A DNA stretch of 64,000 bases from assembly GCA_039919075.1 (NCBI GenBank), contig JBDSGJ010000005.1, positions 46,927 to 110,926 on the forward strand, in the 5' to 3' direction. The position numbers and the translations under genes are program-made. Shown in pieces: positions 1 through 64,000 of this stretch (its first letter is position 1; each line of letters opens with the position of its first letter). The notes under the pieces were generated by a model. That model did no database searches. It saw nothing but the letters and a program-made list of their open reading frames with translations, and had not been told where the DNA came from. This DNA comes from Sphingomicrobium sp. GTDB lineage: Bacteria; Pseudomonadota; Alphaproteobacteria; Sphingomonadales; Sphingomonadaceae.

Positions 1-462
1 CTTCAACTCGGCGAGCAGCGCGCGCGCGACCTTGCGGCTCCAATGATCGACGAGTCGATCGCCCTTGGGTGCCCAGCTGGTGCCCATCTCGAGCCGGTAG
101 GGCCGCATCGCATCGCGCGGTCGAAGCACGCCGTAGAGTCCGGACAGGATGCGGAGATGGTCCTGGGCATAGTCGATGACATCGTCGTCGGCCGAGGCGG
201 CGTCGAACCCGCGATAGACGTCACCGGCGAAGGTGCGAATGGCAGGACGCGACTCGGCTTTCGCGAACGTCTTGAAGCGTTTGACGTTGAGTTCTGCCAG
301 CTTGTCCGAAATATGCATGAGCTGCGCGAGGTCGGCCGGCTTGAGCCTCGCCGCCGCACGCGCAATCCGCCCCGCTTCGTCAGCGAAGCGCGGTTCGGTT
401 GGTATGTCGGCAAAGGGCGAGGCGAGGTCGAGCGTCTTCGCCGGGGAAAGCAGGATGATCAT
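1..462 (-). CDS. yaaA: YaaA family peroxide-stress protein (partial, runs off the window start)
   Basis: Manual translation of the minus strand from the ATG at 462: MIILLSPAKTLD...AIRTFAGDVYRGF...LRILSGLYGVLRP.D.MRPYRLEMGT, which are the YaaA hallmark motifs. Confidence 0.9.
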   Translation of the reverse strand, partial: MIILLSPAKTLDLASPFADIPTEPRFADEAGRIARAAARLKPADLAQLMHISDKLAELNVKRFKTFAKAESRPAIRTFAGDVYRGFDAASADDDVIDYAQDHLRILSGLYGVLRPRDAMRPYRLEMGTSWAPKGDRLVDHWSRKVARALLAELK

Positions 463-637
463 CGTGGCGCGACCGCTAACCGCTCGCCGGGGCCGGGTCA
501 AAGCGCTTGCGCCAAGTTGCTGGTTCAATTGGCATTCAGCCGCCGCCTGCAATCGAGCTTTGCCTCGGGTAGAATGCGGACTATTGCCGCGCCCGATAAG
601 TTTTGCTGTGCCAAGCGGCTGTCAACAGGAGAGTATA

Positions 638-1885
638 ATGAGATTCATCAGCACTGCCTTTGGAAGCGCCGTGGGCACCGCGCTCGGCCTCGCGCTGGCC
701 GCCGCAACGCCCGCAGCGGCCCAGACCGCCGCCGCAGCGCAACCAGCCGCAAAGCCGCTCAAGCTATCGCCCCAGGCAATGAAGCCGATCTTTGACCTGC
801 AAGCCGCGATCAAGGCCAAGAACAGCGCCGCGATCCCAGGGCTGCTTGTCGCCGCCAATGCCGCCGCCAAGGTCCCTGATGACCGCTCCGCGATCGCTCA
901 GCTTCAGCTTCAGGCGGCAATCGAAGCCAATGACCCCAATGCGCTTGTCGCGGCCGCGGACGCGCTGCGCGCCGCTGGCGGCACGATGAGCGCGTCGAAT
1001 CTTGCGAACATCTATATCCACGCCGGCCAGCAACTCGCCAATGCGCAGCAAATCGGGGCGGCGACCGGTGCACTCGACAAGGCGCACGCAGTTGATCCCG
1101 CCAACATCGATGTGCTGCTGTTGAAGTCGGACCTGCTCTACAAGCAGAAGCAGTTCGGCCCCAGCCTCGATGCCCTGTCTCAGGCGATCGCCCGCAAGAA
1201 GGCGAGCGGCGCGGTGATTCCCGAGTCCTGGCTGCAGGCCGGGGTAGCGCGCTCCTATGAAGCCAAGTTGCCGATCGCATACGACATGGCGCGGCAGTGG
1301 GCATCGGCTTATCCGACGGCAGGCCACTGGCGCGACGCAATCAACATCTATCGCAACATGTCAGGGCTCGACCGCGTTGGGCTGATCGACATGTTCCGGC
1401 TTGCCCGGGCTAGCAAGTCGCTTGGTGGTGAAGCCGATTATGCGCCGTTCGCCGAGGCGCTTATCGCGCGCGGCTATCCGGGCGAAGCGGTCGCGGTGAT
1501 GCAGGAAGGGTCGGCGGCAGGGTCGATCAGTCTCCAGTCGGCGAACCTGGCGCGGACCTTTGCGCTCGCCAAGGGCAAGTCGATTGGCGACCGCGCGGCC
1601 GCCACGGCCGCGGCGCGGACCGCGCTCGGTGCCGCCGGTGCGGCGACGACGATGGCCACGGCGGATCGGTTGCTCGGCTATGGTGATTTCGCGCAGGCGG
1701 CAACGCTTTATCGTGCCGCGCTTGGCAAGCCCGGCGCCGATGCCAACCTGATCAACCTCCGGCTCGGCGAAGCATTAGCGCAGTCGGGCGACAAGGCGGG
1801 CGCCATGGTCGCGCTCCAGGCCGTGGGAGGCGCACAGTCGGACGTCGCCAAATATTGGCTGGCATGGGTGTCAAGCCGCGCCTGA
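638..1885 (+). CDS. Secreted Ala-rich TPR-like helical protein
   Basis: AGGAG before the ATG at 638; signal peptide MRFISTAFGSAVGTALGLALAAATPAAA; helical repeats. Confidence 0.75.
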   Translation: MRFISTAFGSAVGTALGLALAAATPAAAQTAAAAQPAAKPLKLSPQAMKPIFDLQAAIKAKNSAAIPGLLVAANAAAKVPDDRSAIAQLQLQAAIEANDPNALVAAADALRAAGGTMSASNLANIYIHAGQQLANAQQIGAATGALDKAHAVDPANIDVLLLKSDLLYKQKQFGPSLDALSQAIARKKASGAVIPESWLQAGVARSYEAKLPIAYDMARQWASAYPTAGHWRDAINIYRNMSGLDRVGLIDMFRLARASKSLGGEADYAPFAEALIARGYPGEAVAVMQEGSAAGSISLQSANLARTFALAKGKSIGDRAAATAAARTALGAAGAATTMATADRLLGYGDFAQAATLYRAALGKPGADANLINLRLGEALAQSGDKAGAMVALQAVGGAQSDVAKYWLAWVSSRA

Positions 1886-1905
1886 TTGAAACTGTCTGAG
1901 AGAAC

Positions 1906-1935
1906 AGGGCGTCGGCGCATCGCCGGCGCCCTTTT
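1906..1935 (+). terminator. Rho-independent terminator
   Basis: Hairpin AGGGCGTCGGCG-cat-CGCCGGCGCCCT followed by a T run just after the stop at 1885. Confidence 0.7.
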
Positions 1936-2063
1936 CGTTGCTTAAGATGGCTTTAACCCATTGTCCCGATCCGGGATGGTTAACGCCCGCCCCCTTTTGC
2001 TCGTCGCCGCCGCTGTCCAAGCCTCACGCGCCCGCAGCCGAAGATGAGGCCGATTAGCGTACC

Positions 2064-3674
2064 GTGAAATTTGACGACCGCCTTGCTACGATCCTCAGCC
2101 TGACACCGAACGGGCCGCACGACCGCGCGGTACGCTGGCGCCAGCTGGTCGATCTCGTCGCGCGCGCCGGACCCGAGGCGAGCGGGCCAACGGTGGCCCA
2201 GGCGATTGCCCAGATCCGCGAAGGACGGGACGATGTCGCGGTTGAAGCGCGCGCTGCGGCGGCGCGCTCGATCGCCGGGCGGGCGCTGCCCGATGCGCTG
2301 CTCGAGGCATTCGCCGCCGATCGGCTCGACGTCGCCGCGCCGCTCCTCGCCAACGGACCGCCGACGGCATCGCTGCGCCGCGCGGCCTCGCCCGCGGTTC
2401 GCCGGTTTCTCGATGCGATGCACCCACCGCAACTGGTCGCGGATCCCATTGCTGGACCCGAGGCCGCGCCAATGCCCGAGTCCGCGGCCGAGCCAACCGC
2501 CCCGGTGCCCGCCGCGATCCCATCGATCAGCGAGGTCGTAGAGCGGATCGAGCGGCTCCGCGTCGCGCGTGACGCGGGACTTGCTGATCGCTCGTCAGCG
2601 CCCGTTCCGTCCGCGCCGCCCGCGCCGCCGATCCCGGTTCCACCGGTCGAGCGACCCGTGCCGACACGGACCGCGCCTCCGCGACACGACCCGCCGACCG
2701 CGCCGGAGTCGCTTGGTCTGTTCCGCTGGGAATGTGGACCCGGGGGCAATATCGGCTGGGTCGAAGGCGCCCCGCGCGGCGCCCTGGTCGGGCGGTCGAT
2801 CGCGCGCGCCGAGCCGTCCGAGGGAGTCGATCGCGATGTCGAGCGTGCCTTCGCTCGCCGCGCGCCCTTCCGGGACGCGAACTTGTCGCTGCCCGAGGCG
2901 GGCCTGGTCGCCGGCGACTGGCTGATCAGTGGGGTGCCCGCCTTTGCGCCGGGCGACGGGCGGTTCGTGGGCTACCGGGGCATCGCCCGCCGCGCCGAAG
3001 CGCTCAAGGCGCCCGTCATCGCTGCCGTGCCCGGACCACTCGACCCCGCTGCGCTGCGTGAGCTGGTCCATGAGATCAAGACCCCGCTCAATGCGATCAT
3101 CGGGTTCGCCGAGATCATCGACGGCCAATATCTCGGCCCGGCACAAAGCGGCTATCGCGAGCGCGCGGCGGAAATCGTGGCCCAGGCGGGGATCCTGCTC
3201 AGCGCGATCGACGATCTGGATTTCGCGGCGCGGCTTCGTGGCCGCGACAGCGCCGAGTCGAGCCCGAGCGACTTCATGTCCTTCTTTCAGCCTTTCGCCT
3301 ACCGCCTGCAGAAGCTTGCGCTTGACCGCGGGGTCACGCTGGCGATCGACTCGCCGCCGGGCGAGGGGCTGTGCACGCTCGACCGCGAACTTGCCGAACG
3401 GCTTCTGGACCGTTTTGCCGAGGCGGTGTTCGCGGCGACGACCCCGGGCGAGACGCTGCGGCTCGCAGTCCGCCGCGAAGACGGGTTTTGCGCACTGCGC
3501 CTGTCTCGTCCACGGGCGCTCGAGGGGATGAGCGACTCCGACTTGTTCGGGGGGCGCAATGGCGACGGCGCCGATTTCTCGCTGCGGATGGTCGTCGGCC
3601 TCGCCCAAATCGTCGGCGGCAAGCTAGCGGCGGATGGCGGTGATCTCGTCCTGCGGATGCCGATGGCTGCCTGA
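2064..3674 (+). CDS. Histidine kinase family protein (HisKA domain, divergent ATPase domain)
   Basis: H-box LVHEIKTPLNAIIGFAEII; PAS-like segment FRWECGPGGNIGWVEG; N and G boxes poorly conserved. Confidence 0.75.
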   Translation: MKFDDRLATILSLTPNGPHDRAVRWRQLVDLVARAGPEASGPTVAQAIAQIREGRDDVAVEARAAAARSIAGRALPDALLEAFAADRLDVAAPLLANGPPTASLRRAASPAVRRFLDAMHPPQLVADPIAGPEAAPMPESAAEPTAPVPAAIPSISEVVERIERLRVARDAGLADRSSAPVPSAPPAPPIPVPPVERPVPTRTAPPRHDPPTAPESLGLFRWECGPGGNIGWVEGAPRGALVGRSIARAEPSEGVDRDVERAFARRAPFRDANLSLPEAGLVAGDWLISGVPAFAPGDGRFVGYRGIARRAEALKAPVIAAVPGPLDPAALRELVHEIKTPLNAIIGFAEIIDGQYLGPAQSGYRERAAEIVAQAGILLSAIDDLDFAARLRGRDSAESSPSDFMSFFQPFAYRLQKLALDRGVTLAIDSPPGEGLCTLDRELAERLLDRFAEAVFAATTPGETLRLAVRREDGFCALRLSRPRALEGMSDSDLFGGRNGDGADFSLRMVVGLAQIVGGKLAADGGDLVLRMPMAA

Positions 3675-3709
3675 TACGGCGGGCTGCTTTGGCGCGGCGT
3701 GCGTGAAGG

Positions 3710-3784
3710 TGGTGGGCCCGGAGGGATTCGAACCCCCAACCTAGCCGTTATGAGCGGCCGGCTCTACCGTTGAGCTACAGGCCC
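3710..3784 (-). tRNA. tRNA with CAT anticodon, probably tRNA-Ile2 (lysidine-modified), not initiator tRNA
   Basis: Reverse complement GGGCCTGTAGCTCAACGGTAGAGCCGGCCGCTCATAACGGCTAGGTTGGGGGTTCGAATCCCTCCGGGCCCACCA folds as a cloverleaf with TTCGAAT T-loop and CCA end; G1:C72 is paired and the initiator GGG/CCC anticodon stem is absent. Confidence 0.92.
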
Positions 3785-3903
3785 CGCCCCGGTGGTGGAG
3801 GGGTGTTAGCGGGATGGGCGGGGGCTCTCAACCCGCGAACGGTCTTCATGGCGTGAAATTCGGGCGATGCCGTGATCGGCGTCAATCCAGGGAGTGATGC
3901 TCT

Positions 3904-4266
3904 GTGAAGGTGCGTTTGGTCATCCAGCTGCTCGACGAGGTTCGCGAGTCGTTGGAGATTCCGACCCAGACCTATGTGCTGACGCAAGTCACCAACACCC
4001 TTGCGCTGATCGAGTAGGGGGCCCGGTCAATCTGTGCTTCCAGTCGATCGCCGGGACCGAGGCGGTAAATCGCGGCCGACGACATCATGCTCGGTTATCA
4101 GTCGACCTCGTTCCACGACGCGCTCTACGCCCGCGAGATGCTCGGGGTGAAACCTGCGCCGGAGTATGCGGCGTGGCTTGAGCGGATGGGCCTAATGACA
4201 ATCGAGGGCCGCCTCACGGGTGATTCCCGCAGGCGCCTCGCGACCGCCGCCGATCGCGATGCGTAG
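3904..4266 (+). pseudogene. eutB: Ethanolamine ammonia-lyase large subunit remnant (stop, frameshifts, large internal deletion)
   Basis: Three frames give LLDEVRESLEIPTQTYVLTQVTNTLALIE* / PVNLCFQSIAGTEAVN / ADDIMLGYQSTSFHDALYAREMLGVKPAPEYAAWLERMGL, matching EutB segments I recognise. Confidence 0.8.
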
Positions 4267-4468
4267 TTGCGCTAGTGATCCAGCACCATCGGCACCGCAC
4301 GCTCGCGCCCTTCAAGCGCATATTTGTTCGTCGTCTGCTTGTCATCGCTCCACCCTTCTCAGCAGTTCGAGCCTCCGGAAAACCCGCCGCGATTCAGACC
4401 TTTGCTCGGTCTTGGCGCTGAGCCGCAATTTCTCATCGCAGCCGGTAACGGATGGCTATAAGTCCGCA

Positions 4469-5353
4469 ATGACTCGAGAATTCACTCTGGGCGACATTCG
4501 TCGCGGCGGTCTGCTGGCGATGGCCGCGGCCATGCTGTTCGGCCTTTCGACACCTGCCGCCAAGTTCGTCGTGGGTGACGTCCACCCTTTGCTGCTTGCC
4601 GGTCTCCTGTATCTGGGCTCCGGAATCGGATTAAGCGCGTGGCGTGCCTGGCGGCGACAGGACGGGCTTAACCTGAAGCGGGCGGATCTGCCCTGGCTTG
4701 GGGCCACCGTCCTGTTTGGCGGCGCCCTCGGTCCGGCGCTCTTGATGTGGGGACTGACCACGACGACCGGGTCCGTGGCCTCGTTACTGCTGACCCTGGA
4801 GGGCGTCTTCACGGCGTTGCTGGCGTGGATTGTTTTCCGCGAGCCCTTCAACCGCCGCATCGGTTTGGGGATGGCCGCGATCTTCGTCGGCGCGGTCCTC
4901 CTCGCGTTACGCGGCCATTCGGGCTCGGCCGGACTGGTCGGAAGTCTCGCGGTTGTGGGCGCCTGCGGGGCGTGGGCGGTCGACAATAATTGTACGTCGA
5001 AAATATCGCATGTCGATGCCGTCACGCTGGCCGCCATCAAGGGCATGGTCGCGGGTGTCGTCAACGTCGCTTTGGCGTTGGCCACCGGGGCCAAATTGCC
5101 GCTTCCGAGATTGATTGCTGGGTCGGCAACGATCGGCTTTTTTGGCTATGGCCTCAGTCTTGTCCTGTTCGTCTTCGCTTTGCGGGAAATCGGTGCGGCC
5201 CGGACCGGAGCTTATTTTTCGACGGCGCCCTTTATCGGCGCGGTCATCGGCATCGTTGCCCTCAAGGAACCGATGAGTCTTTCCATTGCCGCCGCCGCCG
5301 GGCTGATGGCAATCGGTGTCTGGCTGCATATTTCCGAGCCAACCAAGACCTGA
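4469..5353 (+). CDS. DMT/EamA family transporter
   Basis: About 10 hydrophobic helices in two EamA-like halves; motif LREIGAARTGAYFSTAPFIGA. Confidence 0.85.
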   Translation: MTREFTLGDIRRGGLLAMAAAMLFGLSTPAAKFVVGDVHPLLLAGLLYLGSGIGLSAWRAWRRQDGLNLKRADLPWLGATVLFGGALGPALLMWGLTTTTGSVASLLLTLEGVFTALLAWIVFREPFNRRIGLGMAAIFVGAVLLALRGHSGSAGLVGSLAVVGACGAWAVDNNCTSKISHVDAVTLAAIKGMVAGVVNVALALATGAKLPLPRLIAGSATIGFFGYGLSLVLFVFALREIGAARTGAYFSTAPFIGAVIGIVALKEPMSLSIAAAAGLMAIGVWLHISEPTKT

Positions 5354-5496
5354 CTCAAGTGTCGTCGGCAAACCGCTTCTCCGCGCGTTAATAGATCACC
5401 AGCCGGGGACACAATTTATCGGTAAAGCATTGCACAGCGGCCCGACGTGCTGCGGCGTATCCAGCCGCGGGCCGTTGGCGAAAAGGCGAAGTTCAA

Positions 5497-7791
5497 ATGG
5501 TAAGCGTCAGTAACGGTGACCTCGGGTCGAACGTGCGGGTCACCGGGTCGCCGACGCTCAGGCACCTCGCGATCATCGGCAACGCTCTACCTCGTCGGTG
5601 CGGGTTGGCGACCTTCACGACCGACACGGTCAACGCGATGCGTGTGCGCTACCCCGCGATGCAGGTCGACCATTATGCGATGGATGATGATACCGGGGTC
5701 GCTTACCCGGATAGCATCAAGACGATCGCGGTGGATGATCCTGCGGCCTATCGCGAGGCTGCCGGGCTGATCGAGGCGAGCGGCGCCGAGGCGATCTGGC
5801 TGCAGCACGAGTTCGGCATCTTCGGCGGCGATGCTGGGTCCTATATCCTCGGCCTGCTCGAGCGGTCGACGCTCCCGCTCGTGGTGACGCTCCACACGAT
5901 CCTTGAACAGCCCTCGGACAGCGAGCGACACGTGTTCGCCCGGCTGCTTGAGCGCGCCGCGCATCTCATCGTCATGGCGCGCAGTGGGCGGACGATCCTG
6001 CGCGAGGTTTACGGGGTCGCTGACGAGATGATCAGCGTCATTCCCCACGGCGTCCCCGATCGAAGCTATGTCGATCCCGATACGGTCAAGGCTCGGTTCG
6101 GGTTGGAAGGGCGCAAGGTCGCCATGACCTTTGGCCTGCTAGGACCCAACAAGGGCATCCAGTATATGATCGAGGCCATGCCGCAGATCATCGCCGAGGT
6201 CGGCGATACCTGCTTCATCGTTATCGGCGCCACGCATCCCAATCTGGTCAGAGAGCAGGGGGAAAGTTATCGCGCGTCACTGATAGCGAGCGCCGCCGCG
6301 CTCGGTGTTGCCGACAGCATCCGCTTCGTCGACACCTTCGTCGAGCAGAACGAACTGCTCGATTGGCTCGAGGCGTGCGACGTCTACGTCTCGGGCGCGA
6401 TTAATCTCGCGCAGATCACCTCGGGGACCTTGTCCTACGCGGTCGCATTGGGGAAACCGGTAGTCTCGACTCCTTATGTCCATGCCCGCGAAATCCTTGG
6501 CGATGAAACGGGCGTGCTGGTTCCGCCGCGCGACGCCGACGCCCTGGCAAAGGCGGTCACCCACTTGCTGAGCGACGATGCCGCGCGCGGGGTGATGGCA
6601 GCGCGGGCCTATGCCGCCGGACGCGAAATGCTGTGGCCACGAGCGATGGAGCGCGCCGCCACGCTGATCGACCGAGCGCTGGCCGAGGCCCAACGAAAAT
6701 TCCTGCCGCGTCAGCCCCGGTCGACCTTGCTTGCGCCCGATCTCTCCGCGCTGCGCGGAATGACCGATACGACAGGAATCTTCCAGCACGGCATTTTTTC
6801 GGTGCCCGATCGCAACCATGGTTACTGCATCGACGACAACGCGCGTGCGCTGATCCTTGCCTGCACTGCGCCGAGCACCAGCGGGGACGACCTTGACCAG
6901 CTATCGACAACCTACGCGTCGTTCATCCAGCATGGGTGGAATCCGGACCTTGGATTATTCCGCAACTTCATGCGCTTCGACCGCAGCTGGTGCGAGGAGG
7001 CGGGGTCCGAGGACAGCAATGGACGAACGCTGTGGGCGCTGGGCTGCGCCGCAGCCGAGGGGCGCACGCGGTCGATGCGCGATTGGGCGCTTCACCTGTT
7101 TGACCGCAGTGCGCGGCTGGCGGAAGGACTCGGCTCGCCGCGCGCTCTGGCCTTCGCGGCACTCGGCGCGGCGAAATTGATATCGGCGGTTCCCGGCCAT
7201 GGATTGTCACGCGAGATCCTCGAACGAACAGGGGATCGCCTTGAGCAGTTGCTGGCCGCTGCGCGCCGCCCCGACTGGACCTGGTTCGAGGAGGTACTGG
7301 CCTATGACAATGCCCGCCTTCCCGACGCGGCGATCCGTGCTGGTCGCGCGCTTGGCCGCACGGAATTGATCCGCCAGGGGATCGAGACGCTCGACTGGCT
7401 GATCAGGATGCAGACCAACAGCAAGGGGAGCTTTCAGCCCGTCGGCACGGACAGCTTCGGTCGCCGCCATGCCGCACCGCTACCGTTTGACCAACAACCC
7501 CTCGAAGCGCAGGCGACGATCGACGCCTGCCGTGCGGCTCACGAGGCGACCGGCGAGCCTCGCTGGCTCGATCAAGCGCACTGGGCCTATGGCTGGTTCA
7601 CTGGCGACAATCTGCTCGGACTGCCGCTCGCCAGCCGCCAGGACGGTGGGTGCTACGACGGGCTGATGCCCCATGGCCTCAATCGCAACCAAGGCGCCGA
7701 ATCGATCCTCGCGCTGCAGCTCGCCAATGTCGCGATTTCGACTCTTTCCAGGGACGATAGCAGCGCTACAAGGATCGGCGGCGCGGCGTGA
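5497..7791 (+). CDS. GT4 glycosyltransferase fused to a C-terminal (alpha/alpha)6 glycosidase-like domain
   Basis: PRRCGLATFT, LQHEFGIFGG, QITSGTLSYAVALGKPVVSTPY; C-terminal part GIFQHG...GYCIDDNARAL...FDQQPLEA...NQGAES. Confidence 0.85.
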   Translation: MVSVSNGDLGSNVRVTGSPTLRHLAIIGNALPRRCGLATFTTDTVNAMRVRYPAMQVDHYAMDDDTGVAYPDSIKTIAVDDPAAYREAAGLIEASGAEAIWLQHEFGIFGGDAGSYILGLLERSTLPLVVTLHTILEQPSDSERHVFARLLERAAHLIVMARSGRTILREVYGVADEMISVIPHGVPDRSYVDPDTVKARFGLEGRKVAMTFGLLGPNKGIQYMIEAMPQIIAEVGDTCFIVIGATHPNLVREQGESYRASLIASAAALGVADSIRFVDTFVEQNELLDWLEACDVYVSGAINLAQITSGTLSYAVALGKPVVSTPYVHAREILGDETGVLVPPRDADALAKAVTHLLSDDAARGVMAARAYAAGREMLWPRAMERAATLIDRALAEAQRKFLPRQPRSTLLAPDLSALRGMTDTTGIFQHGIFSVPDRNHGYCIDDNARALILACTAPSTSGDDLDQLSTTYASFIQHGWNPDLGLFRNFMRFDRSWCEEAGSEDSNGRTLWALGCAAAEGRTRSMRDWALHLFDRSARLAEGLGSPRALAFAALGAAKLISAVPGHGLSREILERTGDRLEQLLAAARRPDWTWFEEVLAYDNARLPDAAIRAGRALGRTELIRQGIETLDWLIRMQTNSKGSFQPVGTDSFGRRHAAPLPFDQQPLEAQATIDACRAAHEATGEPRWLDQAHWAYGWFTGDNLLGLPLASRQDGGCYDGLMPHGLNRNQGAESILALQLANVAISTLSRDDSSATRIGGAA

Positions 7792-7836
7792 TATCGGGTC
7801 CGATGCGCATCGAAACCGATATTCACCTGGGGGCAA

Positions 7837-9120
7837 ATGCTGAACGAATATGATCATCCGCTGCGGCTGAGCGCAGATCCGTCGCGGGTCGTCGTCCGCC
7901 CATTTCACCTCGCGTGGCAAGGGAACGGCGCCGAGCCAGGGCGCGCGCAGCGGCTCGTTCAGGCGGTGCTCGACATCAGTGTGACTGAGGCGCGTCGGCA
8001 ATTGCAGACCGTGCTCGCGGACTTCGAGGCGCGACATTGGCAAACGCGGCGCGTGTTCATGACCCGTTATGAGCAAATCGTGACGCTGTTGCAGCTCGAC
8101 CTGCCTGACATCGGGGACGAGAAACGACAGCTGATCGGTGCCTATTTCTGCCACGAATATAGCTATGCCGCCGCCGCGCTGATGAACCCGAGCGTGGTGC
8201 CGCATCCCGACCAGACCGGCTTGCCGCCGGGATCGGTCCGCATCCTGATGTCGTTGCGCGCGGTCGGGGAGGGCCATATCAGTTCGATCGCTTTCCGCGA
8301 GGGCTTGATCGGCCCCGGAAGTGAATTGGCCCTTTCCCCCGAGCCGCCGTTCGCCACAGCAACCGATGCGCCCGACACCGACACCGAATATGCCGACGGC
8401 CCGGTCACCGTCTTCCGCAATACCGACAGCACCCTGTCAGGGACTGTCATTTTTCCGATTACGCCGGCCCAAAAGAATGGCCTCGAAGACTTGCGCATCA
8501 CGCATTTCACCCATGACGATGGCACGCAGGAATATATCGGCACCTACACCGCTTATTCGGGGCGCGAGATCCAGTCCGAGCTGATGCGCACGGCGGATTT
8601 TCGCAAGATCGATCTGGTGCCGATTCGCGGCGCGGCGGCACGCAACAAGGGGATGGCGCTCTTCCCGCGCAAGATCGGCGGCCGGTTCATGATGATTGGC
8701 CGACAGGACGGCCAGAATCTATTCCTGTTGGGCTCGGATGAGTTGGACCATTGGGAAGACGGCGACCTGCTGTTGCGTCCGGTGTTCCCACGGGAGTTCG
8801 TTCAGATTGGCAATTGCGGTCCCCCGATCGAGCTTGACGAGGGCTGGCTGCTGCTGACCCATGGCGTTGGTGCGATGCGCAAATATGCCATCGGCGCGGC
8901 GTTGCTCGACAAGGACGACCCGTCGAAGGTGATCGGCCGCACCAAGCAGCCGATCCTCGCGGCGCATGATCGCGATCGCGATGGCTACGTTCCCAATGTC
9001 GTCTACACCTGCGGCGCGATGCGGCAGGGCGAGCAGCTCTTCCTGCCTTATGGCGTCGCTGACAGCTCGGTCGCGTTCGCGTTCATCCCGATTAAGGATT
9101 TGTTGGCCCGCCTAACTTGA
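7837..9120 (+). CDS. Glycoside hydrolase family 130 (glycoside phosphorylase-like) protein
   Basis: AAALMNPS, GLEDLRI, GTYTAYSG, RNKGMALFPRKI, QIGNCGPPI, GYVPNVVYTCG. Confidence 0.85.
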   Translation: MLNEYDHPLRLSADPSRVVVRPFHLAWQGNGAEPGRAQRLVQAVLDISVTEARRQLQTVLADFEARHWQTRRVFMTRYEQIVTLLQLDLPDIGDEKRQLIGAYFCHEYSYAAAALMNPSVVPHPDQTGLPPGSVRILMSLRAVGEGHISSIAFREGLIGPGSELALSPEPPFATATDAPDTDTEYADGPVTVFRNTDSTLSGTVIFPITPAQKNGLEDLRITHFTHDDGTQEYIGTYTAYSGREIQSELMRTADFRKIDLVPIRGAAARNKGMALFPRKIGGRFMMIGRQDGQNLFLLGSDELDHWEDGDLLLRPVFPREFVQIGNCGPPIELDEGWLLLTHGVGAMRKYAIGAALLDKDDPSKVIGRTKQPILAAHDRDRDGYVPNVVYTCGAMRQGEQLFLPYGVADSSVAFAFIPIKDLLARLT

Positions 9121-9268
9121 AGGTTGGATAACGGCGATCGTAATTTGCGACTGGCCGTATCAGTAAATTCCGTCGCCTTCGCGTCCGGTTGCGCGCTGCC
9201 CCCGTTCCTGTAGGGTTAGCAAGAGCACAGGCGGCCCGCATCTGGCTCGCCGGCAAGGGGAGGGTGGT

Positions 9269-10105
9269 ATGTCCGACACGCCTGATGCCGGTCTTCCCGC
9301 GACCGCCCCCGCCCCCTTTTATCGACACAAGCTGGCGACGCGGTTGTGGCACTGGGTTAATGCGCTGTCGGTGTTCGTCATGCTGATGAGCGGGCTGATG
9401 ATCTTCAATGCGCACCCGCGGCTGTATTGGGGCAAGTATGGCGCCAATCCCGACCATCCCTGGCTCGAGGTCATGCCGGGGCATATTCGGGTCGGGCCAG
9501 TCGTTCTTCCCGGCTTCGGCGTGTTTGGGGTGAGCGCCAATGGCCGGGGTTACGCCGTCAATCCGCTTTTCACGATCCCCAGCCACTATGACCTCTCGGG
9601 TTCGCGCGAATGGCATTTTGCCTTCGCTTGGCTGCTTGTCGTCCCCGGCCTGCTTTATCTTGCCTGGACGCTGATCGGACCGCACAAGCGCGACCTGGCG
9701 CCGACGCTCGACGAACTGCGGCCAAGCCACATCCTCCATGATATAGGCCAGCATGCGCGGCTGCGCTTTCCGACAGGGGAGGCGGCGAAGCGCTATAATA
9801 TCCTTCAGAAGCTGTCCTACGCGGGGGTGATCTTCGTCCTCCTGCCGGGGGTCGTCGCGACCGGGATGACGATGTCGCCCGGCCTGAACGCCGCGTGGCC
9901 TTGGCTGCTCGACCTGTTCGGTGGGCGGCAGTCGGCGCGATCGATTCACTTCATCTGTGCTATGGGACTTGCGGCCTTCATCATCGTCCATGTCTTGATG
10001 GTCATCCTCGCCGGACCGATCAATGAGGTGCGTTCAATGATCAGCGGCTGGTATCGGCCGCACCCCGATCCGGTTAATGCGGCCATCGCGGAGCCAGCCG
10101 AATGA
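9269..10105 (+). CDS. Cytochrome b/b6 domain membrane protein (partner of the Mo oxidoreductase)
   Basis: RLWHWVN...MSGLMIFNAHP, REWHFAFAW, YNILQKLSY, ARSIHF, IVHV: the heme-ligand His pattern. Confidence 0.85.
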   Translation: MSDTPDAGLPATAPAPFYRHKLATRLWHWVNALSVFVMLMSGLMIFNAHPRLYWGKYGANPDHPWLEVMPGHIRVGPVVLPGFGVFGVSANGRGYAVNPLFTIPSHYDLSGSREWHFAFAWLLVVPGLLYLAWTLIGPHKRDLAPTLDELRPSHILHDIGQHARLRFPTGEAAKRYNILQKLSYAGVIFVLLPGVVATGMTMSPGLNAAWPWLLDLFGGRQSARSIHFICAMGLAAFIIVHVLMVILAGPINEVRSMISGWYRPHPDPVNAAIAEPAE

Positions 10106-10854
10106 TGATGGAGTTTAGTCGCCGGACCCTGTTCGCCGGCGCGGGCGGACTAGTGCTTGCCGGATGCGACAAGATCGCGGCATCGCCCAATGTCCGCAAG
10201 CTGCTGACGCTGGGCGAGAGCGCGACGTTCTCGGCGCAGCGGCTGGTCAGCGACCGCGCGGCGCTGGCACCCGAATTCTCGCTGGCGGACCTGTCGCCAG
10301 TGTTCCGCGTCAACGGCAACGGCAATCCGGGAACGCCGGATTATGACGCGCATGTCGCGGGCGCTTTTGCAGACTGGCGACTGGCGGTTGACGGATTGGT
10401 CGAGCGGCCGTTGAGCCTGTCGCTGGCGCAACTTCGCGCGGCGCCGCATCGCACGCAGATTACGCGGCATGACTGCGTCGAGGGATGGAGTGCGATCGGC
10501 CAGTGGGCGGGAACGCCGCTGCGCCTTCTCCTCCAGCAAGCCGGGCTGCGCTCGTCGGCGCGCTACATAGTCTTCCATTGCGCCGACCTGTCAGGCGGAC
10601 GGCCCTATTATGAATCAGTCGACCTGATCGATGCGCTGCATCCCCAGACGATCCTGGCGTGGGCGATGAACGGCCAGACCCTGTCGGTGCCCCACGGCGC
10701 TCCGCTTAGGCTCCGGGTCGAGCGCCAGCTCGGCTACAAGCAGGCCAAATATGTCATGCGGGTCGAGGCGGTCCAGTCGCTCGCCGGTCTTTACGGCGGC
10801 AAGGGCGGCTATTGGGAGGATGTCGCGGACTATCAATGGTACGCCGGGATCTGA
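10102..10854 (+). CDS. Molybdopterin-dependent oxidoreductase (sulfite oxidase/MsrP-like family)
   Basis: Tat-like SRRTLF; TRHDCVEGWSAIGQW; HGAPLRLRVERQLGYKQAKYV. Confidence 0.88.
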   Translation: MMMEFSRRTLFAGAGGLVLAGCDKIAASPNVRKLLTLGESATFSAQRLVSDRAALAPEFSLADLSPVFRVNGNGNPGTPDYDAHVAGAFADWRLAVDGLVERPLSLSLAQLRAAPHRTQITRHDCVEGWSAIGQWAGTPLRLLLQQAGLRSSARYIVFHCADLSGGRPYYESVDLIDALHPQTILAWAMNGQTLSVPHGAPLRLRVERQLGYKQAKYVMRVEAVQSLAGLYGGKGGYWEDVADYQWYAGI

Positions 10855-10872
10855 CCGGCGCGGCGCGGCGGC

Positions 10873-10901
10873 TTGACTTCGCGGCTGCATTTGCGCACAT
10901 C
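10873..10901 (+). promoter_or_regulatory. Possible sigma70 promoter of the met leader
   Basis: TTGACT followed by a 17-nt spacer and CACAT, immediately before the riboswitch. Confidence 0.4.
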
Positions 10902-10906
10902 GCAGC

Positions 10907-11029
10907 TTCCATCGAGACCGGCTGAGGGACAGGCCCGCAGAAGCCGGGGCAACCACATGATGTGCCAACAGGTACGCCATGCACGGTGCCAAGTCCTGCG
11001 GGGACGCATGAGTCCACCGGCAGATGGTC
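10907..11029 (+). ncRNA. SAM-I (S-box) riboswitch
   Basis: P1 CCATC(10909-13)/GATGG(11023-27); kink-turn and pseudoknot core GAGGGACAGGCCC..GAAGCC.GGCAACC; GGTGCCAAGTCCTGC; lies upstream of methionine biosynthesis genes. Confidence 0.85.
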
Positions 11030-11108
11030 GTGAGTCGTCACTCAAGTGGCGACCTTGCGCTATCGGTCGCCCCGCATGCCTCGATCAACGGAGGTGAATG
11101 CGGACGAG

Positions 11109-12104
11109 ATGACGATCCAGACTGCCCTTTCCGAGACAATCGACAAATCGTTCGAAGTGCGTCCGGCGGGGACGCGCGGCGAAGTGTCGTTCGAATTGGC
11201 GCTGGTGCATGCGGGCAGGACTGCGGTCGAATGCCGCTATGAGATCGCTGGCCGGGATGACGCCCCCGTCATCGTCGTAGCCGGCGGGATTTCGGCGGGT
11301 CGTCACGTAATTGCGAACAGCGCCGACGCCAGCGCGGGATGGTGGCAGGAGCAGGCCGCTTCGTTCGAACGATGTCGCGTCGTGGCAATCGACTGGATTG
11401 GGTCCGACGGATCGCTAGATTGCCCGATCGACCCCATCGACCAAGCGAACGTGCTTGCCCTCCTGCTCGACGCACTCGGCATCGACCGCGTCGCGGCGTT
11501 TATTGGTGCGTCCTATGGGGCGATGGTCGGGCAACAGCTCGCCGTGCATTTTCCCGGGCGTTGTGGCGCGATTCTGTCGTTCAGCGCGGGGGCAAGCGCG
11601 CATCCCTTTTCAAGCGCCTGCCGCTCGCTTCAGCGCAAGGCCGTCGCCATCGCCGAGGCAGGCGGCGACCCCGCCGCGGGCGTCGCTCTCGCTCGCGCGC
11701 TGGCGATGCTGACCTATCGCACCGCCGACGAGTATCGCGTTCGCTTCGACGCTGCGCCAAGCGTCGCCGATGGGAATGTCCGGGTCTCAGCGGAAGACTA
11801 TCTTGACGCCCAGGGAGAGCGCTACGCGGCGCGAACCACCGGAGCCGCCTATCGCCGCTTGTCCGAATCGATCGACCTTCACCGCGTTGATCCCGCTGCG
11901 CTCCGCCTGCCGGCGACCTTCGTTGCGGTCGAGAGCGACTGGCTCGTCCCGATCGAGGATATCCGCGCGCTAGCTGAAGCGGTGCCCGGCGCGCGGTTCG
12001 TGCTGATGCCGAGCCTCTACGGTCACGACGGCTTCCTCAAGGAAGAGGCACAAGTCGCGACGATCATTACCGAATTCCTTGCCGCCCTGGAGCCTGCCCG
12101 ATGA
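11109..12104 (+). CDS. metX: Homoserine O-acyl (probably succinyl) transferase, alpha/beta hydrolase fold
   Basis: VAGGISAGRH, IGASYGAMVG nucleophile elbow, LSESIDLH, SLYGHDGFLKE. Confidence 0.88.
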   Translation: MTIQTALSETIDKSFEVRPAGTRGEVSFELALVHAGRTAVECRYEIAGRDDAPVIVVAGGISAGRHVIANSADASAGWWQEQAASFERCRVVAIDWIGSDGSLDCPIDPIDQANVLALLLDALGIDRVAAFIGASYGAMVGQQLAVHFPGRCGAILSFSAGASAHPFSSACRSLQRKAVAIAEAGGDPAAGVALARALAMLTYRTADEYRVRFDAAPSVADGNVRVSAEDYLDAQGERYAARTTGAAYRRLSESIDLHRVDPAALRLPATFVAVESDWLVPIEDIRALAEAVPGARFVLMPSLYGHDGFLKEEAQVATIITEFLAALEPAR

Positions 12105-13288
12105 GTCACGACTATAAACCAACGACGCGCGCGGTCCGCGCCGGGATCGACTGCGACACCGCTTTCGGAGCGGTCACGCCGCCGATTGTCCTGTCGACGA
12201 ATTTCACTTTCGCCGGTTTCAACGACAAGCGGAAGTACGACTACAGCCGCTCGGGCAATCCCACGCGCGACCAACTTGGCGAAGCGCTCGCTGAACTTGA
12301 AGGCGGGGCCGGAGGGGTGATTACCTCGACTGGAATGTCGGCGATTACGCTGGTTCTCAACGCGCTGTTAAAGCCGGGTGACCGGCTGCTCGTTCCGCAC
12401 GACTGCTATGGCGGCAGCTGGCGCCTGTTCGGCGCGCTCGCGGCGAAGGGCGCATTCGAGATGCGCGCCGCCAACCTGACCGATCCCGCGACGCTCGCCG
12501 AGGCGCTGGCGTGGAAGCCGAACCTGGTGTGGGTCGAAACTCCATCGAACCCGCTGATGCGGATAACTGATATCGCGGCGGTGGTCAGCGGCGCCAGGGC
12601 AATCGGTGCGCTGGTCGCGGTCGACAACACCTTCCTCTCGCCCATCCTCCAGCGACCGCTCGAGCTTGGCGCCGACATCGTGATCCATTCGACCACGAAA
12701 TATATCAACGGACATAGTGACGTCGTCGGGGGAGCGGTGATCGCCAAGGATCCGGCGGTGCAGGAGCAGCTCGGCTGGTGGGGCAATGCACTCGGGCTGA
12801 CGGGCGCCCCGTTCGACAGTTTCCTGACGATGCGCGGACTTCGCACACTCGACGTCCGCTTGCGCGCGCACCAGGAAAATACGGCGGCGATCGTCGACCT
12901 GCTGGCCGGGCATGCCGCAGTGTCGAAGGTTCATTATCCAGGGCTTGCCAGCCACCCGGGCCATGCCATTGCGGCGCGGCAACAGCATGGCTTCGGCGCG
13001 ATGCTGTCGTTTGACTTGGCCGGAGGCGAGGCAGCGGTGCGGCGGTTGCTCGACGGGATGGAGCTGTTCAGCCTGGCCGAATCACTTGGCGGCGTAGAAA
13101 GCCTGATCGCGCACCCTGCGACGATGACCCATGCGGCGATGACCGATGAGGCGCGAGCGCAGGCCGGGATCGGCGCCGGGCTGCTTCGGGTGTCGGTCGG
13201 GATCGAACATATCGATGACCTGCTGGCCGAGCTTGGTGCGGGTCTCGACCGGGCGGGCGCGGTTGGTGAGGCCCAGCGCGCCGCCTAG
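12101..13288 (+). CDS. metB: Cystathionine gamma-synthase
   Basis: YSRSGNPTRD, ETPSNP, DNTF, HSTTKYINGHSD PLP lysine, AESLGGVESL. Confidence 0.93.
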   Translation: MSHDYKPTTRAVRAGIDCDTAFGAVTPPIVLSTNFTFAGFNDKRKYDYSRSGNPTRDQLGEALAELEGGAGGVITSTGMSAITLVLNALLKPGDRLLVPHDCYGGSWRLFGALAAKGAFEMRAANLTDPATLAEALAWKPNLVWVETPSNPLMRITDIAAVVSGARAIGALVAVDNTFLSPILQRPLELGADIVIHSTTKYINGHSDVVGGAVIAKDPAVQEQLGWWGNALGLTGAPFDSFLTMRGLRTLDVRLRAHQENTAAIVDLLAGHAAVSKVHYPGLASHPGHAIAARQQHGFGAMLSFDLAGGEAAVRRLLDGMELFSLAESLGGVESLIAHPATMTHAAMTDEARAQAGIGAGLLRVSVGIEHIDDLLAELGAGLDRAGAVGEAQRAA

Positions 13289-14028
13289 GCGGGATTGAGC
13301 ATTGCCAGCACCTTGTCCACCGTGCCGTCGCGCTCGGCAAAGCGCAGGGGCTTGACCCGTTCGACGAGGATTTCGGACGGGGTTGGCTGCTGCTGGAACA
13401 GCTGCATCACTTCGTCCGCATAATCCTCGAGCGGCTGGTATGCGGGGTTCTGTGCCTGTCCCGGCGTGAGTTCGGTCTGGACCCCCGGCGGTGCAAGCTC
13501 GATCACCTCGATCTTGCCTGCAAGTGCGATCCGCAACGACACGGTGTAGCTGTGCAGCGCCGCCTTCGTGGCTGAGTAGGTCGGCGCGCGGGTGGTCGGC
13601 TGGAAGGCGAGCCCTGAGGTCACGTTGACGATAGCCGGATCGGGCCGCGAAAGCAGTTGCGGGAGCATCTTGTCAATCATCCGGATCGGACCGAGCAAAT
13701 TCGTCTCTATGACCGCCTTGGCATCGGCCAGGTCGCGCTGCTCGGCGATATTCTCGAGCGGCATGATCCCGGCGTTGTTGATCAGCACGTTGATCGCCGA
13801 GTTGGTAGCGGCGAGATGATGGACGAAGTCACGGATGGCTTCGGGATCCTCGACGTCGAGCAACTCGCCGCGCATCTGCGCGCGGCCCGCAATCGCCTCG
13901 TCGAGTTTCGCCCGCTGCCGACCGGTGATGATCACCTCATTGCCGAGATCATGGAAGCGGTGCGCCAGTGCGCGCCCGATCCCGCTCCCGCCGCCGGTCA
14001 TCAGGATTTTGTTGCCCTGCATTTTCAT
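13285..14028 (-). CDS. Short-chain dehydrogenase/reductase (DltE-like)
   Basis: TGGGSGIG, NNAG, YSATK. Confidence 0.9.
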   Translation of the reverse strand: MKMQGNKILMTGGGSGIGRALAHRFHDLGNEVIITGRQRAKLDEAIAGRAQMRGELLDVEDPEAIRDFVHHLAATNSAINVLINNAGIMPLENIAEQRDLADAKAVIETNLLGPIRMIDKMLPQLLSRPDPAIVNVTSGLAFQPTTRAPTYSATKAALHSYTVSLRIALAGKIEVIELAPPGVQTELTPGQAQNPAYQPLEDYADEVMQLFQQQPTPSEILVERVKPLRFAERDGTVDKVLAMLNPA

Positions 14029-14085
14029 GGTCATTCGCCTTGCTGCCTGTCCCGCGGTCAACCGCCAGAACGCGCAAAGGATGCG

Positions 14086-14862
14086 CTACTCGGTCCGCGT
14101 TCCCTGAAGATAGTCGATGCGGATGCGGACCCATTCGCCGACCATATCACGGCCGCCCTTGCGCGGCGGGCGGACAAGGAACTGCCAGGCGGCCTGTCGA
14201 ACTGCGCTCGCCAGGTGGCTACCGGGGGGCGAATTGCCGAGCTCGACGCAGTCGTCGACGTGGAAGCGGGCGATCGTCTTGCACGCGACCAGGCCCCAGC
14301 CGCCGCCGTCGGGCATTCGCGGGGGGAGGTAACCGCCAAGCTCGCGGTCGGTCGGCTGGCGATACCATTGCGCGGCATAGAGCGGCTGGCCGTTGGGCGC
14401 CGTGCCAACGCGCTCCGTATCACCCGCACCGTCGGCCAGCTGCGCGTCATTGCCGCTGTCCTTGGCGGGCGACGGAACCCCCTTGCTGCCAAGCTTGGCA
14501 ATATCAGCCGAAGCGAGGTCACGAGGGGTCAGGATCAGCATCGGCAGGCTGTGGTCAGCGGGCGGAGTTGGCAGCTTGATCTTCGGTGGCGGGGGCGCCC
14601 GGTGCGGCGGCGGCACTGGGGTCGGCTTGGCCGCGCTCTTGGGACGCTGGCGACGATTCGGGGTCGGCTCGTCGGCGGTATTCGGGATGAGATCGACGCT
14701 CAGGGCTCCGGTTCGGGCCATTGGGACGGGGCGGCGGGCGCCGAGGCCAAGCAGCGCCAGGACGATCAACATTTCGAAGCCGATGGCGAGCGCCAGCCCC
14801 GTTGCCCGGCGGCGCGCAATCGATCGGTCTGGAGTGGCGGGGAGCCGGTAGGCGGCGCTCAT
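14086..14862 (-). CDS. Membrane-anchored Pro-rich protein with a TonB-C-like C-terminal domain
   Basis: N-terminal TM helix, Pro-rich linker, C-terminal AAWQFLVRPPRKGG...WVRIRIDY. Confidence 0.6.
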   Translation of the reverse strand: MSAAYRLPATPDRSIARRRATGLALAIGFEMLIVLALLGLGARRPVPMARTGALSVDLIPNTADEPTPNRRQRPKSAAKPTPVPPPHRAPPPPKIKLPTPPADHSLPMLILTPRDLASADIAKLGSKGVPSPAKDSGNDAQLADGAGDTERVGTAPNGQPLYAAQWYRQPTDRELGGYLPPRMPDGGGWGLVACKTIARFHVDDCVELGNSPPGSHLASAVRQAAWQFLVRPPRKGGRDMVGEWVRIRIDYLQGTRTE

Positions 14863-14926
14863 GGCGAGCGCGGCCTAGGGGAGGCGCGGGCAGGGGACAA
14901 GCCCGAGCCTCGAGTCGCGCGGGCCG

Positions 14927-15226
14927 TCAGGCGGCGAGGCGCAGCTCGTCGGCGATCGGTTCGGCTGAGGTCGCTGCGACGGTGGGAATCGTTGCAACGC
15001 TTGCAATAGGGGCGACGACATCGGGAAAGATCAGCCGGGTCGCAAGAACCAGCGCGCCGAGACAAAAATAGCCGACTACAGTCCATAGCGGCTGCCACAG
15101 GATCAACGGCACGAGCGCGACGCGGAACCAGTTTGCGTTGATCCCGAAATCGTCGCCAATCGCTTCGCAGACGCCGAACATGGCGGCGGGTCGATCGATG
15201 ATCGCGGGTTTTGCGGCGGTCGTCAT
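14927..15226 (-). CDS. pspC: PspC domain protein
   Basis: MFGVCEAIGDDFGINANWFRV followed by a TM segment. Confidence 0.75.
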   Translation of the reverse strand: MTTAAKPAIIDRPAAMFGVCEAIGDDFGINANWFRVALVPLILWQPLWTVVGYFCLGALVLATRLIFPDVVAPIASVATIPTVAATSAEPIADELRLAA

Positions 15227-15263
15227 GGAGAGCTCCGGTCAAAGTTGCGGTTGCCTCTCCAGA

Positions 15264-15280
15264 AGCAAGTCATGTGCCAA
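15264..15280 (-). promoter_or_regulatory. Sigma54 (-24/-12) promoter
   Basis: Minus strand TTGGCACATGACTTGCT matches TGGCAC-N5-TTGC, 38 bp upstream of the pspC start. Confidence 0.72.
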
Positions 15281-15407
15281 CTTTGATCGTTGGCTCTTTT
15301 GCGGCGTTTTAACTACCGTTGATGAACAAGGCGTTGCGACGGCGCCGCGCCTGACGCTCAAGGTTGGGAAATTTCACCGATCAAGTGCGGAGCATCATCC
15401 TGTTGGT

Positions 15408-17432
<2,025 letters not shown>

Positions 17433-17445
17433 ATTGTCGTGCCGC

Positions 17446-19281
17446 TTACTCATTGCCGGCCAGCAAGGCCAGCCGTTCCTTGATTTCGTCCCGAGCCGCG
17501 TGGAGGCGCTGCTGCTCGCCAAAGGCTTCGTCATCGCCGATGGCCAGCGCCAGCGTCGCTTCGGCGAGCGCTGCCTCGACCTCAGCCGAAGCGTTCAGCA
17601 CATCCATTGCCGCAGCCAGATCGAGTCCAGCCTGCGCCGGGTCCGTCTCGGGCCGAGTGAAAGAAAAGCCGATGCCGCCGCGCCGCCGCAAGGCGTCGCT
17701 TATGGATAATATGGGGGCGAGCGCCTCGCGATCAAGCGGCGCGCCCGACATCGCGGCGTCGACCAGAAGATCGCGTTGGGCAGCGGCGGCACGATCGGCG
17801 ATCGGCAGGTGGGCGAAGGCCTCAAGCTGGCTCGAAAGTGCGTCGGGATAGAGCGCGAAGCCAGCGATAAGCGCGCGGGCCATGGCCGCGTCGATGCCGC
17901 CACTGCCGATTGCGCGCGCGGTGGCGCTGGGAGGGCCTTCGGGGGGGATGAACTTGCGGGTCTTGGGATCATATTTGCCGCGCTTCTCGAACGGGCGACC
18001 GGGGCGCGCGGCAGGGCCCTGTGGCCGGACGAGCGCATCGAAACGCTCAAGCCATTCGTCGCGGTACAGCCGGGCCAGACTCTGGTCTCCGATCGTCCGC
18101 GCATGGTCGATCAGGCGTTGCTTCAAACCGGCGCGAGCCTCGGGCGTGGTCAGGGGGGCGGTGTCGCGCTCATGGACCCACAACCGCTCGACCAGCGGCA
18201 CCGGCTCGGCGAACAGCGCATCGAGCGCCGACTTTCCACCACTTCGCAACAAATCGTCTGGGTCCTGCCCCTGCGGCAGCGCGACAAACCGCAGCGTCCG
18301 TTCGGGGGCGAGATGGGGCAGGGCACGCATCGCCGCGCGGATCGCCGCCTTCTGTCCCGCGCTGTCGCCATCGAAGCACAGGATCGGGGCGGGATCGAGC
18401 CGCCACATCCGCTCGAGCTGGGCCTCCGTGACCGCTGTCCCGTTGGGCGCAACCGCCTCGCCGATCCCCGCCCGGTCGAGCGCGATCACGTCCATATAGC
18501 CTTCGACGACGATCAGCCGGTTTGCCTTGCGGCTGGCGGGCGCGGCGCGGTCGATATTGTAGAGCGTGCGGCCCTTGTCGAAGAGCGGGGTTTCGGGCGA
18601 GTTGAGATATTTGGGCTCGCCGTCGCCCAGGATTCGCCCCCCGAAGGCGATCACCCGGCCACGCGCGTCGCGAATCGGAATCATCAGCCGGCCACGGAAG
18701 CGGTCGTAGCTGTCCTTGTCCTCGTCCGGCTTGATCAGCATTCCGCTTTCGACCAGTCTCTCTTCGCCGAAGCTGTTGAGCGCAGCCTTCAACCGACCAC
18801 GCGCATTGGGCGCAACCCCGATCCCGAAGCGCGCCGTGACCGCCGGATCGATCCCGCGCTGCTTGAGATAGGCCCGCGCACCCTCCCCCTCGCTGCTCGC
18901 CAGCACCTCGGCAAACCAGCGCTGCGCTGCTGTCATGACGTCACCAAGACCCGTCGCCCGCTCGGCCCGCTCCTGCGCGCGCGGGTCGGCAGCGGGCACC
19001 TCCATCCCGGCCTTTCCGGCCAGTTCCTTGACCGCATCCATGAACGGCAGCCCGCCAGCCTCGGTCAGAAACCGGATCGCATCGCCATGCGCCCCGCAGC
19101 CGAAGCAATGGTAAAAGCCCTTGTCGTCATTGATCGTGAACGACGGGGTCTTTTCCTGGTGGAGCGGACAGCAGGCCTTCCACTCGCGCCCGGCGCGGAG
19201 CAGCTTGACCGACGGCGCGATCACCCCGGACAGCAGCGTGCGGGCGCGCAGTTCGTCGAGGAATTGCGGGGAGAGGCTCAC
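17446..19281 (-). CDS. dnaG: DNA primase
   Basis: Zinc finger [11 protein letters not shown]...[36 protein letters not shown]. Confidence 0.97.
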
Positions 19282-19284
19282 GCC

Positions 19285-19737
19285 CTAGGCGAGCAAACCC
19301 CGCACGAGCGCACTGGCCCGGGCAGGTTCGATGCTGCTTGCATGGCGTTCCTTCACGACCGCCATGACCTTGCCCATATCCTTCATGCTCGCGGCGCCAA
19401 CCTCGGCGATAACCACACCGATCGCGGCCTTGGCCTGAGCATCGTCCATCTGCTGCGGCATGAAGCGTTCGATCGTGGCGATTTCGCCCTGCTCGATCGC
19501 GGCGAGCTCCTCTCGCCCGCCCTTCTGATAAAGCTCGACCGATTCGCGGCGCTGCTTGATCATTTTCTGGAGGACTTCGGTGACAAGCAGGTCGTCGTCC
19601 TCCGGCGCCTTGCCCGTGCGCGCCTCGATATCGCGGTTCTTGATCGTCGACTGCACCATGCGCAGCGTCTGCGTCGTCGCCTTGTCGCCGCTCTTCATGG
19701 CGGTCACCAGCGCGGCCTTGATGTCGTCGCGAATCAT
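19285..19737 (-). CDS. GatB/YqeY domain protein
   Basis: AMKSGDK...LRMV...KQRRES...Y.KGGREELA...MKDMGKVM. Confidence 0.9.
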   Translation of the reverse strand: MIRDDIKAALVTAMKSGDKATTQTLRMVQSTIKNRDIEARTGKAPEDDDLLVTEVLQKMIKQRRESVELYQKGGREELAAIEQGEIATIERFMPQQMDDAQAKAAIGVVIAEVGAASMKDMGKVMAVVKERHASSIEPARASALVRGLLA

Positions 19738-19883
19738 GTTTTGGCTCGTCGTATAAAGCGGAAACCTCATTCTTAGCGGGGTTCGCCGGCACGTTACAGC
19801 CGTTGACCTGAACCCCATCCGGCCCTAGCTGCTGCGGCTTAGCGACATTGCTGCACAACCACCCCGAAAGGCCCCATCCGCCG

Positions 19884-21080
19884 ATGGCCGACGCACGACC
19901 CTTGCCTGTCACCCAGCCTCCCGGCGCGACCGCCTGCCTGGTGTTCGGCGATGGGCGTGTGGCGTGGGGGCGGGGCTTCGGCGCCGAAGGGGCTGCGGTC
20001 GGCGAGTTGTGCTTCCACACCGCGATGACCGGCTATCAGGAAGTGATGACAGACCCGTCATTCGCGCGGCAGGTGGTGGCGTTCACCTTCCCGCACATCG
20101 GCAATGTCGGCGCGAATGACGAGGATTATGAGGCCGACGATCCCCACGCGCTTGGCTGTATCGTCCGCGAGGATGTGACGGGGCCGAGCAATTTTCGCTC
20201 CACCGCCGGCTTTGCCGAATGGATGGCGGCGCATGGGCGGATCGGGATTTCGGGGCTCGACACGCGCGCGCTGACGCGGCTGGTGCGGCGCGAGGGGCCG
20301 CCCAATGTGGTGATCGCGCATTCGGCCAAGGGCGAATTCGATGTTGCGGCGTTGCAGCGGCAAGCGGCGGAGTGGCCCGGGCTCGAAGGCATGGACCTCG
20401 CGAAAGAGGTTTCGCGGGCGCAGCTGGAGAATTGGAGTAAAGGTCCCTCGACTGCGCTCGGGATGAGCGGTCGTGGTGGAGCGGTCTCCCTTAATCCGCT
20501 CATCCCGAGCGAAGTCGAGGGACCCCACGTCGTCGCGATCGATTATGGCGCCAAGCGCAACATCTTCCGCAATCTGGTCGAGGCCGGGGCGAAGGTGACG
20601 ATCGTCCCCGCCAGCGCTTCCTATGACGAGATCATGGCGTTGAAGCCGAACGGCATCTTCCTTTCCAACGGCCCCGGCGACCCCGCCGCGACCGGGGAAT
20701 ATGCCGTGCCCGTCATCCGCCAATTGCTCGGCACTAAGCTGCCGCTGTTCGGCATTTGCCTCGGCCATCAGCTGCTCGCGCTGGCGGTGGGGGGGAAGAC
20801 CTCGAAGATGTTCCAGGGCCATCGCGGGGCCAATCATCCGGTCAAGCGGCTCGCCGATGGGGCAGTCGAGATCACCTCGATGAACCACGGCTTCGCAGTC
20901 GAACGCGAGGGGATGCCGGCCCACGTCCGCGAGACCCATGTCAGCCTGTTCGACGACAGCAATTGCGGCCTCGAACTCACCGACCGCCCCGCCTTCTCGG
21001 TCCAGTACCACCCCGAAGCGAGCCCCGGCCCGCAGGACAGCTTCTATCTGTTCGAGAAGTTCGTGGGGATGATGCGGTGA
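19884..21080 (+). CDS. carA: Carbamoyl-phosphate synthase small subunit
   Basis: TAMTGYQE, LSNGPGDP, GICLGHQ, SVQYHPEASPGP. Confidence 0.97.
   Translation: MADARPLPVTQPPGATACLVFGDGRVAWGRGFGAEGAAVGELCFHTAMTGYQEVMTDPSFARQVVAFTFPHIGNVGANDEDYEADDPHALGCIVREDVTGPSNFRSTAGFAEWMAAHGRIGISGLDTRALTRLVRREGPPNVVIAHSAKGEFDVAALQRQAAEWPGLEGMDLAKEVSRAQLENWSKGPSTALGMSGRGGAVSLNPLIPSEVEGPHVVAIDYGAKRNIFRNLVEAGAKVTIVPASASYDEIMALKPNGIFLSNGPGDPAATGEYAVPVIRQLLGTKLPLFGICLGHQLLALAVGGKTSKMFQGHRGANHPVKRLADGAVEITSMNHGFAVEREGMPAHVRETHVSLFDDSNCGLELTDRPAFSVQYHPEASPGPQDSFYLFEKFVGMMR
20442..20524. repeat. Palindromic (REP/RPE-like) element lying in frame within carA
   Basis: 29-bp arms GGTCCCTCGACTGCGCTCGGGATGAGCGG and CCGCTCATCCCGAGCGAAGTCGAGGGACC (one mismatch) around a 25-nt loop. 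Confidence 0.85.
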
Positions 21081-21376
21081 AGGCGTCTGTGACTCTGCTC
21101 GCTCTACTTCTCGCGTCGCCAGCGTCAGCTCGCGGCGATCTTGCTAAGGCTGTTCGTGCAAGGGAGATGGCCCAGATCACTGACGACTGTCATCTTGCGC
21201 GGTCATCGCTGCGTGAAGATAAGTTAGGCCGGATCCACATTCGGCCTAAGCCAAACTCGCGTTACGAAAACGTCGATTGCCTCCTCAGCAAGCTTAGAAA
21301 AAGCTCACTTGTCGGGAAAATTCCGATGGGGTTCGTCGGCAATGAATCATACGCGCCTGTCGAGAAGAAACACTAA
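21077..21376 (+). CDS. Small putative secreted protein between carA and carB
   Basis: GTG overlaps the carA stop and TAA overlaps the carB ATG; signal peptide [18 protein letters not shown]; two Cys. Confidence 0.55.
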
Positions 21377-24300
21377 TGCCCCGCCGCACCGACATATCCT
21401 CCATCCTCATCATCGGCGCCGGGCCGATCGTCATCGGCCAGGCGGCGGAGTTTGATTACTCGGGCTCCCAAGCGGTCAAGGCGCTCAAGGCCGAGGGCTA
21501 TCGCGTCATCGTCGTCAATTCGAACCCGGCGACGATCATGACCGATCCCGAGCTCGCTGACGCGACCTATATCGAGCCGATCACGCCCGAGGTGGTCGCC
21601 AAGATCATCGAGCTGGAGAAGCCCGACGCGCTGTTGCCGACGATGGGCGGGCAGACCGCGCTCAATACCGCGCTCGCGCTGTTCAAGAGCGGGACGCTCG
21701 ACCGGCTCGGCGTGCAGCTTATCGGCGCCAATGCCGAGGCGATCGAGAAGGCCGAGGACCGGCAGAAATTCCGCGATGCGATGGACCGCATCGGCCTCGA
21801 AAGCCCGCGCTCGGCCGTGGTGCATACGATGGACGAAGCCTGGGCCGCGCTGCCCGAAGTGGGGCTGCCCGCAGTCATCCGGCCGTCGTTCACGCTGGGC
21901 GGAACGGGCGGCGGAATCGCTTATAATCGCGAGGAATTCGAAGGCTTTATCCGCTCAGGCCTCGAAGCCAGCCCAACCACCGAAGTGCTGATCGACGAGA
22001 GCGTCGTCGGGTGGAAGGAATATGAGATGGAAGTCGTGCGCGACCGCGCCGACAATTGCATCATCATCTGCTCGATTGAGAATATCGACCCGATGGGGGT
22101 CCATACCGGGGATTCGATCACCGTCGCCCCGGCGCTGACGCTGACCGACAAGGAATATCAGCGGATGCGCTCGGCCAGCATCGCGGTGCTGCGCGAAATC
22201 GGTGTCGAAACAGGCGGGTCCAACGTCCAGTTCGCGGTCGATCCCAAGACCGGGCGGATGCTGGTGATCGAAATGAACCCGCGCGTGTCGCGCTCGTCGG
22301 CGCTGGCGTCGAAGGCCACCGGCTTCCCGATCGCCAAGGTCGCGGCGCGGCTGGCGGTGGGCTATACGCTCGACGAGATCGCCAACGACATCACCGGCGG
22401 GGCGATGCCGGCGTCGTTTGAGCCGACGGTCGACTATGTCGTGACCAAGATCCCGCGCTTTGCCTTCGAGAAGTTCAAGGGCGCGAAAAATGAGCTGTCG
22501 ACCGCGATGAAGTCGGTCGGCGAAGTCATGGCAATCGGGCGATCGTTTGCGGAGAGTTTGCAGAAAGCGTTGCGCGGGCTCGAGACGGGGCTGTGCGGGC
22601 TCGACCGGGTGCGCGAGCTAGAATTTGCCAGCGACGACGAGATTGAAAATGCGCTGGCACGGGCAACCCCGGACCGGCTGCTGGTCGCGGGCGAGGCGCT
22701 TCGTCACGGTTTCTCGGTCGCGAAGATTTGCGCCATCGCCGGGTTCGATCCGTGGTTTATCGAGCGGTTAGCCGAGATTGTTGCCGCCGAAGTTGAAGTT
22801 CGCGATCGCGGACTGCCACAGGACGCGATCGGCCTGCGCCGCCTCAAGGCGATGGGTTTTTCCGACGCCCGCCTCGCTCAGCTCGCGCTTCGCTCGGCGG
22901 GCGCGCCGCGCGCCAACAGCGAGAAGGCCGCCGCCGGATCGGGCATCGTGCATGATGCGCTCAAAGCACTGACCGGGGGCGTGACCGCTGCCGAAGTGCG
23001 CGCGCTGCGCGAGAAGCTCGGCGTGCGCCCGGTTTTCAAGCGGATCGACAGCTGCGCCGCCGAGTTCGACGCCTCGACCCCCTATCTCTATTCGACCTAT
23101 GAAGCCCCTTTGTTCGGCGAGGGCGAGGATGAGGCCGAGGTTTCCGACCGGCGCAAGGTGATGATCCTGGGCGGCGGCCCGAACCGGATCGGGCAGGGGA
23201 TCGAGTTCGATTATTGCTGCTGCCACGCGGCCTTCGCGCTGCGCGATCTCGGGCTCGAGACGATCATGGTCAACTGCAATCCCGAGACGGTGTCGACCGA
23301 TCCCGAAACCTCCGACCGGCTCTATTTCGAGCCGCTGACCGAGGAGGATGTGCTGTCTATCATCGCCAAGGAGCAGGAGCGGGGCGAACTGCTCGGAGTG
23401 ATCGTCCAGCTTGGCGGGCAGACGCCGTTGAAGCTGGCCGCCGGGCTGCAGGCAGCGGGCGTGCCGATCCTCGGCACCTCGCCCGACAGCATCGATCTCG
23501 CCGAGGATCGCGAGCGGTTCGCGGCGCTGGTCGACAAGCTCGGCTTGCTCCAGCCCGCCAACGGCCTCGCCCGCACGCGCGACGAGGCCGTCGCGATTGC
23601 CGAGCGGATCGGCTATCCGGTTCTGCTGCGGCCCTCCTACGTGCTGGGCGGGCGCGGCATGGAAGTCGTCGACGGGGCCGAACAGCTCGACCATTATATC
23701 GCCACCGCCGTGCAGGTGTCGGGGTCGTCGCCGGTGCTGATCGACCGCTATCTGCGCGACGCGATCGAGGTCGATGTCGACGCCATTTCGGACGGGACCG
23801 ACGTCGCGGTGACCGGGATTTTGCAGCATATCGAGGAAGCCGGGGTCCATTCGGGCGACAGCGCCTGCTCGATCCCGCCTTATTCACTGTCGGCCGAGGT
23901 GCTGGCCGAGATCGAGCGACAAACGCGCGAGCTCGCGCTGGCGCTTGAGGTCAAGGGGCTGATGAATGTCCAATATGCGGTCAAGGACGACAAGGTCTAT
24001 CTGATCGAGGTCAATCCGCGCGCCTCGCGAACGGTGCCGTTCGTGGCCAAGGCGATCGGGCGGCCGATTGCCAAGATCGCGGCGACGGTGATGGCGGGGG
24101 AGCCACTCGCGCCGAACCTGCCGATCGATCGCGACATCAAGCATATCGCGGTCAAGGAAAGCGTCTTCCCCTTCGCGCGCTTCCCGGGGACCGATCCCGT
24201 GCTTGGCCCGGAAATGAAGAGTACCGGCGAAGTCATGGGAATATCGGATAATTTCGACATTGCCTTCGCCAAGTCTCAGCTCGGCGGCGGGGTCGTGCTG

Positions 24301-24714
24301 CCCGATGGCGGCACCGTGTTCATCTCGGTCAAGGATGCCGACAAGGTGAATATCATCCCCGCTGCGGCAAAAATGGCCGAGCTCGGATTCCGCCTGATCG
24401 CGACCAACGGCACTGCCAATGTGCTCCGCGCCGAAGGTATCCCGGTCGAGACGGTCAACAAGGTGGCGCAGGGACGTCCGCATATCGTCGATCGGCTGAC
24501 CGACGGCGAGGTGCAGATCGTGTTCAACACCACCGAGGGCTGGCAGTCGATGAAGGACAGCCAGGCGATCCGCAACACTGCGCTTCATCGCAAGGTGCCC
24601 TACTTCACGACAGCGGCGGCGAGCCTGGCGGTGGCGCGGGCGATTGGGGCGCTTCGCGGCCATGCGCTTGAAGTTCACTCGCTTCAGTCCTATTATTCGG
24701 CCCTGAAACGCTGA
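21376..24714 (+). CDS. carB: Carbamoyl-phosphate synthase large subunit
   Basis: [44 protein letters not shown] domain. Confidence 0.98.
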
Positions 24715-24795
24715 TATTTTTTCGAAAACCCGGTCCGCAGTAGCGCCGCCCCGTGGCAGGCGACGGAACGGTTTTCGCCGAAGAGGGGACTGATC

Positions 24796-25272
24796 ATGGC
24801 GAGCGACAAAGTGCCGATGCTGGCCGAGGGCCACCGCACGCTCGAGACGGAGGTGCGCCAGCTCAAGATGATCGAGCGGCCCTCGATCATCGAGGCGATC
24901 GAGGTCGCGCGCGCACATGGCGATTTGAGCGAAAACGCCGAATATCATGCGGCGAAGGAGCGCCAGGGACAGGTTGAGGCGATGATCTCCGACATGGAGG
25001 ACCAGTTGAGCCGCGCGCTGGTCATCGACCCGACCACGCTGTCGGGCGACAAGGTGGTGTTCGGCGCGACGGTCACGCTGCTCGACGAGGAGGAGCGCCA
25101 AGTGAAGTATCAGCTCGTCGGTCAGGTCGAGGCGAACGCCTCCGAGGGCCGAATCAGCTACGCCTCGCCGCTCGGCAAGGCGCTGATCGGGCGGACGGTC
25201 GGCGAGGAAGTTGAAGTGACGACGCCGTCGGGCGAAAAATATTACGAGATCCAGAAGCTCGATTTCGTCTGA
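24796..25272 (+). CDS. greA: Transcription elongation factor GreA
   Basis: [31 protein letters not shown]. Confidence 0.96.
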
Positions 25273-25279
25273 AAACGGG

Positions 25280-25915
25280 GTGCTGCTGACCTATCAGGCG
25301 CGGACCGCGACCGGGGTCATTGCCGCACTGACCACGCTTTGCTCGCTCCTTGTCCTTATGCTGGGCGCGGTCGAGCGGGCGGCGGTGTTGATGGGCTTCG
25401 TACCACTTCGCTTCGGCGGCGGAGCGAATTTGTGGCCGGCGGTCCCCGCCTTGCTGACGCCGCTGACCGCGACGCTGGTTCATGGAAGCTTGCTCCACCT
25501 CGCCGGCAATCTGCTCATGCTCATGTGGTGCGGTCTTGCGGTGGAGCGGGTGCTCGGCGCGCGTGCGTTGATCCTTCTCTATGCAATGGGCGCTTATGTG
25601 GCCGCGTCGGCGCAGTTTCTCGTCGTCCCCCACAGCGACAATCCGATGATCGGGGCAAGCGGAGCGACCTCGGCGCTGATCGGGGCCTTCGCGCTGAGCT
25701 ATGGCCAGCAGAAAATGATCGTGAAGTCGCGGAGCCTCAACCGCTGGCTTAACGTCGCCTGGTTGCTGGTGGCATGGATCGCGCTTCAGCTGGGATTTGG
25801 TTATCTGATGGGTATGCAGGGCATGCTGCTGGCGACCCCGGCACATGTCGGCGGATTTATCGCCGGCCTGGCGATGCAGCGACCGCTCTTGATCTGGCGC
25901 TATCGTGACGCTTGA
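25280..25915 (+). CDS. Rhomboid family intramembrane serine protease
   Basis: LHLAGN, catalytic GASG, AHVGG. Confidence 0.88.
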   Translation: MLLTYQARTATGVIAALTTLCSLLVLMLGAVERAAVLMGFVPLRFGGGANLWPAVPALLTPLTATLVHGSLLHLAGNLLMLMWCGLAVERVLGARALILLYAMGAYVAASAQFLVVPHSDNPMIGASGATSALIGAFALSYGQQKMIVKSRSLNRWLNVAWLLVAWIALQLGFGYLMGMQGMLLATPAHVGGFIAGLAMQRPLLIWRYRDA

Positions 25916-25937
25916 TCGCGCATAGAAAACCAGTCGT

Positions 25938-26168
25938 TCAACCCGCTGCTTGTGCAGGGCTTTCTGGCTGAAGTAGGCGGTGGAGGTGGACTACGACGTA
26001 GCGCATTTCGGCATCGTCGACGGTCTTCTGCGCGGCCGCGCGCCAGGCCTCCTCGGCATCGGCGTAATTATCGAACAAGCCGACGAAATCGACATTGGCG
26101 AGGTCGGTGAAATCCAGTGTCTGCGGGTCGCTGACCCGCCCGCCGAAGACGAAATGAAGTTTGCTCAT
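25938..26168 (-). CDS. DUF4170 family protein
   Basis: LHFVFGGRV.DP..LDF.DL...Y..A..AWR..AQ.TVDDA.MRYVVVHLHRLL. Confidence 0.8.
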   Translation of the reverse strand: MSKLHFVFGGRVSDPQTLDFTDLANVDFVGLFDNYADAEEAWRAAAQKTVDDAEMRYVVVHLHRLLQPESPAQAAG

Positions 26169-26245
26169 ACCGAACCCGCTAGCACAGCGTTCGGTCGCGA
26201 GGAAACCGCTCGCCCGCCAAATCGCCAGGCATTAGGCATCAAGCA

Positions 26246-26611
26246 TCAGGCGTTGGCGCTGCTCGATGCGCCAAAGCCGAAGAAATCGCGAAGCTTGTCA
26301 CCAGCGAGCTCGTCGACCTTCGCCTTGCCGGCCTCGCGCACCTTATCCAACGACGCGCGGCCAGCATCGGCGAGCTTCGTCCCCGCTGGCTCGAGCAGGT
26401 CAAGCTCGCGCTCGGTCTGCGGCAGGACCGAGGCAATCAGCGCGCCGAGAGCAAGCCCCCCGGCCAGCGCGACCAGTGGCATCGATTCGATACGAGTTGA
26501 GGTCTGATCGCCGAACCTTTCGACCGCCGCGCGGCCCCGATCCCGCAGATCTTCTACGTTGAAGCGGCTACCTGCATCGGGGGTGGATTGGGACTTATCA
26601 TGCTTCGCCAT
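26246..26611 (-). CDS. Hypothetical membrane-anchored protein (DUF883-like)
   Basis: PLVALAGGLALGALIASVLP motif; part of a four-gene cluster. Confidence 0.6.
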   Translation of the reverse strand: MAKHDKSQSTPDAGSRFNVEDLRDRGRAAVERFGDQTSTRIESMPLVALAGGLALGALIASVLPQTERELDLLEPAGTKLADAGRASLDKVREAGKAKVDELAGDKLRDFFGFGASSSANA

Positions 26612-26615
26612 GGCT

Positions 26616-26939
26616 TTACTCCTTACGCTTGGCTTTGACCTTGCCGGAATTTCCGGTGTCACTGAACAAGCCGGTTAGCATCTCGACGATCGGCTTGCGG
26701 GCGAGGATCAGCGCCGCGCCGGCCGCGACCCCGGCGGCAAGCGCGGGACGTTCGCGGACCGAGGTGACCGCACTGTCGGCCGCCGCAGCACCCTTGCCCT
26801 TGGCACCAGCCCATGCCTCCTGGGCGATGGTCTTCGGCGCAAGGCGAAGCTTGATCTCCTCGACCGTGCCGACAAACTGCTCGCGCGCCATTTCGGCTTG
26901 GCCGCGCTTGACGGCGATGCGGATCTCGGCGGCGCTCAT
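26616..26939 (-). CDS. DUF3618-like protein
   Basis: AREQFVGTVEEIKLRLAPKTIA plus a C-terminal TM segment. Confidence 0.65.
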   Translation of the reverse strand: MSAAEIRIAVKRGQAEMAREQFVGTVEEIKLRLAPKTIAQEAWAGAKGKGAAAADSAVTSVRERPALAAGVAAGAALILARKPIVEMLTGLFSDTGNSGKVKAKRKE

Positions 26940-27280
26940 TTCCCGATCGCCTTGATCTTGCCGACTGCCAGATTGACCAGAATCGCCGCAGAGGCGGCAA
27001 GGAGGATCATGCTAACGAGCCCCGCCAACGCCGGGTTCATCACTTGTGCTAGTGCGACAAACAGCGTTGCGACGAGCACCAGCAGCGCGGCGTGCCCAAG
27101 AAACAATGCGGCGCCGAGCAAAACCAGCGGAGTTTGCCAGGCCTTGGCCCTCTCGGTTGCAATAGTGCGGTAGAGCGCAACCTCGGCCATCGCCCATGCT
27201 TTGCCATCGTCGCGCGCTCGACCGAACAGATCGGACAGGCTGTCGGGTTCGGCCTCGGACGGGTCGGGGCGTTTCAGCAT
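26936..27280 (-). CDS. Phage-holin-like family (DUF1469) membrane protein
   Basis: SLSDLFGRARDDGKAWAMAEVALY followed by two TM helices. Confidence 0.7.
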   Translation of the reverse strand: MLKRPDPSEAEPDSLSDLFGRARDDGKAWAMAEVALYRTIATERAKAWQTPLVLLGAALFLGHAALLVLVATLFVALAQVMNPALAGLVSMILLAASAAILVNLAVGKIKAIGK

Positions 27281-27302
27281 CGGCTCGGGCAACGCGGTGC
27301 AA

Positions 27303-27815
27303 TCAGGACTTGGACGAGCGGGACTTGCTATCGGCCGTTTCGAGCCCCGACTTGACCACGCGGACCAAGGCGAAGCCAAGGATCGCAGCCCCGGCAAGGG
27401 CAATGCCCGGCGACTTGCGGACGAGCCCGCGAACATCATCGACCAAATCCTCGGGGTTCTTGTTCGACAGCCCGGAAGCGGCACGCTCCACCGCGTCGGC
27501 GGCCTGACGGGCATAATCGCCATATTGCGAGCCAAGGCGCTCGTCGATCGACGCGGCCGTGTCACCGATCAGCGCCGAGACATTGGTCAGCCCCGCCGAA
27601 GACCGCTCGATCCCTTGGCCAAGAAAGCCGTAGGCCTTGTCGCTGGCGCTGGATTTGAGCTTGTCGGTACCACCCTTCAGGGCGTCGCGAACCCCCGAAG
27701 TCTTGCCCCCTGACGTTGCCGGATCGGCGGTGGGCGTTGGCGTCAAGTCGCTGCCAGCCATTTCAGCGTCGCTGACAATCGTGTCGGTGCCCTCGGGCAG
27801 GTCGTGGTCGGCCAT
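27303..27815 (-). CDS. Hypothetical protein (general-stress cluster type)
   Basis: EDLVDDVRGLVRKSPGIALAGAAILGFALVR. Confidence 0.7.
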   Translation of the reverse strand: MADHDLPEGTDTIVSDAEMAGSDLTPTPTADPATSGGKTSGVRDALKGGTDKLKSSASDKAYGFLGQGIERSSAGLTNVSALIGDTAASIDERLGSQYGDYARQAADAVERAASGLSNKNPEDLVDDVRGLVRKSPGIALAGAAILGFALVRVVKSGLETADSKSRSSKS

Positions 27816-27854
27816 GATACGCGTCTCCGCTGGTTGGAAAACTTACGCGGTACA

Positions 27855-27880
27855 AACACGCCATGCCCGCAACGCGTTCC
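27855..27880 (-). promoter_or_regulatory. Possible EcfG/RpoE2 general-stress promoter
   Basis: Minus strand GGAAC-N19-TT (GGAACGCGTTGCGGGCATGGCGTGTT), 40 bp upstream of the ATG at 27815. Confidence 0.4.
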
Positions 27881-27936
27881 TCGCCTGCGGCGAAACTTGT
27901 CGCAGGGGCATGCCGAGGGTAGGGCGCCCATCCTAA

Positions 27937-29247
<1,311 letters not shown>

Positions 29248-29319
29248 TTAAATAAAATATTCGCGTGAATCGAGCGGTTTGCGCTTGCCACGGCGAATGG
29301 TTTCTGATTCTAAAGAGCG

Positions 29320-29631
29320 ATGGGTGGGCGAGCAAGGACAATTCGGACGATGCGCCGCGCCGCGCTGCCAGCGCTGGCGCTGATCGTCGTCGGGAATTTC
29401 GCCGGTTACGCGGTTGCCGGTCCCAACGGGCTGCTCGCCTGGGGAGGCTATCACCGCGACTTGCTCGAGCGGAAGAATGAACTGGTCCAGCTTGAACAAC
29501 AGCGCTCCGAATTGAAGCATCGCTCGAGCCTGCTTGATCCGCGCAAGGCAGATCCCGACATGGCGGATGAGCTGGTTCGCCGTGACCTCGGACTCGTTCG
29601 TCCCGACGAAGTCGTCGTCCCCCTCAATTAA
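29320..29631 (+). CDS. ftsB: FtsB/DivIC septum formation initiator
   Basis: TM helix, GPNGL, coiled coil, DPDMADELVRRDLGLVRPDE; located after eno. Confidence 0.85.
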   Translation: MGGRARTIRTMRRAALPALALIVVGNFAGYAVAGPNGLLAWGGYHRDLLERKNELVQLEQQRSELKHRSSLLDPRKADPDMADELVRRDLGLVRPDEVVVPLN

Positions 29632-29735
29632 CGATTGCTTATCCGCTGGCAGAAGAATTGCCGCTTCGGCATTGCCACCTCGGTCACCTCCCCCCTATAG
29701 CGACATGCTGCAATTGACCGTCGAAAGGCCCTGTT

Positions 29736-30806
29736 TTGGCGCGAACCGCTAAGCCCAAGTCTCCCACGCCTGCGGCCGACGCCCAGCCGGTCAATGATAC
29801 TCCCAACCGCGAGCGTCCCGTCCAGCCTCATCGGTTCGCGGCCAGCAAGGATCAGTTGCTCGGCCTCTACAGGCAGATGCTGCTGATCCGCCGTTTCGAG
29901 GAGCGCGCCGGACAGCTTTACGGGCTCGGGCTGATCGGCGGTTTCTGCCACCTCTACATCGGCCAGGAAGCAGTCGCGGTCGGGCTTCAATCGGCGATGA
30001 CGGTCGGCAAGGACAGCGTCATCACCGGTTATCGCGACCACGGCCATATGCTTGCCTATGGCATCGATCCTAAAGTTATCATGGCCGAGTTGACCGGGCG
30101 CGCCGCAGGAATTTCGCGCGGCAAGGGCGGGTCGATGCACATGTTTTCCGTCGAGCATGGCTTTTACGGCGGGCACGGCATTGTTGGCGCGCAGGTCGGG
30201 CTCGGCACCGGGCTTGCCTTCAAGCATAAATATAGCGGCGATGGAGGGGTGTGCCTCGCCTATTTCGGCGATGGTGCGGCCAATCAGGGGCAGGTCTACG
30301 AGAGCTTCAACATGGCTGAGCTGTGGAAGCTCCCTGTGATCTACGCGATCGAAAATAACGGCTATGCCATGGGCACATCGGTCGCCCGCTCGGCCTCCGA
30401 GGACCAGTTCTACAAACGCGGCGAAAGCTTCCGTATCCCGGGGATTCAGGTCGACGGCATGGACGTGCTCGCAGTGCGGGGTGCCGCCGAAGAAGCGCTT
30501 GCCTGGACCCGCGCTGGCAAGGGCCCGATCATCCTCGAACTGATGACCTATCGCTATCGCGGGCACTCGATGTCCGACCCGGCGAAATATCGCACCCGCG
30601 AGGAGGTCAATTCCTATCGCGACGGTCGAGACCCGATCGACCAGGCGGCGCGTGAACTCGAGGCAATGGGGATGGGCGAGGAGGAACTCAAGGCGATCGA
30701 CAGCGAGATCAAGGCCCTCGTCATCGACGCCGCGAAATATGCTGAGGAAGCGCCTGAACCCGAGGCCGGCGAACTCTATACCGACGTGCTGGTGGAGTCC
30801 TACTGA
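29736..30806 (+). CDS. pdhA: Pyruvate dehydrogenase E1 alpha subunit
   Basis: [33 protein letters not shown]. Confidence 0.97.
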
Positions 30807-32191
30807 TGGGCATGGAATTGAAGATGCCCGCGCTGTCGCCGACGATGGAAGAGGGGACACTGGCCAAGTGGCTCGTCAAGGAAGGCGATAGCGTCAAGTC
30901 GGGGGACATTCTGGCCGAGATCGAGACCGACAAGGCAACGATGGAATTCGAGGCGGTCGACGAAGGGGTCATCGACAAGATCCTCGTTCCCGAGGGCACA
31001 GATGGGGTCAAGGTCGGCGCGCCGATCGCGACGATGAAGGGCGAAGGTGAAGCAGCTGCGCCCGCGCCCGCGCCCGCAGCAAAGCCCGCCCCGGTCGCGC
31101 AAGCGGCTGATGCAACGCCCACGCCCAAACAGGTGGAGACCGGTGCTCGCGATCTCGTAGCCGATGTCGCACGCACGCACGACGCGCCCGAAATGCCCGA
31201 CGGCACGACGTTGAAGTCGACCACCGTGCGCGACGCCCTACGCGATGCGATGGCCGAGGAAATGCGCCGCGACGAACGAGTGTTCGTGATCGGCGAGGAA
31301 GTCGCCGAATACCAGGGCGCCTACAAGGTAACGCAGGGACTGCTAGCCGAATTCGGTGAGAAGCGCGTGATCGACACGCCGATCACCGAATATGGCTTTG
31401 CCGGCCTCGGCACCGGCGCGGCGATGGGCGGCCTCAGGCCCGTGGTCGAATTCATGACCTTCAACTTCGCGATGCAGGCGATCGACCACATCATCAATTC
31501 GGCGGCCAAGACCAATTATATGTCCGGCGGCCAGATGCGCTGCCCGATCGTCTTTCGCGGTCCCAATGGCGCGGCGTCGCGCGTCGGCGCTCAGCACAGC
31601 CAGAATTATGCGCCCTGGTATGCCAGCGTTCCCGGACTGATCGTCATTGCGCCGTACAGCGCGGCGGACGCCAAGGGGCTGCTCAAGGCCGCTATCCGCT
31701 CGACCGACCCGGTCGTCTTCCTCGAAAACGAGCTGCTTTATGGCCAGCATTTCGACGTTCCAGAACTTGACGACTATGTCCTGCCGATCGGCAAGGCGAG
31801 GGTCGTCCGCGAAGGTAAGAACGTCACGCTGGTGACCTACTCGATCGGGGTTGCCGTCGCGCTCGAGGCGGCCAATGAGCTCACCGAAGCCGGGATCGAA
31901 GCCGAGGTCATCGACCTGCGCACCATCCGCCCACTCGACAAGGCGGCGGTGCTTGCCAGCCTCAAGAAGACCAACCGAATGGTGGTCGTCGAGGAGGGCT
32001 GGCCGACCTGCTCGATCGCCTCGGAAATTATCGCGATCGCCATGACCGAAGGCTTCGACGACCTCGATGCCCCGGTGCTGCGCGTGTGCAATGAGGATGT
32101 GCCGATGCCTTACGCGGCCAACCTCGAGAAACTCGCGCTCATCACCGCCGCGAAGGTCGTCAAGGCGGCTAAGGAAGTCTGTTATCGCTGA
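30806..32191 (+). CDS. pdhB: Pyruvate dehydrogenase E1 beta subunit with N-terminal lipoyl domain
   Basis: [11 protein letters not shown]...[26 protein letters not shown]. Confidence 0.97.
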
Positions 32192-32219
32192 GCCGCCATT
32201 GGGGCCCGATCGGACCCTG

Positions 32220-32822
32220 ATGCTTCACCATTTCCCGCTTCGGCTGCGCCCGGCGGTGGCGGCGCTCTGGGCGATCGACGAGGCGATGGCGGGGGTGGTC
32301 GCGGGGGCGAGCCAGCCCGCGCTGGCGGGGATCAAGCTGGCGTGGTGGCGCGAGGCGCTTGCCCGGCTCGACCGGGACCCGGCGCCGCCCGAGCCACGGC
32401 TGCGCGCGGTGGCAGAAACAATCCTTCCGCTCGGTATTTCGGGGACTGAAGTGGCGGCGCTTGAAGATGGTTGGTCGGGGCTCCTCGATGACTGCCCGGA
32501 TGCGGCGGCGGCTGGCAGAGCGGGTGCACTTTTGTTGAAACTGGAAGCGCGACTGTTTGGCGTGGCGGACCCGCTGGTCGAGCAATCTGGGGCGCTTGTC
32601 TTTCTGACCAATGCGCTGCGCCGGAACCTTGGTGATTTTGGCGAGACGCGCGCGAGCTTGATCAGAGGCCTTGCCGGTCGCCGCGTATCGCGCGCGATGC
32701 GTCCAATCACGCTCGCTGCCCGGCTTGCAGCGCGCGACCTCGCCGAGCCCGAAGGAACGCCTGGACGCGCGCTGGCGATGATCGCGCACCGCCTGACCGG
32801 GATTATTGCGAGGGGGAATTGA
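32220..32822 (+). CDS. Squalene/phytoene synthase-like protein (start uncertain, possibly TTG at 32199)
   Basis: ALWAIDEAMA...IKLAWWREAL...EPRL. Confidence 0.65.
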   Translation: MLHHFPLRLRPAVAALWAIDEAMAGVVAGASQPALAGIKLAWWREALARLDRDPAPPEPRLRAVAETILPLGISGTEVAALEDGWSGLLDDCPDAAAAGRAGALLLKLEARLFGVADPLVEQSGALVFLTNALRRNLGDFGETRASLIRGLAGRRVSRAMRPITLAARLAARDLAEPEGTPGRALAMIAHRLTGIIARGN

Positions 32823-32885
32823 CTTAGGGCCCGCGACGCCTAGCCTTGGCCGTGCCGAATCCTCTGTCTTGCGGGGGTTTCTCTC

Positions 32886-33340
32886 ATGTCTCGAATGATG
32901 GCTGGCGGCGCCGTGACGCTGCTCCTGACCACTGGTGCTTTCCTGTTCTGGCAAGCCATGCCGCCAACCGATCGATTCTGCCTGACGCGCCGTCAGCCAG
33001 CGCTTCGCCCTCACCTGCGGGCACCAAGTTCGCGATGCTCAGCCCCGAATTGCCCCAGGTCCCGGAAGCGACCGCGAAGACCCGGGAGGAGAAGAGATTT
33101 GCCCGCGCCGACAAGGACAAGGACGGCAAGGTCACGGAGGAGGAATTGCTCGCGCCGCGGCACAAGGCCTTTGCCAAGCTCGATCAGGATCATAACGGAA
33201 TGCTGTCGTTCAATGAATGGGCGGCCAAGACGATCAACAAGTTCGAAGGCGCCGACGACGACAAGAATGGTGCGCTGACCGCCGAGGAATATGCCGAAAC
33301 CGCCCCCAAGCCGAAACGTCACCAGATTCGATGCACTTGA
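32886..33340 (+). pseudogene. EF-hand protein with a 1-bp frameshift near 32955
   Basis: Signal anchor MSRMMAGGAVTLLLTTGAFLFWQ is in one frame; ADKDKDGKV, LDQDHNGML, ADDDKNGAL EF-hand loops are in another. Confidence 0.65.
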
Positions 33341-33363
33341 TTGAGACAGGGCATTCCTCTGCT

Positions 33364-33783
33364 ATGACCTGGGTCATGGAAATCAAAGCCGCGACCTATT
33401 CGAGCTTCGCCGCACCCGGGCTTCAGCCGGTCGAGCTTGAGCAAATCCTCAGCGCATCGCAGCGCAACAATGCGCGCGACGCGATTACCGGGGTCCTCAT
33501 GTTCAACGGCGCCGCGTTCGTTCAGACGATCGAGGGGCCACCTGCGGCGATCGATGCCTTGCTGATGCGACTGGCAACGGACCGGAGCCACTGCCAAATG
33601 GAGATCTGCGACGAGCGCTCCCTGTCGCGCCGTATCTTTCCGGACTGGGTGATGGGCTATGTCCGGATGGATGGCGGTTGGCTCGAGGGTCAATATGACA
33701 TCACTGACGCGCTGGCGCGCGAGATGCCGGTCGAGATTCGCGGCCTGTTGACGTCGATGGCGACGACGCTGCCGTTCGAGTGA
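33364..33783 (+). CDS. BLUF domain blue-light sensor
   Basis: TYSS, SQRNNARDAITGVL, FVQTIEG, RRIFPDW.MG, with the conserved Tyr/Gln/Trp-Met. Confidence 0.88.
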   Translation: MTWVMEIKAATYSSFAAPGLQPVELEQILSASQRNNARDAITGVLMFNGAAFVQTIEGPPAAIDALLMRLATDRSHCQMEICDERSLSRRIFPDWVMGYVRMDGGWLEGQYDITDALAREMPVEIRGLLTSMATTLPFE

Positions 33784-33801
33784 CGCGGGCCGCGAGGCTT
33801 G

Positions 33802-35136
33802 TCAGACGGGTTCCGCGACTCGGACCGGATCGAGCCAGTCGGCCAGCGCGCCGCGGGCGCGGTCGGTGTAGGCCCGCTTGCGATCGGCCTTTTTCACCTT
33901 GGGGCCTCCAAGCGGCGGCATCAGGCCGAAATTGACGTTCATCGGCTGGTAGGTCTCGGCGATTGCACCCCCGGTGAGGTGACCAAGGAGAGCTCCAAGC
34001 GCGGTCTCGGGTGGGGGCGGCGCGAGCGCCATCCCGCGCGCCTCGGCGATGGCGAAGCGCGCCGCGAGCAGTCCGATCGCGGCGCTTTCCACATAGCCTT
34101 CGCAGCCGGTGATCTGCCCGGCGAAACGGATGCGTGGGCACGACTTCAACCGCAATTCGCCATCGAGCAATTCGGGCGAGCGGATGAAAATGTTGCGGTG
34201 AATCCCGCCAAGCCGTGCGAACTCGGCCCTCTCTAGCCCGGGAATCGTTCGAAAAATCCGCACTTGGTCGGCGTGTTTCAATTTGGTCTGGAAGCCGACC
34301 ATGTTCCACAATGTGCCAAGCGCATTGTCCTGCCGCAGCTGGACCACGGCATAGGGCCAGCGCCCCGTTCGCGGATTGTCGAGCCCGACCGGCTTCATTG
34401 GCCCGAACCGAAGTGTCTCGGGGCCGCGCTCCGCCATCACCTCGATCGGCATGCACCCCTCGAAATAGGGCGTGTCGCGTTCCCAGTCCTTGAACTGGGT
34501 CTTGTCACCGGCGTTGAGCGCAGCGATGAACTCGGCATATTGCTCGCGGTCCATCGGGCAGTTTATATAGTCTTTCCCGCCCTTGTCCCAGCGGGCCGCC
34601 ATCCAGCACACTTCCATGTCGACGCTGTCACGGTGGATGATCGGCGCGATTGCGTCGAAGAAGGCAAGCGACCCTGCGCCGGTGGTGGTCGCGATCGATG
34701 CGGCCAGCGCTGGCGCCGTGAGCGGTCCGGTGGCAATGATTGTCGAGCCGTCGGGAAGCCGGTCAATGCGCTCGCGGACAAGTTTGATGTTGGCATGGCC
34801 TTCGACCGCCCGCGTGATCTCGGCGGCAAATGCCTCGCGATCGACCGCAAGCGCCGATCCGGCGGGAACGCGGTGAAGGTCTGCGGCGCGCATGACGAGC
34901 GACCCAAGCGTTCGCATTTCCTGGTGGAGCAAGCCGACGGCATTGCTCTCCGCATCGTCCGATCGAAAGCTGTTCGAGCAGACCATTTCGGCAAGGCGGT
35001 CGCTCTCATGCGCGGGGGTCGTCTCGCCGCTCCCGCGCATTTCGGACAGCCGGACCTTGAGGCCAGCCTCGGCCAGCTGGAACGCCGCCTCGGAGCCGGC
35101 GAGCCCGCCGCCGATGATATGGATATCGTGGGTCAT
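33802..35136 (-). CDS. trmFO: tRNA (uracil-5-)-methyltransferase TrmFO
   Basis: [40 protein letters not shown]. Confidence 0.96.
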
Positions 35137-35211
35137 GGGGTCCCATACTCGCCGCGGCCGCGCTTCGTCGAGCGGCTCGACATGGCCGAAGCCGAAACGC
35201 TAGTGGGCGAA

Positions 35212-35820
35212 ATGACGTTGCTCCCCGCGCTTGCCGCGCTGACCCTGTTCGCGCTGGCGTCCTCGATTACGCCTGGGCCTAACAATTTGATGCTGCTGTC
35301 GTCGGGCACCCGCTTCGGTTTTTTCCGGACGATCCCGCACATGCTCGGGGTGACTCTTGGTTTCGGGCTGATGATCGCGCTGGTTGGGCTTGGGCTGGCG
35401 CGCATCTTCAGCGCCTATCCCGTGCTTCAAACGCTCCTCAAGATCGCCAGCGTCGCCTATCTGCTCGTGCTGGCGTGGAAGATCGCGGTGTCGACGCAGC
35501 CATCGGTCGACGCGCTCGAACAGCAGGGTCGGCCGATGAGTTTCCTCGGTGCGGCAGCGTTCCAGTGGGTCAATCCCAAGGCGTGGACGATGGCGATCAC
35601 CGCGATGTCGGCCTATATCCTGCCGGTCGGACCGTTGGCGGGTCCGTTGCTCGTCGCATTGGTGTGCATCATCGTGACGATCCCGTCAGTGACCTTGTGG
35701 ACCGCAATCGGCTTGCATCTTCGTCGCTTTCTGGAGGATCCAGCCAAGCTGAGGCTGTTCAACTGGACCGCTGCGGTTCTTCTGATCCTTTCCCTCTATC
35801 CGGCGTTGATCGGGCATTGA
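35212..35820 (+). CDS. LysE family translocator
   Basis: ITPGPNN...G.RFGF, FQWVNPKAW. Confidence 0.9.
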   Translation: MTLLPALAALTLFALASSITPGPNNLMLLSSGTRFGFFRTIPHMLGVTLGFGLMIALVGLGLARIFSAYPVLQTLLKIASVAYLLVLAWKIAVSTQPSVDALEQQGRPMSFLGAAAFQWVNPKAWTMAITAMSAYILPVGPLAGPLLVALVCIIVTIPSVTLWTAIGLHLRRFLEDPAKLRLFNWTAAVLLILSLYPALIGH

Positions 35821-35845
35821 CCCGCCCGACCTTGGATTTGGATGC

Positions 35846-36055
35846 ATGAAGATATTCACGATCGGCTATGAGGCGGCGACGATGGCCGACTTCCTCGCCG
35901 CGCTCACCGATGCGGGCGTCACGCGCGTCATCGAGGTGCGCGCCCTGCCGTTGTCACGGCGGCCGGGCTTTTCCAAAACGCCCCTCAAGGGGGCGCTCGC
36001 CGAGGTCGGGATCGACTATGTTGACCTCAAGGCGCTTGGCGATCAATTCGCCTGA
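35846..36055 (+). pseudogene. Truncated DUF488 family protein
   Basis: IFTIGYE...VRALPLSRRPGFSK...LG then stops at 69 aa. Confidence 0.65.
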
Positions 36056-36136
36056 GCGAACGCGCCGTTCCGGATCATTTGTTTACGACACGGTTAGGGT
36101 CGTCGCGTTAATAGCGCCGAGCGGAAGGGCAGAAAT

Positions 36137-37120
36137 GTGATCGACGCCAAGCTGAACGACGAGCCGGGGCGCATGTTGGCGCTCAAGCGCTATGGCGTGC
36201 TCGATACTGGGCGCGAGCAGAATTTCGACGCGATCACGTCACTTGTGTGCTCGGTGCTCGACGTGCCGATCTGCGCGGTGTCGCTGATCGACGAGGAGCG
36301 GCAATGGTTCAAGTCGATTGCCGGGCTCGATGTGGCGGAGACTCCACGCGAACTGGCATTCTGCGATCATACAATCCGTGCGCGGGGGATCATGCAGGTC
36401 GGGGACGCCACTGCCGACGTGCGATTTGCCGAGAATGCCCTGGTCACGCGCGATCCGCTGATCCGAAGCTACGCCGGTGCGCCCCTGGTTACCCCCGACG
36501 GCTATCAACTTGGCGCGCTATGTGCGATCGACCGCAGGCCGCGCCTGTTCGACACCGCGCAACTGGCGCTGCTCGAGCGCTTTTCGGGCCTCGTTGTCGA
36601 GCAGCTGGAATTGCGCACGTTGGCCCATCAGGATTTCCTGACCGGGGCGCTGTCGCGTCGCGCCTTTACTGATGGTGCGCGCGCGGCGCTTCGCCAGCAG
36701 GCGCGCGATGGCGCGTCGGTGGCTCTGATGACCCTCGACGTCGACCATTTCAAGTCGGTCAATGACCGCTTCGGGCATGGTGTCGGCGATCAAGTATTGA
36801 AGGGAATTGCCGATTCCTGCCGAGTGGCTCTCCGCCCGGGTGACCTGTTCGGCCGGATCGGAGGTGAGGAGTTTGCGATACTTCTGCCAGGCACCGACTT
36901 CGGCCCCGCGCTCGCCTGCGCCGAGCGACTGCGAATGGCAATTCAGGAACCACGCGGATCAGCCTGTCCCGTGGTCACCGCGAGCTTCGGGCTTGCGATG
37001 GCCGAGGCGGGTGAGGACTTCGACCAGTGGCTCGCTGCCGCGGACGGCGCGCTTTACGAAGCGAAACGCGGCGGGCGCAATCGCTGTGTCGCCTTCGAGC
37101 GAGAACGCTTCGCCGCCTGA
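36137..37120 (+). CDS. GAF-GGDEF diguanylate cyclase
   Basis: QWFKS...PRELAFCDHTI, YAGAPL; DVDHFKSVNDRFGHGVGD, RIGGEEF. Confidence 0.93.
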   Translation: MIDAKLNDEPGRMLALKRYGVLDTGREQNFDAITSLVCSVLDVPICAVSLIDEERQWFKSIAGLDVAETPRELAFCDHTIRARGIMQVGDATADVRFAENALVTRDPLIRSYAGAPLVTPDGYQLGALCAIDRRPRLFDTAQLALLERFSGLVVEQLELRTLAHQDFLTGALSRRAFTDGARAALRQQARDGASVALMTLDVDHFKSVNDRFGHGVGDQVLKGIADSCRVALRPGDLFGRIGGEEFAILLPGTDFGPALACAERLRMAIQEPRGSACPVVTASFGLAMAEAGEDFDQWLAAADGALYEAKRGGRNRCVAFERERFAA

Positions 37121-37950
37121 CGGGGCAGCGGCTCCGTGTCCGTCGCCCCATCCTCAACCAGGGCGGGCCAGCGCTGGCGCCAGCTGCGGTACCAGTCGGC
37201 GAGTTCGTTAGGTGGTAGCGGCGTGGCGATGAGATAGCCTTGAGCGACGTCGCAGCCGAAGTCGCGTAGGAGAAGCAATTGTTCCTCGGTCTCGACCCCC
37301 TCGGCGGTCGCGGTCAGCCCGAGGCCATGGGCGAGCTCGATCATCGTCCTGACGATCAACCGGCTGTCGGCGCTTTCCATCATGTCCGTGAGGAAGAAGC
37401 GGTCGATCTTGAGCTCGGTGAAGGGCAGCTGGCGAAGCTGCATCAGCGTCGAATAGCCCGTTCCGAAGTCATCGATCGCCAGCCCGATGCCCTTGATGCG
37501 GAAGCGGGTGAGTGTGTCCATCAACTGGATCAGCGGCTGCGTGGCGCCCTCGGTCAGTTCGAGGACGAGCCGCTCGGTCGGCACCTCGAGCGCCCGGCAC
37601 ATTCGCTCGACGAGGTCAGGAAAATCGAGCTGGTCGAGGCTGAGCGCCGAGATATTGAAGGCGAGGCACAGGTCGAGACCCTGCTTGTGCCACAGCCGCC
37701 ATTGGGTCAGCGCAGTGCGAAGCCCCCATTGGGTCAGCGGATCGATTAGTCCGTTCCGCTCGGCGAGCGGAACAAAGCGCGACGGCGGGACCGGCCCGAG
37801 CACGGGATCATCCCAGCGAACCAGCGCCTCGACGCGCTTCAGGCTGCCGTCGACGAGGCTGATTTTCGGCTGGTAGGCAAGGTGAAGGCGACCATTGATC
37901 AGCGCGCGCTCGAATCCGTCAAGCAGCCCGAGATCGGCCGCGGCGATCAT
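37054..37950 (-). CDS. EAL domain c-di-GMP phosphodiesterase
   Basis: YQPKI, VEALVRW, LELTE, IDDFGTGYS, ELKIDR, AEGVET, QGY. Confidence 0.92.
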   Translation of the reverse strand: MIAAADLGLLDGFERALINGRLHLAYQPKISLVDGSLKRVEALVRWDDPVLGPVPPSRFVPLAERNGLIDPLTQWGLRTALTQWRLWHKQGLDLCLAFNISALSLDQLDFPDLVERMCRALEVPTERLVLELTEGATQPLIQLMDTLTRFRIKGIGLAIDDFGTGYSTLMQLRQLPFTELKIDRFFLTDMMESADSRLIVRTMIELAHGLGLTATAEGVETEEQLLLLRDFGCDVAQGYLIATPLPPNELADWYRSWRQRWPALVEDGATDTEPLPRQAAKRSRSKATQRLRPPRFAS

Positions 37951-38342
37951 GTCGCGAACTGCGGCTTCAGGCTTTCGAGCAATGCCTCGATATCGTCGAG
38001 CCGGGTCGGCTTCTCGAGCGGGCCGGCCATCGTCAGTCCAAGAGCCTGGCCGAGCCGAAAGGCGCTTTCGAGGATGCGGCGATCGAATCCGCTGATGATC
38101 AGGACTGGACCGCCGAACCGCTCTGCGGCGAGAAAGCGCAGAAGTTCGACTCCGTCCATCCCCGGCATACCAAGATCGATCGCGACCATCTCCGGCCGCG
38201 CGGCAGCGAAAGTGGCGCGAAAGTCGACGTCACCATGGGCGATAACAGGCTCATAGCCGCTCAATCGCGCCGCGTCGGCAAGATAGGCCGCCAGCGCCGG
38301 TTCGTCGTCGATCAGCAATAGGCGTGGGCGCGTTGGCGTCAT
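37947..38342 (-). CDS. Single-domain response regulator
   Basis: LLIDDE, DLGMPGMDG, ISG, EKP. Confidence 0.88.
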   Translation of the reverse strand: MTPTRPRLLLIDDEPALAAYLADAARLSGYEPVIAHGDVDFRATFAAARPEMVAIDLGMPGMDGVELLRFLAAERFGGPVLIISGFDRRILESAFRLGQALGLTMAGPLEKPTRLDDIEALLESLKPQFAT

Positions 38343-38468
38343 CTGTCCCTCATCCGCCAAGGGATACGCGCACTCGGGCGGGGTTGGTAGCGGAAAGGAC
38401 CGCAACGGCTTCTTAACGCTCGCGGCGCTAGATGTGTCGGACATGCTGTATTTCATCGCGAGGTTGCC

Positions 38469-39167
38469 ATGTTCGGCACGCTGATCCGCCGCAAACCCGC
38501 CCGCTCGTTCGGTCAGGACGAGGCGGCATTCGACTCGACCACTTTCTCGCTTACGACCGATGTGCCGCGGCCGGTCGAGAAGCGCGGCGAGGAGCGCCTG
38601 CCCGTCCTGCTTCGAGTCGCCAAGCTCATCAGCGCTGACGGCGAGCAGCTCATCCGCGTGCGCAACATGTCCGCTGGCGGGCTGTCCGCGGAACATGGCC
38701 AGCGTCTTACCATCGGCGAGCAGGTCTCGGTCGAGATTGGGCTCCAGAAGGTGCCGTCACAAGTCGTGTGGAAGCGCGAGGGCATGTGCGGCCTGAAGTT
38801 CGACCAGAATGTCGATCTCGGCGAAATGCTTGCCGGACGCAAGCCACGCCATGGCTTCCGGCCCCGCCCGCCGCGTCTCGAAGTTCAGTGCAAGGCGAGC
38901 CTCCGGATCGGCAAGACCTATTACACGGTCGACGTCCATGATCTTTCGCTCGGGGGCATGAAGGTCGAGCCGATCGAGGAATATTGCCTCGGAAAGCAAG
39001 TGGTCATCGTCGTCGAGAGTCTTCGCCCGGTAAAAGGGGAGGTCCGCTGGTTTGCCGATCGCAAGGCGGGGATCGTGTTCGATCAGCCGCTGCGCTTTGA
39101 AGAGCTTGCCGAATGGATGGGCAAACGACTCGAAATGGCCAGCCTCAAGGCCAGCATCAAGAAATAG
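38469..39167 (+). CDS. Tandem PilZ domain protein
   Basis: RxxxR and (N/D)xSxGG motifs twice: EERLP..VRNMSAGG; RPPRL..VHDLSLGG. Confidence 0.85.
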   Translation: MFGTLIRRKPARSFGQDEAAFDSTTFSLTTDVPRPVEKRGEERLPVLLRVAKLISADGEQLIRVRNMSAGGLSAEHGQRLTIGEQVSVEIGLQKVPSQVVWKREGMCGLKFDQNVDLGEMLAGRKPRHGFRPRPPRLEVQCKASLRIGKTYYTVDVHDLSLGGMKVEPIEEYCLGKQVVIVVESLRPVKGEVRWFADRKAGIVFDQPLRFEELAEWMGKRLEMASLKASIKK

Positions 39168-39212
39168 CAGGGCGCTTCCCTCCCTCGCGCGGCTGCGATA
39201 ACGAGGCGAGCG

Positions 39213-39968
39213 ATGGGGGACCAACTTCATGAACCCGGCGGCGTGCGCGCGGTCGAGGCAGGCGAAGTCGCCGGGCGGCCGATGAAGCTGTTCGACTTCA
39301 TCATGGTCGCGTTCGTCGTGATCCTGCTGCTGTCGAACGTCATCGGCGCAGGCAAGCGCGCCGTCATCGACCTGCCGCTCGTCGGACCGTGGCCGTTCGG
39401 TGCGGGCATTTTATTCTTCCCCCTGAGCTATGTGCTCGGCGACGTGCTGACCGAGGTCTATGGCTATGCCCGCGCGCGGCGCTGCATCTGGGCGGGATTC
39501 GCGGCGATGCTGTTCATGGTTGCGATGAGCATGATCGTCGTGGCGCTTCCGCCCGACGCTGGCTGGACCGGGCAGGCCGCCTATGAACAGGTATTCGGCC
39601 AGGTCCCGCGCATCGTCTTCGCCTCGATCTGCGCCTTCTGGGTCGGCGAGTTCGCCAATTCGGTCGTGCTCGCGCGGATGAAGGTCTGGACGCAGGGGCG
39701 GATGCTGTGGACCCGCACGATCGGGAGTACCGTCGTCGGCGAAGGTCTCGACAGCCTGATCTTTTATCCGCTCGCCTTCTGGGGCGTGGCGGGGTGGCCC
39801 GCCGCAACTCTGGCCAAGATCATGCTGACCCAGTTCGTTCTAAAGGTCTCATGGGAAGTGCTGCTAACCCCGCTCACCTATGTCATCGTCGGCTGGCTCA
39901 AGCGCAAGGAAGGGCTCGATGTTTATGACGAGTGCACCGAATTGACCCCTTTCCGCCTGCGCACCTGA
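39213..39968 (+). CDS. Queuosine precursor transporter (YhhQ/Vut family)
   Basis: FPLSYVLGDVLTEVYGY..ARR, RTIGST.VGE..DS. Confidence 0.9.
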   Translation: MGDQLHEPGGVRAVEAGEVAGRPMKLFDFIMVAFVVILLLSNVIGAGKRAVIDLPLVGPWPFGAGILFFPLSYVLGDVLTEVYGYARARRCIWAGFAAMLFMVAMSMIVVALPPDAGWTGQAAYEQVFGQVPRIVFASICAFWVGEFANSVVLARMKVWTQGRMLWTRTIGSTVVGEGLDSLIFYPLAFWGVAGWPAATLAKIMLTQFVLKVSWEVLLTPLTYVIVGWLKRKEGLDVYDECTELTPFRLRT

Positions 39969-39999
39969 CCCCCATATTGGCGGTGAAGGAGATTTTCCC

Positions 40000-40542
40000 A
40001 TGGTCGACGAAACCGCGATTCTCGCAGGCGGATGCTTCTGGTGCACCGAAGCAATCTTCCTTGACCTCGTCGGCGTGAAATCGGTCGAGAGCGGATACAT
40101 CGGCGGGCAGGTAATCGCGCCGACTTACAAGCAGGTTTGCGCTGGTGACACCGGTCATGCCGAGGCCGTGAAGATCGTCTTTGACCCGGAACAATTGACC
40201 TTTGGCGACCTTGCCGATGTATTCTTTGCAACCCACGATCCAACACAGCTCAACCGACAGGGCAATGACGTTGGCACGCAATATCGCTCGGCCATCTTCC
40301 CCCAGTCCCCAGAGCAGGACACCGAAGCCCGCGCCGCAATCGCCCGCGCGAACGCGACCTGCGGCGGAAAGGTTGTGACCACGATCGAGCCCGACGCGCC
40401 CTGGTACCCGGCCGAGGATTATCATCAGAATTACTGGGAGGGCGAAGGCCAGCGCAATCCCTATTGCCTGGCGACGATCCCGCCGAAGCTTGCGAAACTG
40501 CGCACGAGCCAGGCGAAGTTGAAGAGTGGCGTCTCGGCCTGA
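40000..40542 (+). CDS. msrA: Peptide methionine sulfoxide reductase A
   Basis: GGCFWC, HDPTQLNRQGNDVGTQYRS, AEDYHQ.Y. Confidence 0.96.
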   Translation: MVDETAILAGGCFWCTEAIFLDLVGVKSVESGYIGGQVIAPTYKQVCAGDTGHAEAVKIVFDPEQLTFGDLADVFFATHDPTQLNRQGNDVGTQYRSAIFPQSPEQDTEARAAIARANATCGGKVVTTIEPDAPWYPAEDYHQNYWEGEGQRNPYCLATIPPKLAKLRTSQAKLKSGVSA

Positions 40543-40659
40543 CCAGAGTTGTTTCAGCGGTCGACGTCTCGGCGTCGGTCTGGATCCCGGTCGTCAATGG
40601 AATGCCGTCGTCCCGCGACATCTCGCGGCATGCAAGTGACCGGGATGAGGCGTGCGGCA

Positions 40660-41574
40660 CTAGCCCCGGGGCGCCGCAGCCCGCTTCAATCTATCCCGGA
40701 TCGCCGCCGCCAGCCCATCGCCGGGAACTGGTGCCACCGCGATCCGTGCGTGCGGCGCCGCATCAGCCTGATGGAGCAGGTCGAACAGGCGTGCGGCGGC
40801 CTCCACCGCATCGCCAGCCGCACTCAAAGTGACCTGTCCAGCCACCGCCCCGAAGCCGATCATAAATTCGTTGTCCATCGCCTCGGTCGCGTCCAGACGC
40901 AGCGGCTTCGACGGCGCATAATGGCTCGCCATCTGACCCGGCGCCTCGATACCGCGCGCGTCCTCGACGGCGTCAATCTCGATCGGACCACGACGCAGCA
41001 GGCGCGGCGGGCCGCCGGTCACTGAGACAATGCTGCTTTCGATACCGCGCGCGCACGCGCCGCCGTCGAGGATCAGTGCGATCCGATCGCCCAGGCTCGC
41101 CGCGACATGTCGCGCGCAGGTCGAGCTGATCTTCCCGCTAGCGTTCGCCGAGGGCGCCGCCAACGGACGGCCGGTAGCGGCCAGCACTGCCTGCATGACC
41201 GTATGCGCGGGGACTCTCAGTGCGATGGTGGACAGTCCGGCGGTGACCAAGGCCGCAACCCCGGAGTTGGGTCGCAGCGGCACGACCAACGTCAGCGGAC
41301 CGGGCCAATGTGCCTCCGCCAGCGCCCGCGCGGCGAGATTAAACACCCCGATTGCTTCGGCTGCGGCGACGTTGGCAACATGGACGATCAGCGGGTTGAA
41401 ACTCGGTCGGCGCTTGGCTGTGTAAATCCGCGCGACCGCGTCGGCATTGGTCGCATCCGCCGCCAGACCATAGACCGTTTCGGTCGGCACCGCGACGGGG
41501 TGCCCGGCAAGGATCAGTCGCGCTGCTTCGGCAATTGCGTCGGGGGTTGCGGGGAGAATGGCTGGCGGGGGCAT
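40660..41574 (-). CDS. tsaC: L-threonylcarbamoyladenylate synthase (Sua5 type)
   Basis: VPTETVYGL, KRRPSFNPLI, AAPSAN.SG, APGQMASHYAP. Confidence 0.93.
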   Translation of the reverse strand: MPPPAILPATPDAIAEAARLILAGHPVAVPTETVYGLAADATNADAVARIYTAKRRPSFNPLIVHVANVAAAEAIGVFNLAARALAEAHWPGPLTLVVPLRPNSGVAALVTAGLSTIALRVPAHTVMQAVLAATGRPLAAPSANASGKISSTCARHVAASLGDRIALILDGGACARGIESSIVSVTGGPPRLLRRGPIEIDAVEDARGIEAPGQMASHYAPSKPLRLDATEAMDNEFMIGFGAVAGQVTLSAAGDAVEAAARLFDLLHQADAAPHARIAVAPVPGDGLAAAIRDRLKRAAAPRG

Positions 41575-41620
41575 GGCCGCGCGGCTATAGCGCGTGGCTC
41601 CGAAAACCAAGGAAAACCGC

Positions 41621-43279
41621 ATGAGCTTCGCCTGCGCCGTCCGCGACCAGCGGCTCGTCCTCGATGTGGTCGTCGGCATAGCCGGCCTTGCCGCTACGGA
41701 ACGCTTCGCCGATGCGACCCCCGACATGGTCGATGCGGTACTCGAAGGCGCGGCGCAATTCGCCGAAGGGGAATTCGCGCCGCTCGACCGAATCGGCGAC
41801 ACCATCGGGTCTCGCTGGGCCGACGGCGTCGTCACCACTCCACCCGGTTTCTGCGAAGCTTACGCCGCGTTCGTTGCGGGCGGCTGGATGGGGCTTGCCG
41901 CGCCGGCGGGGGCAGGCGGGCAGGGGCTTCCGCTCGCCCTGTCGGCGGCGCTGATGGAAGACCTCAACGCCGCGAACATCGGTTTCGCGCTTTGCCCGAT
42001 GCTTAGCATGGGCGCCATCGAGGCGCTCGAAGTGCACGGCTCGGCGCAGCAGAAAGCGGATTATCTGCCGAAGATCGTCAGCGGCGAATGGCCCGCGACG
42101 ATGAACTTGACCGAGCCGCAAGCGGGCAGCGATGTTGGTGCGCTCAAGACGCGGGCCGATCTCGCCAAGGACGGATCATGGAAGATCAGCGGCACCAAAA
42201 TCTACATCACCTATGGCGAGCATGACCTGGCCGACAACATCATCCACCTCGTTCTTGCGCGCACCCCCGGCAGCCCCGAGGGCACCAAAGGCATCTCCCT
42301 CTTCCTCGTCCCCAAACTCCTCCCCGACGGGCAGCGCAACGACCTCAGCTGTGTCTCGATCGAGCATAAGCTCGGCATCCACGCCTCGCCGACCTGCGTG
42401 ATGAGTTTTGGCGATGCGGGCGGCGCGACCGGCTGGCTGATCGGCGAGGAGCGTGCGGGCATGAAGGCGATGTTCACGATGATGAACAATGCCCGGCTCA
42501 ACGTCGCGCTCCAGGGAGTCGGCATCGCCGAGCGCGCAACCCAGCGCGCGGTTGCCTATGCGCTCGATCGGCGCCAGTTGGGCCGCGCCATCGCGGAGCA
42601 TGCCGACGTTCGCCGAATGCTTCTCCGGATGCGTGCGCTCACGAACGCGGCCCGTGCGCTGACCTATCTGGCGTTCGGCGACCTCGACCGCAAGGCGACC
42701 GGCGACGCCGCCGCGGGTTCGCGCGCGGAGGTCCTCATCCCGCTCGCCAAGTCATGGTGCACCGACATCGGCTGCGAAGTCGCCAGCATGGGTATCCAGG
42801 TCCATGGCGGCATGGGCTATATCGAGGAAACCGGCGCCGCCCAGCACCTTCGCGACGCGCGCATTGCGCCGATTTACGAAGGCACCAACGGCATTCAGGC
42901 GGCGGACCTCGTTGGCCGCAAACTAAGGCTCGACGGTGGTGCTGCGTTCGATACGCTGATCTCCGATATTCGTGCCGACATCACCAGGCCCCACCTCATC
43001 GCCTTGGCCGACGCCGTAGAGGCGGCCGCCATCACGCTTCGCAAAGCGGGCGCCGATGACCGACTCGCGGGGAGCTACCCATTTCTCACCATGTGCGCCG
43101 TGCTCGTCGCCGGCTGGCTGCTCGAGCGGATCGCGCGCGCGCCAGAAGCGCAGGACCGCGACCGCGCGGTGGCGGACTATTTCGGAATGATGGTTGCTGC
43201 CGAGGCGGTCGGCCTCGCCGCCGCAGCGCAGGGCGGGGCAGGGACACTTTACGCGGTAACGGCCGAGGCGCTCGCCTAG
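41621..43279 (+). CDS. Acyl-CoA dehydrogenase
   Basis: MNLTEPQAGSD, GTKIYIT, QVHGGMGY, IYEGTNGIQ. Confidence 0.93.
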   Translation: MSFACAVRDQRLVLDVVVGIAGLAATERFADATPDMVDAVLEGAAQFAEGEFAPLDRIGDTIGSRWADGVVTTPPGFCEAYAAFVAGGWMGLAAPAGAGGQGLPLALSAALMEDLNAANIGFALCPMLSMGAIEALEVHGSAQQKADYLPKIVSGEWPATMNLTEPQAGSDVGALKTRADLAKDGSWKISGTKIYITYGEHDLADNIIHLVLARTPGSPEGTKGISLFLVPKLLPDGQRNDLSCVSIEHKLGIHASPTCVMSFGDAGGATGWLIGEERAGMKAMFTMMNNARLNVALQGVGIAERATQRAVAYALDRRQLGRAIAEHADVRRMLLRMRALTNAARALTYLAFGDLDRKATGDAAAGSRAEVLIPLAKSWCTDIGCEVASMGIQVHGGMGYIEETGAAQHLRDARIAPIYEGTNGIQAADLVGRKLRLDGGAAFDTLISDIRADITRPHLIALADAVEAAAITLRKAGADDRLAGSYPFLTMCAVLVAGWLLERIARAPEAQDRDRAVADYFGMMVAAEAVGLAAAAQGGAGTLYAVTAEALA

Positions 43280-43632
43280 TCGCGCTCGCTTGCGAGCAGT
43301 TCCGCGGGCTCGATCCCGAGACGCTCCATACGCGCGCGGATTGCGGGCCATTCGGCGCCGACGAAGAATTCGCGCTCGCGCTCACGCAGCCGCACGCGGG
43401 CGCCCGGGGCGACGAACATGCCGATGCCGCGCTTGACCAGAACCAGACCCTCGTCCTGGAACCCCTGGTAGGCCTTGGCCACCGTCAGCGGGTTTGCGCC
43501 CTGCTCCACTGCCAATGCGCGGACCGAGGGCAGCGGATCGCCGTCGGTGAAGCGGCCTGCGAGGATCGCGTCGGTGATCATCTCACGCAAGCGGACGTAA
43601 ACAGGCTTTTCGGGGAGGCAGCGAAGCGTCAT
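43276..43632 (-). CDS. GntR family regulator (YtrA-like)
   Basis: LPSVRALA...ANPLTVAKAY...KRGIGMFV. Confidence 0.88.
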   Translation of the reverse strand: MTLRCLPEKPVYVRLREMITDAILAGRFTDGDPLPSVRALAVEQGANPLTVAKAYQGFQDEGLVLVKRGIGMFVAPGARVRLREREREFFVGAEWPAIRARMERLGIEPAELLASERD

Positions 43633-43673
43633 GCTGTCGTAATACAGCAGGGCGGGATCGCCGGCAAGATGGG

Positions 43674-44261
43674 TTACCCCGACGCGCTGCTCCAACGACG
43701 GACAATCTGCGTCATGTCGGGCCGCGGTCGCTCCTCAAGCGGGCGTCCCGGCGATCCCAGGAAGATGAACCCGGCAACGCGTTCACCCGCCTCGCACAGC
43801 GCCTCCCGCACCACATCGGAATAGCTCATCCAGCCGGTAATCCAGCCGCCGACGAAGCCCAACGCGTGGGTTGCATGAAGCAGGTTCATCGCGACCGCAC
43901 CGGCGGACAATTCCTGTTCCCACAACGGGATCTTGTGCCCAGCGATTGGTGCCGAAAGCACGACGACGAGGGTCGGCGCCTGGTGAGCAAATTCGCTCGC
44001 CTTGGCGTAATGCGCGCTGTTCACGTCCGGGTCCTGTGCCGCAAGCGCGCGTGCAAGCAGATCGGCGAGCGCTTGCCGCTGGGCCTTCTCGATCACCACG
44101 ATGCGCCACGGGAATAGCTTGCCATGGTCGGGCGTCCGTGCCGCAATCGTCAGAATTCGACCAAGTTCAGCATCGGAGGGTCCGGGCGCGATCATCTCGC
44201 GCGGCTTGCCCGATCGGCGCGTTTCGAGCAGCGCGAGGGGCGAAGTCAGATCGTTGAGCAT
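43674..44261 (-). CDS. Nitroreductase family protein (YdjA-like)
   Basis: RRS, ARTPDHGKLFPWR, W.TGW, GFIFLG. Confidence 0.88.
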   Translation of the reverse strand: MLNDLTSPLALLETRRSGKPREMIAPGPSDAELGRILTIAARTPDHGKLFPWRIVVIEKAQRQALADLLARALAAQDPDVNSAHYAKASEFAHQAPTLVVVLSAPIAGHKIPLWEQELSAGAVAMNLLHATHALGFVGGWITGWMSYSDVVREALCEAGERVAGFIFLGSPGRPLEERPRPDMTQIVRRWSSASG

Positions 44262-44386
44262 GGCTCCCTCTACTATCTCGGGCGGTCCACAACAAATGCT
44301 TCCCAAGGTCGTTTCATTCGTTACGGTGTGCGTCAATCGGAACGGCGCCGGAGGCGTACGCCGACCGCTACGAGGAGCGTTGCCAA

Positions 44387-45991
44387 GTGACAGCAGAAAC
44401 GATCATCCCAATCATTGCCGGCATCTTCCTGCTGATCCTGCTGGCCGGGGGCGGGATGGTTGCGGCGTCGAAGGAGCCCGAGTTCCTGGGGCATCCCAAG
44501 GGCCTCTACATGCTGTTCTTCGCCGAGATGTGGGAGCGTTTCTCCTATTACGGCATGCGCGCGCTGCTGATCTTTTACCTGACCAAGCACTGGCTGTTCG
44601 ACGACGGCAAGTCGAACCTCATTTACGGCGCCTATGGCAGCCTGGTCTACATCACGCCCTTGCTCGGCGGCTATCTCGCCGACCGCTATCTGGGGCAGCG
44701 CAAGGCAGTGATGTTCGGCGCGGTGCTGCTGACCATCGGCCACTTCATGATGGCGTTCGAAGGAACCGGCGGACAGGCCGATCCGGTGATCAACATATTC
44801 TGGCTGGCCCTGTCGTTCATCATCGTCGGCTCGGGTTTCCTCAAGGCCAATATCTCGGTGATGGTCGGGCAGTTGTACCCGCTGACGGATGTCCGCCGCG
44901 ATGGCGCTTACACCATCTTCTACATGGGGGTGAATGTCGGTGCCGCGATCGGCACCATCTTCGCCGGCTATCTTGGCGAGACCTACGGCTGGAAATATGG
45001 GTTCGGCTCGGCCGGAGTGGGCATGCTCCTCGGCCTAATCGTGTTCGTGCTCGGCAAGAAGGCGCTCAATGGCGTCGGCGAGGCACCGGTCGAGCTGTCG
45101 AGCGGCAGGCAGGCAGCGATCTATGGCGGAGCGATCGCCTCGATCGGGGTGATCTGGGCGCTCATCCAGTATCAGTCGGTCATTCAGACGCTGCTGATCG
45201 TCGCTGGCGTCCTGCTGTTGCTCTACGTCCTCTACGAAGCGTTCAAGCTCGAGCCCCACGCCCGCGACCGGATTTTCGCGATCCTGTTCCTGATTGCACT
45301 CAACCCGATCTTTTGGGGTTTATTCGAACAGGGGGGCGGGTCGCTGAACCTCTACACCGATCGCTTCGTCGACCGCGCAGGGGTGCCCGCCTCGCTGTTC
45401 CAGTCGATCAATCCGATCTACATCATCCTGCTCGCGCCCTTCTTCGCCTGGCTGTGGCTCAAGCTCGGTCGCAAGGGGCTTGAGCCCTCCGCGCCCGCCA
45501 AGTTCGGCCTCGCCCTGCTCCAGGTCGGCGCGTCGTTCCTCGTCTTCGTCCTCGGCGCCAAATCGGTCGGGGCAGCGGCGATGACCCCGGTCCTGTTCGT
45601 GTTCGTCATTTACCTGCTGCAGACTACGGGCGAATTGTGCCTGTCGCCGGTTGGACTGTCGGCGATGAACCGGCTCGCGCCCAAGTTCATGGCGAGCCTG
45701 ATCATGGGCGCCTGGTTCTACATGACTGCAGTCGGCCAGTTCGTCGCGGGCAAGATCGGCGAGGCGACTGGCGGCGAGGGCGGCGTGATGTCCAAGGAAG
45801 GCACGCTGGCAATCTATAACAAGATCGGCTGGATCACCGTTGCCATCGGGGTCGGCGTCCTGCTCGTCTCGCCGCTGGTCAAGCGCTGGATGCACCTCGA
45901 CACGCTCAAGGATGACGATCTGGCCGGGCAGGCCGCACTCGCCGAGCCGCAAGCGGCGGGAGTGCATCCCGAACTTGAGACGAAGGGCTGA
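44387..45991 (+). CDS. Proton-dependent oligopeptide transporter (POT/PTR family)
   Basis: EMWERFSYYGMR, GSGFLKANIS, FYMGVNVGA, GELCLSPVG. Confidence 0.93.
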   Translation: MTAETIIPIIAGIFLLILLAGGGMVAASKEPEFLGHPKGLYMLFFAEMWERFSYYGMRALLIFYLTKHWLFDDGKSNLIYGAYGSLVYITPLLGGYLADRYLGQRKAVMFGAVLLTIGHFMMAFEGTGGQADPVINIFWLALSFIIVGSGFLKANISVMVGQLYPLTDVRRDGAYTIFYMGVNVGAAIGTIFAGYLGETYGWKYGFGSAGVGMLLGLIVFVLGKKALNGVGEAPVELSSGRQAAIYGGAIASIGVIWALIQYQSVIQTLLIVAGVLLLLYVLYEAFKLEPHARDRIFAILFLIALNPIFWGLFEQGGGSLNLYTDRFVDRAGVPASLFQSINPIYIILLAPFFAWLWLKLGRKGLEPSAPAKFGLALLQVGASFLVFVLGAKSVGAAAMTPVLFVFVIYLLQTTGELCLSPVGLSAMNRLAPKFMASLIMGAWFYMTAVGQFVAGKIGEATGGEGGVMSKEGTLAIYNKIGWITVAIGVGVLLVSPLVKRWMHLDTLKDDDLAGQAALAEPQAAGVHPELETKG

Positions 45992-46032
45992 CCCGGCTCG
46001 CTATCGACCCGAAGGGCCGCTAGGGCCGCGCG

Positions 46033-47373
46033 ATGGGACGCAAATTCTTCGGCACCGACGGTATCCGCGGGCTCACCAACACCGCGCCGATGACGGTCGA
46101 AATCGCGGTGAAGGTCGGCCAGGCGGCGGGCGCGCATTTCCTTCGCGGGGATCACCGCCACCGGGTGGTGATCGGCAAGGACACGCGGCTGTCGGGCTAT
46201 ATGATGGAATCGGCGCTGGTCGCGGGGTTCGCCAGCGTCGGCATGGACGTCGTGCTGCTCGGGCCGATGCCGACCCCGGCGGTGGCGATGCTGACAAGGT
46301 CGATGCGCGCCGATTTGGGCGTGATGATCTCGGCCAGCCACAACAAATTTGCCGACAATGGCATCAAGCTGTTCGGTCCCGATGGCTATAAATTGTCGGA
46401 CGAGGACGAGCTGGCGATCGAGGCGCGGCTCGGCGAAGTGCCCGTGCTGGTCGCGCCGGAGAAGATCGGGCGCGCCAAACGCATCGATGACGCGCGCGGT
46501 CGCTATGTCCATTTCGCCAAATCGACCTTCCCCGACCGTCTGCGGCTCGACGGGGTCAAGATCGTGCTCGATTGCGCCAATGGCGCGGCTTACTCGGTCG
46601 CGCCCGAGGCCTTGTGGGAGCTTGGCGCCAACGTCATCCCGCTCGGCGTTTCGCCCGACGGAATCAATATCAACGAAGGCTGCGGATCGACCGAGCCGAT
46701 GCTGCTGCGCGAGACGGTGGTCGCGTCGGGGGCCGACATCGGGCTCGCGCTCGACGGCGATGCCGACCGGCTGATCGTGGTCGACGAGAAGGGCAATCTC
46801 ATCGACGGCGACCAGCTGATGGCGTTGATCGGGATCGAACATCACCGCGAGCGACGGCTGATGGGCAATGCCGTGGTCGCGACGGTAATGTCGAACCTCG
46901 GGCTCGAGCGGCGGCTGGCCGAGGAAGGCATCGCGCTCGAGCGGACCCAGGTTGGCGACCGCTATGTGCTCGAGGCGATGCGCGCGCGCGGGCGCAATGT
47001 CGGCGGCGAGCAGTCGGGGCATATCATCCTGTCCGACCACTGCACCACCGGCGACGGGCTGGTCGCCGGGCTGCAAGTCCTCGCCGCGCTGATCGAGCGC
47101 GACAAGCCCGCGAGCGAGCTGCTCCACCTGTTCGAACCCGTCCCGCAACTGCTCAAGAACGTCCGCTATGCGAAAGGCCAGCCGCTCGAAGACGCCGCGG
47201 TGAAAGCTGCCATCGCCGACGCCGAAGCAAAGCTGACCGGCCGCGGCCGCCTCGTCATCCGCAAGTCCGGCACCGAACCCCTGATCCGCGTCATGGCCGA
47301 GGGCGATGATCTCGCCATGGTCGAAACGCTGGTCGACGGGATTTGCGACGCGGTGAGGGTGGCGGCGGCTTAG
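46033..47373 (+). CDS. glmM: Phosphoglucosamine mutase
   Basis: [34 protein letters not shown]. Confidence 0.97.
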
Positions 47374-47437
47374 GATTTTGCCGACGACCGCTGTCGACCC
47401 ACTTGCAGACGTTGAGCACTGAGCTAACTTGGCCAAC

Positions 47438-47941
47438 ATGGTGAACTTCGTCGCACACGACTCACGCTTTCGCTTGGCCCTCCTCTTTCTCACTTCTGTC
47501 GTTTTCGTCGTTGGAGGATTTTGGGCGGGAGGGGCATTCGGCGCGGCACCCAGTTCGCCCCGCTACCCGGACGCTGTGATCTTTAGCGTCGGCTGGTTCA
47601 GCGTAGTCTTTTTCGGCTTGGGTGGGGTCGTGGCCTTGAAGAGGTTCTTAAACCCACGTGAGCAGCTGGAGATTGGGTCTTATGGAGTTCGGTGGTTTCC
47701 GTGGTCTGCCCACGTCATTCCGTGGTCAGATATCACTGACGTGACCACTTGGCGGCATAAGCAACAGAAGGCGATCGTCCTCCATCTCCGCAATCCCCCC
47801 CGGTTTCAGGGAAGAAGGCTCGCCGCCGCGTTCGCCGGGGCAAATCGGACGCTGACGGGTGGCGACATTTTCATCTCTCTAACGGGCACCGATCGCACTT
47901 TCGAAGAAGCGGTGTCGGCGATTGCGCGCTTTAGAAGCTAG
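47438..47941 (+). CDS. Hypothetical membrane protein (STM3941-like)
   Basis: Two TM helices then a PH-like segment IPWSDI; lower-GC codon usage. Confidence 0.55.
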   Translation: MVNFVAHDSRFRLALLFLTSVVFVVGGFWAGGAFGAAPSSPRYPDAVIFSVGWFSVVFFGLGGVVALKRFLNPREQLEIGSYGVRWFPWSAHVIPWSDITDVTTWRHKQQKAIVLHLRNPPRFQGRRLAAAFAGANRTLTGGDIFISLTGTDRTFEEAVSAIARFRS

Positions 47942-48183
47942 ACGGCTTTCGAATATGGCACCGTCCGCTTTCCACCAAAAGCAGCCGGCTCTCCCCGATT
48001 TCCCTGTCCTACAGCACCCCGTTTGTGCGACAGATTCCCATCGCGAGTCATTCGCGTCTGCTCTTTCTTCCTTGCCGAAACCGCCCTGGGTGAAATCGCT
48101 CCACGAGTGCGAACATGTGTGAACATTCGCGGGCCCGCCAGCGCCCACTTTCGCTCCGCCGCGATCCCCCCTAGACCCGCCCC

Positions 48184-48408
48184 ATGCTCGCCATGTGCCC
48201 CGATTGTGAACGCTGCGGCGCCGACCTGCCTGCCTCGGCGGCAGGCGCGTTTATCTGTTCGTTCGAATGCACCTTCTGCGCCGAGTGTGCCGAGGCGCTT
48301 GACGATCGCTGTCCCAATTGCGGGGGTGAGCTGGTCGATCGTCCGGCGCGGTCGAAGGCTAATCTCGCCAAACATCCCGCCTCGACGGAGCGGAAATTCG
48401 CCTCGTGA
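48184..48408 (+). CDS. DUF1272 family protein
   Basis: CERC...ICSFECTFCAECAE...CPNCGGELV.RP. Confidence 0.85.
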   Translation: MLAMCPDCERCGADLPASAAGAFICSFECTFCAECAEALDDRCPNCGGELVDRPARSKANLAKHPASTERKFAS

Positions 48409-49580
48409 GGACGCCGCGCATTCTCGTCATAGCTGGCTCGGACTCCGGTGGGGGCGCGGGGATCCAGGCGGATATCAAGACGATCACCATGCTCGGCGGG
48501 CATGCGATGACCGCGATCACCGCCATCACCGCGCAGAACACGCTCGGCGTGAGCGCGGTTCATCCGGTGCCGACCGAAATTGTGCTGGCGCAGATCGACG
48601 CGGTGGTCGGCGACATCGGGGTCGACGCGATCAAGGTCGGGATGATCGGCAGCGCCTTTACCGCGACACAGGTGGCGCTTCGGCTGGCGAGTATCGACGT
48701 ACCGATCGTGTTCGATCCGGTGATGATCGCGACCAGCGGGGCGGCGCTGGCCGACGAGGCGACGATCGCGGCGTTCGGGCTGCTGATGGACGTCGCGACG
48801 CTTACCACCCCCAATCTGCCGGAACTCGCGCGATTGACCGGCAACGAGGACCCAATCGCAGCCGGGCTGGCGCTGGTCGGGCGCCATGGCGGCGCGGTGC
48901 TGGTCAAGGGCGGGCACGAGAAAGGCGACGCGCTCGCCGACGCGCTGATCGAGGAGGATAACCTCACCAGCTGGCAGGGTCAGCGGATCGACACGAGCAG
49001 CACCCACGGCACCGGCTGCACGCTGGCCAGCGCGATCGCCTTTCACCTCGGCTGCGGCGAGAGCCTCGCCCGCTCGGTCGAGCGCGCGCGGCATTTCGTG
49101 CGGATGGCGCTGCTCGAGGCGCCGGGATTGGGAGCCGGGCATGGGCCGCTTGGGCAACAGTCGGTGCGGCTCGATGCTGGACCAGAAGCGGGCAACGCGC
49201 TGCGGCTCAATCAGGTGACCGTGACGGGCAGGGATTATGCCGCGATGGTCGCCTTCTATCGCGCGCTGGGGCTCAGGCAGATCGTCGATGCGCCCGACAA
49301 CAATTACGCCCGGTTCGAAAGCGCGGGCGGGGCGACCTTTTCGGTCCAGATCGATCCAGAGGAAGTCATCTCTGAATCGACCGCAGTCTATTTCGAGTGC
49401 GACGACCTCGACCAGCGCGTCGAGCGGCTGGCCCGCGCGGGGATCGCCTTCGAACATGGCCCGCGCGACCAGCCATGGATGTGGCGCGAGGCAAGGTTGC
49501 GCGACCCGGCAGGGAATATCGTCTTTCTCTACAAGGGCGGCGAGGCGCGCCGCTTTCCGCCGTGGCGAATGGCCGAGTGA
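48405..49580 (+). CDS. thiD: HMP/HMP-P kinase ThiD fused to a VOC/glyoxalase domain
   Basis: AGSDSGGGAGIQADIKT, TPNLPE, THGTGCTLAS; C-terminal NQVTV...YFECDDLD...WREARLRDPAGN. Confidence 0.88.
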   Translation: MRTPRILVIAGSDSGGGAGIQADIKTITMLGGHAMTAITAITAQNTLGVSAVHPVPTEIVLAQIDAVVGDIGVDAIKVGMIGSAFTATQVALRLASIDVPIVFDPVMIATSGAALADEATIAAFGLLMDVATLTTPNLPELARLTGNEDPIAAGLALVGRHGGAVLVKGGHEKGDALADALIEEDNLTSWQGQRIDTSSTHGTGCTLASAIAFHLGCGESLARSVERARHFVRMALLEAPGLGAGHGPLGQQSVRLDAGPEAGNALRLNQVTVTGRDYAAMVAFYRALGLRQIVDAPDNNYARFESAGGATFSVQIDPEEVISESTAVYFECDDLDQRVERLARAGIAFEHGPRDQPWMWREARLRDPAGNIVFLYKGGEARRFPPWRMAE

Positions 49581-49602
49581 AGGCCAGCCGCAGCACATCC
49601 AT

Positions 49603-49682
49603 CATCCCGGGCCCGACCCGGGACCTACCTATCTTTCTTGGCCTGGTGCAAGATAAAGGTAGGCCCCGGATCAAGTCCGGGG
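49603..49682. repeat. REP-like composite palindrome (casposon target, left part)
   Basis: Hairpins TCCCGGG-ccga-type/CCCGGGA, CCTACCT...AGGTAGG and CCCCGGA-TCAAG-TCCGGGG; continues as CCGGATCAAGTCCGGGGTGACG at 63486. Confidence 0.75.
49666..49680 (+). repeat. Left target-site duplication CCGGATCAAGTCCGG
   Basis: Identical to 63486-63500. Confidence 0.9.
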
Positions 49683-49722
49683 GGTATAGTGATATGACGA
49701 AATCGATGGGTAGGTGACCACA
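49681..49722 (+). repeat. Left terminal inverted repeat
   Basis: GGGGTATAGTGATA-N19-GTGACCACA. Confidence 0.9.
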
Positions 49723-49937
49723 GTCCGCATTGGCTGTGCGGCGTTTTGTTATCAGCGCGGTAGCTCTGTAAGCGGCCCGTCGGCTCGCCTCACCTCGTCG
49801 GCGTGACCGTGACGGAAACAGCACCAATTCTTCAATGGATAGTTTTGTTGTTAATTATTGGCACTCCAGCTTCCTTTCCGCTCGCAGACCTGCTTAACAT
49901 TGTTGCGCTGCACGTGTTTTTTGGAAGGACGCCTAAA

Positions 49938-50162
49938 ATGAGGCTACTGCGATCGCTAGCCTTCGCGACGGTCGTTTGTAGTGCGTCTTCGGCGCTTGCT
50001 ACGGAAACGATTGCATATACTTATGATGCACGAGGCCGGGTGATAAAGGTCGTTCGGACGGGTACGATAAATAACAACCTCACCTACGATTACACCTTCG
50101 ACAAACCCGACAATCGGACCCGGGTTAAGGTGACTAATTCGCCAAATCCTCCGCCGCCATAA
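49938..50162 (+). CDS. Small secreted single-YD-repeat protein
   Basis: Signal peptide MRLLRSLAFATVVCSASSALA, then ETIAYTYDARGRVIKV...YTFDKPDNRT. Confidence 0.7.
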   Translation: MRLLRSLAFATVVCSASSALATETIAYTYDARGRVIKVVRTGTINNNLTYDYTFDKPDNRTRVKVTNSPNPPPP

Positions 50163-50203
50163 TCACTAACTGTTTTTTTTCGGCTGTGTGGGGGGGGCGA
50201 GTG

Positions 50204-53200
50204 ATGTTGGAATTTCGTCGGGTCAGCTTATTGCCCGCAAAGCGGCTTTTTTCGCTTGCCGCGCTTCTCTCGATTGCCCTCGCCGCCCCGAGCCATGGGC
50301 AAAGCGCGGGACCCGTAGCCAGCCCGCCTACTCGGCTAAACATCGATCAAAATGGTGTCGATGTTGTGTCGGGCACATTCGATATCCAACAAACCGATGT
50401 GGCCATCGGTCCACCCACGGGCGGCCTTCAGTACGTTCGAACGTCACGCGGTAGCGGCTGGCTAAACCCGTATTTCGGGACAATTAAAGTTTCAGGGTCG
50501 CAACGGATTGTCAGTATCGGCGGGCAGTCAACCACCTTCACGCTGACCGGTTCGGTCTACGTTTCGGATCAGGGCACCGGTGCCACGCTGGCCTACAACT
50601 CCTCAACACTCATTTATACATATACAACGCCTAATGGCGTTGTGGCGACCTTCGAGCCATTGATAAACACGAAAGTCCAATACACCGCTTACGCCGCGAC
50701 GTTAACAAAGCTCAAGTATCCGTCGGGTCTTGAACTCACAATGACCTACCGATTCCAAAATAACTGTGTTCGGGTCGGTAGTATTTGTGACGGTGGGGCT
50801 ACCAAGCGCGTTGCGCGTCTTCAATCGGCTAACTCGAATACGGGCTACCAACTAAAATTCGAATATGCCTACAATCCCAGTGATACACCGCCGTTCGATG
50901 TCGATCTCCTTGATAGCTGGTACCAACTCACCAGCGTCACGGGCCTCAATAACGCAGTCGAATATTGCGCGCCCTCCAGCAGTGTTTGCACCTACGTCAA
51001 TAGCTGGCCCAAGGCGCAGTACACAACTGACGGGCTGCAGGTTACGGACCCGCTCAATCGAGTGACCAAATACACTAAGGTAGCCAGTCGAATCACCGCC
51101 GTTCGGCGACCGTCGAGTGCCACAGATAACCTCACGCTGAGCTACGATGCGAATGCGCGGGTCGCCACTTTTTCAGACGGCGCTGGGGGTTGGACGTACG
51201 GCTACTCCGATGTGGGCAACGTCCGCACCACGACCGTCACGGATCCCGCCGGACATAACCGCATTATCGTTTCCGATCTTACATTGCTTCGTCCTACCGC
51301 AATCACGGACGAACTGGGTCGCACTACCAACTATCAATATGATGCGAATGGCCGTGTCACACGCGTCACACTTCCAGAGGGTAATTATACCAGTTTCACT
51401 TACGACGCGCGTGGGAACGAGACCCAGGCGACTTCGGTTGCGAAGGCGGGTTCGGGCTTGACTGATATAGTCGCCACCGCCAGCTATCCAGCAACGTGCA
51501 CGAATGTTGTCACATGTAACCAGCCGTCGTCGGCAACGGATGCTCGAGGAAACACCACCGACTATGTTTACGACCCGACTCATGGCGGTGTGACGAGCGT
51601 AACGTTACCTGCCCCGTCAGTTGGTGCGGTACGGCCGCAAACCCGATTCAGCTACACGCCTCTCTACGCTTGGTACAAGAACAGTGCAGGCACGATCGTC
51701 CAGGCGACATCGTCAGTTTACGAGCCTACCTCGACGTCGTCTTGCCAGTCGCTTGCTAGCTGCGCGGGCGGGTCCGATGAGGTCAAGCGAACGTTGACCT
51801 ACGGCACGTCGGGAGTCGCGAACAATCTTCTTCCGACAACATCATCGTCAGGGTCAGGGGATGGCCTACTAACTTCGACGACCACAAGTGTGTGGGATAT
51901 GTATGGTAACCCCTTCACGGTAGACGGGCCACTTGCCGGAACGGCAGACACGACGCGATTTCGGTATGACCTCGCACGTCAATTGACTGGAGTCGTCGGG
52001 CCGGATCCCGACGGCGCGGGCTCACTCAAAAATCGTGCAATGAGAAATACCTACAATCTCGATGGCCAGACGACATTAGTGGAGCGCGGCACTGTCAACA
52101 GTCAAAGCGATCCTGACTGGACGGCCTTCGCGACCTTGCAACAGGTTGCCACCAGCTACGACGCTCAGGGGCGGCGGGTAAAGGAAAGCGCGACCGCTGG
52201 CGGGACGACCTATGCGGTCACGCAATACAGCTACGACAGTATGAGTCGCGCCGATTGCACAGCAGTACGGATGAACAGCGCGGTGTTCGGTTCGCTGCCA
52301 GCCTCGGCCTGCACCGCTGGAACGCCGGGAAGCTTTGGAGCGGATCGAATCAGCAAGATGACTTACGATTGGGCGAGCGAACCTACGATATTGCAGTCCG
52401 CGCTTGGCACTGTCGACCAGGCCAATGACGTGACGCTGACTTACAGCAACAATGGCAAGAAAGCCACTTTGACGGACGCAAACGGAAATCTCACAACCAA
52501 TGAATATGACGGCTTCGATCTGCTGCTGAAAACGCGCTTTCCCTCGCCCACCGTGCCCGGAACGAGTTCGACGACGGACTATGAGCAGGCAACTTATGAT
52601 CCGGCGGCAAACGTAACGCAGAGACGTCTGCGTGACGGGCAGCTGATTGGCCTTACTTACGACGCACTCAATCGCGTCACAGCCAAGGATTTGCCGGGAG
52701 CCGAACCCGACGTCGCCTACACGTATGACAATCTGGGGCGCTTGTTGACTGCATCCCAGACTGGCCAGACGCTAACCTACTCATACGACGCACTTAGCCG
52801 CACCTTGTTGCAAGGTGGGCCGCTCGGGACAATGGCAACGCAATGGGACCTGGCCGGGCGGCGCACGCGGCTGACCTATCCGGACGCCTTCTACGTCACC
52901 TACGACAATCTTGTCACCGGTGAGGTGACAGCCATCCGCGAAAATGGAGCGGTCTCGGGCATCGGTGTACTGGGGGCGTACGCGTACGACAATCTGGGGC
53001 AGCGCTTGTCGCTTGTCAGAGGGAACGGAACTGCCAGCACTTATGGCGATGACTCAGTATCGCGCTTGATCTCGCTAGCGCATGACCTGTCGGGGACGAA
53101 CAATGACCTTACGGTGGGCCTAACCTACTCACCTGCAGCGCAGATTGCGACACGGACAGCGAGCAACGATCTTTATGCGTGGGGCGGGCATTATAATCGC

Positions 53201-54409
53201 GACATCATCGAAACGCCCAATGGATTGAACCAGTTGACTGTTCAGGGAGCAACATCACTGACCTATGACGGTCGCGGCAACACGTCGGCGGTGGGCGCTG
53301 CGAGCTATGGTTATTCGTCGGAGAATCTCCTGACTTCCGGTCCCGCCGGAGTGACTCTCAACTACGATCCGGCGCAGCGGTTGTATCAGACGGTGGGCGC
53401 CTCGACGACGCGGTTCGGCTATGATGGCGTGGAGATGATCGGGGAATATGATGGCAGTGCCGCGCTGCAGCGGCGCTATGTGCGCGGGCCGGGCAGCGAC
53501 GAGGTCCTTGTATGGTACGAAGGCAGTGGCACGGTCGATCGGCGCTGGGTCTATCAGGACGAGCGCGGCTCGACGATCGCCATCGCCAATGCCAGTGGTG
53601 CGCTCACCAATGTGTTGAGCTACGATGAATATGGCTCCCCGGCGACGGCTAATGTCGGGCGGTTTCAGTATAGCGGACAAATGTGGTTGCCCGAGCTTGG
53701 AATGGCCTATTACAAGGCGCGCATCTACGCGCCCGGTCTCGGGCGATTCATGCAGACCGACCCGATCGGCTATGCTGCTGGGATGAATCTCTACGCCTAT
53801 GTCGGGGGCGACCCCGTCAACTTCGGAGACCCTGACGGATTGTGCAGCAACAAGATCGCCGAGACCACCGACCCGAAGTGCCTTGCGCAAGACGGCAATG
53901 GAGGAATCTGGGATCGCGGGGAGTGGCGTCCGGATATACCTGTGGTGGGCAAGCCCTTCCAGCCTGGCTTTAGCGCGGGGACGACGTTTGGATCGGCGGT
54001 CGGCTATCAAATTCCTAGCGGCAACGGGAACGCAGGGACCGGCGTCGAAATGGCTTGCGTTGGACCGCTAAGAGCGCTTGCTGGAGCGTGTGCTCGCGCC
54101 TTGAACGACGTATTGAAGAGAGTTCTTCCTGAGGTAAAAGTGCCCACGCTGCCACCCGGTGTGACGCCCCGGCAATTCGGTGACGCGGCAGGCTTCGGCC
54201 GGTCACTAAAGGACCTACCCCTGCGGAGTGCAGACGACGTAGCAAACTCTGCAAACAGACTTCAGTCGATGGGTTTTACATCCAACGACGTCGCAGCGTG
54301 GCGGAATTTCTACCAGGATCAGTCATGGCGGGTGCCACAGAATCTCAGTGCGGCACATAGAGCCGGCCTTCTGGACAGAATATGGTGGAACATGAAGCTC
54401 CCATTTTGA
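50204..54409 (+). CDS. RHS/YD-repeat polymorphic toxin with signal peptide
   Basis: Many YD repeats (YDANGRVT, YDALNRVT, YDNLGRLL); core end GRFMQTDPIGY...NLYAYVGGDPVNFGDPDG followed by a variable C-terminal domain of about 190 aa. Confidence 0.92.
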   Translation: MLEFRRVSLLPAKRLFSLAALLSIALAAPSHGQSAGPVASPPTRLNIDQNGVDVVSGTFDIQQTDVAIGPPTGGLQYVRTSRGSGWLNPYFGTIKVSGSQRIVSIGGQSTTFTLTGSVYVSDQGTGATLAYNSSTLIYTYTTPNGVVATFEPLINTKVQYTAYAATLTKLKYPSGLELTMTYRFQNNCVRVGSICDGGATKRVARLQSANSNTGYQLKFEYAYNPSDTPPFDVDLLDSWYQLTSVTGLNNAVEYCAPSSSVCTYVNSWPKAQYTTDGLQVTDPLNRVTKYTKVASRITAVRRPSSATDNLTLSYDANARVATFSDGAGGWTYGYSDVGNVRTTTVTDPAGHNRIIVSDLTLLRPTAITDELGRTTNYQYDANGRVTRVTLPEGNYTSFTYDARGNETQATSVAKAGSGLTDIVATASYPATCTNVVTCNQPSSATDARGNTTDYVYDPTHGGVTSVTLPAPSVGAVRPQTRFSYTPLYAWYKNSAGTIVQATSSVYEPTSTSSCQSLASCAGGSDEVKRTLTYGTSGVANNLLPTTSSSGSGDGLLTSTTTSVWDMYGNPFTVDGPLAGTADTTRFRYDLARQLTGVVGPDPDGAGSLKNRAMRNTYNLDGQTTLVERGTVNSQSDPDWTAFATLQQVATSYDAQGRRVKESATAGGTTYAVTQYSYDSMSRADCTAVRMNSAVFGSLPASACTAGTPGSFGADRISKMTYDWASEPTILQSALGTVDQANDVTLTYSNNGKKATLTDANGNLTTNEYDGFDLLLKTRFPSPTVPGTSSTTDYEQATYDPAANVTQRRLRDGQLIGLTYDALNRVTAKDLPGAEPDVAYTYDNLGRLLTASQTGQTLTYSYDALSRTLLQGGPLGTMATQWDLAGRRTRLTYPDAFYVTYDNLVTGEVTAIRENGAVSGIGVLGAYAYDNLGQRLSLVRGNGTASTYGDDSVSRLISLAHDLSGTNNDLTVGLTYSPAAQIATRTASNDLYAWGGHYNRDIIETPNGLNQLTVQGATSLTYDGRGNTSAVGAASYGYSSENLLTSGPAGVTLNYDPAQRLYQTVGASTTRFGYDGVEMIGEYDGSAALQRRYVRGPGSDEVLVWYEGSGTVDRRWVYQDERGSTIAIANASGALTNVLSYDEYGSPATANVGRFQYSGQMWLPELGMAYYKARIYAPGLGRFMQTDPIGYAAGMNLYAYVGGDPVNFGDPDGLCSNKIAETTDPKCLAQDGNGGIWDRGEWRPDIPVVGKPFQPGFSAGTTFGSAVGYQIPSGNGNAGTGVEMACVGPLRALAGACARALNDVLKRVLPEVKVPTLPPGVTPRQFGDAAGFGRSLKDLPLRSADDVANSANRLQSMGFTSNDVAAWRNFYQDQSWRVPQNLSAAHRAGLLDRIWWNMKLPF

Positions 54410-54427
54410 GGCGAGGGAGATAGATCA

Positions 54428-54631
54428 ATGATAGTGACTATATCGAATGTGGACGATGCTGACTTTTCAGTGGTTGTGGAGCCGTACGCCGAAGAGCGAC
54501 CGTTGCCAAGGAAGTCCTCAATCAAGATCGAAATCTTATCAATTGCATTGAGTGATTATGAGATTGTTGTTGGCGATGCTGTTATATCTTTATTTATACC
54601 ATCGGATGCAAAGTATAAGTTTATCGACTGA
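54428..54631 (+). CDS. Candidate immunity protein
   Basis: Acidic 67-aa ORF with a GGGAG RBS, 18 bp after the RHS stop, AT-rich. Confidence 0.6.
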   Translation: MIVTISNVDDADFSVVVEPYAEERPLPRKSSIKIEILSIALSDYEIVVGDAVISLFIPSDAKYKFID

Positions 54632-54762
54632 TACAAGCAATTAACCAAGTTGATCTATTCGTATATATGCAAACCCAGTTAGAATTTATTTTATGCAAAG
54701 GATGGAAACGTTCGCTTTAACAAATGGTCAATTAACCCATTGTAGCTTGATCTTGCAATCGG

Positions 54763-57700
54763 TCAGGTTTTGGAGGGGGGACTACACGGCACTGTGTGGG
54801 GAGACTCCGGTGCCGTTTCGGAACCATGGGTTGTGTGGGTTGAGCGCTCATTCGATGACTTCAGTTTACGTCGCAGGTTCGACGGATCGATCTCAAGCCG
54901 CCGCGCAGTTGCTCGAAGTCCGTCACGTCTCACGGAGACCCGAAGATGGCCAAGTTCGGCCTGCCGTTCGCCACTAAACTTAGCTGCTAGACGTCGGGCC
55001 GTTGGCAATCGCCTCGTTACTTTCTCCGCCAGCTTTTTGATCTTAGGAGATTCCGGGTCTGCCACGAGTGCCTTCAGGCGAGAAATTGGAATGCCAATCA
55101 GCCTCGACCCGGTCGCGTCACCAAAGTCAAACAGATAGGATCGCAGCTCCTCGGCTACTTGGTCGGGTGACGCGCCATAAGCGACGAGGCTGTCTGGATT
55201 GAGCCCAAGGATGGCTAGCCGCTGCCAGTCGTTCGATTCCTTGCCGATATGGATGACGTGACCGGCGTGGATATGGCGCCGCCTCGTCGTGCCCCGGTCC
55301 CAGTAATCCCCGTTTAGGAACTTCGACTCAGGTTGAAGATAGTATTGGGCGAGTGCCTCAGCGTAGGTTTTGAGCGCGTCACTCGAAATCGGATCACCGC
55401 TGATTCGATCAAATGCCCCCCCTATCGCCTTAGCGTTAGACGAATCGAAGGGCGCAATTGGCCTGATGTCCGTTCGCTTCAACCGCTTCGCCCGGCGTTC
55501 GCTATCGATTACGCTTTCGACCGGCGCATCCTTCTTCGCCGTCATCGCCAGCAAAAAGCCGAATGGCTTCACCTGACTGCGATACGGCTTTCCCTTATTG
55601 AATTTCGAGAACCATTTGAGCAATTCGGGGGTAGTAGCCCCATAGCGGCTAATTGCCGGTCGCCTAAGGCCTGGATGAAAATCCATTGGCACCCTATTAG
55701 GATTGCCGCTCAGTGCAGCACAAATGATTTGATACCAAACATCCGCGTGCCAGCGCTCAATCCCTTTGCCCAAGACGGACCTATCCGGCGCCAGTATTGA
55801 TTTTGGCGCATCCGTTTCTGGATAGGGTGCTAAATGCTGCCCTAAGCCGTGAGCCGATACCTTTCGCATCATCGGCTTTTCGTCCGCTCCTAAATTAAAA
55901 AGAGCATAGCGTTTCGACGATATGGCCCAGCAGAAAAGCGGCTCCGGCAAATTGCTTTGAAGTCCCGAATTCACATCCTCAGTTTTTAGGATCGAACCTG
56001 GAAAACAATAGGGGTTCAGCGCCTCGAACCAATTCACAATCGACGCAACGCGGCTTTCAAATTCGGACGGATTCATCCCATCAGGCTTTGCAATCGCAAT
56101 GCTATCAGTATCGCAAAAAGCCCAATCCATTCCGCTTTCGATTGTCAGCGTCTCGGCAATTGCCAACATTAGCCGAGCGGCGCCTGTAATGAGTGTGCCG
56201 AGCAATGGATGAAAATACGAGCCGGGCATTTCCGATTTATCGGTTTCAAAGCTAAACGGCTCGCACGTAGAGCTATGCACTGTCGTTTTCGATTTGGAAG
56301 CGCGGCTATCGACATTGACCTCGATATAGATTCCATAGCTGACCGAATTGGCCGCAATCTTCAGCGCGTTCTGTTCAGTGTCCAGCGAATCCAATTCATT
56401 GCCAGTCGCCCCGGCCTTCCGGCCCTGAGTGGCCTTTCGCAATTCGATTAGCCGTTTGAAGAAATCGTCTTCGTAAGGTTCGATATGATAGTCCGGATTG
56501 CCAGCGATATCGATCGGTCGGAGACCGTCTTGCGGTATTCCCGCCTCAAACGAGATAGCTTCCAAAACTTCGAGCGATTTGCCGGTCAAAAGCTTTGAAG
56601 CGATGCAGTCCGCCAGCGTGAACCACAGCGGGGTTGCAGAGGTTAGGTGATTGGCGCCGATGGTCGTTTGCGCCTCGCCGCTGTACGCAGCGCGGACTGG
56701 GAAGATTTCCCCCGCCGCTTGGACGCGAACAAGAGTGGTCAGGCCGAGCCAGATTGGCTTGGACTGGAGCACAAGCAAGTCGATCGCTTCCAGCAGCTCC
56801 CTTGTCTCCGTTGTCGAGTCGCGCCACGTAACCCCTTCAGCCGCCACAAATCGCCATAGATTCATGAGCGTGCAAACTGTCGGGTACATCGATAGGAAGT
56901 CGCAAAGGATGATCTGCCGCATCTCGCGCCGAATGCGAACCTCGGAGCGCCCGCCGAAATAGCTGCCCATGATCTTGGCGAGCAGGTGGCGGGGAAATTC
57001 CGGTTGCACGTCGCGCCATGGGCGAACGCCCATTTCCCTGAGATAGCCCTTGCCGATGCTGGCTTCGCTGTAAATTTTCTCTGGTATGGTTCGCGAGAAA
57101 CCAAGCTTGGCGAACCGCCGTTGTAATTCGGCATAGCATTCCCAGGTCGTTTGAACGTCGCCGACCGCATAGCGGACCATATCCTCGGTGATTGGCCCGT
57201 TGAATTCATCGAATTCGATTTTGGGATTGGCTACTTTCAGGAAATTGCCCAAGCCTTGGAGACTAAAGCTTCTAGCAAACAAGGCTGAGGCCAAAGTCTT
57301 GACGTCAATGAAATGCCCGCGCCGGACTGGGATCGCCAGCCCACGATTGCGGTGACCGCGACCGTCCTTTTGACGCATCGGCGCCGAGAAGGCGATTAGG
57401 GCCGATCGGCGGGACAAATGCTTGACTCGGATATTGGGCCAGATTTTTTGCTCGGACAGTTTGAAGGTGAAGGCGCCCCGCATAGGAGCTTTGTCTTGGG
57501 CGAGCGGCGTCTTGGCCGTCCCATGGCTAATCGCTATGCGGGATATATCGAACGGAAGGTTAAATCCGACGATCGTTGCCCGGAGCATATAAGCCCGCTG
57601 GAAAAAGACTTCATCGACGAATTCAGTTCGCGTTCGCAGTTTGAGACCGTGCAAAGCCGCATGCTGACCGATGACCTCAAGTTCGGACGGCAAGACTCCC

Positions 57701-57954
57701 TCAGGATCGTAGAAGATTCCAGCTTCGTCCAATTCTTCGCCGCACCGAAATTGATAGGTGCCGAAGCGGAGCGCTTGCGCCGCATCGGTTGTAGTCTCGG
57801 TATCGAATATCAGCGTGAAGTCAGACGCCGGGAGTGCAGGCTTGCGCTCCTTGCGCGGCGGTTTGTTCGGGTCCGGCAAGATCGTGAACGTCGGTCCGGT
57901 ATACGCCCGCAGCGCGATTGGAAGAAAGTCCGTGATTGGGGGGATGTTGGACAT
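54763..57954 (-). CDS. polB: Family B DNA polymerase (casposon, probably protein-primed type) with C-terminal HTH
   Basis: ExoI FDTETT, ExoII GFNLPFD, ExoIII YAVGD; YFGGRSE; motif A CDFLSMYP; motif B KIAANSVSYG; motif C CDTDS. Confidence 0.93.
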   Translation of the reverse strand: MSNIPPITDFLPIALRAYTGPTFTILPDPNKPPRKERKPALPASDFTLIFDTETTTDAAQALRFGTYQFRCGEELDEAGIFYDPEGVLPSELEVIGQHAALHGLKLRTRTEFVDEVFFQRAYMLRATIVGFNLPFDISRIAISHGTAKTPLAQDKAPMRGAFTFKLSEQKIWPNIRVKHLSRRSALIAFSAPMRQKDGRGHRNRGLAIPVRRGHFIDVKTLASALFARSFSLQGLGNFLKVANPKIEFDEFNGPITEDMVRYAVGDVQTTWECYAELQRRFAKLGFSRTIPEKIYSEASIGKGYLREMGVRPWRDVQPEFPRHLLAKIMGSYFGGRSEVRIRREMRQIILCDFLSMYPTVCTLMNLWRFVAAEGVTWRDSTTETRELLEAIDLLVLQSKPIWLGLTTLVRVQAAGEIFPVRAAYSGEAQTTIGANHLTSATPLWFTLADCIASKLLTGKSLEVLEAISFEAGIPQDGLRPIDIAGNPDYHIEPYEDDFFKRLIELRKATQGRKAGATGNELDSLDTEQNALKIAANSVSYGIYIEVNVDSRASKSKTTVHSSTCEPFSFETDKSEMPGSYFHPLLGTLITGAARLMLAIAETLTIESGMDWAFCDTDSIAIAKPDGMNPSEFESRVASIVNWFEALNPYCFPGSILKTEDVNSGLQSNLPEPLFCWAISSKRYALFNLGADEKPMMRKVSAHGLGQHLAPYPETDAPKSILAPDRSVLGKGIERWHADVWYQIICAALSGNPNRVPMDFHPGLRRPAISRYGATTPELLKWFSKFNKGKPYRSQVKPFGFLLAMTAKKDAPVESVIDSERRAKRLKRTDIRPIAPFDSSNAKAIGGAFDRISGDPISSDALKTYAEALAQYYLQPESKFLNGDYWDRGTTRRRHIHAGHVIHIGKESNDWQRLAILGLNPDSLVAYGASPDQVAEELRSYLFDFGDATGSRLIGIPISRLKALVADPESPKIKKLAEKVTRRLPTARRLAAKFSGERQAELGHLRVSVRRDGLRATARRLEIDPSNLRRKLKSSNERSTHTTHGSETAPESPHTVPCSPPSKT

Positions 57955-58316
57955 TAGAAATCTCCCGAGGGTGTTGGTGCAGAGCGTTCGATAAGCTGTT
58001 CGCCAAAGGTCGTGAGCTTTTCGAGGATGCGTCGAAGCATGTCGGCCAGGCCAAGCAGAAAGCGGCCAATGGCGTGCAACGTCGCATCGGCGTTCGGATC
58101 GAAGGCCGGATGGTCCTTCTGGGTATCGGATAGCTTGCGGTGGCAATTGCGACATGCGATCACGGTGGTGTCATCGCAGCCGAAATCGGCGGCGTGATGA
58201 AGCTCCATGCAGCGCCAGTCATCTTCGCCGCAAATGCAGCAGCTCGGTTCATTCGATCCTAGCGCTTCGAGCCGACGCTGCTTTCGCTGTTCCCACTTAA
58301 GTTGATCTTCGGTCAC
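57954..58316 (-). CDS. HNH endonuclease-like Zn-binding protein
   Basis: CCICG...ELHH...IACRNCHRK; GGAG RBS before the GTG; its stop overlaps the polB ATG (TAATG). Confidence 0.8.
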   Translation of the reverse strand: MTEDQLKWEQRKQRRLEALGSNEPSCCICGEDDWRCMELHHAADFGCDDTTVIACRNCHRKLSDTQKDHPAFDPNADATLHAIGRFLLGLADMLRRILEKLTTFGEQLIERSAPTPSGDF

Positions 58317-58329
58317 GTTAGTTCTCCTT

Positions 58330-58899
58330 TCAAATGATGAGACGGTAGATTTCATGGAAAACTTCATCGCCCTGCGCGGCCATGCGGTGCAGGCGGTTGG
58401 GGTCAGTTTCGAGGGGATGCATCTTGCCATGCACATCGCGGACCGAACGGCCTTCGAAGGGTCGGAGCAGGTCGATATCGTTCGAGTTCAGAAAGGCGCC
58501 GACTGCTGCCGAGTGCTGGCCATTGAGGGAGGCTTGCTCAAAGCCGTCGAGCGTAAGTTCTTTCGAATCGCCCTCAGTTATGACCGTCATGCGACGCGGG
58601 CGGTTGTCGGTGATTTGCCAAAGGCGCCCGGTCCGTTGTGCAAGGGAGTTGTGGCGCAGGAAACGGCGGAATCGCTCGGGTGCGACCCCGGCCTGTTTCG
58701 CAGCGGCGGCTTGGCGACCCGTTTGGCGTAGGAGCTTCAGCGCCGCTTCAAGCTTTTGGTCGGTAATGAAAGGCTGAGCGCGAACGGGCGACTCGATCGA
58801 TCGAGCGTGGCCGCGAGCCTGCGACCGACTCAGGCCGCGCTTGGCGGCGTTCGCGATGCGGCGCTGATATTCAGCCTGATAGTTGCGAGTCGTTGCCAT
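58330..58899 (-). CDS. Hypothetical DNA-binding protein (HTH-like)
   Basis: AAAAKQAGVAPERFRRFL helix-turn-helix-like segment; first gene of the operon with HNH and polB. Confidence 0.6.
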   Translation of the reverse strand: MATTRNYQAEYQRRIANAAKRGLSRSQARGHARSIESPVRAQPFITDQKLEAALKLLRQTGRQAAAAKQAGVAPERFRRFLRHNSLAQRTGRLWQITDNRPRRMTVITEGDSKELTLDGFEQASLNGQHSAAVGAFLNSNDIDLLRPFEGRSVRDVHGKMHPLETDPNRLHRMAAQGDEVFHEIYRLII

Positions 58900-58973
58900 G
58901 CCCCAATTGGAGCTGGAGTCAGGACGCTACGCGAATCGAATAAAGGAAAGAATTACGAACAGTTTTGTCTAGA

Positions 58974-59633
58974 TCAATTCGATTTCCAAAAGACCTTCAA
59001 ATGCCGATCAATAGCTCTATTACTTGGAGCGGAATTCGTAAAAATATGAGGAAACATTATTAGACCATGGCGATGAACAGCGGACGATTGTCGGCCCGGC
59101 TTCAATCCTTCTATTTGACTCTTGATCGATTCTGCGATTGCAAAAACATAGCTTTTAATTGAGGGGCGTCCTATTTTGGTTTCCTGTAGTTCAATGGCCC
59201 CAGCGACACGCACCTTGGCATAACGGTATTCGCCGTCGCGGAATTCTGACTTTCGGTAATCAATAAATTTGTGTTGAAAGAGAAAGGGCGGAACAAGCTC
59301 ATGTGGTGCATCTGACCCTTTTGAGGTGAGAAAACCAATTGCAATTAGCCGACCGCTTTCGAGAGCTTCGATAAATTGGTTTTGCTGACTGCAATATGAT
59401 TCGGTCCTTATCGCCAAATCGACCTGCAAATTTTCTGCGGCCTTAAAAATTAGCTCCGCATCGCTACCGGCAGTCGCGAATTTATGCCGCGAATATTGCG
59501 AATTATCCCTGATTTGGCCTTCAACTTTTGCTAGTCGGGATTCGTCCGGATTTGGCACGAACGTCGCCAATATCTTGCTTAGCGGCGTGCCGCTTTGCCA
59601 CAAACGGGACAGGGTCGCGGTGCTTAGTGGCAT
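58974..59633 (-). CDS. Hypothetical protein (start could extend to 59702)
   Basis: Long open frame in an AT-rich stretch; C-terminal GRPS followed by a helical segment. Confidence 0.6.
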   Translation of the reverse strand: MPLSTATLSRLWQSGTPLSKILATFVPNPDESRLAKVEGQIRDNSQYSRHKFATAGSDAELIFKAAENLQVDLAIRTESYCSQQNQFIEALESGRLIAIGFLTSKGSDAPHELVPPFLFQHKFIDYRKSEFRDGEYRYAKVRVAGAIELQETKIGRPSIKSYVFAIAESIKSQIEGLKPGRQSSAVHRHGLIMFPHIFTNSAPSNRAIDRHLKVFWKSN

Positions 59634-59729
59634 GAGGGCGGCGGCTGAATAGTCATTGGGAATCCGGTGATAAGGGGCGGATTTTAAAGACCCGTTAACC
59701 ACCTAAACATGATGTGAATTCAGCTCTTT

Positions 59730-60851
59730 ATGTTAAAGGTCGGTATGCTCCATGGAATTGAAATTCGATCCGACGAAATTGCCGACGAGTGGGCGATCCG
59801 CTCTGAGTTCTGGCAAGGCGAAGCGGCTTCCCCGAAACGGGTTCGTCGCAAGCGAGAGCGCAACGCGCAACCCTTAATTTTATGCGGACATGGCGTGTCG
59901 CTCCGGATTGAAAATGGCGCGCTCGTAATTCGGGACGGCTTCACGCATTACCCACAAGAGCAGGCGCGGTATCGGTTTTTCCCACGCGACCTAGAGCTTC
60001 CAACGCGCATTCTCTTGCTGGACGGTAGTGGAACCCTCTCGTTCGACGTATTGAACTGGCTTGCCGACCAAGGCGTTGCACTGGCCCGCATCAAATGGAC
60101 TGGCGAGGTCGCGACAGTGGCGGGCGGGAATGGTTACGCGGCGGACCCCGCGAAATTGGATTGGCAGAAGGAAACTCGTGGCAACCCCGCGAAACGCCAC
60201 GCTTTTGCAGCCAATCTTATTCGCCTGAAAGTTGTTGCCAGCCTCGATACGCTTGAGCGCTGCATCCCGGACACTCGCGCCCGCCAAATGGCGACCGGAA
60301 AAGCAAGGGCGGCGATCGAACGACTCCAAGTCGAAGTTTTCCCTGACTTGAATGCGATATTTGCGGTCGAAGGTGAGTGTGCGTCATCCTACTTCGCGGC
60401 GTGGCACGGACTGCCGGTTCATTGGATTGGGCTTTCTAGGCGTCCCGTTCCCAATGATTGGCAGTGCTACTCGGGGCGCAGCTCGCTCGCAGTTGGCATC
60501 AAACCGGAGAACCGGAACGCCTCACACCCTATCAACGCGATGTTGAATTACGCTTACGCGGTGAAACTCTCGCAGCTTCAAATCGACACGATCGCGGGCG
60601 GGTTCGATCCCAGACTGGGGATCATGCATAACAGTCACAAGGGCACCCCGGCGCTGGTTTTGGATTTCATCGAGCTAGAGAGGCCCCGCGTTGACGCAAA
60701 GATATTGGAACTGGTCGCAACCCGCAAATTTGCGGCGGCTGATTTCATCGTAAAGGATGATGGTGTCTGTCGCCTGTCGCCGCAGCTAGCGCGGGCCGTC
60801 GCCATCCTTACGGTCCAATGCAAACCGTTTGGACTTCCGACCACGCTTTAA
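59730..60851 (+). CDS. cas1: Stand-alone Cas1 (casposase)
   Basis: Cas1 catalytic-type motifs EGECASSYF, INAMLNYAY, GFDPRLGIMH, LVLDFIELERPRVD; N-terminal LRIENGALVI beta domain; no cas2 or array nearby. Confidence 0.92.
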   Translation: MLKVGMLHGIEIRSDEIADEWAIRSEFWQGEAASPKRVRRKRERNAQPLILCGHGVSLRIENGALVIRDGFTHYPQEQARYRFFPRDLELPTRILLLDGSGTLSFDVLNWLADQGVALARIKWTGEVATVAGGNGYAADPAKLDWQKETRGNPAKRHAFAANLIRLKVVASLDTLERCIPDTRARQMATGKARAAIERLQVEVFPDLNAIFAVEGECASSYFAAWHGLPVHWIGLSRRPVPNDWQCYSGRSSLAVGIKPENRNASHPINAMLNYAYAVKLSQLQIDTIAGGFDPRLGIMHNSHKGTPALVLDFIELERPRVDAKILELVATRKFAAADFIVKDDGVCRLSPQLARAVAILTVQCKPFGLPTTL

Positions 60852-61085
60852 GCCCGCTTCCAAGGCACCCCCCTCAGCAAGCGGCACGAACAGCTCGCTT
60901 AGGTGAACGCCCAATGTCGCGGCGAGTTTGTCGAGGACATCAACGCTCGGATTCTCCTCAGCGCGTTCCACTCCACCTAAATAGGAACGGTCCACTCCAG
61001 CATCAAAAGCAAGCCGTTCTTGCGAAACATCACTCGCAACGCGAATGCGCCTTAGGTTTCGTGCAATGATATCGCGCCCGCGCAT
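60786..61085 (-). CDS. XRE family HTH regulator
   Basis: NLRRIR...VSQERLA..AGVDRSYLGGVERAEENPSVDVLDKLA. Confidence 0.9.
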   Translation of the reverse strand: MRGRDIIARNLRRIRVASDVSQERLAFDAGVDRSYLGGVERAEENPSVDVLDKLAATLGVHLSELFVPLAEGGALEAGLKRGRKSKRFALDRKDGDGPR

Positions 61086-61174
61086 AGGCAGGCCAAAGCT
61101 ATTTACGGGACATTAAACCACGGGCGATATCCATCTAATTAGAGTTTCAAGGTCACTCTGATGGAGATGTCACC

Positions 61175-61765
61175 ATGTTTTTCCTTCCCCTGCTGTTAGC
61201 GACAATATCCCAAGCCCCTGCTTCCCCTCGTTCCTCGTCCCTCCCCAACGCCGATAATGGTCGAAATGCCAAGGTCATATCTGCAACCCTAGCGAGAGAC
61301 ATAGATGGGGTAGCGCTTGGCGCGTCTATCGGCAGCGTTCGCAAGATGATGACGCTCACGTCGATCGGCGGCGAGCAATTCCAAGGCCGAATGGCGTCAG
61401 TCGATTTTGACCTTGAGTTCACGCCCTTAGGGCGGTTGTTCCGCATAAGCTCGAAACAGAATTTGGGGCAATTCGAGATAGATAAGGATTTCAACCAGAC
61501 CTTAAACCGCAGACTAGCTACAAAATACGGTGTCCCGCGCGGCGCTTCGATCGACACCCGCTATTGGAAGCTAATTCAGGACGTCGAAGATGCCGATGGG
61601 AAACAGCATCCCTTTGTCGTCAACTGGTTGAATGTTGATGCATCGCGCGGCTACGATGGGGTCGAGTTGACGATGACGATGATCGATTTCCGCTACCTCA
61701 TGGCCGATAGGGCCAGATTGAACCACAAACCTCGCAATCAGGCCGAGGGGAATATTTCATTCTGA
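61175..61765 (+). CDS. Hypothetical secreted protein
   Basis: Hydrophobic N-terminus MFFLPLLLATISQAPA; 196-aa open frame. Confidence 0.6.
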   Translation: MFFLPLLLATISQAPASPRSSSLPNADNGRNAKVISATLARDIDGVALGASIGSVRKMMTLTSIGGEQFQGRMASVDFDLEFTPLGRLFRISSKQNLGQFEIDKDFNQTLNRRLATKYGVPRGASIDTRYWKLIQDVEDADGKQHPFVVNWLNVDASRGYDGVELTMTMIDFRYLMADRARLNHKPRNQAEGNISF

Positions 61766-61895
61766 AGTGTCCACTATCACATGACGGACGAGCCGAGCCA
61801 TAGACTGCACGGGCCAATACACTTTAGGTTGCTAAAATCAGTTAGCTTCACAGTAGAATGGCAATTAATTTCTGATATGCTTTGCGACCAGAAGG

Positions 61896-63362
61896 GTGAA
61901 TGATTTGGCCAAAGGCAGACGCAACCAGCGAGTATCCACGGTTTATAAACTCAAACGGTCGCAGGCGACTTTAGATTTTGTGGACGTAGATGTAGCTCGG
62001 GACACGAAGGTCTTTGTTAGCCCGCGTGCGCTCACGCTTATGCAAACAGATTGGGGCGATGGCTGCGTTTCACTCGTTCAAAACTTCTTCGAAACCGTCC
62101 TTCAGCGAATCAAGGATGGAGATGACGCGGGTGCCGAAGCTCTTTTGCAGGAATTAAGGGAGCCTAATGAAACACATCTTGGGCTTTCGAGTAGGGAGTC
62201 GCGCGGCCGCGCGTTGGGCAATGAATCCGCGCATGATGTTTGGTCTGCGCTCAGCCAGAGTGCGGCCGCAAAATCGGGCCTCATTCACGACCTCGAAGAC
62301 ACGGTGCTTCTGATTCACGGTATTGGGGTAGATATTGTCTCGGATGTGACCACCAATATCATACGCGGCCCGTTGATCGCTTACACTCAAGAGCAATGCA
62401 GACAGCTTGGCATTCCGCTCATTGCGGACGTGCCATCGGGACCGATTTGGCACCCGGCAAGGCGAGAATGGATTGCCAAATTTGTTGAACTTCCAATGCC
62501 TAAGACCGGGAAACTTTTGCTTGTTCCAAAGGCGATCGTCCGGCGCACGTCACTTTATGACATGCAGGAGTATTATCGTCATTTCATGCTTGAACACATG
62601 CAACGTGAAGAACTTAAGGCCGGTTCGGCCCTAATAACTATGTTGAAGAAGGGGCCAAAAGTTCACAAAAGCGATCTGATTGATAAGTATGGTGGCGACA
62701 AGAGCGCCGTAATCGAGCAAACGATGAAATATCCCGATGTCTTAGACGACTATCGTCGGGAAAAAGGCAAACGTCCGTTCCTACCCCTCAGTCACGAAGA
62801 CCTCGAAAACCTTGAAGGCAGCTCGCCCGTGGATTGGGATTCGCTCCTAGACGCGGTGACATCGCTGCCGACTGGCACCCAGGACGCATCTTCCTACGAA
62901 AAGGCTATCGAAGCGCTTCTTACTGCACTCTTTTACCCCGATTTGGTTCATCCTGTATATCAACATGAAATCCATGACGGTCGAAAACGGATCGATATCA
63001 AATATACCAATATGGGCGGAGCCGGATTCTTCGCTTGGTTATCTAGGCACTACACAGCGCCCCAAGTTTTCGTGGAATGCAAAAATTACGGTGGCAAAGT
63101 CGCAAACCCAGAACTCGATCAGCTCGCTGGTCGGTTTGGTCGCAGTCGAGGCAATTTCGGAATTCTTGTTTGCCGTCAGTTCGATAACACGGCTCGATTT
63201 CAGCAAAGCTGTTGCGATACCGCTAGGGACGATCGGGGTTATATCGTTGCACTCGACGACGACGATTTGAAGGCACTCGTGGAGGCTCGCAAGGCCAATG
63301 ACGAAGAAGTTTATCGAGATTTACCCCTACTAAGAGAGCGTTTCGAGCAACTCATTGCATAG
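61896..63362 (+). CDS. Hypothetical protein with a C-terminal PD-(D/E)XK restriction-endonuclease-like domain
   Basis: YEKAIEALL...RIDIKY...VFVECKNYG...LDQL.GRF motif order. Confidence 0.7.
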   Translation: MNDLAKGRRNQRVSTVYKLKRSQATLDFVDVDVARDTKVFVSPRALTLMQTDWGDGCVSLVQNFFETVLQRIKDGDDAGAEALLQELREPNETHLGLSSRESRGRALGNESAHDVWSALSQSAAAKSGLIHDLEDTVLLIHGIGVDIVSDVTTNIIRGPLIAYTQEQCRQLGIPLIADVPSGPIWHPARREWIAKFVELPMPKTGKLLLVPKAIVRRTSLYDMQEYYRHFMLEHMQREELKAGSALITMLKKGPKVHKSDLIDKYGGDKSAVIEQTMKYPDVLDDYRREKGKRPFLPLSHEDLENLEGSSPVDWDSLLDAVTSLPTGTQDASSYEKAIEALLTALFYPDLVHPVYQHEIHDGRKRIDIKYTNMGGAGFFAWLSRHYTAPQVFVECKNYGGKVANPELDQLAGRFGRSRGNFGILVCRQFDNTARFQQSCCDTARDDRGYIVALDDDDLKALVEARKANDEEVYRDLPLLRERFEQLIA

Positions 63363-63443
63363 GACGGATTGCATCTGGCTAGCGGCCACCAAAGTTCAAA
63401 TGGTCGGGAACGGCGGGCACACCGACTACCCCATCGCCGCAAG

Positions 63444-63485
63444 TGTGGTCACACTCGCTCGGTTCAGCAGCTATCACTATACCCC
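63444..63485 (-). repeat. Right terminal inverted repeat
   Basis: TGTGGTCAC-N19-TATCACTATACCCC, the reverse complement of the left-end architecture. Confidence 0.9.
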
Positions 63486-63500
63486 CCGGATCAAGTCCGG
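63486..63500 (+). repeat. Right target-site duplication CCGGATCAAGTCCGG
   Basis: Identical to 49666-49680. Confidence 0.9.
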
Positions 63501-63518
63501 GGTGACGAAGAGAGGTAG

Positions 63519-64000
63519 ATGAAACGCCCCTGTTTCAAGATCGAGCGCCAGTTCGCCGAACCGCTGGCCGGGGTCGACGAAGCGGGCTGCGCGCCGCTCG
63601 CCGGGCCCGTCGTGGCGGGGGCGGTTGTGCTCGACCGCGATCATTTTCCACGCGGGATCGATGACAGCAAGAAGCTCGATCTCGAAACGCGCGAGGCGAT
63701 CTTCGGGCGATTGCAGAAGGTCGCGCGGATCGGGGTCGGGATTGCCTCAGTGGAGGAGATCGACACGCTCAACATCTATTGGGCGCGAATGCTGGCGATG
63801 AAGCGCGCGGTGGAAGCGCTGGGATTCGAACCGGCCTTCGTGCTGGTCGACGGCAACCGCCTGCCGCGCTGGGAGCGGACCGAGGCCAAGGCGATCGTCA
63901 AGGGCGACACCAAGTGCCGTTCGATCGCCGCCGCCTCCATCGTTGCCAAGGTCACGCGCGATCGGATCATGCTTGAGCATAGCCGGACCTATCCGGGCTA
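63519..64000 (+). CDS. rnhB: Ribonuclease HII (partial, runs off the window end)
   Basis: Manual translation: AGVDEAG..PLAGPVVAGAV, DDSKKL, LVDGN, KGD....SIAAASIVAKVTRD. Confidence 0.95.
   Translation, partial: MKRPCFKIERQFAEPLAGVDEAGCAPLAGPVVAGAVVLDRDHFPRGIDDSKKLDLETREAIFGRLQKVARIGVGIASVEEIDTLNIYWARMLAMKRAVEALGFEPAFVLVDGNRLPRWERTEAKAIVKGDTKCRSIAAASIVAKVTRDRIMLEHSRTYPG

Follow-up and report, generated by a model that had tools for sequence, protein, structure and literature searches.

The genes for a 189-aa protein (p189), a 120-aa HNH nuclease and a 1063-aa family B DNA polymerase (PolB), co-oriented on the minus strand, sit beside Cas1 in a 13.8-kb casposon of family 3 (bacterial), and a plausible though tentative reading is that they constitute a conserved replication-initiation module of this element, with p189 as an end-binding initiator working together with HNH and PolB. 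What is new here is the recurrence of the gene order and spacing across relatives, the winged helix-turn-helix (wHTH) and invariant Tyr185 of p189, the layout of PolB, and the patchy occurrence of its C-terminal HTH. Table 1 summarizes the features in the window, which is the whole 64-kb stretch of DNA that was analysed.

Table 1. Positions of the trio, its protein parts and the surrounding casposon features in the window.
Feature	Position	Strand	Remarks
PolB	54766-57954	-	Family B DNA polymerase, 1063 aa, 'PolB_CDTDS' type by motif C
PolB helical C-terminal tail	54859-55167	-	Residues 930-1032, two HTH-like motifs (model)
PolB beta-hairpin at TPR2 position	56224-56319	-	Residues 546-577, between fingers (motif B) and palm helix before motif C
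PolB insertion at TPR1 position	56464-56841	-	Residues 372-497, about 125 aa, between motif A and fingers
HNH nuclease	57957-58316	-	120 aa, acidic, pI 5.3; GTG start
p189	58333-58899	-	189 aa, basic, pI 10.9; first of the three coupled, conserved genes
p189 Tyr185 codon	58345-58347	-	Most conserved residue of the family, 4-5 residues before the C-terminus
p189 winged HTH	58597-58779	-	Residues 41-101; modelled helices 48-60, 63-70, 74-84 and hairpin 87-96
p189 basic motif	58807-58887	-	Residues 5-31, R-D/N-Y-x-A-E-Y-x-R-R ... R-G-L-S-R-S-Q-A-R-G-H
p242	58977-59702	-	Variable gene between Cas1 and p189
Cas1-solo (casposase)	59730-60848	+	Divergent; Pfam Cas_Cas1 E 1.5e-30; TIGR00287 78.9 bits, above cut-off
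Casposon left end	49664-49694		19-bp hairpin repeat CCCCGGATCAAGTCCGGGG, then terminal block GGTATAGTGATA
Casposon right end	63472-63502		Inverted terminal block, then direct copy of the 19-bp hairpin

The preliminary description had reported three co-oriented genes with a 13-bp gap and a TAATG overlap, and this is confirmed by the coordinates of the open reading frames and their start and stop codons. With its TGA stop counted, the p189 frame spans 58330-58899 on the minus strand. The HNH gene starts at a GTG (58316-58314) that follows a Shine-Dalgarno sequence (AAGGAG) by 7 nt and the p189 stop by exactly 13 nt, and its TAA (57956-57954) overlaps the PolB ATG (57954-57952) to give the TAATG; the PolB frame with its stop reaches 54763. 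A longer 160-aa ATG frame for HNH overlaps the p189 gene and receives no support from homologues, and it was rejected. The order p189-HNH-PolB is kept in all 6 genomic relatives and in 53 of the 55 related metagenomic PolB loci that have enough upstream sequence, a recurrence which argues that the arrangement is not a matter of chance. Between the p189 stop and the HNH start there are 13 nt in the median (n=57), and the HNH stop and the projected PolB start overlap (median about -10 nt, n=64); the trio is conserved as a unit in relatives down to 32% PolB identity. To judge from the sequence, such close spacing and start-stop overlaps are the arrangement expected for translational coupling. Conservation of the 189-aa gene across related elements had been singled out as a point to check, and the gene was found in nearly all of them.

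The element is recognized as a casposon because it encodes a Cas1-solo protein of 373 aa, in which Pfam and NCBIfam detect the Cas1 domain alone. Cas1 adjoins the trio in most relatives; its placement varies (same strand in L040, L060 and L064; downstream of PolB in L076) while the trio stays fixed. Family profile searches of p242 (Pfam, NCBIfam, PHROG) gave no match, and its sole homologue is a weak one in L001 (22% identity); a promoter-like site lies ahead of it at 59736-59709 on the minus strand, and the transcript may begin with p242. A 99-aa XRE-type HTH regulator is also encoded beside cas1 and is conserved in L001 and L012. The cargo comprises RHS and an Mrr-like nuclease, and the GC content falls from 0.64 to 0.55 across the element. 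At the left end, TGACCACA is located about 19-20 nt inward of the terminal block, and the same end structure is present at 12 ends of related elements, all of which adjoin a palindromic hairpin ending in GGG. Beyond the right end, rnhB begins at 63519. The terminal block has no further copy within the 64-kb window, and thus there is no second site to speak for or against binding specificity. Pfam and NCBIfam profile searches recognized no primase or helicase among the ORFs of the element.

The AlphaFold model of p189 (pLDDT 84) indicates a basic winged-helix protein, consisting of an N-terminal Arg-rich motif, the wHTH, a C-terminal alpha/beta domain and, behind it, an F-x-x-I-Y-R-L-I tail. 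It has at least 822 homologues, with 1948 cluster representatives at E<=1e-3; there was no sequence match in Pfam, NCBIfam or PDB, and the weak profile matches are to HTH_28 and the terminase-small HTH. The 189-aa protein had been called HTH-like, and the model bears this out: by VIA-align its wHTH matches those of ModE, LysR-type proteins, MukF and ScpB with Z 5-6 (about 6 for LysR, ModE and ScpB) and rmsd of about 2-2.5 A over 54-60 residues. Foldseek retrieves LysR DNA-binding domains (rmsd 2.0-2.6), and for the whole chain a weak resemblance to Fur and PerR. Among the representatives, the basic motif is conserved at R14 (124/124), R5 (110/111), Y11 (118/122) and H31 (123/133), and it is changed or missing in some distant relatives. 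Tyr185 is kept without exception in all 136 cluster representatives (at most 50% mutual identity) and in all 61 locus-derived homologues, even those with a PolB of only 32-36% identity; the tail that holds it is modelled with low confidence (pLDDT 36). The HNH protein, by its sequence, retains the Cys/His/Asn nuclease motif, and 57 homologues share its residues C26, C29, E38, H41, C55, N57 and H59; it has weak matches to PHROG HNH endonucleases (E 1e-3) and no Pfam match above threshold.

PolB, with at least 2113 homologues, keeps every exonuclease and polymerase catalytic residue as far as can be read from its sequence. Invariant in 32 sequences are D51 and E53 (ExoI), N132 and D136 (ExoII), Y262 and D266 (ExoIII), D352 and Y357 (motif A), K532, N536, Y540 and G541 (motif B), C614-D-T-D-S618 (motif C) and K681, the Lys of KxY; Y683 of the same motif is nearly invariant (at least 90%). 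The KxY motif is canonical (SKRY), and motif C follows the pattern (F/Y)CDTDS, as in phi29 and PRD1, being FCDTDS here.

The preliminary description had proposed to look for TPR1 and TPR2 in a model of PolB, and insertions were found at both positions. The first, with modelled elements E375-379 to E463-471, has a pLDDT of 85-94 with one block at 70, and the strands of the hairpin (E546-560 and E567-577) have a pLDDT of 63-67. Motifs A and B are separated by 180 aa in PolB compared with 134 in phi29 and 120 in PRD1, and motifs B and C by 83 aa compared with 73 and 88; for E. coli Pol II, we take the two spacings to be about 74 and 52 aa, on an assumed position of its motif B. By position, size and secondary structure, rather than residue-level superposition, the two insertions are possibly homologous to TPR1 and TPR2. 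ExoI already lies at residue 51, and the N-terminal domain of RNA-primed PolBs is missing; together with the insertion, the hairpin and the motif C pattern, this is the layout of protein-primed and primer-independent PolBs.

The fold and profile comparisons are mixed. VIA-align Z-scores are tied across phi29 polymerase (Z 14.8, rmsd 4.6 A, 499/572 residues aligned), Pol epsilon (Z 14.9, rmsd 7.3 A) and archaeal PolB (Z 14.0, rmsd 7.1 A, 488/742 aligned), and Foldseek matches family B polymerases at E about 1e-11 with tied PDB E-values. In BFVD, the top five matches include a tectivirus (3e-15), His1 (4e-14), SEV1 and GA-1, four groups which we take to be protein-primed, the fifth being an unclassified virus; herpesvirus and baculovirus polymerases follow at 1e-11 to 1e-9. 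Pfam DNA_pol_B, the RNA/DNA-primed type, matches 30 of 32 relatives around motif B, while DNA_pol_B_2 exceeds the gathering score in two (35.7 and 30.5 bits); the PolB of the window is below threshold in both families (16.8 and 12.6 bits, respectively). A profile search of the PDB found archaeal PolB and Pol alpha alone, weakly (E about 0.01), and hhalign, run against one sequence each of phi29, PRD1 and Pol II, was equally weak for all three. In its build, PolB resembles the protein-primed polymerases of small phages more closely than the published RNA-primed label would suggest.

A C-terminal HTH past the polymerase core had also been noted for the 1063-aa PolB. The string then quoted, GLRATARRLEIDPSNLRRKL, corresponds to residues 1012-1031 (nt 54862-54921), a Fis-type motif that is the second of the two HTH-like motifs in the tail, and HTH_8 matches support it in relatives (10 of 32, best E 1.7e-4; E 0.027 in the window). 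The tail varies in the number of such motifs: the window, L001 and L012 have two, L006 and L014 have one, and L013 has none. Of the metagenomic relatives, 26 carry the terminal HTH and 37 do not (about 40% present).

The core published for families 2 and 3 of casposons is made up of Cas1, PolB with its C-terminal HTH, HNH and a conserved HTH protein (PMC4046053, PMC4779613); in these families, HNH occurs in all elements and the HTH protein in most, all with the same PolB type (PMC4046053). The family 3 casposons HenMar-C1 of Henriciella marina, CitBat-C1 and NitAL212-C1 share with our element a Cas1-solo that has no additional domains, PolB, HNH and the conserved HTH protein (PMC4046053, PMC4779613), as well as TIRs, intergenic insertion and an alphaproteobacterial host. 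The end of HenMar-C1 is a hairpin then GGGGATAAGGG, in the same style as the hairpin then GGGGTATAGTG here. The element is distinct from these examples and has different cargo. We infer that p189 is the orthologue of the HenMar-C1 'conserved HTH protein', for which the family 3 papers give no structure, conserved residues or replication role (PMC4046053, PMC4779613). By its published description, the archaeal AciBoo-C1 of Aciduliprofundum boonei (family 2 core, PolB_CDTDS cluster) has the same C-D-T-D-S motif C, C-terminal HTH in PolB, HNH and small HTH proteins; this cluster is reported to be related to both main and protein-primed PolBs (PMC7544198), a double linkage that matches our mixed Pfam and fold results. 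On the other hand, the family 2 Cas1 bears the same HTH as its PolB while Cas1 here has none, and the second HTH protein of family 2 has HEAT repeats while ours is the 99-aa XRE type.

In the mechanism that we favour, p189 would recognize the conserved blocks at the casposon ends (GGGTATAGTGA ... TGACCACA), as its fold and context suggest, assisted in some elements by the HTH tail of PolB, and would bring HNH and PolB there as a complex. HNH would nick one strand at the junction between element and host, and PolB would start at the nicked end and copy the element by strand displacement; the lack of a recognizable helicase or primase and the presence of the TPR2-like hairpin point to this mode of copying, as the TPR2 hairpin confers processivity and strand displacement on phi29 polymerase. 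The resulting copy would then be integrated by Cas1. The primer is more likely the 3'-OH left by the HNH nick, with the hydroxyl of p189 Tyr185, i.e. protein priming, as the main alternative.

In its full form this alternative, which we regard as unlikely, makes p189 a terminal protein: PolB would prime on the hydroxyl of Tyr185 (or Tyr11) at the casposon end, p189 would stay covalently attached to the 5' ends, and HNH would do no more than expose the template 3' end of the integrated element. The PolB layout agrees with it, as does the absence of a primase gene, and Tyr185 is conserved beyond any other p189 residue; the terminal proteins of PRD1 and Bam35 likewise use a Tyr of the C-terminal part for priming. 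As in phi29 (gp3-gp2) and PRD1 (P8-P1), the gene of a small basic protein lies closely upstream of polB, near the canonical position and here within a coupled operon, and the polymerase starts directly at the exonuclease domain with insertions at the TPR1 and TPR2 positions (their motif C is YCDTDS). These phages are also linear TIR-bounded replicons with a G-run or repeat at the ends; the ends of the element here begin with a G-run (GGGGTATAG), compared with GGGGATACG at the PRD1 end, a type of terminal repeat used in sliding-back initiation. In phage QCM11, moreover, the genes follow one another as HNH, terminal protein and polymerase. However, it is HNH, unneeded in known protein-primed systems and universal here, that directly precedes polB. 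Compared with the phage enzymes, PolB has almost twice the length, with about 380 residues past KxY including the HTH motifs, and it is Cas1 that integrates and moves the element. The similarity of p189 to terminal proteins is not significant (E 0.06 for the phi29 type and 0.3 for PRD1), but terminal proteins are notoriously divergent. Its predicted wHTH and alpha/beta fold is unlike the helical phi29 terminal protein, and Tyr185 lies in a hydrophobic peptide (F-x-x-I-Y-R-I-V) for which docking is as plausible a role as a priming loop. Moreover, the piPolBs of pipolins, bacterial chromosomal self-replicating elements that also have no primase gene, are primer-independent and carry TPR1/TPR2-like insertions in a divergent PolB, so such insertions alone do not mean protein priming; they differ from our case in an altered KxY and motif C and in their tyrosine integrases (PMC5695915). 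Protein priming of TIR-bounded PolB elements, the premise of the preliminary description, has been proposed in print for family 1 only, in which polB encodes a bona fide pPolB and is preceded by a conserved gene for a candidate terminal protein (PMC4046053); the PolBs of families 2 and 3 were published as RNA-primed (PMC4046053, PMC4779613). From that description the coupled operon, the wHTH of the 189-aa protein and the C-terminal HTH of PolB stand, while covalent priming is a hypothesis of low probability.

It is just as improbable that p189 and HNH serve integration or excision, with p189 finding the ends for Cas1 or its target, the GC-rich hairpin adjoining the insertions, HNH making second-strand cuts, and the linkage to polB reflecting co-expression only. 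TnsD plays an analogous role in Tn7. A role in integration and target choice with Cas1, instead of replication, has been proposed for the HTH proteins and HNH of families 2 and 3 (PMC4046053), and this proposal also speaks against the initiation module. The HTH domain borne by family 2 casposases is missing from Cas1 here, which makes a separate DNA-binding subunit plausible; the p189 gene is placed between cas1 and polB, next to the region of the divergent cas1 promoter; and the hairpin at 12 of 12 related ends suggests a specific choice of target. Against this, conserved close spacing and overlaps join p189 to HNH and PolB, while the position and orientation of Cas1 vary. Family 1, moreover, also integrates by Cas1, although HNH and the HTH protein are not listed among its conserved genes (PMC4046053).

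Least probable of all, and quite doubtful in our view, is that p189 merely regulates the divergent cas1 and polB operons while PolB is a conventional RNA-primed enzyme served by the host primase: the wHTH plus alpha/beta build common in small bacterial regulators, the weak Fur/PerR resemblance, the divergent promoter region, and the DNA_pol_B and PDB profile matches fit it, but the XRE-type regulator is already beside cas1, a strictly invariant C-terminal Tyr and kept spacing are unneeded for a pure regulator, and PolB has both insertions and no N-terminal domain of the RNA-primed type. The RNA-primed label and the use of a host primase, suggested for such PolBs in the literature (PMC4046053, PMC4779613), are contrary to the initiation module that we propose.

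Along the window, the GC content is about 0.64 until, near position 50000, it drops to 0.55. The low-GC block is flanked by 31-nt inverted arms carrying a hairpin-forming direct repeat of 19 bp, exact in both copies, along with the terminal block GGTATAGTGATA; TGACCACA lies about 19-20 nt further in. The same terminal blocks were found at 12 ends of related elements, and no internal copies of GGTATAGTGATA occur within the window. Inside the block, a stand-alone Cas1 lies about 1.8 kb from a family B DNA polymerase (PolB), and the core features of a casposon, i.e. a stand-alone Cas1 by PolB, terminal inverted repeats (TIRs) with a flanking direct repeat, and an HNH nuclease with a small HTH protein, are all found together. 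This 13.8-kb low-GC block is a family 3 (bacterial-type) casposon, and its gene set matches the core already described for casposon families 2 and 3. In the relatives' loci examined, the HenMar-C1 TIR was not found. No CRISPR-like repeat family was detected in the element region by repeat analysis, and the promoter and terminator scan gave nothing above chance. The coordinates of the features are collected in the table.

Table. Features of the casposon and of its surroundings, in window coordinates
Feature	Position	Strand	Remarks
tRNA-like gene, 96 nt	17293-17388		undetermined two-base anticodon (ARAGORN)
Inverted arm	49664-49694		
RHS gene	50186-54406		
PolB gene, 1063 aa	57954 down to 54766	-	ATG shares two bases with the HNH TAA stop (TAATG)
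HNH gene, 120 aa	GTG start at 58316	-	opens 13 nt past the p189 stop and 7 nt past an AAGGAG Shine-Dalgarno
p189 ORF, 189 aa	58333-58899 plus TGA stop	-	
Cas1-solo	59730-60848	divergent from the trio	Pfam Cas_Cas1 E 1.5e-30; TIGR00287 above cut-off
XRE-type HTH gene, 99 aa	60789-61085	opposite to cas1	overlaps the cas1 3' end
Inverted arm	63472-63502		

Other genes of the block encode an XRE-type HTH protein, an RHS protein and an Mrr-like nuclease. The XRE-type protein, whose copies in the elements L001 and L012 are 58-65% identical, is probably the element's own regulator. RHS cargo is common to at least two diverged elements: L001, a Sphingomonadales MAG with a 55% identical PolB and the nearest of the genomic relatives, also has an RHS-repeat gene immediately behind PolB (L001:13563-17258), 42% identical to the RHS gene of the window. 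In L001, L018, L020, L023, L024, L031, L050 and L060, the terminal block GGGTATAGTGA always stands behind a GC-rich palindrome; the palindromes vary between elements and all end with GGG. Either these casposons insert beside hairpins, such as REP-like repeats or terminators, or the end itself includes the hairpin. When the ends were compared, the PRD1 genome (GGGGATACGTG, L016:1-11) and the casposon (GGGGTATAGTG, window 49679-49694) were both seen to open with a G-run, the type of terminal repeat on which sliding-back in protein-primed replication relies; the likeness may be a coincidence. Far from the casposon, the window also holds a tRNA-like gene.

The genes of p189 (the 189-aa protein), the HNH nuclease and PolB form a compact trio. 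The preliminary description of three co-oriented genes in 54763-58899, with a 13-nt gap and a TAATG overlap, proved accurate in the ORF check, and the HTH string quoted in it was located at PolB residues 1012-1031. A 160-aa ATG-started ORF from the mechanical ORF list was rejected as the middle gene in favor of the shorter GTG-started version.

The order p189, HNH, PolB, with short gaps or overlaps, is kept in six genomic relatives (PolB 41-56% identical). A scan of genome contigs with the single PolB sequence returned one locus only. The metagenome contigs were scanned with the PolB alignment as the seed, hence without bias towards p189, and 80 loci were obtained (PolB 32-70% identical). The trio was counted in the 55 metagenomic loci with an intact PolB start and 1150 bp or more of sequence ahead of it, and in 53 of them both p189 and HNH lie upstream of PolB on the same strand. 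The two exceptions are L087, where neither was seen upstream of PolB, and L095:1410-2982, where HNH and Cas1 are present and p189 is not detectable within a 1.5-kb gap. Among the relatives, the gap between the p189 stop and the start of HNH has a median of 13 nt, and that between the HNH stop and the start projected for PolB a median of about -10 nt. The 189-aa gene is thus present in nearly all related casposons (6/6 genomic and 53/55 metagenomic loci), and, since the trio is conserved across relatives, the proposal that p189 is a terminal or end-binding protein does not founder on absence of the gene. The gene is rare in the genome samples, with 3 of 401 class-wide and 6 of 401 order-wide, both including the window's own genome and the latter including two HTH-only chance matches. 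No PolB relatives were found in the plasmid collection.

Some irregular loci were also observed. The position and orientation of Cas1 with respect to the trio are not fixed: it lies upstream on the same strand in L040, L060 and L064, and downstream of PolB in L076. In L005:6076-9307 (genome G245), a frameshift breaks PolB into two tblastn segments that lie in different frames, and p189 is intact; this is either a decaying copy or an assembly error. A second PolB or Cas1 fragment lies a few kb downstream of an intact module at the metagenomic loci L038:10248-10646, L047:11808-11999 and L072:10741-10836, which suggests tandem or nested casposon remnants.

More than 800 close homologues of p189 were found, all unnamed, together with 1948 cluster representatives at E<=1e-3. 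Among the best 150 representatives there is no fusion to a polymerase; their lengths span 106-315 aa, with nearly all at 185-205 aa. With a pI of 10.9, the protein is very basic. It matched nothing in Pfam, NCBIfam or the PDB sequences, the PDB search gave nothing or a weak HTH match, and in the ESM Atlas only generic HTH clusters below 0.85 were returned. The AlphaFold model (pLDDT 84) starts with a helix and a short helix bearing a conserved Arg-rich motif. Residues 41-101 form a winged HTH (Z 5-6, rmsd about 2-2.5 A against ModE, LysR-type, MukF and ScpB domains), followed by an alpha/beta domain (102-176), for which no fold matches were found when it was searched as part of the whole protein, and by a low-confidence tail.

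Residue conservation in p189 was evaluated over 150 representatives with mutual identity of at most 50%. The most conserved residue is Tyr185, found in 136/136 representatives and in 61/61 homologues taken from the loci, the most distant ones among them; it lies 4-5 residues from the C-terminus within an F-x-x-(I/V)-Y-(R/K)-(I/L)-(V/I) tail. Next come R14 (124/124), R5 (110/111) and Y11 (118/122), and the N-terminal motif is lost in some locus-derived homologues that keep Tyr185. Conservation of Tyr185 or Tyr11 on its own does not demonstrate a priming residue. Likeness to known terminal proteins was not significant, with E values of 0.3 for PRD1 P8, 0.096 for phi29 gp3 and 0.06 for a 7-member phi29-type profile, and the KAEY..R N-terminal stretch aligned in all three comparisons was treated as chance. 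Similarly, the match of p189 to the PolB C-terminal tail (E 0.06, common L-E-x-D-P-x-x-L-x-R) is not significant. A complex prediction of full p189 with PolB 40-845 scored 0.09 against a mark of 0.32; the PolB cut lost part of the thumb, and the result is not counted for or against binding.

The HNH protein is small and acidic (pI 5.3). Its residues C26, C29, E38, H41, C55, N57 and H59 are conserved over 57 sequences, the matches to PHROG HNH endonucleases are weak but consistent, and on this sequence pattern we take it to be an active HNH nuclease of the zinc-finger kind. A natural case of an HNH gene beside a protein-priming module is the phi29-like Bacillus phage QCM11, where the order in L102:1-1341 is HNH endonuclease, terminal protein, DNA polymerase.

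For PolB, the exonuclease and polymerase motifs are all conserved in 32 sequences, and the key residues are invariant except Y683 of KxY (at least 90%). Motif C reads C614-D615-T616-D617-S618 in every one of the 32. This CDTDS motif is the signature of the PolB_CDTDS cluster, which includes the A. boonei casposon polymerase and is reported to have ties to the main as well as the protein-primed group of PolBs (PMC7544198). The motif is not exclusive to that cluster, because phi29 and PRD1 also read YCDTDS, compared with YGDTDS in Pol II. The window PolB falls under the threshold of both Pfam models, DNA_pol_B_2 (PF03175) giving 12.6 bits against a gathering score of 25.8. Among the 32 relatives, DNA_pol_B matches 30 around motif B (best E 1.4e-6) and DNA_pol_B_2 matches 12 from ExoIII to motif A (best E 6.2e-9); two relatives, the Kordiimonas element L013 (35.7 bits) and L091 (30.5 bits), pass the gathering score of the latter, from ExoIII to motif A only. 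In the PDB search, the PolB profile retrieved archaeal PolB and Pol alpha only (E about 0.01), and the sequence alone retrieved nothing relevant. The hhalign comparison of the PolB profile with single phi29, PRD1 and Pol II sequences was discarded, since motif C alone was aligned, equally weakly for all three. Judged by sequence, PolB is ambiguous between the main and protein-primed types, as published for PolB_CDTDS.

The layout of the protein gives a clearer direction. ExoI (D51xE53) is preceded only by a short hairpin (residues 9-21), and because it stands at residue 51, compared with 156 in Pol II, 9 in phi29 and 17 in PRD1, PolB is without an N-terminal domain. Motifs A and B are 180 aa apart in PolB, 134 in phi29, 120 in PRD1 and about 74 in Pol II, and motifs B and C are 83, 73, 88 and about 52 aa apart, respectively, the Pol II values resting on an assumed position of motif B. 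The preliminary description proposed looking for TPR1 and TPR2 insertions in a PolB model, and in our model (pLDDT 75, pTM 0.70) insertions, assigned by position, do appear at both sites. Residues 372-497 form a folded insertion of about 125 aa at the TPR1 position (pLDDT 85-94 except one block at 70), a candidate counterpart of TPR1, and residues 546-577 form a long beta-hairpin at the TPR2 position, a candidate counterpart of TPR2 with pLDDT of 63-67 only. By VIA-align, the Z-scores were tied for phi29 polymerase, Pol epsilon and archaeal PolBs; phi29 polymerase aligned over 499/572 residues at 4.6 A, and for Pol epsilon and the archaeal PolBs the alignments, at about 7 A, covered a smaller part of each chain. 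As TPR1 and TPR2 comprise about 130 phi29 residues and only about 73 were unaligned, we infer that at least about 55 TPR residues must have PolB counterparts. The five best matches in the viral model library comprised a tectivirus, His1, Sulfolobus ellipsoid virus 1 and GA-1, which belong to protein-primed virus groups, and an unclassified virus; herpesvirus and baculovirus polymerases trail the top matches by two to four orders of magnitude. The architecture leans towards the protein-primed type, and the concern that PolB lacks protein-priming subdomains is not borne out by the model. Such subdomains do not settle the primer, as piPolBs bear TPR1 and TPR2 yet use no protein primer (PMC5695915). 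The piPolBs of pipolins have an altered KxY (KTRG) and a tyrosine integrase, whereas a canonical SKRY (680-683) and Cas1 are found here.

Beyond the conserved core of PolB, which ends near residue 917, residues 930-1032 form a helical tail that holds two HTH-like motifs. The C-terminal HTH extension noted beforehand is real: the second motif is Fis-type, with HTH_8 at E 0.027 in the window protein and a best E of 1.7e-4 among relatives. The window protein, L001 and L012 have two motifs, L006 and L014 have one (scored as HTH_3), and the Kordiimonas element L013 has none. A terminal HTH is found in 26 metagenomic relatives and missing in 37. The tail is an accessory tether, not a core feature, and the C-terminal HTH of family 2 casposon PolBs has already been published (PMC4046053).

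No recognisable primase or helicase is encoded in the element. We tentatively favor the trio as an initiation module of an end-binding p189, HNH and PolB, possibly with an HNH-made 3'-OH as the primer. In such a module, p189 would recognise the conserved end blocks and assemble HNH and PolB there, HNH would cut at the element junction, PolB would start at the cut end and copy the element by strand displacement, and Cas1 would integrate the copied product. In families 2 and 3, HNH and an HTH protein accompany this polymerase type, and family 1, with a bona fide protein-primed PolB, has instead a conserved candidate terminal-protein gene upstream of polB (PMC4046053). The HNH-made 3'-OH is preferred because HNH and the HTH protein travel with this PolB type and family 1 differs (PMC4046053).

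The alternatives were weighed against this cut-end module. That p189 is itself a terminal protein is in keeping with the invariant Tyr185, the position of its gene and the G-run at the element ends; but a terminal-protein gene is expected directly upstream of, or fused to, polB, and in the window as in the relatives HNH separates p189 from polB, which leaves p189 as the second gene upstream. We consider this reading unlikely. The published reading, a role in integration or target choice, also appears improbable to us; the trio stays unbroken in loci where Cas1 has moved. A bolder proposal, to which we give rather little credence, is that RNA priming does not apply to casposon families 2 and 3: PolB_CDTDS would be protein-primed and strand-displacing, p189 would be the terminal protein priming from Tyr185, and HNH would free the template end of the integrated element. 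If true, this would be a three-protein initiation system and a new form of protein-primed replication, counter to the published RNA-primed view. That p189 is a plain regulator beside a host-primed polymerase is also unlikely.

In the literature searched, we found no structural or residue-level description of the small casposon HTH protein, no mention of its invariant tyrosine, no statement of a protein-primed layout for this polymerase type and no biochemical work on it. To our knowledge, the Cas1 integrase is the only casposon protein studied at the bench. The CRISPR adaptation machinery is proposed to descend from casposons, and the window element is part of a Sphingomonadales radiation that is mostly unannotated and very large, comprising more than 2000 cluster representatives of PolB and about 1900 of p189. 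The depth of this radiation provides testable handles, i.e. the invariant p189 tyrosine, the conserved HNH active site and a PolB build that argues against the published RNA-primed label. If PolB is neither end-primed nor protein-primed, the finding amounts to a known gene set in an ordinary, well-conserved copy. If it is one or the other and strand-displacing, the replication mode of two casposon families would be settled, and the polymerase could be a useful enzyme of the phi29 kind.
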